From Nitrospirota bacterium (GTDB taxonomy: Bacteria > Nitrospirota > UBA9217): a stretch of DNA of 64,000 bases. Numbering within the stretch: position 1 is the first letter of the stretch; each line of letters begins with the position of its first letter. The notes under the pieces were generated by a model that saw only the letters and a list, made by a program, of their open reading frames with translations, was not told the DNA's origin and ran no database searches. Made by a program: the position numbers and the translations under genes. Below are positions 1-64,000 of the stretch, piece after piece. The DNA is taken from the NCBI GenBank assembly GCA_963741205.1, contig CAVUHW010000045.1:27646-91645 (forward strand), in the 5' to 3' direction.

Positions 1-205
1 TTAAAGCTTCGATCTCTGTATTGACATCCCGTTCGCATTATCAAGATGCGCCGTAAAACCTCGTCCTTCAGGGCGGGGATATAAGGCGCTGGTTGCTTCG
101 CAACCAGAGAATCATGCCCTCAAATAAGCAGTGGATAAATGTTCACCTGCTTGATATATTAATTAATATGGATGTATCCAGCAACAGAACCTGAATTCGC
201 AAACG

Positions 206-1422
206 ATGACTGCCGTCGGAAAAGTATCAGTGACCGACGATAGCACCGCTCTTGTGCTTGGGCTGCTAGGCTTTTCCGCGACAAAACTTTGGAACACCGC
301 CGTGTGGTATACCAAGGAAGTCTGGAAAACCACCGGCAAAATACCCTCCTATTCGAATCTTGACGTCGCTATTAAGCAGGAACACCCTCGCTGGTACCGC
401 CGTCTGCACTCACAAAGCGCCCAGGCTGTATTGGAAGAGCTTTGGCAGTCATACAAATCATGGTTCGCTCTCCGTAAGAAAGGCGACATGAAAGCCAAAC
501 CGCCGGGATTCAGACGGAAAACCGAGCTATCGACAGTAACCTTCAAGCAAAACGCCGTAAAATGGAACCCGCGGACTAAAACAGCTGCGGTTCAGCATCC
601 CGAAAGACATCTACGGCAAGCAGTTCCTGTATCTCAAAATCCGGCTGCCTGAAGGCATCCGGCTCACCGAAGACAACATCCAGATTGCCCGGCTGATCCA
701 TCATAACGGCAGTTGGTATGTCCACTTCGTATACAATATCATGCTCCCCGAACTGAAAGGAGCCGGGGAAACCATGGCCATTGACCTTGGAATGAAGCAT
801 CTTGCAGCCACGGCCTGCACAGACAAGACCACGGCGCTTTGGTCAGGCGGCGAAATGGCGTCTCTTGAGACGGCATTTTGACAAGCAAAAGTCAAAGACC
901 GCCAGTAGTAGGTCCAGAAAAACGTGTGCTCTTAACCAGAAGCGCTCCCGTCAGCGCACCCACCTGCTCCACAGTTTTACCAAATCTCTTGTCCGCGATG
1001 CAGACGCTCGCGGCGTCTCCACGATCATCGTGGGGGACCTTAAGGACATCAGAGACGGCAAAGACTGGGGAGACAGCGGGAACCAGAAATTGCACAAATG
1101 GCCGTTCGATAAAATCATCAAGATGCTCACGTATAAGGCTAGACTCGAAGGCATCCGCGTTGTGAAGATAGAGGAAGGCTACACGAGCCAGACATGCTGC
1201 ATGTGCGGCACAATTTGTAAATCCAATCGTGTCCATCGAGGCCTCTATGTTTGCAACCAGTGCGGTTCCGTAATCAACGCCGATGTGAACGGCGCAATCA
1301 ACATTCTTAAAAGGTATCTCCCGGAGCAAATAAGTGACTCCTGGAGTAGTGGCTGCTTGGCACAGCCTGCGGTCAACCGGTTTGCCTGGAGAAAAACCAG
1401 GCCAGTAGTCATCAGCCCATAA
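206..1422 (+). CDS. tnpB: TnpB RNA-guided endonuclease (apparent frameshifts near 585 and 868)
   Basis: LWN...LHSQSAQ...KPPGFRRK N-terminus, MAIDLG RuvC-I in the middle frame, YTSQTCCMC...CNQC zinc finger, NADVNGAINI RuvC-III. Confidence 0.92.
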
Positions 1423-1534
1423 ACCGGGGACGTGGCATACATCCCTGCCGCATCCGCGAACAGAATCAGCAGTGGCTCTTAGCGAAGTAAGGGCCTGATT
1501 CGGGAATCCTCGGCCTTCAGGCCGGGGAGGATGT
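1330..1534 (+). ncRNA. Probable TnpB omega/reRNA scaffold region (5' boundary approximate)
   Basis: Position only: 3' end of tnpB through the right-end hairpin, as established for IS200/IS605 TnpB. Confidence 0.55.
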
Positions 1535-3170
1535 GTGCGCCTAGCATGGGCGCGATCTTAGAGGTGGAAGTCCTCTAGCGAGTTGACCACAACGAGCTAA
1601 GCGAAGCGCAACTGCGTGAGGGTGACCAAACGTGGGGAGGAAGCGTGGAGCGAAACCGTGAGCCAATGAAGAAAAATCAGATATGAGGCGCTGGCCTTTT
1701 AGGGCAAACAGGCACATCACTGCAAAGCTCTTGTGGTCAATGAAAAAGCTGCGTAGATCTGGTGGTTGTACGGTGAAGGATCGCGTTCTTACCTGGGGAG
1801 ATCTCGCCTTATGCCTGAAGGGGCAACGACCTCAAGTCCGGAGCGAGAAGTCAGCAGCGGCCGTAATAACTGGGCAACCGAGCGAAGGGCCAAACGAGAA
1901 GGAGAGTCCGAAATTATGACGACTTGGACGCGCATCGCATCAGAAGCCCGGAAAATCGGGGCGAGTCGGAGTTAGCGCAGGTGAAGCCGGCGCTGATGCG
2001 ACTGCGTGATGAAGCTCGCCCGGCGTGTCAAGCAACAAAAGGACTCAGGGCGAGATAATCTGGTACAGCAGGTTCTCTCGCGCGAGAACATGTTGGCGGC
2101 GTGGAAACGCGTCAAAGCCAACAAGGGAAGTGCGGGCGTTGATGGGCTCTCAATCGAGCAAACCGAAGAATATCTCAAGGAACACTGGCCGCGAAATTCG
2201 AGTGGAACTTCTTAGCGGAGTTTATTGGCCTCAAGCCGGTGCGCCGCGTGGAAATTCCAAAACCGACAGGCGGTAAGCGGGAATTGGGGATACCGACGGT
2301 CGTTGATCGGGTGATACAGCAGGCCTTGCTACAAATCCTGCAACCCATGATTGACCCAACCTTTTCCGAATTCAGCTACGGCTTCAGACCGGGGCGAAGT
2401 GCACATGACGCAGTGCGACAAGCACAGCGATATGTGGCGGAAGGCTATCGATTTGTTGTCGATGTTGATTTGGAAAAATTCTTTGATAGGGTCAACCACG
2501 ACATTCTCATGGACCGGCTCGCAAAAACGTATTGCTGATAAAACCGTACTGCGGTTAATTAGGCGCTACTTGCAAGCTGGAATCATGGCAAATGGGGTGG
2601 TGCTAGATCGTTCGGAGGGCACCCCTCAGGGTGGTCCGCTGTCGCCGCTCGTAGCGAATGTGTTGCTCGACGAAGTAGACGAAGACCTGCAGCAACGGGG
2701 TCATCGTTTCGCTCGATATGCTGATGATTGCAACGTGTATGTGCGCAGTCAGAAAGCTGGCGAGCGCGTACTTGACTCCTTGAAGAACCTATATGCAAAT
2801 CTGCACCTTCGGGTAAACGAGAAGAAAACTGAGGTGGGACCGGTCTTTGGCCGTAAGTTCCTTGGCTATTGCCTACGGCGATGGTCAAAGGGAACGGTGA
2901 AAATCGCCGTTGCCCCCAAGGCAATCGACACGTTCAAGCAGCGCATACGGTTCATCACACGCCGTGTCGGTGGGTGCAGCATGATTCAAGTCGCCGAGCA
3001 GATGCGGGCATATCTGCCGGGGTGGAAAGCCTACTTCCGCCTCGCGCAAACGCCCGAGAAATTCAAAGACTTGGATTCATGGATGCGACACAGACTTAGA
3101 GCGATACAGCTTAAGCACTGGAGGCGGGGACCCACGATCTATCGGGGACTACGTCGTCTTGGGGCAGTCC
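1535..3170 (+). mobile_element. Group II intron, class IIC (attC-targeting-like), 3'-truncated
   Basis: Starts GTGCGCCTAGCATGGGCGC directly after a DNA hairpin. About 380 nt of ribozyme sequence with typical CTTACCTGGGGAGATCT and GAGAAGTCAGCAG motifs, then the RT ORF. No domain V/VI seen downstream. Confidence 0.88.
1916..3170 (+). CDS. ltrA: Group II intron reverse transcriptase/maturase (frameshifted, C-terminus lost)
   Basis: AWKRVKANKGSAGVDG, RVEIPK..GGKRELGIPTVVDR, GTPQGGPLSP, YADD at 2717-2728, maturase GWKAYF. Breaks off after YRGLRRLGA. Confidence 0.92.
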
Positions 3171-3171
3171 C

Positions 3172-3767
3172 GTGGTTTTTGCCTCGGGCCTCAGAAACGC
3201 GGTGTTCATGACCATTCACCCGAGGACGAAGCGGGTTTGGGTCACTGAGATGGGCCGCGATCTGCTGGGCGACGACTTGCCGCCCGATGAAATCAATATC
3301 ATCGATGAAGGCGGGAATTATGGCTGGCCGTTCTGCTATGGAAAGAACGTTCATGACGGGGATTTCGACCCGAAAGTGACGCATTTCTGCCGTGAGCCGG
3401 CAACGGTCCCTTCCTCCATCGACATCCCGGCACACTCGGCGCCACTGGGTCTGGCGTTCTTTCCCGATGAGGGCTGGCCGAAGGAGTTTCGCAATGATCT
3501 CCTGGTCGCATATCATGGCTCATGGAACAGGAGCGTCCCCACCGGATACAAGATCGTACGATACCGGCTGGACAGCGAAGGCCGCTTTCAAGGGGTCGAT
3601 GATTTCATAAGCGGCTGGCTTGCCTCTGACGGGCGTTCGCTCGGCAGGCCCGTTGACATCATGATCCGGCCGGAAGGGACGATCTTCGTTTCCGACGACA
3701 AGGCGCGGCGTACTTTATCTACGGGATCACAGAAACAGGAAGAACAGGGAGGGCCTATCAAGACTGA
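3172..3767 (+). pseudogene. C-terminal fragment of PQQ-dependent glucose/sorbosone dehydrogenase
   Basis: ASGLRNAV, PDEINII..GGNYGWP, AHSAPLGLAF, AYHGSWNRS, GRPVD...SDDKA. The 5' half is absent. Confidence 0.8.
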
Positions 3768-4929
3768 AAAGAACGTCATCATCATCGGCGCCGGCGCCTC
3801 AGGCCTCCTGTGCGCCGTGGAATGCGGCAAGCGCGGCCGCTCGGTGCTCGTCATAGACCACCGCGACCAGAGCGGATCCAAGATACGCATCTCCGGCGGA
3901 GGCAGAAGCAATTTCACGAACCTGAACGCGTCCGCCGACCACTACCTTTCGCAAAATCCTCATTTCTGCAAGTCAGCCCTGGCCCGCTTCACGCCGCGGG
4001 ACATCCTTGCCCTCGTTGAGAAACATCATATCGCCTGGTACGAAAAAGAGGCCGGTCAAATATTCTGCGTCAAGAGTTCCCGGGATATCATCTCGATGCT
4101 CGAGAAGGAGTGCGAAAAGGCATCGGTGGAGACGCGGCTTAACTGCCGCATAACGGACATCGGGAAGGACAAGACCTTTACGGTCCACACGAGTGAAGGC
4201 ATCTTCACATCTGAATCGCTGGTCATCGCCACGGGAGGGCTCTCGTATCCCAAGATCGGGGCGAGCGGTTTCGGCCACGAGGTGGCCCGCCAGTTCGGGC
4301 TCAGGACGACGCAGGTACGGCCGGCCCTGGTTCCCTTCGTGTTTTCCGGCCGAGACCAGCAGGTCTTTCAAGGGCTGGCGGGCGTTTCCCTTGACGCGGC
4401 CCTGTCCTGCGGGGCGAAGAAATTCCGCGGCAGCGTCCTGTTCACTCACCGGGGCCTTTCGGGGCCCGCGGCGCTGCAGGCGTCGTTGTACTGGATTTCG
4501 GGAGCGCCGCTCATAATCGACCTCCTTCCGGCCACGGACATCCTCGAGGTGTTTACCGCGAGACGTCGGAGCAAAATGGAGATGCGTAACCTTCTCGCTG
4601 AATTCCTGCCGAAGCGTTTTGCACAGACCTGGTGCGACTTCATGCTGGTCTCAAAGCCGGTCAACGAGACTTCGGACAAAGAGTTGAAGGCGATCGCAGA
4701 CGGGCTTCACCGATGGGAGGTATTTCCCAAGGGGACGGAAGGGTACAATACCGCGGAGGTGACGGCAGGCGGCGTTGATACCGACGAACTTTCGTCTAAG
4801 ACCATGGAGGCGAAAAAGGCGCCCGGGCTTTACTTCATCGGCGAGGTCGTGGATGTGACGGGAGAGCTCGGAGGCTATAACCTCCATTGGGCCTGGGCTT
4901 CGGGATTCGCGGCAGGACAATATGCGTAG
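3757..4929 (+). CDS. HI0933/YhiN/BaiN-family flavoprotein
   Basis: IIIGAGASG, KIRISGGGRSNFTN, ATGGLSYP, LFTHRGLSGP, VTAGGV, GELGGYNLHWAWASG. Start uncertain (ATC after GGAGG). Confidence 0.92.
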   Translation: MKTEKNVIIIGAGASGLLCAVECGKRGRSVLVIDHRDQSGSKIRISGGGRSNFTNLNASADHYLSQNPHFCKSALARFTPRDILALVEKHHIAWYEKEAGQIFCVKSSRDIISMLEKECEKASVETRLNCRITDIGKDKTFTVHTSEGIFTSESLVIATGGLSYPKIGASGFGHEVARQFGLRTTQVRPALVPFVFSGRDQQVFQGLAGVSLDAALSCGAKKFRGSVLFTHRGLSGPAALQASLYWISGAPLIIDLLPATDILEVFTARRRSKMEMRNLLAEFLPKRFAQTWCDFMLVSKPVNETSDKELKAIADGLHRWEVFPKGTEGYNTAEVTAGGVDTDELSSKTMEAKKAPGLYFIGEVVDVTGELGGYNLHWAWASGFAAGQYA

Positions 4930-5032
4930 ACAGGGCGTTTCGCGATATTTCCACTCGTTCTTTGTTCCATCCCTTTTTTGACAGCGATGATTTTTTACCG
5001 TATAATGAATCACGATCTCGTAACCAGACGAT

Positions 5033-5115
5033 GTCATTCCCGAAGGTTTTATCGGGAATCTGGTTTTCGAAGCGAAGCAGGGAGAACAACACTATATCCC
5101 CGATACGCGCACCCG
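5033..5115. repeat. REP-like GTCATTCCCG palindromic element
   Basis: GTCATTCCCGAAGGTTTTATCGGGAATC...CCGGGGATGAC. Related copies near 7706, 8902, 13926, 29086, 31464 and 42452. Confidence 0.65.
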
Positions 5116-5142
5116 GGGATGACAGAAAAGAGGAGGAATACG

Positions 5143-5697
5143 ATGAAAGTGCAACCGCTCCATGACTGGGCCGTAATTCATCCGTCGGAAGCGGCGGAAA
5201 AGACCGCCGGCGGGCTCTATATTCCCGATACGGCCAAAGACAAGCCGCAGGAGGGCATTGTCGAGGCGATCGGTCCCGGCGCCTTTGAAGAAGAGAAACG
5301 GCGGAAGAAAAAAGGTGAAAAGGAAAAGGAAAAGAAGGAACGCCGTTTTGTCCCGACGGTCGTGAAACCGGGCGACCACGTGGTTTACGGCCGGTACGCG
5401 GGCCAGACGTATAACATTGACGGCGAGGAACGGGTCCTTGTTCGCGAGCGCGACATCCTCGGCATCTTCCCGGTGCCCCGTCAGCTGGCGGCTACGACCG
5501 CCTCCGCCGGAGGGACGGCGCTCATAAAATCCGCGGCGGATGCCCCGGCTGCGGCGAAAAAGCCGGCCGTAAAGACGAAGAAGGCGGAGCCAAAAGCCGT
5601 GAAGAAGCAAGGCCTCGAGAAGAAATCCGCCGCTGCGACATCAACAGCCAAAACGGCTCGAAAGGTCAAGGCAAAGAAGGCGGGAAAGAAAAAGTAA
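5143..5697 (+). CDS. groES: Co-chaperonin GroES homolog with Lys-rich insert and Ala/Lys-rich tail
   Basis: MKVQPLHDW, EKTAGGLYIPDTAKDKPQEG, VKPGDHVVYGRYAG, VRERDILG. AGGAGG RBS. Confidence 0.85.
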   Translation: MKVQPLHDWAVIHPSEAAEKTAGGLYIPDTAKDKPQEGIVEAIGPGAFEEEKRRKKKGEKEKEKKERRFVPTVVKPGDHVVYGRYAGQTYNIDGEERVLVRERDILGIFPVPRQLAATTASAGGTALIKSAADAPAAAKKPAVKTKKAEPKAVKKQGLEKKSAAATSTAKTARKVKAKKAGKKK

Positions 5698-5745
5698 TTC
5701 CCCCCCGATCCGGCTTGCGGGAGAGATGATCAGGAAAGGCGCTTT

Positions 5746-6310
5746 ATGGAAGACCAGTATATAACGCGGGGGAAAAAGATCCTGTCCATTCTCGAGCAGG
5801 AGATCGAAGACGGCGAAGAGATGGCCGGCGCGGTCAGGCATATCGCGGAACGTCTGCTTCTGGGTGAGAAGGGATATTCGACCGACGACATCCGGAAGAA
5901 CGTCTCCTTCGAGGTGACACTCGAAGGCAGAGACCGTCAAGTCCTCAGTGGATTTCGTCATATCTCTGGAAAACAGGAACGCCATGGTGATAAAGTGCGC
6001 TGCGGGCTCTCTTAATTCGCGGGAGCGTCATGTTATTGCGGCTGCGCGTGTGTTCGACGTTCTGCCGGTTCCCGTAGCCGTTGTCATGGACCCCATCAGC
6101 GCGGTGGTGCTCAACGCGGTTTCCGGCAAGGTCATCGGAGAAGGGTTCGACGCTATCCCGACGAGGCAGCAATTAGGCGTCATGATCTCGGGTGGAGAAC
6201 TCCGGCCTCTTGCTCCGGAGAAACTGGAACGCGAGAAACGGGTGCTCCTGGCCTTCGATGCGATCCGTTGCTGCATCCCGCAGGGAGGGGAAGGCGGCGT
6301 GGAGATCTGA
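5746..6310 (+). CDS. HsdR N-terminal-like (PD-(D/E)XK-type) domain protein, frameshifted
   Basis: LL.EKGY..DDI...VDFVI...MVIKC..GSL.SRER...AAAR pattern across ORFs 5746 and 5948. Confidence 0.6.
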
Positions 6311-6337
6311 GGGTCAGGTGGGGGGTACCCGAGACGA

Positions 6338-6805
6338 ATGAACAAAGTATCGAGAGCAGTGGTTCTTTTTATTGCACAGGGCGCCTATTCCGGCAAATCC
6401 CCGATCGTTCCCGGTACCGCAGGTACGATTGTCGGCGTCCTTCTTTATCTTGGAGCGAGAAGCCTCTCTTTTATCCCTTACGGAATCCTGTGTATTCTCC
6501 TATGCGGCATCGGCACGTGGGCCGCGGGTGAGGCGGAGTCGATACTTGGACAGAAAGACAGCCCTTCCATCGTAATCGACGAAATCGCCGGATACCTCAT
6601 CGCAATGTTCATGGTTCCCGCTGGCTGGGGTTTTATAGCCGCGGGATTTTTTCTTTTCAGAATTTTTGACATACTGAAACCCTGGCCGCTGTTTCAGCTG
6701 CAAGATATCCACGGCGGCCTCGGCGTGATGCTCGACGACATCGGAGCGGGGATCTACACGAATATCGTGCTGCAGGTTGGAGCGCACTTCATAAAACCTT
6801 CATAA
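6338..6805 (+). CDS. pgpA: Phosphatidylglycerophosphatase A
   Basis: PGTAGT, KDSPSIVIDEIAG, FRIFDILKPWP, GGLGVMLDD. Confidence 0.96.
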   Translation: MNKVSRAVVLFIAQGAYSGKSPIVPGTAGTIVGVLLYLGARSLSFIPYGILCILLCGIGTWAAGEAESILGQKDSPSIVIDEIAGYLIAMFMVPAGWGFIAAGFFLFRIFDILKPWPLFQLQDIHGGLGVMLDDIGAGIYTNIVLQVGAHFIKPS

Positions 6806-6823
6806 CCGGAGGCACGCTGGTGA

Positions 6824-7669
6824 ATGACCCATTTAACCGAAGAAACCTTTGAACAGACCCTCCGGTCCTTCATCCAGGTCGGAACAGATCGATCTCCGCG
6901 GCGTTTCGTTCATCGACCCCTACGGCATGCTGGGGCTCCTCGAGATCGGCGAACTCTGCATGCTCGAAGACGTTCGCAAGTCCGTCATCCTTCCGCAGGA
7001 GGGAGAGGTGTGCGCGTACCTCGACCGGATGGACTTCTTCACCTTTGCGAAGCGGTATTTTTCACTTGAGCCCTCCTCTCCGGATGCATCCGGGAAATAT
7101 CCACGAAACGCGGATTCCGACGTGCTCCTGGAAATCACGCCGATCCAGAAATCCGACGACATCCACTTCATCGTGGGGAGGGTCCGGGACCGAGCCCAGG
7201 CCATCCTCGACGACCCACCTGCACTACGATGACCGGGCGATCAATGGTTTCATCGTGGCCCTCTCCGAGGTCTGCCAGAACATCATCGAGCACAGCGAGA
7301 ACAAGGGGTTTGTCGGCATCCAGAAATACCGCTTCCAGAACCTGAATAAAAACGTCGTCAAGATCGCGGTCATGGACGTGGGCATCGGGTTCCGGAAGTC
7401 CCTCTCCAGCAGGTTCAAACTGCGAGAGCGACCTCGACGCCATTGACAAGGCGCTCCTGCACGGCGCATCCCGCTACGAGGACGAAGGCCGCGGACACGG
7501 TCTTGCCGCGGTCCGCCGGTTCGTCAATCAATGGAACGGCAAGCTCTCCATCCGCTCCGGCACCGCCCGCCTTTCCATCATTCCCCCGTGGGCCAGGGGA
7601 AGGGAACAGGAGCGGGACCTCATCTTTTTCCCCGGTAGCCAGATCAACATCATGCTGCCGGAAGTGTAA
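6824..7669 (+). CDS. STAS-like domain plus HATPase_c (anti-sigma-kinase-like) protein, frameshifted
   Basis: IDLRGVSFIDPYG (STAS-like), LSEVCQNIIEHS N-box, VMDVGIGF G1 box, EGRGHGL G2 box, PGSQINI. No H-box. Confidence 0.75.
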
Positions 7670-7784
7670 GCTTTCCGTAGCCCATTCCTTGATCTCGTCA
7701 GCCTCGTCATTCCCGAACGGTTTTCTTGGAATCCAGCGCCTTATCCTTCACTAAAATTCCCCTTGACAAATCCCGTAGAAATAT

Positions 7785-7810
7785 GGTTCAACTTGAAGCT
7801 CAATTGAACC
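7785..7810. promoter_or_regulatory. Palindrome, candidate operator downstream of a TTGACA hexamer (7763-7768)
   Basis: GGTTCAACTTGAAGCTCAATTGAACC, a near-perfect inverted repeat. Confidence 0.4.
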
Positions 7811-7840
7811 AGCGCAGGTAATCACGAAGGAGGGAATATC

Positions 7841-8023
7841 ATGGCAGTCACCGCGAAAATCGAAGGGAACAAGCTCATCATTATCGCTGATCTGGAAACG
7901 CCTACCCCGAGCGCGTCGGGGAAAACCCTGGTGGTAGCCAGCACCAGAGGGAACAAAGCGACCGATGTCATGATCGACGGAAAGCCGGTGATAATCGGTC
8001 TCAATGCTTATATCAAAAAGTAG
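7841..8023 (+). CDS. Small hypothetical protein (60 aa)
   Basis: Strong AAGGAGG RBS, beta-rich protein-like sequence with SASGKT..VASTRGN. Confidence 0.8.
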   Translation: MAVTAKIEGNKLIIIADLETPTPSASGKTLVVASTRGNKATDVMIDGKPVIIGLNAYIKK

Positions 8024-8087
8024 GTAGTACAAAGATATTAAATAAATGGACATGGTACGGCCTCCTGTCGCAACAAAGACAGGTAAA

Positions 8088-8169
8088 CCCATCCCCACCT
8101 AACCTCCCCTTGAAGGGGAGGGAAATTAATTTTCTCCCCCTTAAAGGGGGAGATTGAGTGGGGGATGGG
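8088..8169. repeat. REP-like CCCC/GGGG compound palindrome
   Basis: CCCATCCCCACC...CTCCCCTTGAAGGGGAG...CTCCCCCTTAAAGGGGGAG...GGGGGATGGG. Related copies near 25731 and 38633. Confidence 0.75.
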
Positions 8170-8181
8170 TCATATGAATCT

Positions 8182-8743
8182 ATGACGAAATACGACCTCT
8201 ATAAACTTCTAAAAGAAGAGCTCGGCAACGGCTCGAAGGACCTCGTGACACGGCCGTCGGGAGAGAAGATCCGGCGCGCGGATCGAGCGGGACATCGAGA
8301 AAGAGCCCGACGGCTCCGTGATCGCCCTCGATTTCTCGAAGATCGGGGTGATCGACTATTCCTGCGCGGACGAGATCATTGCCAAGCTCGTCTCGCGGCT
8401 CCTCTCCGGAGAATACGGGGACAAGTACCTTCTCCTCGCGGGCTTGAACGAAAACCAGAAGGAGAACATCGAGGTCGCCGTCGAGCGGAAGGACCTTGCG
8501 GTCATGGCGGAGATGAGGGACGGAGGCAGGGCGGTCTTGGGAAATCTCAACAGCTACCTCAAAGACACCCTCGATTTCATCGTCAAAAAGAAGAAGGCCA
8601 CGTCCAAGGACCTCTCGGATGCCAGGAAAATCGAGGCGAACACGAGCGGAACCCGTCTTTTGAACCTTTACAAGAAGCGGCTCGTGCGGCGCGTGGAAGA
8701 CATCCGCAGCGACGGGAAGGTATGGGCGTATGAACTATTGTGA
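8182..8743 (+). CDS. STAS-like (DUF4325-like) domain fused to winged-helix DNA-binding domain, frameshifted
   Basis: LVTRPSGEKIR...IALDFSKIGVIDYSCADEII, then TSKDLSDARKIEANTSGTRLLNLYKKRLVRR...WAY (wHTH-like). Confidence 0.7.
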
Positions 8744-8978
8744 AGGCCAATTTTCATTGACTGCCGGAGCGCTGCGATGATACAATGTGACGCTTTTAAA
8801 TTGCGGATTGCGGAATAGCCGGAATGGCAAGTCGGGTACTACTGCAAGTCGCAACGTTCGCATGGAAAGCTTACTTCGGACTCCAGCGTTTTTCAAGCCT
8901 CGGATTCCTGATCGCAGCATTCGGGAATGACGGAAGTGTGGCGTTGTTTATCGTAGTTACATTCAGGGGTTATGAACC

Positions 8979-10216
8979 ATGCGCGCTGAAATAATCACAA
9001 CCGGCACCGAGCTCCTGACCGGCGGCATACTCGACACCAATTCCCTCTTCCTTTCCGAAGAGCTCATGCTGATCGGCCTTGAAACCGCCTTCAAGACCGC
9101 GGTGGGGGACGATGAAAAGAACATGGAGGAGGCGTTCAGGAGGGCCTTGGAGCGGGTCGATGCGGTGATCATAACCGGCGGGATCGGCCCGACCGAAGAC
9201 GACATCACCCGCAAGGTGGTCGCAAAGGTCATGAAAAAGCGTCTCGTCCTGAACGAGGACGCGCACGCGGCCATCCACGCGCGGCTTGCGGGCAGGGGAA
9301 AAGAGTTCGCTGTCGCCAATGACCGGCAGGCCCTGATGCCGGCGGGCGCACGGCTGCTCAAAAATCCCGCGGGGGTCGCGCCGGGTTTCTATATTGACGA
9401 AGAGGGGCCGTTTCTCGCCGTCCTTCCCGGCGTTCCGCTTGAGATGCGGGCCATGTTCAACGAAGGGCTCCGGCCCGCGCTTGAAGAGCGCTTCGGCGGG
9501 AAGCTCTTCATCAGGCGCAGGGTGCTCCGCACCTGCGGCATATCCGAGTCCGCGGTGAACCAGGCCATCCAGGAAATCATGAGGCGCGGCGTTCCCGCCG
9601 TCGGCCTGACGGTCAAGGAGACGGGCGTGGACATCCGCATCATCGCCCGGGCGGCGAGCGCCGAGCAGTCTCAGGGGCTCGTCGACCGGACCGAGGCCGC
9701 CATCCGGGAAACGCTCGGCGACGCGGTTTACGGCGAAGACGGCGTCGAACTGGAAGAAGTGGTCGGCGCGCTCCTCAAGCAGCGCAGGCTTACCCTCGCC
9801 GTCGCCGAGTCGTGCACCGGCGGGCTGGTCGGGGCGCGTATCACGAACATCGCCGGGAGCTCCGAATATTTCGAGCGCGGCGCGGTCGTGTACAGCAATC
9901 TTGCCAAGACCGAGATGCTCGGCGTGCCTGCCGACCTGATCGAACGCCACGGCGCCGTAAGCAGCGAGGTCGCGGCTCGGCCATGGCCAGGGGCATCCGG
10001 CAGGCGGCGCACACCGCCTGGGGCTCGCCGTCAACCGGCATCGCGGGACCCGGCGGAGGAACGGAAAAGAAGCCCGTGGGACTCGTGTACCTCGCGCTCG
10101 CTTCCCAACAGGGCGTCAAGACATCGGAACACCGGTTCCTCGGCAGCCGGGAACAGGTGCGTTTCAGGGCCTCGCAGATGGCGCTGGATATGGTGAGAAA
10201 GTATTTGATTGGTTAG
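8979..10216 (+). CDS. cinA: Competence/damage-inducible protein CinA (frameshift near 9980)
   Basis: AEIITTGTELL, GGIGPTEDDIT, LPGVP.EM, AESCTGG, TGIAGPGGGT..KPVG. Confidence 0.95.
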
Positions 10217-10311
10217 GAGACGGAGCGAGACGATGCAGGGACGGAGTAAGACCAGTGCGTCTATCGTCCTAGTTGAACGCAGCGACGGTCGTCCATCGTC
10301 CATCGAATTAT

Positions 10312-10872
10312 ATGCGTCTCTTTATCGCCATAGAAATTCCCGACGAGATCAAAAAAGCGCTTACGCGAAGTGCAGCAGCGGCTCAAGGGCTCGGGTGTCG
10401 AGGCAAGCTGGCCGCAGGCCCGAGGGCATTCACCTGACGCTTAAATTTCTGGGAGAGGCGCCGGAGTCGCGCATTCCGGAGATCATGAACGGGATCACGG
10501 GCGGCTGCAAAGGGAACGGGGCCGTTCCGGCTCGAGGTACGGGGCGTTGGGACCTTTCCGAGCCCGAAGAACGCGCGGGTGGTATGGGTCGGGGTTTCCG
10601 GGGATGTCGAGAAGCTTTCACGGCTCCAGGCCTCCGTCGAAGAGGCGATAACCGGCATCGGGTTCGAGCGTGATGAGCGGGCATTCACGCCGCACCTTAC
10701 GGCCGGCAGGGTCAAGTACATCCGGTCCCGGGACCAATGGCTCAAGGCGCTGGAGGAGATCAAGGACGTGGGCCTGCCGGGGTTCGAGGTGACCGCGGTC
10801 AGCCTGATGAAGAGCGAGCTCAAACCCTCCGGCGCGGTGTATACGGAGATGGGAAGGGTGGAGCTAACGTGA
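10312..10872 (+). CDS. thpR: RNA 2',3'-cyclic phosphodiesterase (2H family), frameshifted
   Basis: MRLFIAI start, HLTLKFLGE and FTPHLT motifs, located between cinA and recA. Confidence 0.9.
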
Positions 10873-10887
10873 AGTAGCCAGGAGTCG

Positions 10888-10996
10888 GCGCAAAGCGCAT
10901 AGAGCATAGGCAGAGCGGAAATCGCATAGAGCAAAGGGCATAACGCGGAGCTTAAAAGATTTAAACGCCATGCCCTATGCGCCATGCGCTATGCGA
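10888..10996. repeat. Degenerate 7-mer arrays in inverted arrangement upstream of recA
   Basis: GCGCAAA GCGCATA GAGCATA GGCAGA... versus CCATGCC CTATGCG CCATGCG CTATGCG. Confidence 0.7.
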
Positions 10997-11047
10997 AACA
11001 AAACCTCAACATATTGGACAGCCGCGCAGCGGCGAAAGGAGATTATC

Positions 11048-12151
11048 ATGGCGGACAAGGACAAGTTAAAGGCGTTGGAACTGGCGGTGGGCCAGATCGA
11101 AAAGCAGTTCGGCAAGGGCTCCATCATGCGGCTGGGGAGGGAAGAGGTCCCCGCGGGAATACCGGCGATCTCCACCGGCTCACTGGGACTGGACATCGCC
11201 CTGGGCGTGGGCGGCGTTCCGCGCGGGAGGATCATCGAGATCTACGGCCCCGAGTCGTCGGGCAAGACGACCCTGGCGCTCCATGTCATTGCCGAGGCCC
11301 AGAAGGCCGGCGGTCAGGCCGCCTTCATCGACGCCGAGCACGCCCTCGACATCACCTACGCCCGCAAGCTCGGCGTACGGACCGACGACCTTCTCATCTC
11401 CCAGCCCGACACGGGAGAACAGGCGCTCGAGATCACCGAAACTCTCGTCCGGAGCGGGGCCATCGACGTGATCATCGTGGACTCCGTCGCGGCGCTCACG
11501 CCGCGGGCAGAGATCGAAGGGGAGATGGGCGACGCGCACATGGGTCTCCAGGCGAGGCTCATGAGCCAGGCGCTCCGGAAGCTCACCGGCGCCATCAGCA
11601 AGTCCAGCACGACGCTCGTCTTCATCAACCAGATCCGCATGAAGATCGGGGTGATGTTCGGGAACCCCGAGACGACCACGGGCGGCAACGCGCTCAAGTT
11701 CTACGCATCGGTCCGCCTCGACATCCGCAAGGTCTCGGCAATCAAGGAAGGCGAAGACGTGACCGGCGGCCGGGTAAAGGTCAAGGTGGTGAAGAACAAG
11801 ATCGCGCCCCCGTTCCGCGCCGCGGAATTCGACATCATGTTCAACGAAGGGATCTCCAAGCTCGGCGAGATCATCGATATCGGCGCGGAGAAGAATATCA
11901 TTGAAAAGAGCGGCGCCTGGTTCTCCTATTCGGGGACGAGGATCGGGCAGGGGCGGGAGAACGTGAAACAGTTCCTCCGCGACCACCCGGACATGGCCTC
12001 CGAGATCGAACAGAAGGTAAGGCAGGCGAACGGGCTTCCCGGCGCGTCCGCCGTGCCCGCCGCCGCTTCGGCAAAGGAAAAGGAAACCGTCGTCGAGCGG
12101 GGAGCGAAGACCCCGAAGGGACAGAAGTCCGATAAGCTCGTGGAGGCATAA
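11048..12151 (+). CDS. recA: Recombinase RecA
   Basis: [46 protein letters not shown]. Confidence 0.99.
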
Positions 12152-13329
12152 ATGAATCTCAACGAACTGCTCAAGACAACCGCGGAAAAAAAGGCTTCGG
12201 ACCTGCACCTGAAAGTGGGAGTCCCTCCCATTCTGCGGATCCACGGCAGGCTTGTTTCTCTCGAGGCCGAAAAGCGCACGACACAGGAGGAAACCCTCAC
12301 GATCGCGCTCGGTATCATGAACAACTGCGCAGAAGGCGCGGTTCAAGGAGAAAAACGAGCTCGATATGGCCTACGCCGTGCCGGGGCTCGGCCGCTTCCG
12401 GGTGAACGTGTTCCAGCAGCGCGGCAGCGTGGGCATGGTCTTCCGTATGGTTCCGTCCAAAATCCTGAACTTCGAGGACCTATTGATGCCGGCCGTTCTC
12501 CAGAAAGTGGCGAGTGAGCAGCGCGGCCTCATTCTGGTGACGGGGACTACCGGGAGCGGCAAGTCCACGACCCTTGCGGCAATGATCGATTACATCAACA
12601 CGACCCGCACGGCCAACATCATCACGATCGAGGACCCCATCGAATTTCTGCACCGGGACAAGAAAAGCATCGTGAACCAGCGCGAGATCGGCTCCGATAC
12701 CTTCAGTTTCAGCGAAGCCCTCCGGAGCGCCCTCCGGCAGGATCCGGACGTGATTCTGGTGGGAGAAATGCGCGACTTCGAGACCATCTCCACGGCACTG
12801 ACCGCGGCGGAGACCGGCCACCTCGTCCTGTCCACCCTCCATACGCTGGACGCGGCGGAGACGGTCAACCGCATCATCACGGTGTTTCCGCCCTACCAGC
12901 AAAAGCAGGTCCGCATGCAGCTGGCCTCCGTCATCAAGGGGATCGTCTCTCAGCGGCTCGTCCCCCGGGCGGACGGCAACGGCCGCGTGCCTGCCGTGGA
13001 AGTGATGCTCGGCACCCTGTCCGTGCGCGAGGCCATCATCGACGACGCCAAGACTCGCCAGATCCCGACGATCATCGCATCCGGCATGACCCATTACGGC
13101 ATGCAGACCTTCGACCAGTCTCTCCTCATGCTCTACAAGAATGGTTTACATAACCTACGACGAAGCGCTCTTGACGGCGAGCAACGCCGACGATTTCGCC
13201 CTCAAGGTCAAGGGCATCCAGTCCACCAGCGACCTTACGTGGGAAGCCGAGGAAAAGAGCAAATCAACCGCCCAAGCCCGAGGCCGGTTCGCCCCAGAAA
13301 CAGGGCGAGGCCCGCGAGTACAAGGGTAA
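12152..13329 (+). CDS. pilT: PilT/PilU-family type IV pilus retraction ATPase, frameshifted
   Basis: ASDLHL, GRFRVN, GTTGSGKSTT, TIEDPIE, ALRQDPDVILVGEMRD, AETGHLV.STLH. Confidence 0.9.
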
Positions 13330-13395
13330 GTCGACAGACAGCGACTTTAAGATAGACCGGTTCGGGGACAAGTAAATGCAATTGCGGATTTCGGA

Positions 13396-13878
13396 ATGCG
13401 GAATGCGGAATTGGAAGAAAAAGTAGCTGACGCGGGCCAGAAATGCCGCCTACCGCCTTCTCACGTACCGGCCGCGAAGCCGGGCGGAATTGATGCAGAA
13501 GCTTCAGGACAAGGAATTCGATCAGGCCGTGATCGAGGCGGTCGTTGTCTATCTGGAGCGGCTGGGGTATATCAACGACCGGCAATTTGCGGAGCAATGG
13601 GCCGCCGGGCGGGTAAGGCTCCGGGGGTTCGGCAGGCGCCGGATAGAACAGGAACTCCGGAACAAGGGAATCGGCCGTGACATAATAGCCGAGTGCGCTT
13701 GCCAGTGTTTTCGGCGCTGAAACGGAACTCGAAACAGCGAGGGGTGCGGCGGAGAAAAAAATCAATTCCATGAAATCCGTTGATCGGCGAAACCCGCAGA
13801 AGACGCCTGGCCGGATTTCTGGAGAGAAAAGGTTTTTCGTTCGAGATTATTCGAAGGGTTGTTAAAGAAACGGAGTAG
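13396..13878 (+). CDS. recX: Regulatory protein RecX, frameshifted
   Basis: AYRLLTYR, LGYINDRQFA, G.RRI.QEL..KGI, FLERKGFS. Lies between recA/pilT and alaS. Confidence 0.88.
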
Positions 13879-14067
13879 AACGGTTTCAAAATAGTATTTA
13901 CAAATTCAGAGACGCCACATAGCTTGTCATCCCCGAATGCCTCTATCGGGTTGATCCAGTGATGACGCTGATTCAAAATGCGATTCCCTTTCAGACCATT
14001 GCGGTGAATGACATTGATCAATGTTGATTCATGATTCTGAGTAATTTTATATCACAAGGAGTAAGAC

Positions 14068-16705
14068 TTGAAAGCAAACGAACTACGAAAGCTGTTTCTC
14101 GACTATTTCGCCGCGCGGGGCCACAAGGTGGTGCCGAGCTCGTCGCTTGTGCCCAAGAACGATCCCACGCTCCTGTTCACGAACGCCGGCATGGTGCAGT
14201 TCAAGGGCGTGTTCCTGGGCGAGGACGTGCGGGACTACAAGCGGGCCGTGACCTCCCAGAAGTGCGTGCGCGCCGGAGGAAAGCACAACGACCTCGAGAA
14301 CGTGGGCCATACCGCTCGGCACCATACGTTCTTCGAGATGCTGGGCAACTTTTCCTTCGGCGACTACTTCAAAAAGGACGCGATTGCCTTTGCCTGGGAA
14401 TTTCTGACCACGGTCGTGAAGCTCCCGAAAGAAAAGCTCTGGGTGACGGTCTATAAGGACGACGACGAGGCCTTCGAGCTGTGGCAGCAGGTCGCCGGCG
14501 TGAGACCCGACCGCATCGTTCGCCTCGGCGAGAAGGACAACTTCTGGGCCATGGGCGATACGGGGCCGTGCGGTCCCTGTTCCGAGATCATCATCGACCA
14601 GGGGCCGGAGATGTCCTGCGGCAAGTCAACCTGCGCGGTGGGGTGCGACTGCGACCGCTACCTCGAGATATGGAACCTCGTGTTCATGCAGTACAACCGC
14701 GACGAGACGGGCAAGCTCACGCCGCTCCCGAAGCCCTCCATCGATACCGGCATGGGACTTGAGCGGCTTTCCTCGGTGGTGCAGAAAGTAAAAACAAACT
14801 TCGAGACCGACCTTTTCCAGTCCATCATCAGGGAGATCGCCGCAATGGCCGGCGTGCCCTACCACAAGGACGAGCAGACCGACATCTCCTACCAGGTCTG
14901 CGCCGACCATCTCCGCGCCATGACGTTCCTTATTTCCGACGGCGTGCTTCCCTCGAACGAGGGCCGGGGATACGTGCTCCGGCGCATCATCCGGCGGGCG
15001 AGCCGCTACGGCAGGCTGATCGGGATCAACAAACCCTTCCTCTATAAACTCACGGGCTCGGTTGTGGACGCGATGCGCGAGGCCTATCCCGAGCTTGTGG
15101 ACGGACGCGAGCACGTGGCCAAGGTGGTGCTCACCGAGGAGGAGCGGTTCGGCCAGACTCTCGACTCCGGGCTGGCGCTGCTCAATGAAGCAGTTACAAA
15201 GCTCAAGGCAGAGAAGCAGGCAATCATCCCGGGCGATGTGCTGTTCAAGCTGTACGATACCTTCGGATTTCCGCTCGACCTCGTGGCCGACATGGCGAGG
15301 GACATGCACCTTGAGATCGATGAGGCAGGCTATCGCCGCGCCATGCAGGAGCAGCGCGACAAGGCGCGGGCCTCCTGGTCGGGATCGGGCGAGGAAAAGG
15401 TCAAGCCGGTCTACAGGGAAGCGGCCGCAGGCGTCAGGAAGACGGTCTTTACGGGATACGAGACACTCGAAGGGACCGGAGAGGTGCTTGCAATCATCCG
15501 GGGGGACAAGCGGGTAAGCGAGGTGCACGAGGGCGACGAGGCGGAGATCATCCTCGATCAGACGGCCTTCTATGCGGAGTCGGGCGGACAGGTGGGCGAC
15601 AAGGGTGAACTCCTGGGCGAGGCTGCCAAGTTCGCCGTGACCGACACGGTCAGTGCCCGTCGAGGGCATTTTCGTTCACAAGGGCAAAGTAAGAAAAGGC
15701 AGCTTCAAGACGGGCGACGCGGTGCTGGGCAAAGTCGAGGTCGACGAGCGCCTCGATACGATGCGGCATCATACGGCTACGCACATCCTCCACGCCACGC
15801 TCCGGTCGGTGCTGGGCGAGCACGTCAAGCAGGCGGGTTCGCTCGTGGCGCCGGACCGGTGCCGGTTCGACTTCACGCACTACACGGCGCTGACGGAGCG
15901 CGAGAAGGAACGCATCGAGGAACTGGTAAACGAGCGGATCATCGAGAACCATCCCGTCGAGACCACGGTCATGGACATCGACCAGGCCGTGGCCTCCGGC
16001 GCCATGGCCTTGTTCGATGAAAAATACGGAGACAAGGTCCGGGTCGTGACGGTCAAGGATGTGAGCAAGGAGCTCTGCGGCGGCACCCACACGAAGGCCT
16101 CGGGTGACATCGGCCTGTTCAAGATCGTTTCCGAGTCCGGCATCGCGGCGGGGGTGCGGCGGCTCGAAATCCTGGCCGGACGGCGCGCCTATCAGGCTGT
16201 GAAGAAAGAAGAGCAGAGCCTCCAGGAGATAAGCCGGATGCTGAAGGCGTCGGACCCGGATGTCGTGGGCCGCGTGGAGCGCCTGATGAACCAGCTGCGG
16301 GACACGGAGAAAGAGCTCGAGCGGGTGAAGCACAAGATGCAGACGTCCCAGGCAGGAGACATCATCAGCGAGGCAAAGGACATGGACGGCGTCAAGGTGC
16401 TTGCCAAACGCGCCGACGGCATGGACCCGAAGGAACTTCGCGATTTCGGCGATAAGCTCCGGGACAAACTCGGCTCCGGCATCCTCGCCCTCGGTTCCGC
16501 GAAGGACGACAAAGTGAGCCTCATCGTCATGGTCACGAAGGACCTGATCCCGCGTTTCCATGCCGGCAACATCATCAAGCAGATGGCCCCCATCCTCGGC
16601 GGCACCGGCGGAGGCAAGCCCGACCTGGCCCAGTCCGGAGGAAAAGACCCGGGGAAACTGGACGCGGCGCTCGAGGCGTTGTATGAGATCGTCAAGAAAA
16701 AATAA
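14068..16705 (+). CDS. alaS: Alanine--tRNA ligase (frameshift near 15650)
   Basis: DPTLLFTNAGM, HHTFFEMLGNFSFGDYFK, HHTATH, ELCGGTH, GGGKPDLAQ. Confidence 0.98.
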
Positions 16706-16746
16706 AGTCAGCTTGACGTGCTGTGAGTTTATTTAGCGCCGAACGA

Positions 16747-16791
16747 AGCCGGTTGGAAGTGAAGAAATTCATCTTTGACCGGCTTTTTTTT
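16747..16791 (+). terminator. Intrinsic terminator after alaS
   Basis: AAGCCGGTT...GACCGGCTT followed by a T-run. Confidence 0.65.
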
Positions 16792-16978
16792 CGCGCCAAC
16801 GGATTTTCAGATCTGTCTTAACGAGACACAGACAGTAGTTGCGAATGATCCATGAATCAAATAATATCGCTGTGAAACTGAAATCGGGACAAAAGGACTA
16901 CGGCGATGAAGCTAAAAGGGGATGTGGTGATTAAGTACAGGTAGAGGTTAGGTGATCAGCTCTTGTGGTGTCGGAAAT

Positions 16979-17398
16979 ATGAATGATGAACAGGTTCAGG
17001 TCGAGATTCAGGCAGCAATAAACGAGTTGGTTGCTTCCGGCGCGGAGGATCGGACTGCAGGTCGCAGTGATCAAGAACGGTCGCGTGGTTGTCGACGCCG
17101 TGGGCGGCGTCGCTGATCCTCGAACCGGAATTGCGGTCAACGGGGACACGTTGTTTTTCGCAGCGTCCACAGCGAAAGGTGTTGCAACTTCAGTGGCGCA
17201 CGTCCTGGTGGAGCAGGGCAAGCTTAACTACGGTCGCGCCTCGGCTCGACGTTCGGCATGGTGGGGATGAACGGCTCAGCAGCCTTCGCAGACATAGATT
17301 CCGGCGTTGCGGTGGCCGTGATGCGCAATCGCTTCGCAGCCGACGGTTTTAAGACGGTGGCACGGATTGACCGAATCGTTGCCGAGAGGCTTTCGTGA
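16979..17398 (+). pseudogene. Beta-lactamase-family serine hydrolase with large internal deletion
   Basis: GLQVAVIKNG...TLFFAASTAKG (SxxK) joined directly to C-terminal FGMVGMNGSAAFAD...VAVMRNR. About 140 codons in total. Confidence 0.75.
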
Positions 17399-17600
17399 TC
17401 ACGGTTTCGTTGATCGGGAAGAGTGCGGTGAAACTCGACACAATGATCCCAACCACGAGAGAGGGTCGCTGAGAAACTCGTCATGACCGGGACGGCGTAG
17501 AGATTTACAGCGGTAGTTCTTTAATATGATATAATAAAAACAGGCTTTTACTCTCAGGTTCGTTGATTTTCATGTGAATCATTTACCCAAGGAGGCTACC

Positions 17601-17921
17601 ATGATGGTAACAGAGCTCATCAAGAAGGCAATGCTTGCAGGGCTGGGCGCTCAGGAAAAGGCCAAGGAGTTCGTCGATGAACTAGTAAAGGCGGGGGAGC
17701 TTTCCAAGGGCGAAGGGGCGAACCTCGTCAAGGAGTGGGTCTCCAAGGCCGAGGAAAGCCGCAAGGACATGGACCAAAAGATAAAAGACGCGATGGCCGC
17801 CGCATTTGAAAAGATAAACATCCCGAGTCGCGACGACCTCGCGAACCTGGAGAAGAAGATCCAGGGCATCTCCGCACGGCTCTCGAAACTCGAAGGAGGC
17901 GAAGGGAAGGGCGGGGATTAG
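17601..17921 (+). CDS. Phasin-family coiled-coil protein
   Basis: KKAMLAGLG...VDELVKAGEL...IPSRDDL. AAGGAGG RBS, upstream of ubiB. Confidence 0.8.
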   Translation: MMVTELIKKAMLAGLGAQEKAKEFVDELVKAGELSKGEGANLVKEWVSKAEESRKDMDQKIKDAMAAAFEKINIPSRDDLANLEKKIQGISARLSKLEGGEGKGGD

Positions 17922-17942
17922 GCCAGCGCCCGCGCGACGCCG

Positions 17943-19649
17943 ATGCCTCTTTTGGGTTTCAGGAGAAGACACTTTCGGGACATTCCGCGGATCGGACGGA
18001 TCATCGCGGTGGCGTCCCGCCACGGGTTCGGCTACCTCGTGGAACAGCTTGGCCTTGAGCGTTTCTTTTCGCTCGGCAGGCGCATCGTCTCGTTCAAAAA
18101 GCCCCTCTCCGCTGTTCATCGGATCAGCACGCCGGAGCGTCTCCGGCTGATGTTCGAGGAGTTGGGGCCCACGTTTATCAAGTTCGGCCAGGTCCTGGCA
18201 TGCAGGCCGGACATGCTGCCCCTTGGAATACTCCCGTGAATTTCTCAAACTTACCGACTCCGTAGCGCCCTTTCCCGCCGCAGAAGCGAGAAACATCATC
18301 GAAGAGGACCTCAAGGCGCCGATCGGGATCTCTTTGCGTCCTTCGAGGATCACCCGGTGGCCGCAGCGTCCATAGCCCAGGTCCACCGGGCGGTGCTTCC
18401 CGACGGACGCGACGTGATGGTAAAGGTCCAGCGGCCTCATATCGTCCGCATGATCGACCGGGACATCAGCATCATGCGGTGGCTGGCCGAGCTGATCGCC
18501 GCGCGGGTGCCGGAAATGGCGCCCTATGACATCCCGGGGATCGTCGAGGAGTTTGCCCGCACCATTAAACGGGAACTCGATTTTTTCATCGAAGCCTCGA
18601 ACGCCATCCAACTGCGAAAAAATTTCGAGGACAGCGCCGTCCTGTATGTCCCGCAGGTTTTTCCCGACATTTCAAGCAAGCGGGTCCTGGTCCTGGAAAG
18701 GGTCGAGGGGATCAGGATCGACGAATACGAGCGGCTGGACCGGGAGGGGTATGACCGCAAGGACCTCGCCCGTAAAGGGGGCGCGGCTTTCTTCAAGATG
18801 GTCCTGCGAGACGGCTTGTTCCACGCCGATCCGCATCCGGGCAATATTTTCGTGCTGTCTGACGGAAGGCTCGGCCTCGTCGACTTCGGCATCATGGGCC
18901 GCGTTACCGACGAGAACATGGAGTACTTTGCGTCCGTTTTTCTCGCCCTGGCGAACCATGATTATGACGGTATGGTCCGCCTGTACGTGGACATGGGGTT
19001 CCTCTCCGAGGAAACCGTCGACCTCGAGAAGTTCCAGCGGGAGATGAAAGACGACCTTATGGAGTTCCTCGAGCCCTACTACGTCATGCAGGTGAAGCAG
19101 ATCGACTTCGGCGCTTATGTCGACCGCATGACCCAGATCCTCATCCGGCACCGCCTGAAGCTTCCGTCGAACTTCTATCTCATGGACAAGGCGCTCATCA
19201 CCCTGGAGGGAATTCTGAAGCAGCTCGACCCGGAGTTCAATTACGTCGAGGCGGCGAAGCCCTATGTGACGGAGCTGGTGCGCCGCAGGCGAAACCCGCT
19301 CAGGGCCGCGCAAAACATGCAAAAAAACATGGCGGAATTCGCCGATGCCTTCACGCTTTTGCCGAAACAGGTCAAAACGATGTTCAGGAAATTCATGCAC
19401 GGCGATTTCCGGATGAGCCTTCACCACGAGGAGCTGAATCACCTGATCAGGGACATCGACAAATCGAGCAACCGCCTCGCTTTCAGCGTTATCACCGCGG
19501 CTATCATCGTGGCGTCTTCCATCATCATCCACGCCGCGAAGGGCCCCATGCTTTTTGGCTTGCCTGTGTTCGGCCTTATAGGGTATGTTATAGCAGCCTT
19601 GTTGGGACTGTGGCTCCTGATCGGTATCCTGAGATCGGGACACCTATGA
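17943..19649 (+). CDS. ubiB: UbiB/AarF/ABC1-family kinase, frameshifted
   Basis: ELGPTFIKFGQ, AAASIAQVH, VKVQRP, FHADPHPGN, DFG. Confidence 0.92.
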
Positions 19650-19746
19650 TGGCGGACGGGGCATCGCAAAAAGTTTCGAGTTTCGGGCCTGTTGTTGATA
19701 GCCGACGACGAGCCATAAACCACAAACTCGAAACCGGGAAGTTCGG

Positions 19747-20831
19747 GTGAATGAAATGCAAAATGACAGAAAATGGATGAAGGGGCATCCGTGGAAATCG
19801 TTTCTCATTGCCACTGCATTGCTTACCGTCATCGTCCATTTTTACATTGCGCTGTTCGTGCCGCCGTCAAAAGAGAAGGTCTGGAAGGAAATCGAGGTTA
19901 CGGACGGCATGTCCTTCAAGGCCATCACGGCACGCTCCATAATGAAGGCATCATCCGATACCGGGGATACTTCGATATCATCGGCAGGCTCCAGGGCATC
20001 AGCCGCAAGGTGCGCTCGGGGTATTACGGACTGAGCACGAACATGACGTTGTGGGATGTGCTCGATGCCTTGCGCAAGGGCAAGATCATCGAATACGAAG
20101 TCCTGATCCCCGAAGGGTACAATCTGTATCAGATCGGCTGGACGCTCTCGGGCACGCCTCTCGTGTCCGACCCGGATCAGTTCATCAAACTTGTGAAGAA
20201 TAAAAAGTACGTTCACTCTCTCGGGGTCGAGGCCGATTCGCTCGAAGGGTATTTGTTTCCGGACACCTACTATCTGCCCAAGGGCATCAAACTCGAAGAA
20301 ATCCCGAAAAAGATGGTCCAGCGTTACAAGGCGGTGTTTGCTGACGGCTACAAGAAGCGGGCCAAGGATCTGGGCTTTACCGAACACCAGATCATCACCC
20401 TGGCGTCGATCGTGGAAAAGGAAGCCAGGGTGCCTTCGGAGCGCAAACTCATCGCGGCGGTCTATTTTAACCGTCTCAAGAGGGGCATGAAACTCCAGGC
20501 CGACCCGACCGCGGTCTATGGCAAGAAGGCATGGATCACCAACGTTACCATGTCGGACCTGAGGAGGCCGTCGCCGTACAACACCTATCTTCACAAGGGT
20601 CTGCCGCCGGGACCGATCGCGAACCCCGGCGAAGGCGCTATATTGGCGGCGCTCTATCCCGATAATGTTGATTATCTCTTTTTCGTCGCCCAGGGCGACG
20701 GGAGTCATCATTATTTCTCGAAGGATTACGGCACGCACTCGAAGGCGGTGAATCGATACCACGCGAAGAAGAAAGCGAAAAGGGAGCAGAGAGAGAAACA
20801 AGCAGAGAAGGAGAATCAAGAGGAACAGTAA
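19747..20831 (+). CDS. mltG: Endolytic transglycosylase MltG, frameshifted
   Basis: IPEG, LEGYLFPDTY, LASIVEKE, LQADPT, SPYNTY..GLPPGPI.NPG. Confidence 0.95.
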
Positions 20832-20832
20832 T

Positions 20833-21236
20833 TCAATTGATCAGCACCGTAAAGCCCGCGAATTCAGGGAGGGAGAGGCACTTCTCCGATAATCCCTCCC
20901 GGTCGAATTTTCCGTATGCCATCGAATCATCGAAAAGCCTGATCGTCATCCTGCCTCTGTCGATCTGGAATTTCCCTCCGCCGACGACAATCCACGCTTT
21001 GTCATAAACCTCGTATCGCTTCCTCTCGGAAGCATAGCCCCCTCAATCCCCTTATCGAGACAAAACCGCTCTACGATGCCCGCATGGTATTTGGTAAATT
21101 CCTGGGGGGAAAAGACGAGGTATTCGGTTTCATCGTTCCGTATTTGGACGAATTTGCCTCCCATAACCGGCGGGACCGGGGTCCGCGCAATAGCCGTGAA
21201 GTACAGGGGCGTGTAGTCGATGAATACGAGGGTCAT
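20833..21236 (-). CDS. Hypothetical protein resembling Janus/Ocnus/PHPT1 phosphohistidine phosphatase (frameshift in G-run near 21040)
   Basis: Joined reading GGKFVQIR...KYHAGIVE...IVVGGGKFQI...RLFDDSMAYG...LSEK, stop at 20833-20835. Confidence 0.65.
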
Positions 21237-21458
21237 GAATTAACCTACAAAAGCATTTGGCCGCAGATAAAATCGGATAAACGCGGATTTAAAACGTGGC
21301 TCATAATTGTTGAAAAATTAAAAAAAGAATTGCCTCTGATGGCAGGCGGACATACAGTCTATTGTCTGGTTTATCTGTGTAATCTGCGTCGTTTAGAAGC
21401 GCCTACTTTTGGTCATCAGCGTCCACTCGCGGTTTTCAGGCTCAAGTATTGCGTCGGT

Positions 21459-22324
21459 TTACTCCCTCTGCCTCGGGTCGAGGGCGTCGCGGATGCCTTC
21501 GCCGAGGAGATTATAGCCCAGGACGGTAATGAGGATGGCGAGGCCGGGGAAGGCCGACAGCCACCAGGCGATCTCGATGTTGTCCTTGCCCGAGGAGAGC
21601 AGACTGCCCCAGGAGGGCGTCGGGGGCTGGACGCCGAGACCGAGGAAGCTCAGGGCCGACTCGATGAGAATGGCGCCGCCGATGCCCATGGTTGCCGAGA
21701 CGAGGATGGGGGAGAGGCCGTTCGGCAGGACGTGCTTCATGATGATGCGTTTGTCGGTTGCGCCGATGGCGCGGGCTGCTATCACGAATTCCCGTTCTTT
21801 GAGCGAGATGAACTCGGCGCGGATGAGCCGTGCCGGCTCCATCCAGCTGGTGAGGCCGATGACGACCATGATATTGATGATGCTCGGCTCGAGGATGGCG
21901 ATTACGGCGAGAACCAGAAATATCGTCGGGATGCTCAGCATGATGTCCACCGCCCGCATGATGATGCTGTCGATCCAGCCGCCGTAGTAAGCCCGCGATC
22001 GGCGCCGAGGATGATGCCGATGATCGTCGCGATGCCGACGGCCACGAAACCGACCTCTAAGGAGATTCTCCCGCCCCAGAGCATGCGTGAGAGCACGTCC
22101 CTGCCGAGGTCGTCCGTTCCCAGGAGATGGGCGCAGCTCGGACCGACGAGAATGTTCTTGATGTCAATTTGAGAGGGGTCATAGCGCGCGATCCGGGGCG
22201 CAAAGATGGATAAAACGAAGACGAGCAGCACCAGGATCCCGCCGATGACCGCGAGCTTGTTCTTCATGAGATAGTGAAGGGTCCGTGCCGCGAAGGATTC
22301 GGGTTTGTTCATATCTATCTTCAT
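21459..22324 (-). CDS. Peptide/nickel ABC transporter permease (DppC/OppC-like), frameshifted
   Basis: HLLGTDDLGRD, ARLIRAE, ESALSFLGLG...PSWG, NLLGEGIRDALDP. Confidence 0.93.
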
Positions 22325-22329
22325 GCCTT

Positions 22330-23313
22330 TTAGATCGATTTCAGTCTCACCCGCGGGTCCGTGAACGCATAGGCGATATCGGCAAGGAAGTTGCCGAGCA
22401 TCGTGAGAAATGCAGCCGGGACGAGGACACCCATCGCTACATTGTAGTCTCTCGACAGCACGGCCTGAAACATGAGCAGACCCATGCCGGGGATGCTGAA
22501 GACGGTCTCCATGATTGCGCTGCCTCCGATAATTCCGGGCAGGGAGAGTCCGAGGATGGTGATGATGGGCATGAGCGCGTTGCGGAGCGCATGCTTAAAA
22601 ATCACCGTTTTTTCGGGGAGGCCTTTCGCCCGGGCAGTGCGGATATAATCCTGGCGCATGACTTCAAGCATGCTGTTTCGCATAAAGCGGGAGTAGAAGG
22701 CCAGTCCTCCGAAGGCGGAGATGGAGACGGGCAGGATAAGGTGCCGGGCCCGGTCCGTGATCCAGCCCCAGCTCCACGCGGTGAGACCGCCGATATCCAG
22801 ACTCTGGATGCCCGATATCGGCAGTATTCCCCATTGAACGCCGAAAAGATAGATGAGCAGCAGCGCGAGCCAGAACGACGGCGTGGAATAGCCGATGAAG
22901 ACGAAGATCGTCGTGAAGCGGTCGAGCAGCGAGTATTGCCGCGTCGCCGACATGATGCCGATGGGTATGGCAATCAGCAGAACCAGCCCCAGCGAGAGGA
23001 GGTTAATGGTCAGCGTGATCGGGAGGCGTTCGAGGATCTTGTCCTTGACCTTGCGGCCGTCGGCGAAGGCTTCGCCGAAATCGAGGGTCATGAACTTCTT
23101 GAGCCACGTGGCGTACTGTTTGTAAAACGGCTGATCTGCGCCGTAAAGCTTTCGGAGCCGCTCCCGCGCCTCGGCGGACGCCTTTGCGGAGAATTCCATC
23201 TGCGCTTCCGCCGGCCCGCCCGGAGCAAGACGCATCACGCCGAAGCTCAGCACGGTGATGCCGAGAAGGATGGGGACCATCAGGAGCATTCGTTTTATGA
23301 TATAGACCAGCAT
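22330..23313 (-). CDS. Peptide/nickel ABC transporter permease (DppB/OppB-like)
   Basis: MLVYIIKR start, DYIRTARAKGL, HALRNA, ETVFSIPGMG, DPRVR. Confidence 0.93.
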   Translation of the reverse strand: MLVYIIKRMLLMVPILLGITVLSFGVMRLAPGGPAEAQMEFSAKASAEARERLRKLYGADQPFYKQYATWLKKFMTLDFGEAFADGRKVKDKILERLPITLTINLLSLGLVLLIAIPIGIMSATRQYSLLDRFTTIFVFIGYSTPSFWLALLLIYLFGVQWGILPISGIQSLDIGGLTAWSWGWITDRARHLILPVSISAFGGLAFYSRFMRNSMLEVMRQDYIRTARAKGLPEKTVIFKHALRNALMPIITILGLSLPGIIGGSAIMETVFSIPGMGLLMFQAVLSRDYNVAMGVLVPAAFLTMLGNFLADIAYAFTDPRVRLKSI

Positions 23314-23324
23314 TGGCTGATGAT

Positions 23325-23580
23325 TTATCCGGTGACCTTGTACACGAGGTCGAAGGGCTTTGCGCGGCTGGGAGAGTTTGATGCCGGTGAACTGACCGCG
23401 GGCGGCTTTCTGGACCGGCTTGTGGTCGAACTCCAGGTCTTCGATCTTCTGGGTGAAGTCCGTCGCGGCCCCCTTGATGCGAACGATGTCTCCGACCGCG
23501 AGGTCGCCGAAATCAAGCTTGACCGCGGCGACGGAGGTTTTGTCGAAAAACTTGATTACTGAGCCGATCCGTTCTTCCAT
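23325..23580 (-). CDS. Small beta-barrel protein (EF-Tu domain II / U32 C-terminal-like), frameshifted
   Basis: IGSVIKFFDKTSVAAVKL..GDLAVGD.VRIKG.ATDFTQ...GIK...DLVYKV. Confidence 0.75.
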
Positions 23581-23684
23581 GGCAGTAATGATAGTCTAAA
23601 ATGTCCGCTAATTCAAGGGAAAAGCTGACGCTGATTTTAACGGAGAAAAACGATAAAATCGCTTATGGCACGGCTACATAGCGC

Positions 23685-23713
23685 TTGACATCGAGAAGGA
23701 GTGTGAGTATTAT
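23685..23713 (+). promoter_or_regulatory. Sigma70 promoter for tRNA cluster
   Basis: TTGACA-17 bp-TATTAT. Confidence 0.8.
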
Positions 23714-23751
23714 ATGGCCTACGAGTCAGGGGTAATATGAGCGGCATACCT

Positions 23752-23828
<77 letters not shown>

Positions 23829-23839
23829 GTTTAATCACA

Positions 23840-23919
23840 TTGCGGAATGCGGATTGCGGAATGCTGATTGAAAAAACATGAGCCTTTAATCCGAAATCGG
23901 CAATCCGAAATCCGAAATA
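23840..23919. repeat. Inverted 7-mer arrays (TTGCGGA / TCCGAAA) between tRNAs
   Basis: TTGCGGAATGCGGATTGCGGAATGCTGATT versus AATCCGAAATCGGCAATCCGAAATCCGAAAT. Confidence 0.75.
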
Positions 23920-23923
23920 GAAT

Positions 23924-24000
23924 GCGCCTGTAGCTCAGTTGGATAGAGCAACAGCCTTCTAAGCTGTGGGCCATGGGTTCGAATCCCGTCAGGCGCACCA
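23924..24000 (+). tRNA. tRNA-Arg(TCT)
   Basis: ACAGC-CTTCTAA-GCTGT anticodon arm, GTTCGAAT, CCA end. Confidence 0.96.
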
Positions 24001-24038
24001 TTCATTAAGATTGTAGACTGCGGATTGCGGATTGCTGG

Positions 24039-24067
24039 TTGACAAATTGTCGTAGACGCTATAGAAT
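24039..24067 (+). promoter_or_regulatory. Sigma70 promoter for tRNA-His
   Basis: TTGACA-17 bp-TAGAAT. Confidence 0.8.
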
Positions 24068-24100
24068 AATCTTCGTTTTTGAAATCCGGCATAATATCAC

Positions 24101-24177
24101 GGTGGGCGTAGCTCAGTTGGTAGAGCTCCAGGTTGTGGCCCTGGTGGCCGCGGGTTCAAGCCCCGTCGCTCACCCCA
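24101..24177 (+). tRNA. tRNA-His(GTG)
   Basis: G-1, CCAGG-TTGTGGC-CCTGG anticodon arm, CCCA end. Confidence 0.96.
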
Positions 24178-24187
24178 ATTTCCTTTA

Positions 24188-24218
24188 GAGACGGCCGATC
24201 TGGCCGTCTCAGTTTTTC
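24188..24218 (+). terminator. Hairpin/terminator after tRNA-His
   Basis: GAGACGGCC-GATCT-GGCCGTCTC then AGTTTTT. Confidence 0.6.
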
Positions 24219-24232
24219 TAGAGACAGTTACT

Positions 24233-24309
<77 letters not shown>

Positions 24310-24407
24310 TGATCCGCAGTGCGAAATGCGGAAGGCGGAGTGACGCAACTCGTCAATCGTGAGAAGAGTGAATCGGCAATCGTCCATCATCCATCGAAGT
24401 CGAGAAT

Positions 24408-24484
24408 GCGCCCGTAGCTCAGCTGGATAGAGCGTTGGCCTCCGAAGCCAAAGGTCGTGGGTCCGAATCCCGCCGGGCGCACCA
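24408..24484 (+). tRNA. tRNA-Arg(CCG)
   Basis: TTGGC-CTCCGAA-GCCAA anticodon arm, T-loop reads GTCCGAAT, CCA end. Confidence 0.92.
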
Positions 24485-24542
24485 ATTATTAGCACTATAT
24501 CAAGAACAGGGCAAACCAGTTTTTTAGTTCTCACATGATTGT

Positions 24543-25025
24543 CTATTCAACGCGGAACTTCACGGATGCGAGTGAGCAGGCGCTCGATTCGTAGGTCTGC
24601 CCGCCGCTTTCCCCGCAGGCATGGACGTAGGTTACCCTGATCCTGTCGGCCAGGGCCGCATCCCCAAAAACTTTGATCTTGAACATTTCGGGGCCGCCTT
24701 TAAAACCTCCGGGAGAAAGAGAGACGAGACACAACTCCTGACCGTGCAGCGATCCGGCAATAAGCGTTCCCTCACCGCTGAGCTTTACTTCCCCGTCACT
24801 CGAAGTCTCCGTAGTCATGCCGTCTGGTAGTTGAAGGATTATCTTTATCGCTTCAACAAGGGGTCCTTCATTCAGCCCCATGACAGAAACAGTCATGACG
24901 TGAGATTCCGTCGATTTCATGACCTGTCCTGGCGTAGCAGATGATGCAGTGCTATGGTCCCGCAATCCTCCGCACCCCGCCAAAATCACCGCAACCGATG
25001 CCAAAAGAACGACCTTCCGTTTCAT
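24543..25025 (-). CDS. Hypothetical lipoprotein (possibly cohesin-like beta-sandwich)
   Basis: MKRK + hydrophobic stretch + LAGC lipobox, GGAGG RBS. Confidence 0.7.
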   Translation of the reverse strand: MKRKVVLLASVAVILAGCGGLRDHSTASSATPGQVMKSTESHVMTVSVMGLNEGPLVEAIKIILQLPDGMTTETSSDGEVKLSGEGTLIAGSLHGQELCLVSLSPGGFKGGPEMFKIKVFGDAALADRIRVTYVHACGESGGQTYESSACSLASVKFRVE

Positions 25026-25237
25026 ATCCCAACCCTCCTGGATTAGTATAATAGATTTTCCCGAATTTCGCTATACCGCAATCGGGTATTTCTAGTGGTA
25101 TATTGGCGATCAGAAATATCCTTGACCTCTGATCACGGTTTGTGCTACTATCCCGCCTGGTTTTGACATAATTCGACCGAATTCAATAATGGCCGGCTAA
25201 AAAAAACAATTAGTTATCGACGGGAGCCGCAACTGAA

Positions 25238-25266
25238 GACAAAGGTCGCGTCCGAATCCCGCTGGG
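25238..25266 (+). repeat. Degenerate direct repeat of tRNA-Arg(CCG) 3' half (att-like)
   Basis: CAAAGGTCGC--GTCCGAATCCCGCTGGG versus CAAAGGTCGTGGGTCCGAATCCCGCCGGG at 24449-24477. Confidence 0.7.
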
Positions 25267-25384
25267 ATCCGCAGAGGGAGAGAACCGAGGGACGACGGAC
25301 TAGCGCTGTAGTTGAATCCTTTCTCGTTCCGTGAGCGATGTGGACGGTCATCCTGCATTCGTCATGGTTTTATTCAGATTTATG

Positions 25385-25413
25385 TTGCATACCTCCTCAG
25401 AGATAAGTATAAT
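25385..25413 (+). promoter_or_regulatory. Sigma70 promoter for tRNA-Lys/tRNA-Leu/tig
   Basis: TTGCAT-17 bp-TATAAT. Confidence 0.7.
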
Positions 25414-25454
25414 GTAGCCGTTTTGCATCTGGTACTCTCACAATTAATTACGAT

Positions 25455-25530
<76 letters not shown>

Positions 25531-25625
25531 GAACAACAACAGGGGAGCAGTGGGTTATGGGCAGGAATCCATGAGAGTGGGTGCTGCACAAGGCTCACTG
25601 CTTTCTTATTATCTAATGGCGTGAA

Positions 25626-25708
25626 GCGAGAGTGGCGGAACTGGCAGACGCGCCAGACTTAGGATCTGGTGGGTGACCGTGGGGGTTCAAGTCCCCCCTC
25701 TCGCACCA
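25626..25708 (+). tRNA. tRNA-Leu(TAG)
   Basis: CCAGA-CTTAGGA-TCTGG anticodon arm, variable arm, CCA end, upstream of tig. Confidence 0.95.
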
Positions 25709-25730
25709 TTTACACGCGCAAATTCAAACG

Positions 25731-25784
25731 CATCCCCACCCCTGCCCCTCCCCTTCAAGGGGAGGGGAAAAGGGAGGGGATGGG
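25731..25784. repeat. REP-like palindrome (same family as 8088-8169)
   Basis: CATCCCCACCCTGCCCCTCCCCTTCAAGGGGAGGGG...GGGGATGGG. Confidence 0.75.
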
Positions 25785-25850
25785 TTTTGGCGGAATTGAA
25801 CCTCACGTACTTATTCACTCACTTTAAATCCTCTTTAAAGGTGGTATGAA

Positions 25851-27131
25851 ATGAAAGCGGTTGTTGAAGACATCAGTACGGTTAAGAAGAAACTCAATAT
25901 CGAGGTTGCGCCCGATGCCGTGACCAGGGAGATGGAAAAGGCCATTGCCGATACGGCAAAAAAGGCCAAGATTCCGGGGTTCCGTCCGGGCAAGGCCCCG
26001 AAAGCCATCGTCGAAAGACATTACGGCGACGAAGTCCGGAATGAAGTTTTGCACCGGCTGCTGACCGATTCCTATCTTCAGGCGCTGCAGGAAAACAACC
26101 TCAATCCCGTCGACGTGCCCCAGATCGACAACGTCTCGCCGCTGGCGAAGGGGTCGCCGCTGACTTTTACGGCGACCGTGGAAGTGCGGCCGAACATCGA
26201 GCTGGGGACCTACGACGGCATCGAAGTGAAGGAAGAAAGCCTGTCGGTCAGCGACGAAGAGGTGAACCAGACAATCGACCGGCTGCGGGACATGTACGCG
26301 CAGCTCGAGGTGGTCGAGGGCCGGCCGCTCGAGAAAAACGACACCGCAATCATCGACTTCGAGGGATTCCGGGAAGGGAAACCCATTGAAGGCGCCAAGT
26401 CGGCCGATTACGTGCTTTCACTCGGTTCGGGCAGCCTGATCCCCGGCTTCGAAGAGCAACTCGTGGGAATGAACCGCGGCGAGAACCGAAAGATCAAGGT
26501 CACGTTCCCGTCGGACTACAACAACAAGGAGCTTGCCGGCAAGGAAGCCGCGTTCACCGTCACGTTGAAAGAGATCAAGAAAAAGGTGCTCCCCGAGATG
26601 AACGACGAGTTCGCCAAGGACATCGGCAACAATGCGACCGTCGCGGAATTGCAGGAAGGGATCAAAAAGGACATCGAGGCGCGAAAACGCGACGAGCTGG
26701 CGTCGGCCCAGCGCGAGGCGGTCCTGGCGAAGCTGGTTGACGCCCATGTCTTCGACGTCCCGCCGGGCATGGTGGAGCGCGAACTTCAGTCCATGGCCAA
26801 GTCGCAGGCCACCCGCATGGCGCGCCGCGGGCAGGATGTGAACTCCTTCGATTACTCCAAATTCCGGGATGAGAACAGGGCGCTGGCGGAAAAACGCGTC
26901 AAGGGCATCCTGCTGCTGGATGAGATCGCCGAAAAAGAGAAGATCGAGGTGACCGACCAGGAGGTCAATTCCGCGGTTGCGGCCATGGCGCGGAGCGCCG
27001 GCCAGACCGTGGAGTCGGTCAAAAAATATTACGAATCGACAGAAGGCGGCCTCGACAATCTACGCTCGTCCCTGATGCGGGAAAAGACCCTCAGTCTCTT
27101 GCTTTCCCGGGCAAAGAAGAGCTATAATTGA
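25851..27131 (+). CDS. tig: Trigger factor
   Basis: [10 protein letters not shown] signature, FKBP domain [10 protein letters not shown], upstream of clpP. Confidence 0.98.
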
Positions 27132-27150
27132 ATCAAAGAAAGGACAGAAA

Positions 27151-27765
27151 ATGTCGCTTATCCCCATCGTTGTTGAACAGACGAGCCGCGGAGAACGTGC
27201 ATACGATATTTATTCCCGGCTCCTGAAGGACAGGATCATATTTCTCGGCACGGCGATCGATGATAACGTGGCGAATACGGTGATCGCGCAGCTCCTCTTT
27301 CTTGAAGCCGATGACCCGGACAAGGACATCTACATCTATATCAACTCGCCGGGCGGCGTCGTGACCTCGGGGCTTGCGATTTACGACACCATGAATTACA
27401 TCAAATCGCCGGTATCGACGATCTGCATCGGTCAGGCCGCGAGCATGGGCGCGCTGCTTCTGGCATCGGGCACCAAGGGCAAGCGGTTCTCCCTGCCGCA
27501 CGCCCGCATCATGATCCACCAGCCCATGGGCGGTTTCCAGGGACAGGCCACGGACATCGAGATCCATGCCAAGGAAATGCTGAAAATGAAGGATACCCTG
27601 AACAAGATCCTGTCGAACCACACAGGCCAGCCGATCGAGAAGATCCAGACCGACACGGACCGCGACTTTTTCATGTCCGGCGAGGACGCGAAGGCATATG
27701 GGCTCGTCGACGAGGTCATCGCGAAGAAAGCAGCTGCGCGTAATGAAGGAGAAGTAAGAGCATGA
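27151..27765 (+). CDS. clpP: ATP-dependent Clp protease proteolytic subunit
   Basis: [31 protein letters not shown]. Confidence 0.99.
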
Positions 27766-29004
27766 CGGAAAAGAAAGAACATACGACGCCCCTTAAATGC
27801 TCGTTTTGCGGCAAAGGGCAGGATGAAGTCAAGAAACTGATTGCGGGACCATCTGTTTTCATCTGTAACGAGTGCGTCGACCTTTGCAACGAAATCATCG
27901 CCGAGGAATGGGAAGAGGCCAAGGAGGCCAAGATCCCGCGCCTGCCGAAGCCCGCGGAGATCAAGCGAACGCTCGATGAATACGTGATCGGCCAGGAACG
28001 GGCCAAGAAGATCCTGTCCGTGGCCGTCCACAATCACTACAAGCGCATCGGGATCCAGCAGGAGATCGGCGACGAGGTGGAGCTTCAGAAGAGCAACATC
28101 CTCCTGATCGGACCGACGGGCGTGGGAAAGACGCTTCTTGCGCAGACGCTCGCCCGGATCCTCGATGTACCGTTCACCATCGCGGACGCCACGACGCTCA
28201 CGGAGGCGGGCTACGTCGGCGAGGACGTGGAGAACATCATCCTGAAGCTTCTCCAGAACGCCAATTACGACGTGGAACGCGCCCAGCGCGGAATCGTGTA
28301 CATCGACGAGATCGACAAGATCAGCCGCAAATCCGAGAGCCCCTCGATCACCCGCGACGTCTCGGGCGAGGGAGTGCAGCAGGCGCTCCTGAAGCTCATC
28401 GAGGGGACCGTCGCGAGCGTACCCCCGCAAGGAGGCCGCAAGCATCCCCACCAGGAATTCATCCAGGTGGACACGAAGAACATCCTGTTCGTCTGCGGCG
28501 GCGCCTTCGTGGGCATCGATGCCATCATCGAGCAGCGCGTGGGCAAGAAAACCATGGGGTTCGGCGCCGACATCCAGAGCAAGCACGAGCGGAAGCTCAG
28601 CGAGATCCTTGCCAACCTTCAGCCGGGCGACCTGCTCAAGTACGGGCTCATTCCCGAATTCATCGGCCGCATGCCGGTAGTGGCGACGCTGGAAGAGCTC
28701 GATGAAAGCGCGCTCATCGATATCCTGACGAGGCCGAAGAACGCCCTCATCAAGCAGTACCAGAAACTCCTGGCGCTCGAAGGATGCAAGCTGCGCTTTA
28801 CCGATGATGCGCTCACGGCGGTTTCCAAGAAAGGCGATCGGCCGGAAGACCGGCGCGCGCGGACTCCGCGCCATCCTGGAAGACGTGATGTTGAACGTGA
28901 TGTACGACGTCCCGTCGCAGCCCGGCATCAGGGAGTGCGTCATAAACGAGGAGGTCATCAGCGAGGGCGCGGAACCGCTGCTCATCTACGAAAAGATCGC
29001 GTAA
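27762..29004 (+). CDS. clpX: ClpX ATPase (frameshift near 28830)
   Basis: CSFC...CNEC zinc finger, [25 protein letters not shown] in the second frame. Confidence 0.98.
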
Positions 29005-29193
29005 CGGTCTAGTCGACAATTCGAGACGAGAGATTAAGGAAGAGAAATCGGCTAGTCTCTTTTTTTACCGATGATTTCCATAACTGTCATTGCCGAATGC
29101 CTTGTTGGAACAGTGTTTCATGGAAAGAAGAGAACCCGATCTCCGGAGAATCAACCGGATGGACTCTTCAATCCGCACAGAGCATCCGAGAAC

Positions 29194-29776
29194 ATGAAAA
29201 TACTTTCAGCCGAATATGTCATAAGCGCGCCGGGGCCGGAGCAGTTTCCCGTCGGACAACAGGCCGCAGATCGCCTTTGCGGGCCGTTCGAATGTGGGTA
29301 AATCGTCGATCATCAATGCGCTCCTTCACCGGAAGAGCCTGGTGAAGACGAGCCAGACTCCCGGCAAGACACAGCTCATCAATTTTTTCATCATTAACGA
29401 GTGCCTTTTATTTCGTCGACTTGCCCGGATATGGTTATGCCCGGGCGCCGCACGCCGTGACCGACGCCTGGGCGCCGATGATCGAGGGATACCTGAAGGA
29501 CTCCCCGTCTCTGTCCGCCGTGGTCGTGCTCCTGGACATCAGACGAACACCGGATGAGCGGGATATCCGGTTGCTGGAATGGCTACGTCAGTTGATATCC
29601 CGTCGATCTACGCGCTAACCAAGGCGGACAAGCTGAACCGGCAGGAGACCGAGAACGCAAAACGCACAATTCATGCCGGACTGAACATCTCCGGGCCGTT
29701 GCTGCTCACTTCCGCAAAGAGCGGGCTGGGGATGAAGGAGCTTTGGGCAGAGATCGACAAGAGGCTGAGGATGTGA
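29194..29776 (+). CDS. engB: Ribosome biogenesis GTPase EngB/YihA/YsxC, frameshifted
   Basis: [28 protein letters not shown]. Confidence 0.93.
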
Positions 29777-29902
29777 GAGGCGGAGAAACGGGGCGTCGGG
29801 AAATGGGGAAGGGATCGCGGCAAATGTCTCCGGACAGTCCTCGCCGATTCCACGATTCTCCGTCTCTGTTCAACTTCTGCGGTTTAGAAAAGGGGGGATG
29901 CC

Positions 29903-31433
29903 ATGGAATTGCTGAAAGACCTCACCGGTTCTTTGCTCTGGGCAACGCTGCTCAGCATCATCCTCTATGCGGCAAGCAGTATCGCCATCGGTTTTCTTGC
30001 CAGAAAATCCATCCTTCTGAAACCGGTCGGTTCCGGGCTGAAACTCATCGCGCTCTTTGCCGCAGTACAGGTTTTCCTTCGCCTCGGGGCCGCCGAATAT
30101 CACCCGGTGATTTCGAGGCAGCTCGACTTTTTCTCCTGGCTCGTGTTTACGTTCGCGGCACTCAAGCTGGGCCTCTACCTGTACGGCGATCTTTTCGTTG
30201 TCCGCTGGAAGAGCGGCAGTTTCCCCGCCGCTTTCAAGAACATCATCACGGCCTTTATCCTCGTCGTGGTCGCCCTCGATTCTGCTGAAGGAAATCCTCG
30301 ATATCAACGTCACATCGCTCATCGCCACCACGACCGTCCTCACCGCGACGATCGGCCTGGCGTTTCAGAGCACGCTGGCCAACATGCTGGCAGGACTGAC
30401 GATCCATCTTGAAAAACCGCTCAAGCAGGGCGACTGGATATCGGTCGCCGGTCATGAAGGCCTCGTCATGGACATCACGCTCCGCTCGACGCGGATCATG
30501 ACCATCGATCACAACGAGGTGTTCATCCCGAACAGCAAGGTCCTCTCCGAGGCCGTCGTCAATTACAGCCTCCCGGACACGCTCCAGACGAGGACGTTGT
30601 CGGTGGGGGTGAATTACAACGTTCCCCCAAACAAGGTCAAGAGGCGTCATCCTTGACGTCCTCGCGTCGGTATCGGGAGTAAGCAAGCAACCCGCGCCTG
30701 TCGTTCAGGTGGCGAACTACGGCGATTTTTCCATCCAGTATAAGATGCGGTTTACGATAAGCGATTTTTCCCGGCATGGCGATATCGACGCCGAGATCAT
30801 GAATCTCCTGTGGTATCGTCTCAAACGCAGCGGTATAGACATCCCCATGCCGGTAAGGGACGTCTACCTCCGGCAGATCACGGCGGAGAGCCTTCGGTCC
30901 GAGCGGGAACAGCGCACGGACGAAATACTGCTGCTCATGGAAAAAGTCGAAATCCTCGTCCCCCTGTCCCGAGGAGGAACTCCGCAAACTGGTCCAACAG
31001 GTTCGGGCCGAGACCTATTGCCGCACAGGAAATTCCCATAAAACAGGGGGACCCGGGAGACTCATTCTACATCATCAAGAGCGGCAGAGTGGACGTTGTT
31101 GTGGAAAAAACAACGGGAGAGACCGCAGTCGTCGCCACCCTGGGTCCCGGGAATTTTTTCGGTGAAATGAGCCTGCTTACCGGCGCGGTGCGCACTGCGA
31201 GCATCTCGGTAAAAGAGGACGCTGAGTTTATCGTCATCGACAAGGAAAGCTTCGCTGGGACGCTTGTCAACAACCCTTCCATCGCCGAGTCACTGAGCAA
31301 CATCCTCGCGGAGCGTCAGGCCGGCCTTGAGGCAGGACGCGAGCGTCTCGATGCGGCGGCCATCGAGCACCGCAAGAAGGACGCGTCAGGCCACATGCTT
31401 TCAAAGATCAGGGACTTTTTCGGGTTGAGTTAG
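29903..31433 (+). CDS. MscS-family channel with C-terminal cNMP-binding domain, frameshifted
   Basis: TM helices, IGLAFQSTLAN..AG, GDWI...LRST...IPN, QGDPGDSFYII...FFGEMSLLTG..RTA. Confidence 0.88.
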
Positions 31434-31463
31434 AAGGGATTCAGTAAGAAAGACTCTCAATTT

Positions 31464-31551
31464 GTCATTCCTGCGAAAGCAGGAATCCATTTTAATATCT
31501 AAAAGCCAATGGATTCCCCGGCAAGTCCGGGGTGCAAGCCCGGAATGACAG
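31464..31551. repeat. REP-like GTCATTCC compound palindrome
   Basis: GTCATTCCTGCGAAAGCAGGAATCCA...TGGATTCCCCGG..AAGTCCGGGG..GCAAGCCCGGAATGAC, closely similar to 42452-42531. Confidence 0.85.
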
Positions 31552-31687
31552 AGTATGCGTATGAGGTTTTACTAATGATGGTCTTAGTAAAAGGGCGTCA
31601 GCGCACCATCCTCATTGGTTCATTTTTTATGCCGAGGGACGGCGGCATTTTCTCTGGCGGAAATTGAGAAAATCACAACGTCGCGTC

Positions 31688-31716
31688 TTGACAGCAAGGG
31701 CAATCGTTGATAGAAT
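31688..31716 (+). promoter_or_regulatory. Sigma70 promoter about 275 nt upstream of the porin-cytochrome operon
   Basis: TTGACA-17 bp-TAGAAT with TG extension. Confidence 0.7.
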
Positions 31717-31991
31717 CTTTCATGTTGTTTTTCAGGAGTTTTGCCACGTGAATATCTACCCAGAGAAGTTGCTTGATGCTTCGATGATGGTCTCTTCACG
31801 ATAGGATGCAGCCTGACGCCGAACTGCCGTATCCGGTGAAGCAATGCGTTTCCGTAAATCATTACTCATAATCCCATGTACCGTTAGCCCGCCGGTGCGC
31901 AGGCTGCCGCAAACACCGCAAAGGGCGAATGATTTGCTTGCGAACGTTACCCTTAATGAATGGATCACAACGTAGAAAGGAGGGCAATATT

Positions 31992-33306
31992 TTGAAGAAA
32001 ATGAACTTGCTTCTTCAAGAACCGGGCGGTATTCTGGTGAAGCGGATTGTGACGGCTGCGCTGTCGTTTTTTATCTGCTGCACCCTGTTTCCCGCCGTTT
32101 CCGGCGCAGTCGACGTGACGGGGTCATCGAACACCTACCTGCAATCCAGGGAGACCGCCGATAAGAGCAATTTGCTGCCCCTGTACGAGTACCTCGATTT
32201 CTCGGTGCAAAATACCCCCGATGGCGCATTCTCGGCGCATTTCGGAGGGTGGGGCAGGTACGACCTTCAGGAGGAGTCGTTCGGCAAGAGATCCAACTCC
32301 GACCTGCAATACGGTTATCTGAGCTATAAAAGAGCAACCGGCAATTCGGTCGTTAACCTCGGCAGGACCATGGTCTTCGAGGGCGTTGCCGCGGAGAGGG
32401 TAGACGGCATCTATGCGCGGACCGACCTTCTGGCCAACTTCGGCGTGTCGGCCTTCGGCGGGGTCCCCGTGGAGACGGAGACGGATCTGCCCGGCAACAA
32501 CGTCATATACGGCGCGCGATTATCCCACCAAATTCCCGGACTGTACCGGATCGGCGTCTCCGCTTTGAAAGAGGAGAAAAACAGCGAAGACTTCCGTAAG
32601 GAACAGGGAATAGACCTCTGGCTCAGACCCGTGAACAAGGTAGAACTCCTGGGGAAATCGAACTATAATGCCATTACGAAGGAATGGATGGAACATACCT
32701 ACGTCCTCGTACTCGGACCGTTTGCGAATGTGAGGCTCAATACGACGGCGTCCATGATCGATTATAAGTCCTTTTTCACGGGGGCGACATCAGCGGCGTT
32801 CTTTTTCGATCCGGTAGCCATAGACCCCAATGAAAAGGTCACGATCCTGGGGGAAGAGGTTGCTTACGCAGTGAACGATAAACTGAACGTCTCCGTGGAT
32901 TATAAGCAATTCGATTATAAGATCGCCGGTAATGCAAAATACTTCGGCGGGAACATCCGGTACAGCGTCATGAAGTCCGGAGGCGCGGGGCTTTCTGTCC
33001 ACGCAGATGGACGGCGATACGGACCGTCTCAAGTATACGGAGTATCGCGTTTACGGGTTTAAGAAGATCGGCAAGGCCGACATCACTCTTGACGCTCTCG
33101 ATGTGGCGTACAAGGAGGCCATAAACAGCGTGAAGGACGCCTATTCGGTGACCCTGGCCGCCATGTATGAGGTGAGGGAGCGGTTGAATGTGGGCGCGGA
33201 CGTCGAGTACGCGAAGAACCCCGATTTCGACAAGGAAGTCCGTGGCTTCTTTAAACTGAACTACCGGTTCGATCTCGGCTACGGTAAGCAGAAGAAGGGG
33301 GTGTAG
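31992..33306 (+). CDS. Outer-membrane beta-barrel of a porin-cytochrome conduit (ExtB/ExtE-like), frameshift near 33005
   Basis: Signal peptide, alternating amphipathic strands, C-terminal KLNYRF, directly upstream of multiheme cytochromes. Confidence 0.75.
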
Positions 33307-33307
33307 C

Positions 33308-33754
33308 ATGAACAATAAAACAGGAAAAGCGATATTTCTGCTGCTTCTGCCGGTGCTGGCCGCGGCCCTCTTCGCCTGTGCAAAGACGGCGAGTATGGCG
33401 GCTTGGCATCCGGTGGAGGTGACGGCGCCTCCTCAGTGCAGCGACTGCCATAACGACGACCGGGCCGCGATGAACCATACGCCTGATTACAGCACCCGTC
33501 ACAAGTTCTACGCGGCTCAGAACAGCCAAGCCTGCGGCGTCTGCCACAAGGAATCCTTCTGTTCCGACTGCCACGCCCACAAGGAAGAGTTGAAGCCGAG
33601 CGACAAGTACAAAGATTCACCGGAACGGTCGCTGCCACACCGGGGAGACTATCTGAACCAGCATCAGATCGACGGCAGGATAAACCCGGCTTCGTGCTTT
33701 CCCTGTCACGGTCGTCAGAATAATGAGAGGTGCAGAGTATGTCATATAAAATAA
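33308..33754 (+). CDS. Pentaheme c-type cytochrome lipoprotein (ExtC/ExtF-like)
   Basis: LFAC lipobox, CSDCH, CGVCH, CSDCH, CFPCH, CRVCH. Confidence 0.9.
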   Translation: MNNKTGKAIFLLLLPVLAAALFACAKTASMAAWHPVEVTAPPQCSDCHNDDRAAMNHTPDYSTRHKFYAAQNSQACGVCHKESFCSDCHAHKEELKPSDKYKDSPERSLPHRGDYLNQHQIDGRINPASCFPCHGRQNNERCRVCHIK

Positions 33755-34393
33755 AATTGACGGTGGTCGCCGCGCTGCTTCTCGCCGGGGCCGCTTTGCT
33801 CTGGGCTTGCGGCACCCCGAATTCCCAGGCCCCCTTTGATGCCGATGCGCAAAAACATGCGGCAGGATGGGTGCCGCAGGGTCATCGCACCGCAGTGGAA
33901 AATAACGGCGCCCATCTCCTGCAAAGAATGCCACGGCGAGGACCTGAGCGGCGGGATCGTTAAGGTGTCCTGCACGACCTGTCATCTGGGCGGTCCCTTG
34001 TCGATCCATCCCGCAGCGTGGGAGGATGACGCCGATCTCAATCACCGGGATTATGTATTGAACGGCCCCACGATTCTCACGGCCTGCTCCAACGCGGCGT
34101 GCCACGGGGCGGACTTCAAGGGCGTCCCGGGAAGCGGACCTTCCTGCACGAGCTGCCATGCGGAGACATTCTATGATTGCTCCTCATGTCATGCCTTTCC
34201 GCCGAATACCGGAAAACACGTGTTCCACATGCAACAGACCAACTTTGTCTGTACGAATTGTCACGCGCTGGCATGGCAAACACACGACAACGGGACGGTG
34301 AATATCGCCAGCAGCATCACGTACAGCTTCACGGCCAGGTCATGTACTCCGTCTAATACTTCTTCTTGTCACGAGACGCGTTTTTGGCCGTAG
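33739..34393 (+). CDS. Multiheme c-type cytochrome lipoprotein (5 CxxCH plus CX4CH and CX7CH), frameshifted
   Basis: LWAC lipobox, CKECH, CTTCH, CSNAACH, CTSCH, CSSCH, CTNCH, CTPSNTSSCH. Confidence 0.88.
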
Positions 34394-34420
34394 TAAGTTT
34401 CATCCGAATATCAACATCAA

Positions 34421-34458
34421 CAAAAGAGCCGTTTCCTTTTTTTGGAAACGGCTCTTTT
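34421..34458. terminator. Bidirectional intrinsic terminator
   Basis: CAAAAGAGCCGTTTCC-TTTTTTT-GGAAACGGCTCTTTTG between convergent genes. Confidence 0.85.
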
Positions 34459-34507
34459 GCATTATCATCGATTGTACCGGACCGGCAGCGGCGCCTCGCA
34501 TAATTCA

Positions 34508-35412
<905 letters not shown>

Positions 35413-35512
35413 TCAGCCACGATTTCACCGAATCAATGCGAGTTACTGAAAAAGGACCCGATAGACTTCGGCTGTCAATCGTGACAATCGTGCAATTCGT
35501 TGCAATTACAAG

Positions 35513-36858
35513 TTACAAGATATACCTGCTCAGGTCCTCGCTCTTCAGGACATCGGCCAGGCGCTCGCGCACGTAAGCAGCGTTGATGTCGATCTTTGCG
35601 CCTTTTCTCTCGGGTGCGTCGAAGGATATCTCGTCGAGAAGCCGCTCCAGGATCGTGTGCAGTCTGCGCGCGCCGATGTTTTCCGTCCGTTCATTCACCT
35701 GCGCCGCGATGCCGGCGATTTCCTCGATCGAGTCGGAAGAAAAACTCAGTTCGATCTCTTCCGTGGCCAGGAGCGCCACCTGCTGTTTGATGAGCGCGTT
35801 CTGCGGCTCGGTCAAGATACGGATGAACTCCCCCTTGCCCAGGGAATCGAGTTCGACCCGGATCGGGAAGCGGCCCTGCAGCTCCGGGATCAGGTCCGAC
35901 GGCTTGGAGACATGAAACGCGCCGGCAGCGATGAACAGGATATGGTCGGTTTTCACCGGCCCGTACTTGGTCGTGACCGTCGAGCCTTCGACGATGGGGA
36001 GGAGGTCCCGCTGCACGCCCTCGCGCGACACGTCCGGGCCGTGCGTTTCGCGGCCGGCGATCTTGTCGATCTCGTCGAGGAACACGATGCCCGACTGCTC
36101 GACGCGCTTCAAGGCCTCGCGCGTCACCTTGTCCATGTCGATGAGCTTCGAGGCCTCTTCCTGCGACCAGCAGCCGCAGCGCGTCGGGCACTTTCATCTT
36201 GCGCCGCTTTGTTTTTTCCGGAAGCAGTCCTCCGAGCATCTCCTTGAGGTTCATTTCGATCTCTTCCATGCCGACGTTCGAGACGATGCCGAAGGGCATG
36301 ACCTTTTCCCTCGTCTCGAGATCAACGGTCCGGTTGTCGAGCTTTCCTTCCCGCAGTTGCTGCCGGAGCTTTTCACGCGTGGTGGTGTGCTGTTCCTGCT
36401 GCTCCGTGGTCGGGGCCTCGAAGCCAGGCGCGGTCCTGATCGGCGGCAGGAGAAGGTCCAGAAGGCGTTCTTCGGCCATGGCCGCGGCCTTTTCCCGGAC
36501 CTGTTCCGCCATTTCACTTTTCACCATGTTGATGCCGATTTCCGTGAGGTCGCGGATGATGGAGTCGACATCGCGGCCCACGTAGCCCACCTCGGTAAAC
36601 TTGGAGGCTTCGATCTTGAGGAACGGCGCCTGGACGAGCCTCGCGAGTCTCCGGGCGATCTCGGTCTTGCCTACGCCGGTCGGCCCGATCATGATGATAT
36701 TCTTCGGCATGACCTCGTCCCGGAGCTCTTCGGGAAGGCGCTGGCGCCTCCAGCGGTTCCTGAGCGCGATGGCGACGGCCCGCTTGGCGTTATGCTGTCC
36801 GATGATATACTTGTCGAGTTCCTCGACGATCTGCCGCGGTGTAAGGGCGTCTGTTCAA
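35513..36858 (-). CDS. hslU: HslU ATPase, frameshifted
   Basis: [44 protein letters not shown]. Confidence 0.97.
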
Positions 36859-36971
36859 AAAAACCTCCGGTACAATGCGGATTGCAGAATCAGATGCGGA
36901 CAGAAGTCAGAAGAAATGCGATCTTCCTCGTTACATCTGTCATTCTGCATTCCGGCTTCTGACTCCTGCAA

Positions 36972-37514
36972 TTACAGTTCTTCTATCGTGACTTCCTTGT
37001 TGGTGTAGATGCAGATATCGCCGGCTATCTTCATGGCCTCCGCCGCGATGGAATGGGCGTCCAGCGAGGTATGGTCCGTGAGCGCCCTGGCCGCCGCAAG
37101 GGCGTAGGGGCCGCCCGAACCGATTGCCGCGATGCCGTTTTCCGGTTCGATAACGTCGCCGTTTCCCGAGAGGATAAAGGAACGTTCGCTGTCGGCGACG
37201 ATCATGAGCGCCTCGAGCCGGCGCAGCACCTTGTCCGTGCGCCAATCCTTGGCAAGCTCGACCGCCGCGCGCGTAAGGTTGCCGTGGTACTGTTCCAGTT
37301 TGGCCTCGAATTTTTCGAACAGGGTAAAGGCATCGGCCGTGGCTCCGGCAAACCCCGCAAGTATCTTATCGTTGTACATCTTGCGCACTTTTTTGGCGTT
37401 GTGCTTCATCACCGTGGAGCCGACGGTGACCTGCCCGTCTCCGGCGATGGCGGTCTTTCCGTTCCTGCGCACGGCCAGGATCGTCGTTGCGTGCAAGGGG
37501 GTTATCTCACTCAT
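36972..37514 (-). CDS. hslV: HslV protease subunit
   Basis: [34 protein letters not shown]. Confidence 0.98.
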
Positions 37515-37659
37515 GGTGCCTCCTAATAAAAAATGACGGACGATAGACGACCGTTCGCTCTGTACCCTGCATTCGCGCAAGCACTCATAACCGCTGGGAC
37601 AGGCTCACTCGGACGATGGACGCAGACATCAAGCTTTCGTTCGTCCGTCATCTCGTCTC

Positions 37660-38554
37660 TCATCCCTCGTCCCTCCGCTTCTTCGCCCTCGGATGCGCCT
37701 TGTCGTAGGTCTCCATGAGCGAATCGAGGTTCACGTGCGTGTACCGCTGGGTCGTCGAGAGGCTGGCATGCCCCAAAAGTTCCTGGATCGCCCGCAGGTC
37801 GGCGCCGGATTCGAGCAGGTGCGTGGCAAAACTATGCCGGAGGGTATGCGGGCTTGCCTTCTGCGCCAGGCCGAGTTTTTTTCTCCGGTTTTCTAAAATA
37901 CGCTGAACCGTCCGGGCTGTCAAGCGATTTCCTGCGCGGCCCGGTAAAGACGGCGGGGTTTTCCGCGCCTTCTTTTTTTTGACCGAGATAGGCGTCGATA
38001 GCGTCGAGCGCGGTTCGTCCGATAGGTACGATCCGCTCTTTCCTGCCCTTGCCCCGGATGCGTACGAGACGGTCATCGTGATTGATGTCATCGCGGTTCA
38101 TGCCGACGAGTTCGCTTGCGCGGATGCCGGTGGAATAGAGCGTCTCCAGCACGGCGCGGTCCCGCCGTTCCGTGTCATCATCAATATCTTTACCGCGGGC
38201 GTTCATGAGGCGCTGGGCATCGTCTGCCGTCAGCACCGCGGGCAGACGTTTTTCGCGGCGGGGCGTGGCCACGAGGCGGGCGGGATTGCCGGTCATGACG
38301 CCCTTGCGGTTCAGGTACTTGAAGAACGAGCGGATCGCCGAGAGCTTCCTCGCAACGGAGGATTTTTTCACCTTGTGTTTCACGAGATGGCCGATGAAGC
38401 TCCGGATCGTCCGGTGGTCTACGCCTGCCATTTCGGTTTCACCGAGGAAATCCGCGAACTGCTCCAGGTCGGACAGATAGCTGCGCTCGGTGTGGGGGGA
38501 CACGTTTCGTTCATCCCTGAGATAGGCTATGAAATCGAAGATATGCTTTCGCAT
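37660..38554 (-). CDS. xerC: Tyrosine recombinase XerC, frameshifted
   Basis: [40 protein letters not shown]. Confidence 0.93.
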
Positions 38555-38632
38555 GGGGATACTTTATCGTAACAGGATGGAATTTGCAAGGAGGTTTCGA
38601 GATGCGGGAAAACTCGATTGCGGAAATTGGAC

Positions 38633-38720
38633 CACCCTCTCACCCCGGCCCCTCTCCCCTGGGGGAGAGGGAAAAAGGGAGAGGGGGCTTTGTCATCGGG
38701 AGAGGATAAAGGTGAGGGGC
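38633..38720. repeat. REP-like CCCTCTCCC/GGGAGAGGG palindrome
   Basis: CCCTCTCACCCCGGCCCTCTCCCCTGGGGGAGAGGG...GGAGAGG..AAGGTGAGGGG. Confidence 0.75.
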
Positions 38721-38813
38721 ATCATATGGCGGATTGCACCCTGCATTCGCGGCGTAGCACTCATAATCGCTGGGCGCAAGCGGGATAAGGACGGAGTGGA
38801 CGGAGAACACGGT

Positions 38814-41117
38814 CTACGGCGCGACTTTCGTCCCTCGTCCCTCGTCCGTCGGCTGTTCCTGCCCCTCCGCCTTCGGCTCTTCCTTGTACCCACATTCCTT
38901 CTTCAGGCAGGCGATGTAGGGACCGGTCTTTTTTGAATACTTCTCGGCGAGGAACGGGGCCTTGCATTGCGGGCAGGCGCGGGGCACGGGTTTGTACCAG
39001 ATGGCGAACTTGCAGGCCGGGTAGTTTGCGCAGGAGTAGAACACCTTGCCGAAGCGGGAGCGCCGCTCCACGATCTTGCCTCCGTCTTCGGGGCAGGTCA
39101 CGCCCGTGGACATGCCCTGGGTGTGATTGCATTCGGGGTAGCGGGAGCAGGCCAGGAACTTTCCGAACCGGCCGCGTTTGACGACCATGCCGGAGCCGCA
39201 TTTGGGGCAGAGCTCGTCCGTGGTCTCTTCGGGCGCGGCTTCCACGGCGCCGTTCTCCGTGCGTATGAAAGGCTTCGTGTTTTTGCAATCGGGATATCCG
39301 CTGCATGCGAGGAACTGGCCGTTCCTGCCCCACTTGATCACCATGGGCTTTCCGCATTTTTCGCAGGCGATATCGGTAGGGGTCTGTTCGGCCTTGAAAT
39401 CCTTCATCTCCGCCTGGGCCTTTTCAAGGCTTTCACTGAACGGCGTGTAAAAATCCCTGACCGCCGCCACCCACTGCATCTGCCCTTCCTCGATCTTGTC
39501 GAGCTCTTCCTCCATTTTTGCGGTGAAGGCAACGTCCATAACGACCGGGAAATGGCTCACGAGCAGATTGCTCACGAGTACGCCGAGTTCGGTGGGCCGA
39601 AATTTGTTTTCGACCTTATTCACGTAGTCCCGCTCCTGGATGGTCGAAATGATGGCGGCATACGTGCTCGGCCTGCCGATGCCTTTTTCCTCGAGCGTCT
39701 TCACGAGCAAGGCTTCTGAAAAACGTGGCGGAGGCTGGGTAAAGTGCTGCTTCGGATCGAGCTTGATGAGCGTGAGCCTCTCTCCTTCGACGAGAGGCGG
39801 CAGGACCGCTTCGTCGTTGTCTTCATCAGCGGCCTGGTCCTCGGGCTTCTCCTCCAGGTAGACCGCCATGAAGCCCGGGAATTTGACGACCGATCCGCTC
39901 GCCCGGAAGGTGTAGTCGCCGGCCTTGATGTCCACCGAGGTCTGGTCAATGACCGCGGGGTTCATCTGGCTTGCGACGAAGCGGTTCCAGATGAGTTTGT
40001 AAAGCTTGTACTGGTCGTTTTCGAGATACTGCTTGATCGCGTCGGGCTCCCGCAGGACCGACGTCGGACGAATCGCCTCGTGCGCTTCCTGGGCGGACTT
40101 GGCGCTGGCATAGACGGGCGGTTTCTCCGGAAGATAGTCTTTCCCGTATTTGCCGGCTATGAATTCGCGCGCCTCGTCCTGCGCCTCCTGGCCCACCCGG
40201 GTGGAGTCGGTCCTCATGTAGGTAATGAGGCCGACGGCGCCCTCATCGCCGACGTCCACGCCTTCGTACAGCGACTGGGCGATGCCCATCGTCCTCTTCG
40301 CGGTAAATCCGAGCTTGCGGCCGGCCTCCTGCTGCAGTTTACTCGTCGTGAAGGGGGGGACGGGGTTGCGCCGGCGTTCTTTCTTGTCTACCTTGGAGAC
40401 GACATAGGTCTTTCCCAGGAGGCCGGCCAGGATCCGCTGCACTTCGTCATTGTTCTTGACCTTGAGCTTTTCCTCGTCCTTACGGAGAAGCTTGGCTTCG
40501 AACTGCGGAGGCAGCTTGCCCTCCAAAAGCGCGGTAAGGGACCAGAACTCCTCGGGGACGAAGGCCTTGATTTCCTCTTCGCGCTCGCATATCAGGCGGA
40601 GCGCGACGGACTGCACGCGGCCTGCCGAAAGTCCCCGGCGCACTTTCTGCCAGAGGATGGGACTGATCTGGTAGCCGACGAGCCGGTCGAGAACGCGCCG
40701 CGCCTGCTGCGCATCAACCTTGTTGATATCGATCTTTCCGGGGTGTTCGATGGCCTTCAAAATGGCTTTTTTGGTGATCTCGTTGAAGAGGACGCGGTAG
40801 ATCTCCTGCGTCTTGGCGCTGCCCGAAATGGTTTCCGCCACATGGAAGGCGATGGCTTCGCCTTCGCGGTCGGGGTCGGTCGCGATCAGGATGCGATCCG
40901 CTTTCTTTGCTGCTGCTTTGAGCTCTTTGACGACCGGGGCCTTGCCCTTGATCTGGATGTAGTGCGGCTCAAAATCCTTTTCGATGTCCACGCCCAGCTT
41001 GCTTTTCGGCAGGTCCATGATATGCCCAACCGAGGCCTTGACGGTGTAATTTTTGCCGAGGTATTTGGCGATGGTCTTCGCCTTTGCGGGCGATTCTACT
41101 ATGACGAGTGATTTCAT
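38814..41117 (-). CDS. topA: DNA topoisomerase I
   Basis: LVIVESPAKAKTI, ATDPDREGE, LITYMRTDS, C-terminal zinc ribbons. Confidence 0.99.
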   Translation of the reverse strand: MKSLVIVESPAKAKTIAKYLGKNYTVKASVGHIMDLPKSKLGVDIEKDFEPHYIQIKGKAPVVKELKAAAKKADRILIATDPDREGEAIAFHVAETISGSAKTQEIYRVLFNEITKKAILKAIEHPGKIDINKVDAQQARRVLDRLVGYQISPILWQKVRRGLSAGRVQSVALRLICEREEEIKAFVPEEFWSLTALLEGKLPPQFEAKLLRKDEEKLKVKNNDEVQRILAGLLGKTYVVSKVDKKERRRNPVPPFTTSKLQQEAGRKLGFTAKRTMGIAQSLYEGVDVGDEGAVGLITYMRTDSTRVGQEAQDEAREFIAGKYGKDYLPEKPPVYASAKSAQEAHEAIRPTSVLREPDAIKQYLENDQYKLYKLIWNRFVASQMNPAVIDQTSVDIKAGDYTFRASGSVVKFPGFMAVYLEEKPEDQAADEDNDEAVLPPLVEGERLTLIKLDPKQHFTQPPPRFSEALLVKTLEEKGIGRPSTYAAIISTIQERDYVNKVENKFRPTELGVLVSNLLVSHFPVVMDVAFTAKMEEELDKIEEGQMQWVAAVRDFYTPFSESLEKAQAEMKDFKAEQTPTDIACEKCGKPMVIKWGRNGQFLACSGYPDCKNTKPFIRTENGAVEAAPEETTDELCPKCGSGMVVKRGRFGKFLACSRYPECNHTQGMSTGVTCPEDGGKIVERRSRFGKVFYSCANYPACKFAIWYKPVPRACPQCKAPFLAEKYSKKTGPYIACLKKECGYKEEPKAEGQEQPTDEGRGTKVAP

Positions 41118-41238
41118 GAGATTCTACTTGTTGTTGCGCGTGGCAGAGTCGCTGAGTTGCGTGAGTAAAACCCGCAACTCGATGAACACGGAACGTTCTC
41201 CTCTCGTGTTCTCCGCTAATTCGCGCTGAATGATATTC

Positions 41239-41712
41239 TTAATTCCAGGAAGTCTTCCTGATGCGCCTGCCGACTGCAGGGACGTTGAAGTCCTGCTCAT
41301 GGGGGTGGACGAACAGCGTCAAGGCAACGAGGGTCTTGATATGATCAAGCTCGATCCGCTCGGTGTAGACGTTCAGTGCGCTTTCCAGAAGTTCTTCCCG
41401 CTGGTCCTCCCCGATAATGCCGAGGTTCGTCAGCTTGGCAACAAAGCCGAAGGCATCGACGGTGAACCGCTCGCGTTCTTCCCGGTTCATGGTCCTCATC
41501 CGCGGGGAGGAGGTTCGGACGGTCGTAAAAAAATCCTCCGACTGTCTCTGGACCAATGTCTGTACGAGGGTCAGCGCCGCGTCGGCCTCGTACAAACGGC
41601 AACCGTTGTTTAAAAGGGCCTGCATGATCTTGCCCTCTTCGTCAAAGAGCTCCTGCTTTTTTCTAACCTGGTCCGCGATGAGCGAGAACAGGGTCATCAT
41701 CCGTTCGTCCAC
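41239..41712 (-). CDS. smg: Smg/DUF494-family protein
   Basis: Position between dprA and topA, R....EE..R motif. Confidence 0.7.
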   Translation of the reverse strand: MDERMMTLFSLIADQVRKKQELFDEEGKIMQALLNNGCRLYEADAALTLVQTLVQRQSEDFFTTVRTSSPRMRTMNREERERFTVDAFGFVAKLTNLGIIGEDQREELLESALNVYTERIELDHIKTLVALTLFVHPHEQDFNVPAVGRRIRKTSWN

Positions 41713-41783
41713 TCTCTTCTCCTTGGAAACTATACCACATATCGCGGCAACTGGCCGCTATTGCAAATTGGAAATTTCAAATT

Positions 41784-42265
41784 TCAAAATTCAATCCTCA
41801 CAAAATACTTCCCCGGAAGCTGTTTTGCAAGCCCTTTCAGCTCCAGGGTAATCAACGCCCCGCTCAGGGCGCCGGCGGCGATGCGGCTATCGTGCATGAG
41901 CGCGTCGATGTGCTTTGGGTCAACCGAAAGACGCTGCAGCACGGCTGTTTCGTCCGGTGAGAGCTGCGGCAGGGGCCGCGCCGTCGTCTCCCGCGGTGCG
42001 ACGCGGCCTTTCACACCGAGGCCGGTCAGGATGTCTTCCAGCCCCTCGACCAGGGTCGCGCCCTGCTTGATGAGGCCGTGCGCCCCCCGGCTGACCGGAC
42101 CCTGCGCGCCAGCCCCTCAACATCCCGCAGCTCACCGGGCGATGCGGCGAGCGCGCGCTCGGCCGAACCGAAATGCGTTACGAGCTTCCTGAACGTCACC
42201 CTTCCCACTCCCGGGATGCTGCTCAGTCCGATCCAGGAGAAGATGTGGTCCGTTTTGTTTTGCAT
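41784..42265 (-). pseudogene. dprA: DprA with the central Rossmann domain deleted
   Basis: SAM-like LSSIPGVG...FGS N-terminus joined near 42095 to GLIKQGATLV..EDIL and wHTH LITLELKGL..QLPG. About 160 codons. Confidence 0.85.
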
Positions 42266-42451
42266 GAGGTCGTCCGCCGCGCATGCCGCTGTTCTTCGTT
42301 CAAGGTGTGAAATTATACAGCGTCGAAGGATATAGTCAAGTTTTTTTTGCAGACGCGGGGGAAATGTGCTATTTTATCCTCACGATTTGGGCATGACTGT
42401 TCGATTGTAGCGTAACGTCTCTGATACTTCTTTAGCATCTATCTCTTGGGT

Positions 42452-42531
42452 GTCATTCCCGCGAAAGCGGGAATCCATTGGAAAATGGATCCCCGGATCA
42501 AGTCCGGGGCAGGCTTGCAAGCCCGGAATGA
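42452..42531. repeat. REP-like GTCATTCCCGCGAAAGCGGGAATCC compound palindrome
   Basis: Close copy of 31464-31551. Confidence 0.85.
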
Positions 42532-42552
42532 CGCCAAAAAAGGCATCTTCTT

Positions 42553-43155
42553 ATGCGGATCATGATAAAGTCGGTCATCTTTGATTTCGGCGGCGTCCTT
42601 GCCGAGGAAGGTTTTCGGGAAGGCCTGTTCGCGATCGCTCAAAAAAACGGACTCTCCCCCGATTCTTTTTTTACCGCTTGCGATGCGCTCATCGATGAGA
42701 CAGGCTACCTGACCGGGATGACCGATGAGGCTTCTTACTGGAATGCGGTGAGGACAAGGACCGGAATACGCGGAGACGACAGCTCCCTTCGCCGGGAGAT
42801 CCTCGACCGCTTCGTTCTCCGTCCGGAAATGCTTGCTGAGGTGGATTCTCTCCGGGCCGCAGGCGTCTTTGTCGCGATGCTGAGCGACCAGACCAACTGG
42901 CTTGATGAACTCGACCGCGAGACTGCGCTGTTATCGCGGTTCGACCGCGTGTTCAATTCCTACCGCATGCATAAGAGCAAACGGGATGCGTCGGTGTTCA
43001 AGGAGGTTTGCGCGGAACTCGGCGCGGCGCCCGGGGAAACGCTCTTTATCGACGACAATATCAATCATATCAAGCGGGCGCGGAGCCAGGGGCTGCAGAC
43101 GATCCATTTCGCGGGTATCGATGATTTCAAAAAACAATTGAGGAGCTATCTTTGA
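42553..43155 (+). CDS. HAD-family phosphatase
   Basis: IFDFGGVL, LSD, SK, LFIDD...I. Confidence 0.92.
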   Translation: MRIMIKSVIFDFGGVLAEEGFREGLFAIAQKNGLSPDSFFTACDALIDETGYLTGMTDEASYWNAVRTRTGIRGDDSSLRREILDRFVLRPEMLAEVDSLRAAGVFVAMLSDQTNWLDELDRETALLSRFDRVFNSYRMHKSKRDASVFKEVCAELGAAPGETLFIDDNINHIKRARSQGLQTIHFAGIDDFKKQLRSYL

Positions 43156-43733
43156 AAGTGTTGGCGTTCAACGGCAGCCCGAGGCGCGGAGGGAACACGG
43201 AACTCCTGTTGTCGGAGGCGGTGAGGGGTGTGAAGGAGCAGGGCGGCTTGGTGACGACGTACAATCTCAGCGCCCTGAACCTCAAGGCGTGCATGAATTG
43301 CGGCCACTGCGACAGCGCGGGACGCTGTATTATCAAGGACGATATGCAGTCCATTCACGACGAAATCAGGACCGCGGACAGGATCATCGTGGCCTCCCCG
43401 ATCTTCTTCTTCAGCGTAAGCGCCCAGACCAAGATCATGATAGACCGGTGCCAGGCTTTCTGGGCGGAAAAATATGTGCACAAGAACCCGATCAAGCCCG
43501 GGGAATACGGCCGCAAGGGCCTGCTGCTTCTGGTCGGCGGGATGAAGAGAAATGAAAAAAATGTAGGGTTTGAATGTTCCGAGGCGACGGTGCGGGCGTT
43601 CTTCAGGACCATCAATGTCCAGGAGCATGTAACGCTCGCGTATGACCGGGTCGATGAGAAGGGCGCGATAATCAGGCATGCGACGGCGCTCTCCGAGGCG
43701 TATGAGGCGGGGAAGCGGCTTGCGGCCGTATAA
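43152..43733 (+). CDS. Flavodoxin-like iron-sulfur flavoprotein / FMN reductase
   Basis: NGSPRRGGNT, CMNCGHC.....C, ASPIFF, K..IDR. Confidence 0.92.
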   Translation: MKVLAFNGSPRRGGNTELLLSEAVRGVKEQGGLVTTYNLSALNLKACMNCGHCDSAGRCIIKDDMQSIHDEIRTADRIIVASPIFFFSVSAQTKIMIDRCQAFWAEKYVHKNPIKPGEYGRKGLLLLVGGMKRNEKNVGFECSEATVRAFFRTINVQEHVTLAYDRVDEKGAIIRHATALSEAYEAGKRLAAV

Positions 43734-43914
43734 CATCGGTCTACCCGTCTTCCCTGAGAATGACGGGAAAAATGGTTAGTTTTGGTTTGAAAATCCTGTC
43801 AAGAGTAGTACAATATAGGTACTTGGCACTGACTCTCCCGGGTGTTGTTCTCCGGTAATCATCTTGATGACCGGTCGATAACAGCCGAGGATAAACCGAA
43901 AAGGTCGAACGGCG

Positions 43915-45018
43915 ATGAAACAGAAGCGGGCCTTTGGGAAAAATCGGACTCTCTTGCTTTCTATGTTGTCACTGGCGCTGCTGTTCATGATGCCCGGGAT
44001 AACGGGAGTGAATAGCGCCACTCAGGCAGGGTCCCAGGCGGTGGCGGCCCAAGAGGCGACGCCGGTGATGGTCCCCGAAAGAGCGGCGCAGGCCGGCGTC
44101 CCGGCATGCGTACCGCGGCCCTCCATCGAACCGCCTCCGATGACGCCGGGAGACTCGGGCGAAGCCGCAAAGGATGCATCTGCCGCGCCGGGGCAGCGAC
44201 CCTGTCCGGAGGGTTTTGTGCCGAAGCCGATCGGGCGACAGGTCCCCCGGGGGCGATCGGTATCGGGAGCGCCTGTCTTCCAGGGGGTCTCCTCAATCCG
44301 CAGCATCCCGCTCAGTACGGCGGCTTACGACTACTACTATGCGGGCGCGTATCAGAATGCCGGCAGCGCGGGCGGGACGGCGTTTTTTACCCAACATCAG
44401 CCTGTGCTGGCGCCCGGCGACTCTCACACGCTGGTTGAGATTTCCGTGAAGTCGACGGACGTGCGGCAGATTGTCGAGGTCGGCTGGACCGTGGACCGGT
44501 CTCTCAACGGCGATGACTTGCCGCACCTGTTCGTTGCCCACTGGGTTGACGGAATCCCGGCCTGCTACAACGGCTGCGGATGGGTCCCATTTTCGTCCAC
44601 CCTGTCTCCGGGGATGACGCTCACAAGCGACGGCACCGGCTATCAGTACTCGATCTTTTTCTGGCAGGGCAACTGGTGGATAGGCTACCAGGGCCAATGG
44701 GTCGGCTTCTTTCCCGGCTCGCTGTGGAACGGAACCTTTCAAAAGGCGGGGATGATCCAGTGGTTCGGAGAGGTCTCTGTCCAATCCGGCACGATCCCCC
44801 CTCTTTCCTCCATGGCCAATAGCTTTCTTGGAAATTCCGGGAATCCAAGTACCGCTCAGGTATACTTCGCCGGACTCTATAATGATGACGGAAGCACGCG
44901 GGCGGCGACACTGTCCCTCATGAACTGGTTCAGCTATTTGTCCTGGTACAATACCAGTCAGCCCGCCGGCCTCTGTTCGAACTGTTTCCTGTACGGCGGT
45001 CACGGCGGGGCGCCGTAG
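43915..45018 (+). CDS. Secreted neprosin-like (DUF239) glutamic prolyl endopeptidase
   Basis: Signal peptide, Pro-rich pro-region with CPEG.VP, IVEVGW, LFV.HW, CYNGCG, GNWW, VGFFP.SLW, QWFGEV. Confidence 0.8.
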   Translation: MKQKRAFGKNRTLLLSMLSLALLFMMPGITGVNSATQAGSQAVAAQEATPVMVPERAAQAGVPACVPRPSIEPPPMTPGDSGEAAKDASAAPGQRPCPEGFVPKPIGRQVPRGRSVSGAPVFQGVSSIRSIPLSTAAYDYYYAGAYQNAGSAGGTAFFTQHQPVLAPGDSHTLVEISVKSTDVRQIVEVGWTVDRSLNGDDLPHLFVAHWVDGIPACYNGCGWVPFSSTLSPGMTLTSDGTGYQYSIFFWQGNWWIGYQGQWVGFFPGSLWNGTFQKAGMIQWFGEVSVQSGTIPPLSSMANSFLGNSGNPSTAQVYFAGLYNDDGSTRAATLSLMNWFSYLSWYNTSQPAGLCSNCFLYGGHGGAP

Positions 45019-45028
45019 GAGAGTGGAA

Positions 45029-46467
45029 ATGAGAACCGATAAAATCCTTGGGGGATTGGTTGCAGTTTTCGTATGCGCCTTCCTTCTGGCCGAATGCCAC
45101 AACACAAACACCGGCACCGTCACAATTATTCCCGGCGGCGGCACGAATGGCTCCGGCGGCTCCAATGTGTCGAGAGGAGTGATGAAGAAGGAAGGCAGTG
45201 TGATCGTGAACGGCGTAACGTTCAGCGTCGCCGCCGCGCAGATTACTCATGACGAAAGCCCGGCCGACGAGGCCCTGCTCCAGGACGGCATGACGGTACA
45301 GGTGAGGGGCAGCGTGAGTTCCGACAACACGAGCGGCACGGCGGCAAAAGTCAACGCCAACAGCGAGATGCGAGGGACGATCAGCGCCAAGGGGGTTGAT
45401 TCGATAACCCTTCTCAATCAGCAGGCATTCGTCGACAGCAGGACCGTTTACACGAACGTTGCAAACTTTCAGGGGCTGACCGCCGGACAGTGGGTGGAAG
45501 TTCACGGCATAAGAGACGCGCAGGGCAGGTTGCTTGCCACCCGTATTGAGGTCTTGTTTGCCGCTGCCGGTCCTCCGGCTGATCGATTGAAGGGCGTCGT
45601 CGAAGCTCCTTTCACAGGCGGCAATCCGCCCTCTTTAACTTTCGTAGTTGAGAGGGCTTACGGTTGTCACCACACTGGGAACGCTGATATCGCCTGCCGG
45701 GGCTGCCATCAACTCGGGTGATCGCGTGGTGGTCAACGGTTTTGTAGTCCGGGACAACCATCAACGCCGGCCGCATCGACCGGGAAGACCTCGAAAACGC
45801 GGAATTCGAACCGCAGGAGAACGAGGGATTCCAGGTCCAGGGGTTCGTTTCCGGCTTTACCGCACTGGGTGCAGACTTCACGATAGACGGAGTGGCGACC
45901 CATTTGACCGGAACGGCCACATTCGAGGGCGGTCTGGCCGCTGATCTCATCAACAACGTGCGCGTCGAGGCGGAAGGCCATGTGTCCAGCGGCGTGTTCC
46001 TGGCGGGTAAGATCAAGTTCGACGACGCGGCCAGAATCGAAGCCAACGCCGACCTGGCGGGCAGCGCCAATGTCCTGGGGAAGACCGTGGTCACGACGAG
46101 TCTGACCGATTTCGCGGGTCTCACGGGGGGCGTGGCGGGCATTGTCCTTGGCCAGGGGCTGACTGTCCGGGGTTTCGCAAATCCGGACGGCTCCATTACG
46201 GCCACGCGCATCGAGGGACAAAGCAATCCCGTGGATGTCCGCAGGATCATCATCCAGGGTGTGGTAGATTCTTTCAGTGCGCCCCAAAGCACGGTCACCG
46301 TCATGGGAATCACCATCAGTGCGACAACCTTTGAGCTTAACGAGCAGCCTGTTTCCGCTGACCAGTTCTTTGCGCAGTTGAAGGTGGGTCGGACCGTCGT
46401 CAGGGGAAGGGGCTCTTTCAATGCGGCAACATCCACCTTGACGGCGGATGCGGTGGGAATCGAGTAG
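45029..46467 (+). CDS. DUF5666 repeat exported/lipoprotein, frameshifted
   Basis: GSVIVNGV, L..G..VEV.G and ATRIE repeats. Confidence 0.8.
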
Positions 46468-46610
46468 TGCCACCCTGCCGTAGGAATGCACGTCGAAGCA
46501 GTTTCATGAGCGACTGCTGAATTACGGTTTTTTTCTCCTCCCCTTGATTCCTTCTTTTCCCCATCCTTCCAACAGTGTATAATGTCCCCATCCTTTGATA
46601 CGGGTAACCC

Positions 46611-47364
46611 ATGAAATCCAAGACCGAAGCGATCATCATCAGCAGCATGAACCTGGGCGAGGCGGACAAGCTCGTCACCTTCTTCTCCCTCGACCGCGGC
46701 ATGCAGAAGGGCGTGGCCAAGAACGCGCGGAAGTCCTTCCGCCGCTTCGGCGCCGGGCCTCGAGTCCTTTACGATCTCACGGCTGCATCTGTTCGAGCGT
46801 GAGCACCAGGAACTCGTCACGGATCGAGTCGGCGGACATCATCGACCAGCACGCGGGCATCGGCTGCCGACCTGGGCCGCGCGGCGGCCGGGGCCGTGAT
46901 GCTCGAACTGGTGCGCGAGACTGGCGCCGCTCGGCGAGCGCAACGCCCGGCCTTTCTGCTCCTCTCCCACGTGCTTCATCTTCTGACGAAGGAGGGGACC
47001 CGCTGTTTCTGCTCGGCATCTTCGAGATCAAGTTCCTGTCGCTCCTCGGCTACCAGCCGAAGCTGGACCACTGCCTTTCCTGCGGCATCCAGCCGAAAGG
47101 CGAGATCATTTTCCTCGGCATGAAGGGCGGCATCCTCTGCCCGGACTGCATGGTCTCATCCGGAGACCCCAGGTGCGGCTCTCCGCCGGCGCCGTGGGGT
47201 TCTACTACCAGGCGCTCAGGATGGACATGGACAAGGTCTGCCGCCTCAAGCCCTCGGCCGGCATCATGCAGGAGCTCGACCAGGCCTTCGCGGCGCACAC
47301 CTTCCACATCCTCGGCAAGCGGCTCAAGTCAACGGAGTTTCTGAAGTCCGTTTGTCGCTCGTGA
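46611..47364 (+). CDS. recO: DNA repair protein RecO, multiple frameshifts
   Basis: GEADKLVTFF...G..KGVAK.ARKS.RRF, LGYQP.L..C..CG...GG..C..C. Confidence 0.9.
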
Positions 47365-47489
47365 TAGTGATTCGAACAAGTCTGCGCAAACATAGTACCA
47401 CGAACCAGTGTGCGAATGAAGCATGGTCCTGATCGCTTCAGCATTTGTTGTCCTTGCTTCGGCTGAGCAGTCAAGCTTCTTCGGAATCT

Positions 47490-49014
47490 TTATCTCAGCA
47501 CGCCAGCATCGATCAGAAGAGAACACGCAGGCGTAGGAGAAGAGGTCGCCGTAGCGGGTGTAAAAGGTCTTTTCCGTCCCGGGACGTGAGCGTGCGCGTC
47601 AGGTCGCGCCTCGGTGAAGATCCCCGATGTGTCCAGGATCCTGCCCTGCGCGTCGATAAATCCCGAGATGCCGGTGTTCGCGGCGCGCGCAACGGGCACG
47701 CGGTTCTCGACCGCGCGGAAGACGGCCATGGAAAAGTGCTGGTAAGGCGCCGCCGTCCTGCCGAACCATGCGTCGTTCGTGACCGTCGTGATCATGGCGC
47801 TCCGTCGTTGACGAACCTCCTGACGAGGTCGGGGAAGATGATCTCGTAGCAGATGACGGTGCTGAGCTTCGTTTCCTTGCGGTCGTTCGGTCCCCGTAGG
47901 GGACCGTCATGACGGTATACTCATCCCCGGCCTGGAAATCTCCGATCGCCTGCACCATTTTCTCGACAAAGAACAGGATTTTCTTGAGCGGCACGTATTC
48001 GCCGAACGGCACGAGATGTATCTTGTGGTACGTCGCCTCGACGCGCCCGTCTCCCGAGAGCAGGAACGCCGAGTTTCTGCCGATGATGTGCCTGTTCGGT
48101 TTTACTTCGTAGGTCGGGCTGCCGAAGAGGAGCGGGACGTGGTTCTGTTTCACGAAGGCAACGAGGTCCGTCGGTCAAGGCCTGGTCGCCCGGGTTCCCG
48201 CCGTTAAAATAGAACGGCGTCGCGGTCTCGGGCCAGATCACGAGGTCGGGATGCTGCGTGAGCGCCTCCCGGGTCAGACGCTTATATGTTCCGATCGCTT
48301 CCGCCTGGTAGGCGGGGTCCCACTTTTTGTCCTGTTCGATGTTCCCTGGACGACCGAGATAGTTATCCCGCCGGCCTGCTCCGGGCGCGCGAAGCTTGAC
48401 GAACCCATATCCCAGAACGAGGAGCAGAACAAGCCGCGCGATCGCAACGGCGGAGATAACTTTTCCTGTTCATGATGAATTCGCGCCAGCCGCCGCGTTC
48501 ACCAGCACGATCAGGAATGAGACGCCGTATACGCCGGTGATGTCCGCCGCCTGGATGACGGGCAGGGCGCTGTACTGCGAGTAGCCGAGCAAGGACCAGG
48601 GGAAGCCGCTGAACACATAGGTCCGCGCGAGCTCGAGCGCGGTCCAGAGGGCGGGCGCGGCGATGAAGAACAGAGCGCGGCATGGTTGTTCCGGAGGTGC
48701 ACGGCAGCTGCGCCGAAGAGCGCGGGATAGAGCGCCAGATAGGCGCAGAGGAGCAGGGTAATGAGCGACGCCGGCACGAGCGGGATGCCGCCGTAAAAGT
48801 GCACGGAGTTCGTGACCCAGTGAACGGTGCCGATGAAATAGAAGATCCCGGCGAGTCCGCCGAGCCAGAACCCGTTCTTTACGCTCTGTCCTTCGAGCGA
48901 GATGAACAGGGGCATGAGGGCGATCCAGGCAAGAAAATGGAGATCGATTGCGGGGAACGCAGCGGCAAGGAGGATGCCGGAGACAGCCGCAAGCGAAGCG
49001 GTGCGGAAGTTCAT
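47490..49014 (-). CDS. lnt: Apolipoprotein N-acyltransferase, multiple frameshifts
   Basis: GFPW..LGY, WPET, KIHLVPFGEYVP, ICYE, TNDAWFG, RAVENR, RAANTGIS. Confidence 0.93.
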
Positions 49015-49015
49015 G

Positions 49016-49410
49016 CTATTTCGCCGCCTTCTGCTCCTGCATCCACTTGAGGAGTCCGTCTTTCATGCCGTTGTTGAGGCTCTCGTCTGCGGAGGGGGAG
49101 AGGGCCGCATGGTAGGCTGCTGGACGAGGTTTGCGGAAGGCGGTTTTTTGCGGGCCGGGGGACGGCCCTTTACCGGCGCCGGCCTGGTTGACGACCGGCT
49201 GCCGTTTCTGTTCTTCCTGCGGGAACGGCGAAGGGAGGAGATCGCATGGCGGTACAGGATCTCCCGTTTCTGGCCTTCCATGACGACGACGTAGCTGTCA
49301 AAGGCCTTGATCTTTCCTGAAATGCGGATTTTGTTCTGGAGAGTCAGGGTCACGGCGGTCTGTTCGGTCATATACGTATTCAGCATGCGGTCGAAAAGAT
49401 TTGTTTCCAT
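49016..49410 (-). CDS. Hfq/Sm-like protein with basic C-terminal tail
   Basis: VTLTLQNKIRISGKIKAFDSYVVVM...ILYRHAISS parallels Hfq Sm1/Sm2. Confidence 0.8.
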
Positions 49411-49422
49411 GGGATCATACCT

Positions 49423-49894
49423 CTACCGATTGATCGTCGTGATCGAGTGTTTATAGTACAGGTGTTGTCTGCCTCCCTCTTTGAGCAGGACGGTGAAGTT
49501 GTCGTAGGCTTCGATGTGCGCCTTGATCCGCTGCCCGTTGATCAGGTACAGCGTCAGGAGCTGATTCTCTTTGATGGCCTTGTCGAGAAATTCCTGCTGA
49601 ATGTTCGGCTGGCCGGTGGGGCGCGGGGCCTCTCGCAGTCCGCATCGCGTTGGTGCGGAGGAAGGATCGAGGAGAGGGTGCGGCGAGGTGAGATAGGAGA
49701 TTTCCTGCTTCAGGAGGGTGACGATCGTTCCGTTTACTTCAAGGTTGATTTCATAGCGGCCGATATCACGGATGGTCCCTTCATGTTCGGTTTTGTTCAT
49801 CTGGCCGATATCGGAGCTTGACACCGCTTGCTAGCGCCTGCGACAGGAACTGCGGTTCGATGGCTTGCCTTGACTCTTCCTTCAATACTTCCAT
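49423..49894 (-). CDS. Tandem two-domain Hfq-like protein (frameshift near 49805)
   Basis: Domain 1: IEPQFL...EGTIRDIGRYEI...LLKQEISY. Domain 2: NIQQEFL...YLINGQRI...YDNFTVLL...YYKHSITTI. Confidence 0.8.
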
Positions 49895-49994
49895 CGAGAA
49901 AATCATAGCTGAAATTAAGATCTTTTGCAAGAAATTTCTCTCGCCGGCCCGCGTGCGCGGCGCCATGCATCGCGCGCCTGCACCTTTTTCCTTA

Positions 49995-50023
49995 TTGACA
50001 TTTGACGGCGTATGCCCTATTAT
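49995..50023 (+). promoter_or_regulatory. Sigma70 promoter of queD (probably near-leaderless mRNA)
   Basis: TTGACA-17 bp-TATTAT, ATG 8 nt later, no Shine-Dalgarno. Confidence 0.7.
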
Positions 50024-50031
50024 CCATCGCT

Positions 50032-50402
50032 ATGTATGAGCTCATGGTTGAATCAAAATTTGCCGCGGCCCATCAACTTCGCGGCTATCAGGGCAAGTGT
50101 GAGAAGCTCCACGGCCACAACTGGCGCGTGACCGATTGCCGTGACGGCGGAGCGCCTGGACGAGCAGGGGCTTGCCATCGATTTTCATCGACCTGAAGAA
50201 AGCGCTTCGCGAAGTACTCGACCAGCTCGAGCACACGTTTCTGAACGATATCTTCCCTTTCACGCAGATCAACCCCTCATCGGAAAACCTGGCCAAGTGG
50301 ATCTACGACAACATGATGAAAAAGGTCAATGACGACAACATCGAAGTCGCCAGCGTGACCGTCTGGGAATCGGACACGGCATCGGCGAGCTATTTCGAGT
50401 AA
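50032..50402 (+). CDS. queD: 6-carboxy-5,6,7,8-tetrahydropterin synthase, frameshifted
   Basis: FAAAH.L, CEKLHGHNW, NPSSENLA, VWES. Confidence 0.93.
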
Positions 50403-50540
50403 AACTCTTATTCATAGCCGCAGCGGCCTATCAGCGAACAGCGATGTGATTCGCGAAGGTTTCGAGATCGGCTTCCGACAAGTTGGATGCGTCTGCGATT
50501 CATAAATCCTATGGCAGATAGGATATTCGAGATCTGAAGC

Positions 50541-51878
50541 ATGAACAAGCACATCGCGGAAAAAATCCTCTCCCTCGCATCCTCGCTCAAGGCAGACGCT
50601 GCCGAGGTCTTCCTCCGTTCCTACACCTCCACCAGCATCGAAGTCAAGGACCAGAAGGTTGATGCCTTCGACCGCGCCAAGGACATTGGCGCAGGCCTCC
50701 GTGTGCTCGTGGGAACGCATCTGGGCTTTGCCTTTACCACGGATTTTTCGGACGGCGCTCTCAGGACGCTTGCGCAATCGGCAATAACGAACGCAAAGAA
50801 CACCGAAGCCGATCCCTTTCACGTTATCCCCGCCAAGCCGTCAGGCGCCTATCAATCCGTTGCCATTTATGATCCCGAACTGGTCGCCTTGAGCGAGAGG
50901 GAAAAGATCGACAGGGTCATGGCCATGGAGCGCGAGGCCTTTGCCGTAGACCCGAGGATCAAGCGCATCCGCAAGGCCTCGGCCGGTTTTTCCGACGCCG
51001 AAACCCTGATCATGAACTCCAAAGGCGCCGAAGTCTCGTACAAGAGCACCGCTTGTTCGTCGAGCATCGAGGTGGTCGCCGAGGACAAAGGCGAATCGCA
51101 GGCCGGTTCGGAATTCGACGTGAACCGGTTTTACCGCAAGCTCGAGATCGAAGAGGTCGGACGCAAAGCCGCCCGAAGGGCGATCGACCTGCTGGGGGCG
51201 AGGCATGTCGAATCGATCAAGGCGCCTGTGATCCTGGAGGCCCCGGTGGCGCAGGAATTCCTCTCCTTGATGGCTGGCGGGTTTTCGGCGGAGAGCGTGC
51301 AGAAGAAGAGGTCGCTCTTCATCGGCAAGCTGGACAAGGCAGTAGCGTCGCCGCTCATCACGGTCTACGACGACGGGCTTCTCGATGGCGGACTCGGGAC
51401 CGCGCCGTCCGACGACGAGACGGTGCCGGCAAGAAAGAAAACAGTTATTGAAAAGGGCAGGCTGGCGCTGTTCCTCTACAATATCTATACGGCGAACAAG
51501 GACAAGACCGAATCAACGGGAAACGGCATGCGGGGCGGATTCAAGGGCCTTCCCGGCGTGGGGGTCACGAACCTCTATATCGAACCGGGGAAGGGTACGC
51601 TCGAAGACCTTATCTCGTCTGTTGACGGCGGGCTCCTGGTGACCGATGTCATGGGCATGCACACCGCAAACTCCATATCCGGAGACTTCTCGGTCGGCGC
51701 CACGGGATTCTGGATAGCGAAGGGAAAGAAGGCCTATCCCGTGCGCGAGATCACCATCGCCGGGAACATCCTGGACCTCATGAAGAACGTCGACGCCGTT
51801 GGCGGCGATATCCGGTTCTCCGGAAGGATCGGCAGCCCGTCGCTGCGAATTAAAGAGCTTTCGATCGGGGGGAAGTGA
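50541..51878 (+). CDS. pmbA: TldE/PmbA-family protein
   Basis: G.GLRV, STGNG.R, N..SGDFS, TIAGN, GSPSL. Lacks the TldD HExxGH motif. Confidence 0.88.
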   Translation: MNKHIAEKILSLASSLKADAAEVFLRSYTSTSIEVKDQKVDAFDRAKDIGAGLRVLVGTHLGFAFTTDFSDGALRTLAQSAITNAKNTEADPFHVIPAKPSGAYQSVAIYDPELVALSEREKIDRVMAMEREAFAVDPRIKRIRKASAGFSDAETLIMNSKGAEVSYKSTACSSSIEVVAEDKGESQAGSEFDVNRFYRKLEIEEVGRKAARRAIDLLGARHVESIKAPVILEAPVAQEFLSLMAGGFSAESVQKKRSLFIGKLDKAVASPLITVYDDGLLDGGLGTAPSDDETVPARKKTVIEKGRLALFLYNIYTANKDKTESTGNGMRGGFKGLPGVGVTNLYIEPGKGTLEDLISSVDGGLLVTDVMGMHTANSISGDFSVGATGFWIAKGKKAYPVREITIAGNILDLMKNVDAVGGDIRFSGRIGSPSLRIKELSIGGK

Positions 51879-51983
51879 AGACTTCCTCCGTAGCTGTTAA
51901 AGAATGCATTTCGATGAAGCATGTCAGTTACATTCCGAAGTTGTTGGCATCCCGGCACTGCCCGCGCAGCATTAAAACTCTCA

Positions 51984-52851
51984 TTAATACTCCATCTCCA
52001 CTTCGTTGAACTTCTCCCTGCTTACCTCGTTGCCGCTCCTGTCGCGGTAGACCAGTTCGTCGGTATCCAAGTCGTATTCAGGGATGGACGGATCGAACCA
52101 CCGGTTCACGAAATACTGATAAAAAAGATTGAAGAGACTGCCGCTCTGGTCGTGTTTGAAAACGTACTCCGGCATGGTGCGCACATTCAGGCCCAGTCGG
52201 ATAATGTTGGAGACAGAGGTAGTCCCCCAAAATAGCCAGCTTGAGGAGCGGCACGTCCCGGTAGAGCTTCAGCCGGATGTTCTTCTGGGAGGCCTTCAGC
52301 CCCTTCAAAAAGTCAATGCTCCGGATGATCTGCTCCCGGAACCGTTCCGGGGTGATGCCTGGGTTTGCAAGGCTCTTCGCCCGGACAGTCACGCCGTCCC
52401 TCAGCGGATTAAGCAGCATGATCTTCGCTTCGCGGCTGCTTCGGAGAACCCCGTGCAGGTCCCCGGCAGGGTCAACGAAGGTCCGGAAACCCGTTGAGCT
52501 GATCAGCATGATGTTCCTGCCGGACCCCTGCTCTTTCTTCAGCTCCTTTACTCTCCTCCTCGCAAAGAAGGCCGCAGGCGGCACTACAGCTGCAATGCCC
52601 GCTGTTTTGGCCATGCGGAAAAATTTCCTGATCTTCACGCTCTGTACCACGGCATTGATCAGGACGATAAGCAGGATTGCCGCCGCGATCTCCGTTGAGA
52701 CGAGGAACACCTCCTGGTTCTCGATCAGCGACCAGTAAAGCAGGACCTTGCGGGTCAGATACCGCGTGATGTCGCTGAGCGAGAGCGCGATGGCAGCGCT
52801 CAGCACGACGACGGCTATGTGGTACATAATATGAAGCGCATTTTTCTTCAT
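51984..52851 (-). CDS. Hypothetical membrane protein (2 TM plus alpha/beta domain), frameshifted
   Basis: ORFs 52078-52851 and 51984-52184 join. RBS present. Confidence 0.65.
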
Positions 52852-52906
52852 GGTTTCCCTGCCTTCCGGATAGGTTGTATCCCCTGCCCATGGGGTCTCC
52901 TACGAA

Positions 52907-53278
52907 TCAGGACAAAACGATAAGCGCCGCAGCGAGCAGCAGCGCAAGGTCAGAGCCCGGAGAATCGCCCGACCGGGCGGCGATCCGGCCGCACAGCGCT
53001 TCGACCAACCTGAACTCTTTCTCATCCATGGCCGCAAGCTTCTCTTTCGCCTGGGTCGGGATGCGATGGCTTCCGATCCTGCTTTCGAGGATATTGATCA
53101 CCAGCGAAAGATCGCGTTCGTTTGCCATCTTACGGGGTGTGGTCGGTCCGTGGCAACCAAGTGCAGCGGAATGCGGCAGCGTCGTGGAGACCCCTTCGGT
53201 CGCGGCAATCGACAACAGGATTGTCATCAGGATCAACAGAAATATTTTGATGCCTCGCGCCATGGATGTCCTCCTCAT
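52907..53278 (-). CDS. Hypothetical exported/membrane protein
   Basis: Signal-like N-terminus and hydrophobic C-terminus. Start may be the MARG codon after GGAGGA. Confidence 0.6.
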   Translation of the reverse strand: MRRTSMARGIKIFLLILMTILLSIAATEGVSTTLPHSAALGCHGPTTPRKMANERDLSLVINILESRIGSHRIPTQAKEKLAAMDEKEFRLVEALCGRIAARSGDSPGSDLALLLAAALIVLS

Positions 53279-53833
53279 GCAGAACGATGTATGCGCAGAA
53301 GCTGCAGAAGATCATGAACACCTACAGCTGATTAACGCGGCACACTGAGCAATCTCCCTAATTATCTTTTCCCGGTTTGACAGTTATGGCATTCCCCTGT
53401 TGATTGAGAGTGGATTTTCGTTATCAAACAAATTGTCTTTAATCAAGCAATCATGATGCCACAACGAGAACTTCTGGGGTATCCCATTGATTATTAAAAT
53501 TATGAACGCAAAATAGTGCGGTATTTTTTTTCGACCTGAACACACTTTTGTATGGGTTACCATACAGGCATATCTCATCAATGCATAAGATTTTAGGGAA
53601 AAAGTATAAGAAAATATCGAGTTGTGGTGTGTATGAATTATCATACGCACAGGGAAAGGTTAGTGGCTTATTGTACACAGGGTTGGAGTATTAAAGATTA
53701 AGCCGCAAGTATCGGGATCATGACAGGTGTGTAGATTTCATCTTGCAATGATGGCGACAGTTGGAGAGTCCTGGCGGATGTCCGAAATAATCTCACGCGG
53801 GGGCATTTGAAGCTCTCCTCATCTATGACACCC

Positions 53834-54463
53834 TTAATCAGCGTAACGACCAAGGGGTTTTTTCACTTCAAAACGGCAGTTCGTTCTTTCGCCCCGTTCA
53901 CAGCATTGACGCACGGGGACCCCTATGAGTTTACTCATAAGGGTTTCCATCGCAATGCAAATTCCTCCATCGCCGTTGACAACCTCTTCGAAAGGACAAC
54001 CATGCGCCTGGATGATAAACATTGCCCCGTCATCTTTCACACTCGTAAGCGTCCCAAACGACTCATAAGCTTTGGCAGTACCCTCAACCCTGGCCCGCAG
54101 GTGTCCGGTTGGATGCGGCATTGAGTTTGCAAGCTTGCGTCCCAGTTTCCTCATTACCGCCATGTATTCTTTCTTGGGCATCTGGACAGCTAAAATATCT
54201 ACTAAATGCGCGAGCACTGTGTGATAGGCCTTTGAGAAATATAAACCTACCCCTGGACGAAGACCGTAGGTCAAGGAAGGCCTTCGCGCACCCTTTATCT
54301 CTCCCGTGGCTTCAACGATATCGTCCCTTTGTAGCAGCGCCAGCTGAGCTCGAACAGCGGTTTCCGAAACTTTCAGCTCTTTTCCCAACTGTTCAACGGT
54401 GTATTGGCGTCTGCGTAAAAGCTCGGTGATACGACTGCGAGTTCCCGTCAATTTCTTATCCAA
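53834..54463 (-). CDS. ArsR/SufR-like HTH regulator with Cys-rich C-terminal sensor domain
   Basis: TR..I..LL...TV..L...L.VS..AVR.QL..L, G.RRP...Y, HGCPF, IC, QCC, NCRF. TTG start after GGAGG. Confidence 0.85.
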   Translation of the reverse strand: MDKKLTGTRSRITELLRRRQYTVEQLGKELKVSETAVRAQLALLQRDDIVEATGEIKGARRPSLTYGLRPGVGLYFSKAYHTVLAHLVDILAVQMPKKEYMAVMRKLGRKLANSMPHPTGHLRARVEGTAKAYESFGTLTSVKDDGAMFIIQAHGCPFEEVVNGDGGICIAMETLMSKLIGVPVRQCCERGERTNCRFEVKKPLGRYAD

Positions 54464-54794
54464 GGATTTTCCTCCTGCGAAATTAATCAAATTAATATAA
54501 CGTAATGAAGTATTGATGTCAAAGTATTCAAAAAACACAATAAATTGATTGACTTAATTGTGCTATACTAAAATTTGTGCCAATAAGCATAGAACATAAA
54601 CGTTGGATCAGCCGTGATAACCTCGGGGCTTGATTGTCGAAGAAAGGAGGTATATAGAACTGTTGAAAGGCGTGTAATCGCAATGTTGCATGTGAACTAA
54701 ACAGCGGCGAAAAGGATTTCGGATATGACACAGGCTTCATATGCAGCATGGCCCTGTACTTGGATGGGCTAATTAATCCAAAAAGGAGGGAACT

Positions 54795-56111
54795 ATGATA
54801 CGACGCGTATTAACGGGGATTTTGTTCGTTTTTATTGTACTCAGTGTAACTATCGTCGCAATTGGAGCACCCAAGAATGACAAGGATGGAGATCCAATAC
54901 AGGCCAACGCGCTCCGGATGCTGAATGAAGGCAGAGAGATATTTCGTTTCGACACATTCGGAGACGAAGCATTTTGGGGAGACGCTCTCAAACTGCACCA
55001 GGCAATCGCAGGCAGTAAGTTAGGCGGGGTCGGGGGAGGCGTCAGCCCGAAAACGGCATTGGCTGTAGGTTTGAAGGTCGATATGGACGCGCTGCCCAAG
55101 GAACTCGTAGAAAGCTTGAAAGCGGGCAAGGTCAACCTCGATGACCCCGCCACCACGCTCGCCTTGCTCAAATTGAATTCAGTTGTCGGGGTAAAAGGGA
55201 TCTTTGATGCAAAGGGCGCTCTGGTGTCGATGGGCATCACCTGCGCTTTCTGCCATTCGACGGTAGATGACGCATTCATCCCCGGGATCGGGCATCGCCT
55301 GGACGGCTGGGCGAACCGCGATCTCAATGTGGGCGCTATTGCATCGCTCGCTCCCAACCTCGATCCCGTTGCCAAACGTCTGCATACGGACGTGGATACA
55401 GTGAAAAAAGTTTTTGCGAGCTGGGGTCCGGGCAAGTACGATGCAGAGATACTGGAAGACGGCAAGGCCTTCCGGCCCGACGGCAAGTCGGCAGCCACAC
55501 TCCTTCCGGCCGCCTACGGCCTTGCGGGCGTGAACCTGCATACCTACGGCGGATGGGGATCGGTTACCCACTGGAACGCCTATGTCGCCAACACTCAGAT
55601 GCACGGCAAGGGAACGTTCTACGACCCACGCATGAACGATCCGGTAAAATATCCGATAGCAGTCGAGAACAAGGACTGGGACATGCGCTCCACACCCGAT
55701 ATGATCACCTCAAAGCTTGCCGCCCTTCATTTCTATCAACTGGCCATTGCCGCACCCACGCCGCCCGCAGGCAGTTTCGATGCAAAAGCCGCATCGCGCG
55801 GTGAGGCCATTTTCAAAGGCAAGGCCAACTGTGCACGGTGCCATGTGCCACCTCTCTTTACCGAACCGGGGTATAACATGCACAAGCCCACCGAGATCGG
55901 CATAGACGACTTCCAGGCCAGGCGCTCTCCGGACAGCATGTACCGTACAACGCCGCTCAAGGGACTTTGGTCGCATCAAAAAGGCGGCTTCTACCACGAC
56001 GGCAGATTCGCCACGCTTCCGGATGTTATCAATCACTACAACACATTCTTAGACCTGAAGCTGAGCGATCAAGATAAAACCGATATGGTCGAATACCTCA
56101 AGTCGCTTTAG
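54795..56111 (+). CDS. Exported diheme cytochrome c (bCcP/MauG superfamily-like)
   Basis: Signal peptide, CAFCH and CARCH, YRTTPLKG...FYHDGRF..L..V..HY, EYLKSL. Confidence 0.85.
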   Translation: MIRRVLTGILFVFIVLSVTIVAIGAPKNDKDGDPIQANALRMLNEGREIFRFDTFGDEAFWGDALKLHQAIAGSKLGGVGGGVSPKTALAVGLKVDMDALPKELVESLKAGKVNLDDPATTLALLKLNSVVGVKGIFDAKGALVSMGITCAFCHSTVDDAFIPGIGHRLDGWANRDLNVGAIASLAPNLDPVAKRLHTDVDTVKKVFASWGPGKYDAEILEDGKAFRPDGKSAATLLPAAYGLAGVNLHTYGGWGSVTHWNAYVANTQMHGKGTFYDPRMNDPVKYPIAVENKDWDMRSTPDMITSKLAALHFYQLAIAAPTPPAGSFDAKAASRGEAIFKGKANCARCHVPPLFTEPGYNMHKPTEIGIDDFQARRSPDSMYRTTPLKGLWSHQKGGFYHDGRFATLPDVINHYNTFLDLKLSDQDKTDMVEYLKSL

Positions 56112-56132
56112 CTTTCAGGCTGATATTTATTC

Positions 56133-56166
56133 AAAACACCCTCCCCGAAAGGAGGGTGTTTTTTTT
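56133..56166 (+). terminator. Intrinsic terminator
   Basis: AAAACACCCTCC-CCGAAA-GGAGGGTGTTTTTTTT. Confidence 0.88.
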
Positions 56167-56458
56167 GCGCGACCGCCTCTAATATAAGACCTTCCCAGCA
56201 TCCTCAAACTCATAAAAACCGTAGCTGTGGGCGGCGATTTCTGGTTTTTCAGAAAGGATCGGCAATCCGTCGTTACGGATCAAGGAGCGTTCGACGGGGG
56301 AAACCTCTAGCACATAAATCCAAGAAACGTTGTTGACATTGTGCTGAATCAGGAATATGTTCGTTTAGGCAACCCGTTCTTTGTCCTGCTGGGCTTCGGT
56401 GTTACGGGTCGTAGGATGGCATTCAGCGGGATGGCCGTAAAGGTGAAGGAGACTACCG

Positions 56459-57127
56459 GTGAGGACAACAATGATAACCGCGGTGTTGCTTATCCTGGCA
56501 GCCGTCGGTGCGCAAGCGGAATCGGGATTGCCATTCCAGGATTTCGCCCTGGGTCCACAGTATCAGACAATAAAGAGCGATTTTGCGGAAGCGTCCTCCG
56601 CGGGGACGATGTATGGCGTTGATCTGGCGGTCAATGGCTCCTATGCGGACGCACTCATGAACGGTCAGAAAAACAGGTTTCGCTTCGGCGATTATCTGGG
56701 TGCGCATGCGACGCTGTCCGGGGCAAACTATGAATCGGGCCAGGGCAAGTATTTTGTCGGTTTGGGGTATGCTCTTGGAGCCCAGGTGGGGCTTGCCGTT
56801 ACCGACTACCTGGACGTTGGCGCAAGATATTACCTCGATTTTAGGGACAGCAAGTTCGGGTCACAGGATAACTCGCAGTTTCTTAGCCTGAATACCGCCG
56901 AGCTTATGGTGAGATTGGCGAAGATTTATATTGCTGCGGGTGCCGGAAACGGGAAAAAAGCACAGGGCAATGAAACCTGCCGTTCTTCTACTTTTCACCT
57001 ACGCTATCTGCTCCCTGACGGTGGCTACGTCGGGGTCATGATGGACAGCCTGAAGATAAAGTATGAACTCACGAACAGGAATGACAATATCATGAATATC
57101 GTCATCCAATTTGGCCTCATGCGTTAG
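56459..57127 (+). CDS. Hypothetical outer-membrane beta-barrel-like protein
   Basis: Signal peptide, amphipathic strands, AAGGAG RBS. Confidence 0.6.
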   Translation: MRTTMITAVLLILAAVGAQAESGLPFQDFALGPQYQTIKSDFAEASSAGTMYGVDLAVNGSYADALMNGQKNRFRFGDYLGAHATLSGANYESGQGKYFVGLGYALGAQVGLAVTDYLDVGARYYLDFRDSKFGSQDNSQFLSLNTAELMVRLAKIYIAAGAGNGKKAQGNETCRSSTFHLRYLLPDGGYVGVMMDSLKIKYELTNRNDNIMNIVIQFGLMR

Positions 57128-57193
57128 GGGAAGAATGTGAAACTAGCGATGAACCGTCCAGCATGTTTTTCATAAACTGCTGAAAGGGATGAT

Positions 57194-57580
57194 ATGAAAA
57201 CGGATCAAACAGCACCCCGGAACATCGATGACTATATCGCCGGCTTCCCCGAAAATATTCAAGCGATTCTGGAAAAGATAAGAACAACGATCAGAAAGGC
57301 GGCGCCAAACGCGGAGCAAACAATCAAGTATCGAATGCCGACCTTCACGCTGAAAGGCAATTTGGTTCATTTTGCCGCTTTCAAAAAGCATATCGGGTTT
57401 TTCCCGACCCCGACAGGAATTGAAAAATACAAGAAAGAACTATCTGCTTATAAAGGCGCAAAGGGTTCAGTACAGTTTCCCTTGGACAAACCGATTCCTT
57501 ACGGTCTGATAGGTAAGATTGTGAAGTTTCGGGTAAAAGAAAACCTGGAAAGAGCCGAAGCAAAAGCGAAGAAAAAATAG
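57194..57580 (+). CDS. DUF1801 (YdhG-like) protein
   Basis: IDDYIAGFP, IR.AAP.A...I.Y.MP.F, HFAAFKKHIG, KGSVQFP. Confidence 0.9.
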   Translation: MKTDQTAPRNIDDYIAGFPENIQAILEKIRTTIRKAAPNAEQTIKYRMPTFTLKGNLVHFAAFKKHIGFFPTPTGIEKYKKELSAYKGAKGSVQFPLDKPIPYGLIGKIVKFRVKENLERAEAKAKKK

Positions 57581-58113
57581 CGAACATCGTCTGAGGCAAA
57601 GGGAGTCTATTCTCTGAGCCCGGCAAAATAAAGTCAGGGATAAAGAAGCGAGCCCAGTATCCGACTATGCGCTGATTGTTTCCCCAGGAAACACATCCTC
57701 AATTTTCCACCGCCTCGGGCTTGTATCTTTAGGAAACACTAATACCAACGTCCTAATTATTTTCATCATTCATTTCCCCGCTGTTTCCTTTGGACACACT
57801 TTCCCTTTTTCTCACATAAGACGAGGACTCCCGCAGCGTAGTTTCACTGATTTTTCGTACAACCCCGTTTTTGACACTTAACTGTATTAAAGTCTCTGCG
57901 ACATACTCAAGTATCATAATTTCAATTAATTAGCGAATGTAAATTTTCATTTCTGCTGCGGACGGAACCATGCCGGATTTTCGCAGGATCTCGGTATATT
58001 TCTTGCGAGTGAATAAGGCATCTGGCGAAAACGGGCGGACTATGAGCGGAATGTGGCGAAGTGACTTCAGGTCCTCCCAGCCGCGCAGGGGAATTAGTAC
58101 CGAAGGAGGTTGT

Positions 58114-58380
58114 ATGGTCAATGCAAACGTAGAACAATTATTGGACGATTCCTTCATCGTATTTAAGGGATTCATCTACCTCGTGGATCGCCGGCCGCAA
58201 CGGTCCCCGATTACCGGGACCGTGGAGGGACTGAAACGTGAGCTGTCCGCACGCGAAGTGAGGCGCTGCGACATCGCAGGACGGCGCGATATCCTCAGGG
58301 TCTTGGCCGGATCCGAAGCTACGAGGACCGACAGAAACCGCAAAATGGTAATGTCCATTCTGGGATTCCAAATACGGTGA
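58114..58380 (+). CDS. Small hypothetical protein
   Basis: AAGGAGGT RBS, 88 aa ORF. Confidence 0.55.
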   Translation: MVNANVEQLLDDSFIVFKGFIYLVDRRPQRSPITGTVEGLKRELSAREVRRCDIAGRRDILRVLAGSEATRTDRNRKMVMSILGFQIR

Positions 58381-58747
58381 CTTCACAGGAGGCCGTATGG
58401 TCACAGAACGCGTTGTCATACTCTGTTAGCATGTTTCAACCAATAATTCATTGAAATATTACTTGTCTGCGACAACACCTTGCAGGTGCATACAGGAAAA
58501 CCTGTTCGCATCGATTGATGATAATGATTTGTTAAAGCTAGTAATGGTAGATTTCCTTGAAAGTCCATCCTCGTCCCTATACCCTCACCAATTAATAGAA
58601 ACCCCAATTGATCTGCGAGTAAGCCGAGAAAAAGCGTCTTGGACGCGGGATACTTACTTGCGCGAAACTCTGAAATGTCTTCTTCCAACTGCTATTTTTC
58701 GTGATATAGTACGTATGCATAAACTAACTATAAAGGAGATAGAGCCG

Positions 58748-59260
58748 ATGAAGAGTGAAAGAAATCTCAAGGAGATAGTCGCACGAAGGATCGAGTTCTT
58801 CAGAAAAAAACCTGAAGCCGCAATCTACAAGCCGAAGGTCACCTCCCGTCATATTAAAAACCTCTATACCGAGTCAATGGCGCGTGAGCATCTTGTGAAG
58901 TCCGATTATGGCGAGGCAGCCGGAGGAGACAACCAGGCGCCGAACCCTATAGAACTTCTTCTCGCCGCCGTTGCAGCATGCATCGAGGCAGCCTTTTATG
59001 AGTTTGCCGTGCATGAAGGTTTTACGATCAATGCGCTGACCGTAGATGTCGAAGGCACGCTCGACCTCAGAGGGCTTTTCATGGTGGATGATGTATCCGC
59101 TGGATTTAAAGACCTCCGGTATACGTTTACTATAGAGAGCCCAGATGATGAAACAAGGATACGGGAACTCGCCGAGAAGGTCATAGCCCATTGCCCTGTT
59201 GTGGACAGCCTGATAAAACCTACCCAGGTGTCAGGCCGGATAACGGTCAGCAAAGGGTAA
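58748..59260 (+). CDS. OsmC/Ohr-family protein
   Basis: GG.NQAPNP.ELLLAA..AC ... HCPV.DSL. Confidence 0.9.
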   Translation: MKSERNLKEIVARRIEFFRKKPEAAIYKPKVTSRHIKNLYTESMAREHLVKSDYGEAAGGDNQAPNPIELLLAAVAACIEAAFYEFAVHEGFTINALTVDVEGTLDLRGLFMVDDVSAGFKDLRYTFTIESPDDETRIRELAEKVIAHCPVVDSLIKPTQVSGRITVSKG

Positions 59261-59378
59261 AAAATTCTAAAGGATTTGGAAAATTCAAAAATCTCAATCA
59301 GTCCCCTTCTTTTGAGGGGAGGGGAACCCCCGGAAATAAATCCGGTGGCGCCGTGTCCGGCAGTGAGGTGACATTCAC

Positions 59379-62300
59379 ATGGGATTAAGACTTCGCGGCA
59401 TCTTTTTGCTGCTGTTTGCCCTGTCCGGATTCTCCGGTCTCATTTATGAATCGATCTGGACCAACTACCTCAAACTTTTTCTCGGACATGCGGCATACGC
59501 CCAGACGCTGGTGCTGGCAATCTTTATGGGGGGGATGGCCATCGGCTCGGCGATCTCCAGCCGGTATTCGCTGCGCTGGAAAAATCTGCTGTTATGCTAC
59601 GCCGTTACCGAAGGGATCATCGGACTCTGCGCTCTGCCGTTCCACACCGCATTTGACCGGACCATTGATTACTCCTACACAACCATCATCCCGCACCTGA
59701 ACAACCCTGTCGTCGTCAACGCCTTCAAATGGACGATCTCGGCGCTTTTGATACTTCCGCAGTCCGTACTGCTCGGCATGACCTTTCCCCTGATGAGCGC
59801 CGGCATCCTTCGCCTGTTTCCCGACAAACCGGGCAGCACCGTTGCCATGCTCTACTTTACCAACAGCATCGGCGCGGCAATAGGTGTCCTGGTGAGCGGT
59901 TTTGTGCTCATCCGGCTTGTCGGCCTGCCGGGCACCATGGGCATAGCCGGCCTCATTAACATTGCCCTCGCCGCGACTGTCTGGTTCCTGCTGAAAAAGT
60001 CGGAAACTCCCGGCAAAATCACGAGCTCGAAAGCAATCGCCGCCGCACAGGGACCCGGACGTAAACGGTCGAAAGCAAAAACGAAAACCCCGCCTGCGGC
60101 TGAGGGATATTCAGGCAGGAAGGAAACTCCGGAACTCCAGATGACCGTTGAAAAATCATCGCCCGGGGCCGGACCGGTCCACTGCGCGTCCCTCGTGGTA
60201 CCGGTTTTTCCTCTTTGTTTCCCTGGTGACGGGCGCCGCTTCATTCATCTATGAAATCGGCTGGATCCGGATGCTGAGCCTCGTCCTGGGAAGCTCCACC
60301 CATTCATTCGAGCTGATGCTCTCCGCCTTCATTCTCGGCCTGGCGCTCGGCGGCTTGTGGATACATCGGCGCATCGAGCGCGTTGCCAGCCCTGTTCGAT
60401 ACCTCGCCCTTGTGCAGGTCTGCATGGGGCTTCTGGCTCTTTTGACGCTGCCGCTCTACGGCACTACGTTTACCCTCATGCAATGGCTCGTCAAAACTCT
60501 CGGCAAGACAGACACCGGCTACACGCTCTTCAATCTCTCCAGCAGCGCCATTGCCATGTCCGTCATGCTGCCGGCGACCTTCTGCGCGGGGATGACCCTG
60601 CCGCTCATCACGTTCATCCTGCTCAGGGGAGGCCATGGAGAGCGGAGCATCGGCGCGGTGTATGCGGCCAATACCATCGGGGCGATCATCGGCGTCTTTT
60701 TTGCCGTCCACGTCGGGATGCCGCTTTTGGGGCTGAAGAACCTCATTGCCTGCGGCGCGGGCCTCGATATCGCCCTTGGCGTAGGGTTATTCTGGTTTGC
60801 CCTGGCGGAGTCCGGCAGCCGCCGCTTGCCGGTTATCGCGACCGTGACAGGTGTATGTGCAGTCGCGGCGACAATCTTTCTCGTGCAGCTCGACCCGTAC
60901 AAAATGGGATCAGGGGTGTACCGGGCCGGCGAAATTGAAACTCCGGACGGGTTTGAGGTGCTGTACCATAAGGATGGCAAGACAGCCACGGTAAATTGCT
61001 TCCGGCGGAACGACGGGTTGATGTCGATCCGCACCAACGGCAAAGTCGATGCCGCGATCATGATGGCAGCGGGGAGCGAAGCCTCACCCGATGAATCCAC
61101 CATGATCCTTCTTGCCGTAATTCCGATGTCCCTTAACCCCCGGGCCGTAACCGCCGCCGCAATCGGGCTCGGTTCCGGGCTCACCTCTCATACGCTGCTC
61201 AGCTAACCCCCGGCTGCAACAGGTCGACACCGTGGAGATCGAAAAGGGGATGATCGAAGGCGCGAACAATTTCCGGCCTCGTGTCGAGTCGGTGTTCAGC
61301 GACCCGCGCAGCAGGATTCATCAATGACGATGCCAAGACCTTCTTTTCGACCTACAACAAAAAATACGACCTGATCGTGTCCGAACCGTCGAACCCCTGG
61401 GTCAGCGGGGTTGCCGGCCTTTTTTCCGCGGAATTCTACCGCCTGATCGGGCGGCACATGAATGATGACGCTCTGTTCGTGCAGTGGCTGCAACTCTATG
61501 AAATAAATGTGGACCTGGTCGTTTCCGTACTGAAGGCGATCTCCGCCAATTTTTCGGACTACGCCGTCTATGCTTCCAACAATACCGATATCATGGTCAT
61601 AGCGCGGAAAAACGGCCAATTGCCCGCCCCGGACGCCGGTGTCCTGAAAATACCCGCGATTGCCGACGCCTTGAAAATGATCCACGTTGAAGGGGTCCAG
61701 GATATTGAAATTCGCAGGATCGGAAATAAACGCATCTTCTCCAGATTGCTCGAAACCTTCCCCATTCAGGGAAATTCGGATTATTATCCGGTGCTGGACC
61801 AGGATGCGGCGCGCGCCCGTTTCCTCGGCAGTACGGCGCAAGAGTTGCTGAGTCTTCACTATGCGATGACAATGCTTGTCAGGCGCCGGTCAGCAGAAGG
61901 AAACAACGAATATCACCCCTTCCCCGGACTTCGAAATTTCACGGCAGACCTTCTCGGCCATGGGCCTGCGCGATTACTTTCTCCATGGCAGTTCCGGCGG
62001 GCGCTTTGTGCCGGTTGATCTGCAACGTAAAGCCGAGTTGTTGAAGCAGATGTGCGCCGGCAACGCCACCGGCAATGCGAATGACCGGCTGAAACTGGAA
62101 TTCAGTTTGTCCAACGCCATGAGCTTTTTCCTGACCTCTTCTGACATGGAGGCGGTATGGAAGACGCTGGCAACGGGGCCATGCGACGCGCTGGCCTCAC
62201 CGCAAGAGAGGGAGTGGTTCAGACTATTCAAGGCGGTCGGTACTCGTGATGCCGGTAAAATGCTGGAGGGAGCAAAATCATTATTGGCGGGTGGCAATGA

Positions 62301-62479
62301 CCTTTCTCCAGGACTTAAAGAAATACCTCCTCGGGGTGGGCATGCTGGGAGCGATAAGTCAGGGAAAGAGAGAGGAATCCTCCCGGTTGTGGTCCGAATA
62401 CGGGGGAGCGCTGTTTGACGGCAGCAACGAGCCCACCCTGCTGTTTCGTATGCTCGCGGCCGAGAGCTCTCGCCCCTGA
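59379..62479 (+). CDS. Membrane-fused spermidine-synthase-like protein (MFS-like TM repeats), frameshifted
   Basis: SGFSGLIYE..W and ASFIYEIGW repeats, TNGKVDA, IGLGSGLT, YDLIVSEPSNPWVSG...EFY, QWLQLYE. Confidence 0.88.
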
Positions 62480-62639
62480 TACCGGCGCATTGAGAATGCC
62501 TGCAGGGATTTTCCTCTTGCGATCTCGGCACAAATGCACGGAACAAGACACGACCCCTGAGACTTCGAGGGGCACTGTGCTGCGGAGAAGAAAATAACTA
62601 TGCGCAGGCTGAAGCCTGCGGCTACCCGTCCGTAACGAC

Positions 62640-64000
62640 CTATGAACTCTCGGCGGAGCCTGTCCCGCTTGCGGAAAGCTCCAAACCGCCTTCTTCCTTC
62701 CACACCCTCTTTTCTATCTCTTGCAATAACATCCCCGAACGTAGCCCGGATTGATCGCCGAGCAGACCACGCCCCCAAACCGGACTGCGATGGCTTTTGC
62801 CCAGAGCGGATTCACGAGATCGACCTTGTTCAGCACGACAAGCTGGGGTATGTCGTCGAGACCGATTTCCTGCAGCAGGTTATTCACCGAGTCCATCTGC
62901 TGCTCGAAGCGCGGATTGCTGAAGTCCACCACGTGCAGGATCAGGTCCGCGTCCTGCATCTCGTCCAGGGTCGCGCGGAAGGCCCCGAGCAGGTCCTTCG
63001 GCAGGTCCTTGATGAATCCCACCGTATCGGTAATGACCACCTCGCGGTCGCGCGGGAAGCGGAGCCTCCGCGTGGCCGTGTCGAGCGTGGCAAAGAGGAG
63101 GTTTTCGGCCTTGACCTCCGACCTGGTGAGCGCGTTAAAGAGCGTGGATTTGCCCGCGTTCGTATAGCCCGCGATAGAGACGATGGGGATATCGCTCTTC
63201 ACGCGGCGTTCCCGCCGCTGGTCCCTGGCTTTCCCGAGGGCGTCGAGCTGTTTTTCCAGCCTCCGGATCTTGTCCCGCGCGCGCCGCATGTCGACCTCGA
63301 GCCGGGTTTCGCCTGGGCCCCTTCCGCCGATGCCGCCCGTGAGGCGCGAGAGGGCCGTCGAACGCTCCGAAAACCTGGGCAGCCGGTACTTGAGCTGGGC
63401 GAGCTCCACCTGCACCTTGCCGTCGCCGCTGTGGGCCCGCCGCGCGAAGATGTCGAGGATGAGCTGGGTGCGGTCGATGACCCGCATCTCGGTGATGTCG
63501 CCGATGGCCTTGACCTGGGCAGGGGTCAGGTTCTGGTCGAAGACGATGAGGTCCGCGCCCAACTGCTGGGAGCGGATGATGAGTTCCTTGAGCTTTCCCT
63601 CCCCGAGAAGATATTGCGGATTGATGTCGTGCAGCCGCTGGATCACCGTATCGAGGACCGTGATGCCGTCCGTGCGGGCGAGTTCCTTGAGTTCCTCGAT
63701 GGACTCTTCCTGTTCATGCTTGCTCTTTTTCGATACGCTGACGAGAATGGCCCGGTCTTTTTTCGCGACCTCGACGGCGGCCTGCGCCCGTTCCATCTGG
63801 CGCTCGATGTCGGCGATGAATTCGGCGGCGTCTATATTAGCCCGTACACGGATTGCGGCGGCAGGACCTCGTAGAGTTTTTCTTCGGAGTTCGGCGGAAC
63901 GAGGTGGGCGATGGAGATATTGCCGGGCAGTCCGTCAGCCCGTGCGGCCAGGGCGGCGATCATGTCCAGCCGGAGCAGCGCCAGGTCCGTAAGGTCTTCC
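62640..64000 (-). CDS. hflX: GTPase HflX, long form (5' end outside window, frameshifted)
   Basis: DRTQLILDIFA.RA, GRGPGET, GYTNAGKST, LFATLD, DTVGFI, NKVD. Confidence 0.96.

Follow-up and report, generated by a model that had tools for sequence, protein, structure and literature searches.

The transposon and its interrupted right end

The first part of the window (the whole 64,000-nt stretch of Nitrospirota DNA analyzed here) holds a tnpB-only insertion sequence (IS), a group II intron seated within its right end, and a dehydrogenase gene fragment that abuts the intron (Table 1). Pfam located an OrfB_IS605 and a zinc-ribbon TNB domain on 802–1422, as found in IS200/IS605 TnpB proteins. The subterminal hairpins at both ends, which lie on the same strand, and the fixed terminal tetranucleotide point to the same family. 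The tnpB gene is 89% identical to L002, an intact paralogue of 437 aa, and its reading frame is broken by 1-nt insertions at positions 585, 865, and 1408. Similarity between the window copy and L002 starts at TTATCAAG (two of two copies compared). Three Y1_Tnp matches above the cut-off were found elsewhere in the genome and none within the element; these are candidates for a TnpA acting in trans.

Table 1. Features of the interrupted insertion sequence, the intron, and the adjacent gene fragment (window coordinates).
Feature	Position	Strand	Basis or remark
TTATCAA, candidate target site/TAM	38–44	+	directly 5' of the left end; putative role
Left-end subterminal hairpin CCTCGTCC TTCA GGGCGGGG	59–78	+	read from sequence; conserved in L002
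tnpB pseudogene, IS1341-type, without tnpA inside the element	206–1422	+	Pfam OrfB_IS605 and Cas12f1-like TNB
omegaRNA-like scaffold	1312–1534	+	overlaps the tnpB 3' end and extends to the right end; sub-threshold Rfam sot0042
GAAT	1504–1507	+	read from sequence; adjoins the right-end hairpin
Right-end hairpin	to 1528; stem 1507–1515 with 1520–1528, loop TTCA	+	DNA fold; compensatory stem changes
IBS1 ATGT	1531–1534	+	last four 5' exon bases; the split TCAA begins with T1534
Class IIC group II intron, 3'-truncated	1535–3165	+	GTGCG at 1535; Rfam RF02001
EBS1 ACAT	1714–1717	+	covaries with the final four bases of the exon
RT/maturase pseudogene, RVT_1 and GIIM	1916–3165	+	Pfam on ORF fragments
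Glucose/sorbosone dehydrogenase-like C-terminal fragment	3166–3770	+	abuts the truncated intron; Pfam GSDH positions 175–299 of 332

The right-end architecture described in a first-pass annotation of the sequence, namely GAAT and a hairpin followed by ATGT and the GTGCG of the intron, was confirmed by re-reading the sequence and by folding it as single-stranded DNA. The 9-bp stem has a folding energy of −8.5 kcal/mol (z = −2.45; 3 of 200 shuffles folded equally well), and an alignment of eight right ends revealed compensatory changes within it. Six unpaired bases, GGATGT, separate the foot of the stem from the intron. The junction reads cgGGAATCCTCGGCCTTCAGGCCGGGGAGGATGT/GTGCGCC, with position 1534 as the final exon base and 1535 as the first intron G. 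The start of the intron within the right-end module of a tnpB element is hence confirmed. In IS608, GAAT is the right-end guide, GR (PMC3597680).

Uninterrupted copies of the same IS elsewhere in the genome terminate in ...GGATGTCAA. Their ends read GGATGTCAAG in L002 and L003 and GGACGTCAAT in L004, in agreement with the annotated terminus ...ATGTCAA, and a soil-metagenome contig (X1 record 1) likewise runs uninterrupted through ...ATGT/CAAGAAAG (ATGT/CAAG). At nine sites the base after TCAA was G, G, T, G, G, A, T, G, and C, and the likeness among copies stops there. Since this base differs between copies, the IS ends right after TCAA, which places the intron 3 nt inside the element.

The 3' region of tnpB matched the omegaRNA family sot0042 at 1312–1528 with 44.6 bits (E = 2.4e-9), which is under the gathering score of 88 for this Rfam family. 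An HgcC match of 20.8 bits was also under its gathering score. The sotRNAs of RF02656 have been equated with omegaRNAs (PMC12558985).

The class IIC intron and its missing 3' end

The assignment of the intron to class IIC, made in the first-pass annotation, was upheld by several features. The canonical 5' end is joined to a domain I–IV ribozyme, as group-II-D1D4-3 (RF02001) matched at 1616–1788 with 105 bits (gathering score, 32; E = 1.9e-21). AGGAA, a motif named in PMC1702495, occurs at 1638–1642 in an unpaired stretch of that alignment. The reverse transcriptase (RT) of a full-length relative (L006, 456 aa) contains RVT_1 and GIIM as its only Pfam domains at E ≤ 0.001 and is therefore of the endonuclease-less type. 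EBS1–IBS1 pairing next to a stem-loop, described below, is a further feature of the class.

Truncation had also been noted in the annotation and is evident from the comparison with relatives. At the DNA level the window intron is 76–79% identical to full-length introns of 1832 nt up to position 3121, and similarity to them ceases after 3165. Missing are about 200 nt with domains V and VI and the C-terminal end of the RT. The 1832-nt relatives finish ...CCCCTATGCCGAT; at gathering thresholds, Rfam returned no domain V/VI family match in two of the full-length introns (L006 and L154). As the window copy stops after 3165 without domains V and VI and without a 3' splice site, it is a truncated member of class IIC.

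The RT gene was compared with contigs from four sequencing runs of other soil samples; at most 0.12 of the sampled words was present in any run. Compared with these contigs, the window has one surplus base each at 1921, 2004, 2032, 2238, and 2523. With all five removed, the RT frame was still open for just 98 aa from position 1916, and at least one further frame break lies within 2067–2221, a stretch covered by none of the contigs. The window copy is a dead relic: tnpB and the RT gene are frameshifted, and the 3' end of the intron is gone. The last ~200 nt of the intron, together with CAA and the flank, would have been removed by a deletion reaching into the dehydrogenase gene. In a search with the dehydrogenase fragment and the neighboring flavoprotein gene, 19 of 31 genomes were matched. 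Only one of them (G010) matched the dehydrogenase fragment, on a contig other than that of its flavoprotein match, and the remainder were due to the flavoprotein gene.

Metagenome binning or assembly could in principle have joined the IS to the intron, or the intron to the dehydrogenase gene, in a chimera. The genome assembly consists of 50 contigs and is 84% complete. Contigs that are identical or nearly identical to the window up to 3165 carry on into RT sequence, and no contig of the four other-soil runs bridges 3165/3166. Furthermore, the single-base insertions lie within an otherwise identical repeat; because the contigs from other samples differ from the window only at such bases, assembly error may explain the insertions. 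Against this stands the independent occurrence of the 1534/1535-type junction in finished isolate genomes, namely on plasmid 2 of Polaromonas JS666 and in three E. coli chromosomes. The remaining window contains 35 open frames of at least 300 aa, which argues against general indel noise. A chimera is thus extremely improbable, and it could bear only on the missing 3' end and the frameshifts, leaving the finding of an intron in the IS end unaffected.

Recurrence, exon pairing, and RT lineage

Further copies of the intron at IS ends, for which the first-pass annotation had advised a search, were found. The right-end junction hairpin-GGAGGAYGT/GTGCGCCC is present at at least 13 further loci in unrelated hosts (L006, L139, L140, L154, L163, L171, and L174, as well as L242, L254/L262, L263, L265, L266, and L268). 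The hosts include Verrucomicrobia, Betaproteobacteria, and E. coli, so that the arrangement recurs across phyla; it also recurs across tnpB families, the TnpB proteins of L002 and L139 being only 24% identical. This divergence, the range of hosts, and the compensatory differences between hairpin stems speak for independent insertion events.

Seven relatives combine this 5' exon with a visible 3' junction. The 3' exon starts with CAA in five of them (L006, L154, L171, L174, and L262) and with TCGG in two (L117 and L163); CAA was also the beginning of the 3' exon in L264, L265, L266, and L268. An orthologous pair of IS609 alleles at the yedK locus of E. coli shows the intron inserted precisely at the ATGT/CAA boundary: the empty allele of E. 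coli 203740 reads ...GGAGGATGTCAACAAACAGG, and the filled allele of E. coli MFDS1022581 reads ...GGAGGATGT/intron/CAATAAACAGG. The split T^CAA proposed in the annotation was borne out by these junctions.

In two genomes (G001 and G005) the intron is preceded by a right-end remnant of ~75–105 nt, not by a whole IS. This suggests that the homing site needs the terminal module rather than an active IS, other histories being possible. Among 30 related genomes, the first 366 nt of the intron gave a good match only in G005 (79%), with weak partial matches in five others. A pattern scan of metagenomes returned 80 loci, of which 7 carry the intron and 73 are unrelated sequences with a shared 17-mer; the number of scan matches is therefore not evidence of intron recurrence.

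EBS1 was mapped against ATGT, as the annotation had proposed, and the sequence found, ACAT, is the full complement of IBS1. Among 63 related copies, the EBS1 loop and the last four exon bases formed 4/4 pairs in 44 copies and at least three pairs in 61. The observed mean pairing was reached by none of 2000 shuffles, and eight other registers used as controls, including the neighboring ones, gave no pairing signal like that of the EBS1 register. The window shares its ACAT with L006, L242, L264, and L268, and ACGT in L154, L171, L174, and L263 faces ATGT or ACGT. Hairpins of the left-end type are the insertion site in L007/L241 and L243. In L007, EBS1 CTAT faces CTAG. The ORF-less copy L243 has the right-end-type EBS1 ACAT and forms at most two of four pairs with ATAG, so the pairing is not always kept. 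Copies at terminator sites possess A-rich EBS1 loops that match T-rich exon ends. Pairing of 3–4 bp together with a stem-loop 6 nt upstream corresponds to the site recognition of IIC introns, described as 3–4 bp of IBS1 plus a stem-loop (PMC1702495). No column co-varying with the first 3' exon base (EBS3) was detected in the first 330 intron nt of 54 copies, where the top-scoring columns were a near-invariant A.

In an RT tree of 84 rows, built without attC intron references, the window RT fell into a clade of nine rows (SH-aLRT 99). Six of these are right-end sites, one is a left-end site, and in two the 5' exon is not visible; terminator sites accounted for none of the nine. The sister lineages of this clade are located behind intrinsic terminators, and 48 of the 84 rows of the relatives set follow a hairpin with a T-run. 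Taken together, the EBS1 match and an RT clade with IS-end sites among terminator-homing sisters indicate that a IIC lineage switched its target from terminators to the terminal hairpins of IS200/IS605 elements.

Alternatively, an ordinary terminator-homing IIC intron might have taken the right-end hairpin for a terminator once, with no specialized lineage involved. IIC introns accept "other inverted repeats" according to PMC1702495, and the geometry of terminator sites equals that of the right-end site (stem, 6 nt, intron). Similarly, L117 occupies a right-end-type site with a TCGG 3' exon, although its RT lies outside the window clade. Such an accident was nevertheless already disfavored and is very improbable, as the window EBS1 is ACAT rather than A-rich as in terminator-site copies, no row of the window clade has a terminator site, and the junction is repeated in many unrelated hosts.

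Possible consequences for the transposon and relation to known systems

Very probably, a tnpB-only IS was invaded at its right end, by retrohoming, by a class IIC intron belonging to a lineage that homes to IS605 ends, and the window copy decayed. The endonuclease-less intron would have entered an IS200/IS605-family right end between ...GGATGT and CAA, 3 nt inside the IS and 6 nt past the foot of the hairpin. Relatives of the lineage recognize an intrinsic terminator's stem-loop plus 3–4 exon bases, and a change of EBS1 to ACAU (CUAU for left ends) would have turned the module GAAT-hairpin-GGAGGAYGT^CAA into a homing site. The intron would thereby gain a target that is multicopy, horizontally mobile, and transcribed through.

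For the IS, the tetranucleotide cleaved by TnpA would be parted from its hairpin and guide by the insertion, from which we infer that an invaded IS no longer excises. In IS608, CR pairs with GR, and the linker length is critical (PMC3597680). Similarly, we infer that the right-end transcript would give an omegaRNA with the correct scaffold end and guide only once spliced. Donor joints are targeted by TnpB/omegaRNA (PMC10055086).

A more far-reaching reading, which we regard as possible but doubtful, is that the intron is a dedicated parasite of IS605-family right ends that rewires its host in three ways. First, the TnpA cleavage site would be uncoupled from its hairpin, and the IS would be frozen in place. 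Second, the scaffold end and the guide of the omegaRNA would need group II splicing, so TnpB would be armed only with the intron maturase active. Third, the hairpin, which must be read through, would be a terminator look-alike that nonetheless guarantees transcription of the intron.

The IS might instead tolerate or exploit the intron as part of a functional composite, in which splicing gates omegaRNA maturation, arming TnpB only where the maturase is produced, or the IS and the intron move as a unit. Some copies are well preserved: L139 has the same arrangement with intact tnpA (137 aa) and tnpB (406 aa) and an RT ORF that stays open for 420 aa until the contig ends, and tnpA and ltrA are intact in E. 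coli MFDS1022581. Furthermore, tnpB and the intron are co-oriented in all loci with a visible tnpB (window, L006, L139, L263, L266, and L268), which is what splicing from a tnpB/omegaRNA transcript would need. L171 and L174 share a near-identical right end and intron, and their flanks after CAA differ; such flanks, however, are equally expected from independent homing into each IS copy. Broken or shortened tnpB genes occur in the window, L006, E. coli Z1323CEC0003, and E. coli MFDS1022581 (273 aa vs. 402 aa), a decay that fits relaxed selection after immobilization better than a useful partnership. In addition, the insertion shifts the cleavage tetranucleotide by 1.8 kb, yet the linker length is critical in IS608. 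We therefore consider a functional composite improbable.

Known homing targets of IIC introns include sites behind terminators and attC sites. With retrohoming into IS ends as the preferred reading, IS200/IS605 terminal hairpins would be a third natural target class, and the lineage would link two systems that act on hairpins in single-stranded DNA. Because the insertion falls on the bases that define both TnpA right-end cleavage and the omegaRNA scaffold/guide boundary, it constitutes a natural experiment on guide RNA making and on transposon silencing by other parasites. Its consequences could be tested by standard genetics in E. coli, where one IS609 locus exists both with and without the intron, and the retargeted EBS1 and the hairpin rule may aid the design of IIC-based targetrons. 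If true, the three-way rewiring would be the group II counterpart of the conflict between intron and guide RNA in IStrons. No published account of introns in IS605 ends was found in the searchable literature; the supplementary intron-neighborhood tables of Waldern 2020 (PMC7306698) may bear on priority.

Class IIC introns reportedly home behind intrinsic terminators, a finding ascribed to Robart et al. in 2007. B.h.I1 of Bacillus halodurans is described as such an intron (PMC1702495). These terminator-homing introns are the closest sequence relatives and share with the window lineage an RT/maturase that lacks the endonuclease domain, as well as a short EBS1–IBS1 pairing of 4 bp. In contrast, the stem-loop used here is the hairpin at an IS200/IS605 terminus rather than a terminator, the T-run is replaced by an IBS1 of ATGT or ACGT (at left ends, CTAG or ATAG), and the site lies inside a mobile element whose tnpB 3' region matches omegaRNA families. 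A second parallel is provided by IIC-attC introns, a sublineage retargeted from terminators to integron attC hairpins. In both cases the target is a recombination hairpin of another mobile system that is formed in single-stranded DNA; here, however, it is an IS605-family end rather than an attC site, and the nearest sisters found are terminator-homing introns. Class IIC is the one that has been reported with integrons (PMC7923331).

IStrons, in which a group I intron is fused to an IS200/IS605 element (PMC4227781, PMC10690162), also unite an intron ribozyme with a tnpB/omegaRNA transposon in one locus, where splicing and guide-RNA formation can consequently interfere. An IStron encloses its IS in the unit that is spliced, and the element as a whole therefore leaves host genes by splicing, whereas the window holds a group II retroelement with its own RT that sits within the IS right end and breaks the IS cleavage site. 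RmInt1, an IIB3 intron with its homing site inside ISRm2011-2, is another group II intron whose natural target is a mobile element, and its splicing has been proposed as a control on the spread of the host element (PMC4238363, PMC3035460). It differs from the present intron in its class and its long EBS1/EBS2 pairing, and its target lies within the transposase ORF of a DDE-type IS rather than in a terminal hairpin or a guide-RNA gene.

Insertion point at the right end of the IS element

A tnpB-only element of the IS200/IS605 family takes up the first 1.5 kb of the window. A second Rfam match in the tnpB 3' region, HgcC, scored below its gathering score; the sotRNAs (RF02656) are described as omegaRNAs (PMC12558985). 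The first-pass annotation had placed a group II intron inside the right-end cleavage motif and had proposed that it split T^CAA. The placement was confirmed, with GAAT, hairpin and GGATGT running up to the intron's GTGCG.

Features in the window and in its genome (contigs C10, C12 and C14; loci L002–L004)
Feature	Position	Basis or remark
Left-end hairpin	59-78	sequence
tnpB reading frame	206-1422	Pfam OrfB_IS605 and Cas12f1-like TNB
omegaRNA-family match sot0042	1312-1528	Rfam 44.6 bits, below gathering score
GAAT of right end	1504-1507	sequence
Right-end 9-bp hairpin	1507-1515 with 1520-1528	DNA fold
GGATGT closing right end before intron	1529-1534	sequence
Group II intron start, GTGCG	1535	sequence
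group-II-D1D4-3	1616-1788	Rfam 105 bits
Other RT matches	C10 79178-84050; C12 14497-15631; C14 40756-41217	
L002, intact IS copy		TnpB 437 aa
L003, 3' fragment of IS		
L004, solo hairpin of IS		

Uninterrupted right ends in the same genome read ...GGAGGATGTCAAG (L002 and L003) and ...GGAGGACGTCAAT (L004), and the window reads ...GGAGGATGT followed by GTGCG. In a soil-metagenome contig without the intron, ...ATGT continues directly into CAAGAAAG. A scan with the window RT fragment returned 80 related loci, the closest of which (L006) carries a full 1832-nt intron with ...GGGGAGGATGT before and CAAGCACT after it. Of the 80 loci from a metagenome junction-pattern scan, 7 were genuine. A same-genus genome (G005), the L007 genome (G001), plasmids and E. 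coli chromosomes supplied more copies. Seven right-end-type copies outside the plasmid and E. coli set had a visible 3' junction; the 3' exon was CAA in five (L006, L154, L171, L174, and L262) and TCGG in two (L117 and L163). CAA likewise follows the intron in L264, L265, L266, and L268, which come from plasmids and E. coli. Because the base following CAA varies among sites, TCAA is the IS terminus, which places the intron 3 nt short of the element's end.

The cleanest case is IS609 beside yedK in E. coli, where the empty allele reads ...GGCGTGGAGGATGTCAACAAACAGG and the filled allele ...GGAGGATGT, intron, CAATAAACAGG. A search of 5426 complete E. coli genomes with the 1-kb L265 junction region matched the IS part in 4896 and the IS-intron junction in three. 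The uninterrupted copies, the CAA 3' exons and the E. coli pair thus support the proposed split of T^CAA, and with it a class IIC intron in an IS605-type right end.

TTATCAA precedes both the window IS (38-45) and the left end of L002. TCAA ends left flank and right end alike, and may be the target or TAM of the element.

Target recognition and lineage

Class IIC introns are known to target terminators and attC sites. In the majority of relatives the intron lies 6-8 bases past a GC-rich hairpin with a T-run; a crude rule over 84 rows assigned this 5' site to 48, the 5' exon not being visible in 19. Insertion behind such a structure is described as a class IIC hallmark (PMC1702495), and a domain search of the full-length RT revealed no endonuclease domain. 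Right-end hairpin and terminator site share one geometry: stem, six bases, insertion.

Covariation with the last four exon bases in 63 aligned copies identified EBS1 as the loop at 1714-1717. Its pairing with the exon was complete in 44 of the 63 copies and reached at least three of four positions in 61. The mean was 3.65 pairs versus 2.30 after shuffling (0 of 2000 shuffles as high), and eight other registers gave no such signal in these copies. The mapping of EBS1 against ATGT proposed at first pass was borne out, ACAT in the window intron being its exact complement. Copies at ACGT sites bear ACGT in EBS1, and L007, at a left end, has CTAT opposite CTAG.

A quick maximum-likelihood RT tree (212-residue segment, 84 rows; L012, L013, and L174 removed by a length filter) placed the window in a clade with SH-aLRT 99 and stem length 0.25. 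Beside the window, L171, L139, L006, L154, and L242 sit at right ends and L007 at a left end; the 5' exon of L008 and L009 is not visible. L008 is identical to L007 in its last two exon bases, AG, and its 3' exon, CGCGG. No terminator-site intron fell inside the clade among the 84 rows, and L117 was placed outside it. Judged from sequence, the invaded elements comprise more than one IS: TnpB genes of L002 and L139 share 24% identity, and hairpin stems vary by compensatory changes around a constant GGAATC...GGGGAGGAYGT. Named hosts include a Methylacidiphilaceae MAG, Verrucomicrobia bacterium LP2A, betaproteobacterial MAGs, Polaromonas sp. JS666 and E. coli. In LP2A, uninterrupted left ends read ...GGGGAAGGATAG followed by CGCGG, and two intron copies lie precisely at that point; the hairpins of either end, both on the same strand, therefore serve the lineage as sites.

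Another left end, L231 (G001, ~1480-1510), reads ...GGATAG GTGCGC CGTCTTTGG versus uninterrupted ...GGATAG CGCGGT CGTCCTTGG. The six odd bases are identical to the intron's first six and may have been left behind by an intron that was lost.

State of the window copy and proposed working

RVT_1 and the maturase domain GIIM were found by Pfam in the intron ORF fragments. Past 3165, two matching contigs run on into RT sequence; in the window, the final third of a glucose/sorbosone dehydrogenase-like gene follows instead. Incomplete reverse transcription would not yield a 3' truncation. The simplest reading is that the 3' part was deleted later. An assembly error in the window's repeat could also lie behind the truncation and the extra single bases at 1921, 2004, 2032, 2238, and 2523: no contig of other soil samples bridges 3165/3166, and the extra bases sit within sequence otherwise identical or near-identical to such contigs. 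General indel noise is unlikely given 35 open frames of at least 300 aa elsewhere in the window. The RT frame stayed broken after in silico deletion of the five bases. Taken alone, the window copy is an unremarkable, dead relic; of interest are the lineage to which it points and the E. coli system in which that lineage can be tested.

A genome search found no second copy of this intron in the same genome, where other RTs have at most 41% identity. Several further RT genes there are 34-41% identical to the L006 RT, and four RT matches fall inside 5 kb on C10. The dehydrogenase fragment and an HI0933-like flavoprotein gene form a single open frame (3166-4929, 585 aa); another frame around 3700-3720 resembles the usual dehydrogenase C-terminus, which suggests a further frameshift within the fragment.

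Position, pairing, recurrence and clade are observed; the working set out next is inferred. Following published mechanisms, the intron RNP would recognise four bases together with the stem-loop of a right or left end and reverse-splice there, most likely on a single-stranded top strand of the IS, the form on which TnpA also acts. The tetranucleotide cleaved in IS608 is TCAA. In IS608 the cleavage tetranucleotide has to pair with GAAT, the guide, and its spacing from the hairpin is critical (PMC3597680). After insertion TGTG would occupy this position, and right-end cleavage and excision should fail. Transcription of the flank supplies the guide of the TnpB omegaRNA, and TnpB cuts the donor joint remaining after excision (PMC10055086); with the intron present, an RNA would have to be spliced to carry the final three scaffold bases and a guide derived from the flank. 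A frozen IS would have no further need of tnpB, which fits its broken or shortened state in the window (single-base insertions at 585, 865, and 1408 versus L002), L006 and two E. coli strains. Intact tnpB copies exist too, e.g. L139.

Related systems and derivative copies

Mobile elements in general are known to harbour group II introns (PMC7306698). RmInt1 homes into an IS (PMC4238363, PMC3035460), and in IStrons a group I intron is combined with an IS605 element (PMC4227781, PMC10690162). The searchable literature, which omits key class IIC papers and supplements, yielded no description of IIC introns in IS200/IS605 ends or omegaRNA genes; an earlier report may exist. RefSeq records contain the arrangement, annotated merely as adjacent tnpB and ltrA genes.

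Tandem introns, the second directly after the first's last base (...CCGAT), occur in L263 (Polaromonas sp. JS666 plasmid 2, 4843 onward), L242/L244 (G001), L029, and L041. The second intron of L263 is of a different lineage, and its EBS1 loop, ATCG, complements the terminal CGAT of the first; it looks like homing behind the domain VI hairpin of another intron. Pairing in L029 is just 1/4.

Full-length introns also lie behind a mere 75-105 nt right-end remnant with no whole IS, in L242 (1425-1500, immediately past an efflux-pump gene stop codon) and L262 (G005, ~105 nt). Possible explanations are a solo right end, deletion of the IS, or a 5' exon moving with the intron.

An ORF-less mini-intron of ~483 nt occupies ATGT^CAA in L264 (E. 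coli IncY phage-plasmid pCombat11I9-3, 3013-3495). A perfect 15-bp inverted repeat (TTGACATCCTCCACG...CGTGGAGGATGTCAA) encloses this site, with a holin gene on one side and a serine acetyltransferase gene on the other. Among the 25 plasmid matches listed, 16 show the match pattern query 99-530, all in E. coli or Klebsiella. The ORF-less derivatives L163 (173-868) and L243 (G001, 1501-2138) are reduced to ~270-550 nt of 5' and ~75-95 nt of 3' intron sequence; the TCGG 3' exon is common to L163 and L117.

Follow-up and report, generated by a model that had tools for sequence, protein, structure and literature searches.

Two adjacent genes of a Nitrospirota bacterium encode three divergent Hfq domains that may form a mixed ring

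Introduction

Bacterial Hfq is the textbook example of a homomeric Sm ring: the canonical protein is a homohexamer, usually encoded in the gene order miaA-hfq-hflX, and assembling a ring from diverged paralogues is seen as an elaboration made by eukaryotes, of which there are hints in archaea. The two-domain Hfq of the sphingomonads is, to our knowledge, the only Hfq of the organism that carries it. This protein was described in Zymomonas mobilis (ZMO0347) and in six other Sphingomonadales in a paper whose accessible part asks whether three chains would be enough to make up the ring (PMC2877685). In Burkholderia (Hfq2, which has a long tail) and in Bacillus anthracis (Hfq1-3) extra hfq genes exist beside the canonical one, and one paralogue has a long C-terminal extension. 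According to the accessible parts of the accounts of these proteins, they resemble the system presented here in both respects and differ from it in being single-domain proteins encoded at separate loci, with no fused degenerate domain and no conserved pair described. The eukaryotic Sm/Lsm heteromeric rings include the hexamers Lsm(6-5-7)2 and Sm(F-E-G)2, as set out in the accessible part of a review (Mura et al. 2013, PMC3710371). A literature search whose coverage lay outside the subscription journals returned no report of tandem or three-module Hfq proteins in Nitrospirota.

The window, by which we mean the whole stretch of 64,000 nucleotides of a Nitrospirota genome that was analysed, contains two adjacent genes encoding three divergent Hfq domains, and this central claim of an earlier note on the same DNA is confirmed here. 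Two of the domains (N and C) are fused in the product of gene 1 and the third (G2) belongs to the product of gene 2. The pair is like the canonical Hfq in the fold of all three modules, in the Q, Y, D, aromatic and YKH residues that the C-domain keeps and in the strand-4 to strand-5 ring contacts, which are predicted for all three modules. In contrast to the canonical system it comprises three non-identical modules, two of them fused, and lies beside lnt instead of miaA; the pocket and rim residues are altered in N and G2, and a canonical copy is retained elsewhere in the genome.

With the Zymomonas/Sphingomonadales type (NF010691/PRK14091) the Nitrospirota protein shares the presence of two Hfq domains per polypeptide and, going by the accessible part of the source, the proposal of a ring of fewer than six chains (PMC2877685). 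It is no member of NF010691, since gene 1 scores 41.5 bits against a cut-off of 270 bits (gene 2: 28.1 bits). Compared with the sphingomonad type, which we could consider by description only, it stands out by its remodelled first domain, by a partner gene that is conserved and by a canonical hfq elsewhere in the genome, whereas the accessible part of the same paper describes no partner gene for the sphingomonad protein (PMC2877685). In other similar tandem proteins (clusters P0012-P0026) both domains are near-canonical, unlike the remodelled first domain in Nitrospirota. We regard the pair as a system of Hfq paralogues in which a degenerate domain has been fused to another and the partner looks obligate; its assembly and its function are predicted.

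The Locus and Its Three Hfq Domains

Both genes are located on the minus strand. Gene 1, coding for the tandem (two-domain) Hfq protein, occupies positions 49423..49894 and yields about 157 aa when one extra base near 49811 is read through; gene 2, coding for the third paralogue, occupies 49016..49410 and yields about 131 aa when one base missing near 49230/49231 is allowed for. The outer limits proposed earlier for the pair, 49016 and 49894, are the true stop of gene 2 and the true start of gene 1, but they hold only with one single-base indel per gene read through. Mechanical ORF listing gives the frames 49423-49824 (133 aa) and 49063-49410 (115 aa), neither of which is a whole gene; the motifs quoted in the earlier note were recovered from their minus-strand translations, LLKQEISY, NIQQEFL, YLING and YYKHSITT from the former and NLFDRML and YRHAISS from the latter. 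Gene 2 stands 12 nt downstream of gene 1, its Shine-Dalgarno sequence GAGGT overlaps the gene 1 stop, and its own stop codon (49016-49018) is one base before the ATG of lnt at 49014. The latter gene (apolipoprotein N-acyltransferase; 47490..49014, minus strand, as delimited by ORF pieces and tblastn) is coupled directly to gene 2 and is spread over several frames in the window. The pair sits between queD and lnt, and the miaA-hfq(-hflX) context is absent here; hflX was indeed found about 13 kb away, at about window positions 62804-63754. A search against Rfam at gathering thresholds gave no match near the locus.

The C-terminal domain of gene 1 (49426..49605, minus strand; Q of IQQEFL, Y of LYLING, YKH) is near-canonical, in agreement with what had been read from its motifs. 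PF17209, with a cut-off of 27 bits, matches residues 75-131 of gene 1 with 68.8 bits and residues 7-62 of gene 2 with 53.3 bits, and the values for the intact orthologues are 65.2 and 55.1 bits. Against the Hfq equivalog model TIGR02383 (cut-off 61.7 bits) gene 1 scores above the threshold with 75.6 bits and gene 2 below it with 53.8 bits; PF01423 (LSM, cut-off 23.4 bits) gives 14.4 bits for gene 2 and no match for gene 1. The Q, the D and the YKH of the C-domain are invariant in 26 orthologues. The Hfq domain of gene 2 (49225..49410, minus strand), delimited by PF17209 and an AlphaFold2 (AF2) model, carries YRH for YKH, L at the Q8 position and T at the Y25 position, and the idea of a third domain devoid of the proximal-face Gln thus holds.

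The N-terminal domain of gene 1 (49669..49894, minus strand) is much more divergent. Taken alone it stays below the gathering threshold of PF17209 (27 bits): 18 of the 26 N-domains match weakly at E up to 1, the best with E 5.3e-5, and the first member of the set has no Pfam Hfq match. The Pfam matches to DUF5608 and YqbF_HeH on this domain are all below cut-off and were rejected. A profile made of the 26 N-domains and searched against the PDB found Hfq in all of its best 31 matches, with Aquifex aeolicus Hfq (5szd) on top (E 2.9e-6, 62 residues), and hhalign relates the N-domains to the C-domains with 88% probability (E 3.1e-6). The AF2 model of gene 1 was built from an alignment of 26 rows, the first of which is an orthologue 80% identical to the window protein; it contains a helix followed by five strands twice, with pLDDT mostly above 90 (about 95-97 in the N-domain) and pTM 0.75. 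Residues 8-77 of this model superimpose on Bacillus subtilis Hfq (3hsb) with Z 9.5 and rmsd 1.1 Å over 67 residues, and all 50 matches listed in the structure comparison of the N-domain (Z 8.1-9.5) are Hfq. The features of the Hfq/Sm fold, an N-terminal helix and five bent antiparallel strands, are found in the predicted structures of N, C and G2. Judged by profile and by predicted structure, the N-terminal domain has a true Hfq fold that has been remodelled; the earlier note had called it a degenerate Sm domain while allowing that it may not have the Sm fold at all, and this reservation is overturned by the Hfq matches in both comparisons.

The two domains of gene 1 are joined by a Pro/Ala-rich linker (49606..49668, minus strand), which corresponds to residues 79-99 of the model, has pLDDT below 50 and is poorly conserved in the alignment. 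In gene 2 the Hfq domain (residues 1-62, pLDDT 93-95) is followed by a basic, Pro-rich tail (49079..49224, minus strand), frame-shifted in the window and disordered in the model (pLDDT 45-50), and by a conserved C-terminal helix (49019..49078, minus strand; LNNGMKDGLLKWMQEQKAAK in the window), modelled at residues 115-129 with pLDDT 66-75. The basic character ascribed to the tail was borne out by 25 orthologues, in which the tail counts 41-62 residues with 6-12 K+R, 1-8 D+E and 5-17 P. In the helix, W123 is invariant and L120 nearly invariant in the same number of orthologues from four families. The helix has no Pfam match; its muH is 0.35-0.73 and its mean hydrophobicity about 0, and this low hydrophobicity makes a membrane anchor a weak candidate.

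Distribution and Ancestry of the Gene Pair

The N-domain profile was run over a sample of 401 Nitrospirota genomes with E up to 1e-5 and found matches in 74 of them, or 73 after setting aside one genome whose weak match, of 26.8 bits and within a frame of 84 aa, resembles canonical Hfq. The matches are concentrated in a few families: 58 of 63 genomes of family f1 plus the window's own genome, 9 of 12 in f3, 3 of 3 in f6 and the single genomes of f7 and f14 (1/1 each), compared with none of the 76 genomes of f9, 28 of f10, 35 of f11 and 40 of f17. The five f1 genomes without an N-domain match are 65-89% complete. Gene 2 was found in 72 genomes as matches of at least 85 bits to its own profile. 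For the 73 N-domain genomes, a comparison of the two lists by hand showed gene 2 directly downstream in 69, on the same contig and strand and with its start about 480-860 nt beyond that of the N-domain, which provides the conservation that the earlier note had wished to see checked. In three genomes the two are situated at contig ends, one genome (77% complete) has no gene 2 at the threshold, another has a partial gene 2 match only, and in one more gene 2 stands at the start of a contig without gene 1. The reading frames of the two genes often overlap or are closely spaced in the relatives. Adjacency of paralogues can also be a relic of tandem duplication.

Dozens of related genomes have intact orthologues of the two genes, so the gene pair is not a product of chance. 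It is also an addition to the usual gene: a separate canonical hfq, the existence of which had been suspected, was found in the window's genome on another contig, where it adjoins miaA (111 bits), and among the 59 f1 genomes that have the pair, 55 contain a further Hfq match of the canonical type. Among the loci covering both domains, eight of nine are filed as Nitrospirota MAGs, the ninth being a 5.3-kb contig filed as Betaproteobacteria. In a quick maximum-likelihood tree (94 domains, 71 columns, quick search only), N, C and G2 each fall on one side of a branch, with SH-aLRT of 97, 87 and 99, respectively, and each group has members from f1, f3, f6 and f7. Because each domain group spans all four families, the triple arrangement predates their split.

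When 1.84 billion proteins are clustered at 50%, no more than about ten clusters align across both domains of gene 1; in the 90% clustering 564 clusters match at E up to 1e-10. The 120 of these 564 that were listed are 157-189 aa long and have one Pfam domain each, and the named ones are called 'host factor-I protein' or 'RNA chaperone Hfq'. Users of the databases, who meet these proteins in the public annotation simply as 'Hfq' or 'host factor-I' with one domain, therefore see neither the additional domain nor the partner gene.

Assembly of the Two Proteins

There are three domains per gene pair and hence six per two pairs. This module arithmetic and the near-universal adjacency of the two genes favour a mixed ring; the precedent of tandem Hfq proteins that have no partner favours, by analogy, a trimer. 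A complex of two gene 1 chains (alignment of 26) and two gene 2 chains (residues 1-68, alignment of 25) was modelled and gave an ipSAE of 0.85, the best of three controls being 0.00. Of 80 solved complexes 58 attain the ipSAE mark used, and of 110 mismatched pairs 2 do, in a calibration made on single-chain pairs, unlike the present 2+2 job with its own alignments. Three runs of the model had at least 92% of the contacts in common, and the partner pLDDT was at least 85. In the model, strand 5 of the C-domain (156-159) contacts strand 4 of G2 (51-53), and strand 4 of the N-domain of the other chain (58-61) contacts strand 5 of G2 (58-61) and closes the ring, which is six-membered with the order N-C-G2-N-C-G2. 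This result may reflect mere likeness to known structures, because Hfq hexamers have been abundantly solved. The ring of two gene 1 and two gene 2 chains proposed in the earlier note was returned as a closed ring by a single 2+2 model (ipSAE 0.85), and what the model provides is confidence of prediction, not evidence of assembly.

The explanation that we prefer, with a probability of roughly 0.45, is an inherited paralogue operon whose two proteins form a mixed RNA-binding ring. It would be a vertically inherited operon specific to a subset of Nitrospirota, composed of the promoter, the tandem-Hfq gene, the tailed Hfq gene and lnt, and kept on top of the canonical miaA-hfq. Both proteins would be produced from one transcript in roughly equal amounts and would pair through strands 4 and 5 into the six-domain ring N-C-G2-N-C-G2 that the complex model suggests. 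Such a ring would bind RNA as a particle of the Hfq type and would offer nucleotide pockets of three non-equivalent kinds. The complete set of residues, proximal (Q, an aromatic residue and YKH) as well as distal (Tyr), is kept by C alone, and the basic tails of G2 may add unspecific RNA affinity. Binding of RNA would be expected here from family membership and from the residues, and a role for the terminal helix of gene 2 is likewise something that we infer.

The other arrangement would be one of separate homomeric rings, in which the tandem protein forms a trimer, i.e. a pseudo-hexamer with alternating N and C, and gene 2 its own homohexamer, the two genes being neighbours only by tandem duplication. 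Two-domain Hfq proteins without a partner do exist, as the P0012-P0026 clusters with their two near-canonical domains illustrate, and the monomer pTM of 0.75 suggests packing of N against C within one chain; the sphingomonad protein raised the same question, and the accessible part of the paper of Yang et al. (2010) asks whether three copies form a ring (PMC2877685). Nevertheless, we consider this arrangement rather unlikely, given that gene 2 is kept directly downstream in 69 of 73 genomes and in at least four families, with frames that often overlap or lie close, and given that the 2+2 model, the one stoichiometry modelled, closes its ring at high confidence.

The mixed ring, if it is formed, would resemble the eukaryotic Sm/Lsm rings in being made of diverged paralogues in a fixed order, and the predicted (N-C-G2)2 would mirror the hexamers of three paralogues taken twice that the accessible part of the review describes (PMC3710371). 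The differences are that the Nitrospirota sequences are of the bacterial Hfq type, that two of the modules are covalently fused and that the assembly is a predicted one. A wider interpretation is put forward tentatively, as a possibility worth serious consideration: (N-C-G2)2 would be a hetero-oligomeric Hfq ring that occurs naturally in bacteria and acts as a second, specialised particle for RNA binding next to the canonical homohexamer, and bacteria would have arrived independently at a ring built from paralogues like that of Sm/Lsm. If this interpretation is true, it would present a paralogue-built bacterial ring caught with one fusion already fixed and a natural ring whose proximal, distal and rim sites differ by subunit, with which one could work out the number of sites that Hfq requires. 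The system has three modules in a conserved, strongly selected operon and is found in four Nitrospirota families or more, so that two small, easily expressed proteins would allow a direct test of how a homomeric ring becomes a heteromeric one.

Pocket Residues and Selection

The three modules were compared with the canonical Hfq of the same genome in a residue map, the pocket positions being placed by the numbering that we take to be that of Escherichia coli Hfq (Q8, Y25, F39-D40-x-F42, Y55-K56-H57). At the Q8 position the canonical protein has Q, the C-domain an invariant Q, G2 has L and the N-domain an invariant E. The F39-D40-x-F42 stretch reads FDNF in the canonical protein, YDxF in C, FDSY in G2 and I-G-R-Y in N, and Y55-K56-H57 is represented by YKH, YKH, YRH and L-K-Q, respectively. 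The distal Y25 is Y in the canonical protein, Y or F in C, T in G2 and G in N, and the basic rim (RKxK), present in the canonical protein, is reduced to one K/R in C and absent from both G2 and N. The N-domain thus has E, G, Y, K and Q at the positions Q8, D40, F42, K56 and H57. Across four families E13, G39, G45 and K62 of the N-domain are invariant, L17 and Y47 nearly so, and these residues fall on Hfq pocket positions, so that the pocket, to judge by them, looks altered rather than given up. Since N is devoid of the residues Q8 and H57 and G2 of Q8 and Y25, the canonical binding of U-tracts and A-rich RNA cannot be assumed for them, and the specialised RNA faces suggested in the earlier note would be deduced from these substitutions.

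The gene pair is under purifying selection. Pairwise dN/dS among 12 orthologues of the same genus, for which 37-57 of the 66 pairs were used and many were dropped for saturation, was 0.04 for the C-domain, 0.08 for the G2 domain, 0.06 for the terminal helix of G2 and 0.18 for the N-domain; the values for the gene 1 linker and the G2 tail were 0.57 and 0.27, respectively.

Some other Hfq-like paralogues work through protein partners, and it may be asked whether the two proteins are Hfq-fold proteins that have left RNA chaperoning, with pockets and a terminal helix serving a protein or another ligand that is possibly linked to lnt or the envelope. The loss of the Q8 residue in N and G2 and of H57 in N, as well as the absence of the rim arginines from both, would agree with such a role, and so would the conserved C-terminal helix with its invariant Trp, which belongs to no Pfam family. 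The gene neighbourhood points in the same direction: lnt follows gene 2 in all four families examined (f1, f3, f6 and f7), with intact LNT_N + CN_hydrolase proteins after gene 2 in four relatives, one from each of these families, and a class-I release factor follows lnt in f3, f6 and f7, so that three distant families have the order pair-lnt-release factor in common, with pair-lnt conserved in f1. However, the C-domain keeps every canonical residue at a dN/dS of 0.04, a basic Pro-rich tail is typical of nucleic-acid binding and the helix, with its mean hydrophobicity of about 0, is not convincing as a membrane anchor, which makes a departure from RNA improbable in our opinion. The tight conserved coupling to lnt is left unexplained by an RNA-chaperone role. 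The upstream neighbour of the pair differs among the relatives and may be queD, Fur, a VTT-domain protein or PBP1.

Integrity of the Window Copy and the Start of Gene 1

In the window gene 1 opens at the ATG at 49894 (MEVLKEESRQAIEPQFLSQALASGVKLR; MEVLKEES...GVKLR), changes frame at about 49811 and ends with ...YYKHSITTINR. DNA alignment with five relatives shows an extra single A at about 49811. Gene 2 (METNLFDRML...YRHAISSL) changes frame near 49230/49231 and is one base short compared with the same five relatives. A search for sequencing runs with this DNA returned a single DNA run, with 6% of the sampled words, and no RNA run; the contigs of that run belong to related organisms 85-95% alike to the window, and the contig of one of them has a G inserted behind 49231. 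The neighbouring genes are affected in the same manner: lnt lies in several frames and the tblastn match obtained with the Lnt of two relatives spans 49014-47464, with only 35% identity in one frame, queD is spread over three frames (two indels) and recO is shifted too. Genes farther from this patch are intact, and long intact ORFs lie on its flanks. As lnt, queD and recO are broken as well as the gene pair, the indel patch at about 46.5-50.4 kb is likely to be poor consensus sequence. Should the indels prove real, the two genes might be inactive in the window.

Because the relatives hold one intact frame of about 160 aa (gene 1 orthologues of 153-164 aa), the fusion of N and C is real, and the earlier concern about its loss through polishing is turned round, as a polished sequence should show the fusion again. 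The single open frame in the relatives also removes the possibility that N and C are two separate genes. A programmed frameshift was rejected as well, both shift sites being non-slippery and missing from the five aligned relatives. That the locus is decaying in this genome, with real frameshifts and with the genes reduced to pseudogenes, is very unlikely: the one indel in each gene, the several in lnt, the two in queD and the broken recO could be read in this way, but the patch takes in lnt, a gene normally indispensable in diderm bacteria, the sequence outside the indels is 60-80% identical to the relatives, retains every invariant residue and has no stop in frame, long intact ORFs stand on both sides, and in a MAG that is 84% complete and consists of 50 contigs a local consensus error is the simpler reading.

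An internal start of gene 1 at MNKTEHEG was dismissed, since the 28 residues before it show protein-level conservation in every family and form the helix of the fold, and since a conserved promoter stands just before the MEV start. This sigma-70-type promoter, TTGCAA-N17-TATGAT (49902..49930, minus strand), was found by a consensus scan and ends 7 nt before the gene 1 ATG. A script located the pattern TTGC(A/C)A-N17-TATNAT in 21 of 27 rows (18 f1 loci, 2 f6 loci and the window), 7-8 nt upstream of the start, and one further locus was seen by eye to have it too. The region upstream of gene 1 contains no Shine-Dalgarno sequence. With the promoter ending 7 nt from the ATG, the mRNA of gene 1 would therefore be leaderless or nearly leaderless, and the sequence points to a leaderless first cistron.

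Promoters and Gene Order

The tandem-Hfq gene, in which a remodelled N-terminal Hfq domain is joined to a near-canonical C-terminal one (window 49423–49894, minus strand), is preceded by a promoter of the form TTGC(A/C)A-N17-TATNAT at 49902–49930 (minus strand), which is conserved at the related loci L005–L038. In the window and at these loci the start codon lies 7–8 nt beyond the end of the promoter and no Shine-Dalgarno sequence of the gene was found; judged from the sequence, this first cistron is probably leaderless. Back-to-back with this promoter, the near-consensus TTGACA-N17-TATTAT promoter (49995–50023, plus strand; 11 of 12 matches) stands directly in front of queD, which is transcribed divergently.

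The block comprising the tandem-Hfq gene, the tailed Hfq gene (third Hfq domain; 49016–49410, minus strand), lnt and a class-I release factor gene is preserved in this order in three distant Nitrospirota families, f3, f7 and f6 (loci L034, L036 and L037, respectively). The window differs in that recO, convergent with lnt, takes the place of the release factor gene.

Within 46500–50400 single-base indels disrupt recO and both Hfq genes, leave lnt split over several frames and spread queD over three frames; the genes on either side of this patch are unbroken. The patch appears to stem from a local fault in the consensus sequence of the assembly.

Distribution and Other Elements

In the phylum scan the profile of the tailed Hfq gene, at E values up to 1e-12, yielded no Hfq-type match in families f9 (0/76 genomes), f10 (0/28), f16 (0/14) and f17 (0/40), which may be devoid of hfq or possess a very divergent one. 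A tandem-Hfq gene with 78% identity to the Nitrospirota one was also seen on a contig of 5282 bases (L040, JBLMWN010000285.1), recorded under a MAG named 'Betaproteobacteria bacterium' and probably mis-binned.

Elsewhere in the window, Group II intron domains D1–D4 (1616–1788, plus strand; Rfam RF02001, 105 bits) are followed by long ORFs, among which there may be an intron-encoded protein, and seven tRNA genes are clustered at 23752–25705 (plus strand).
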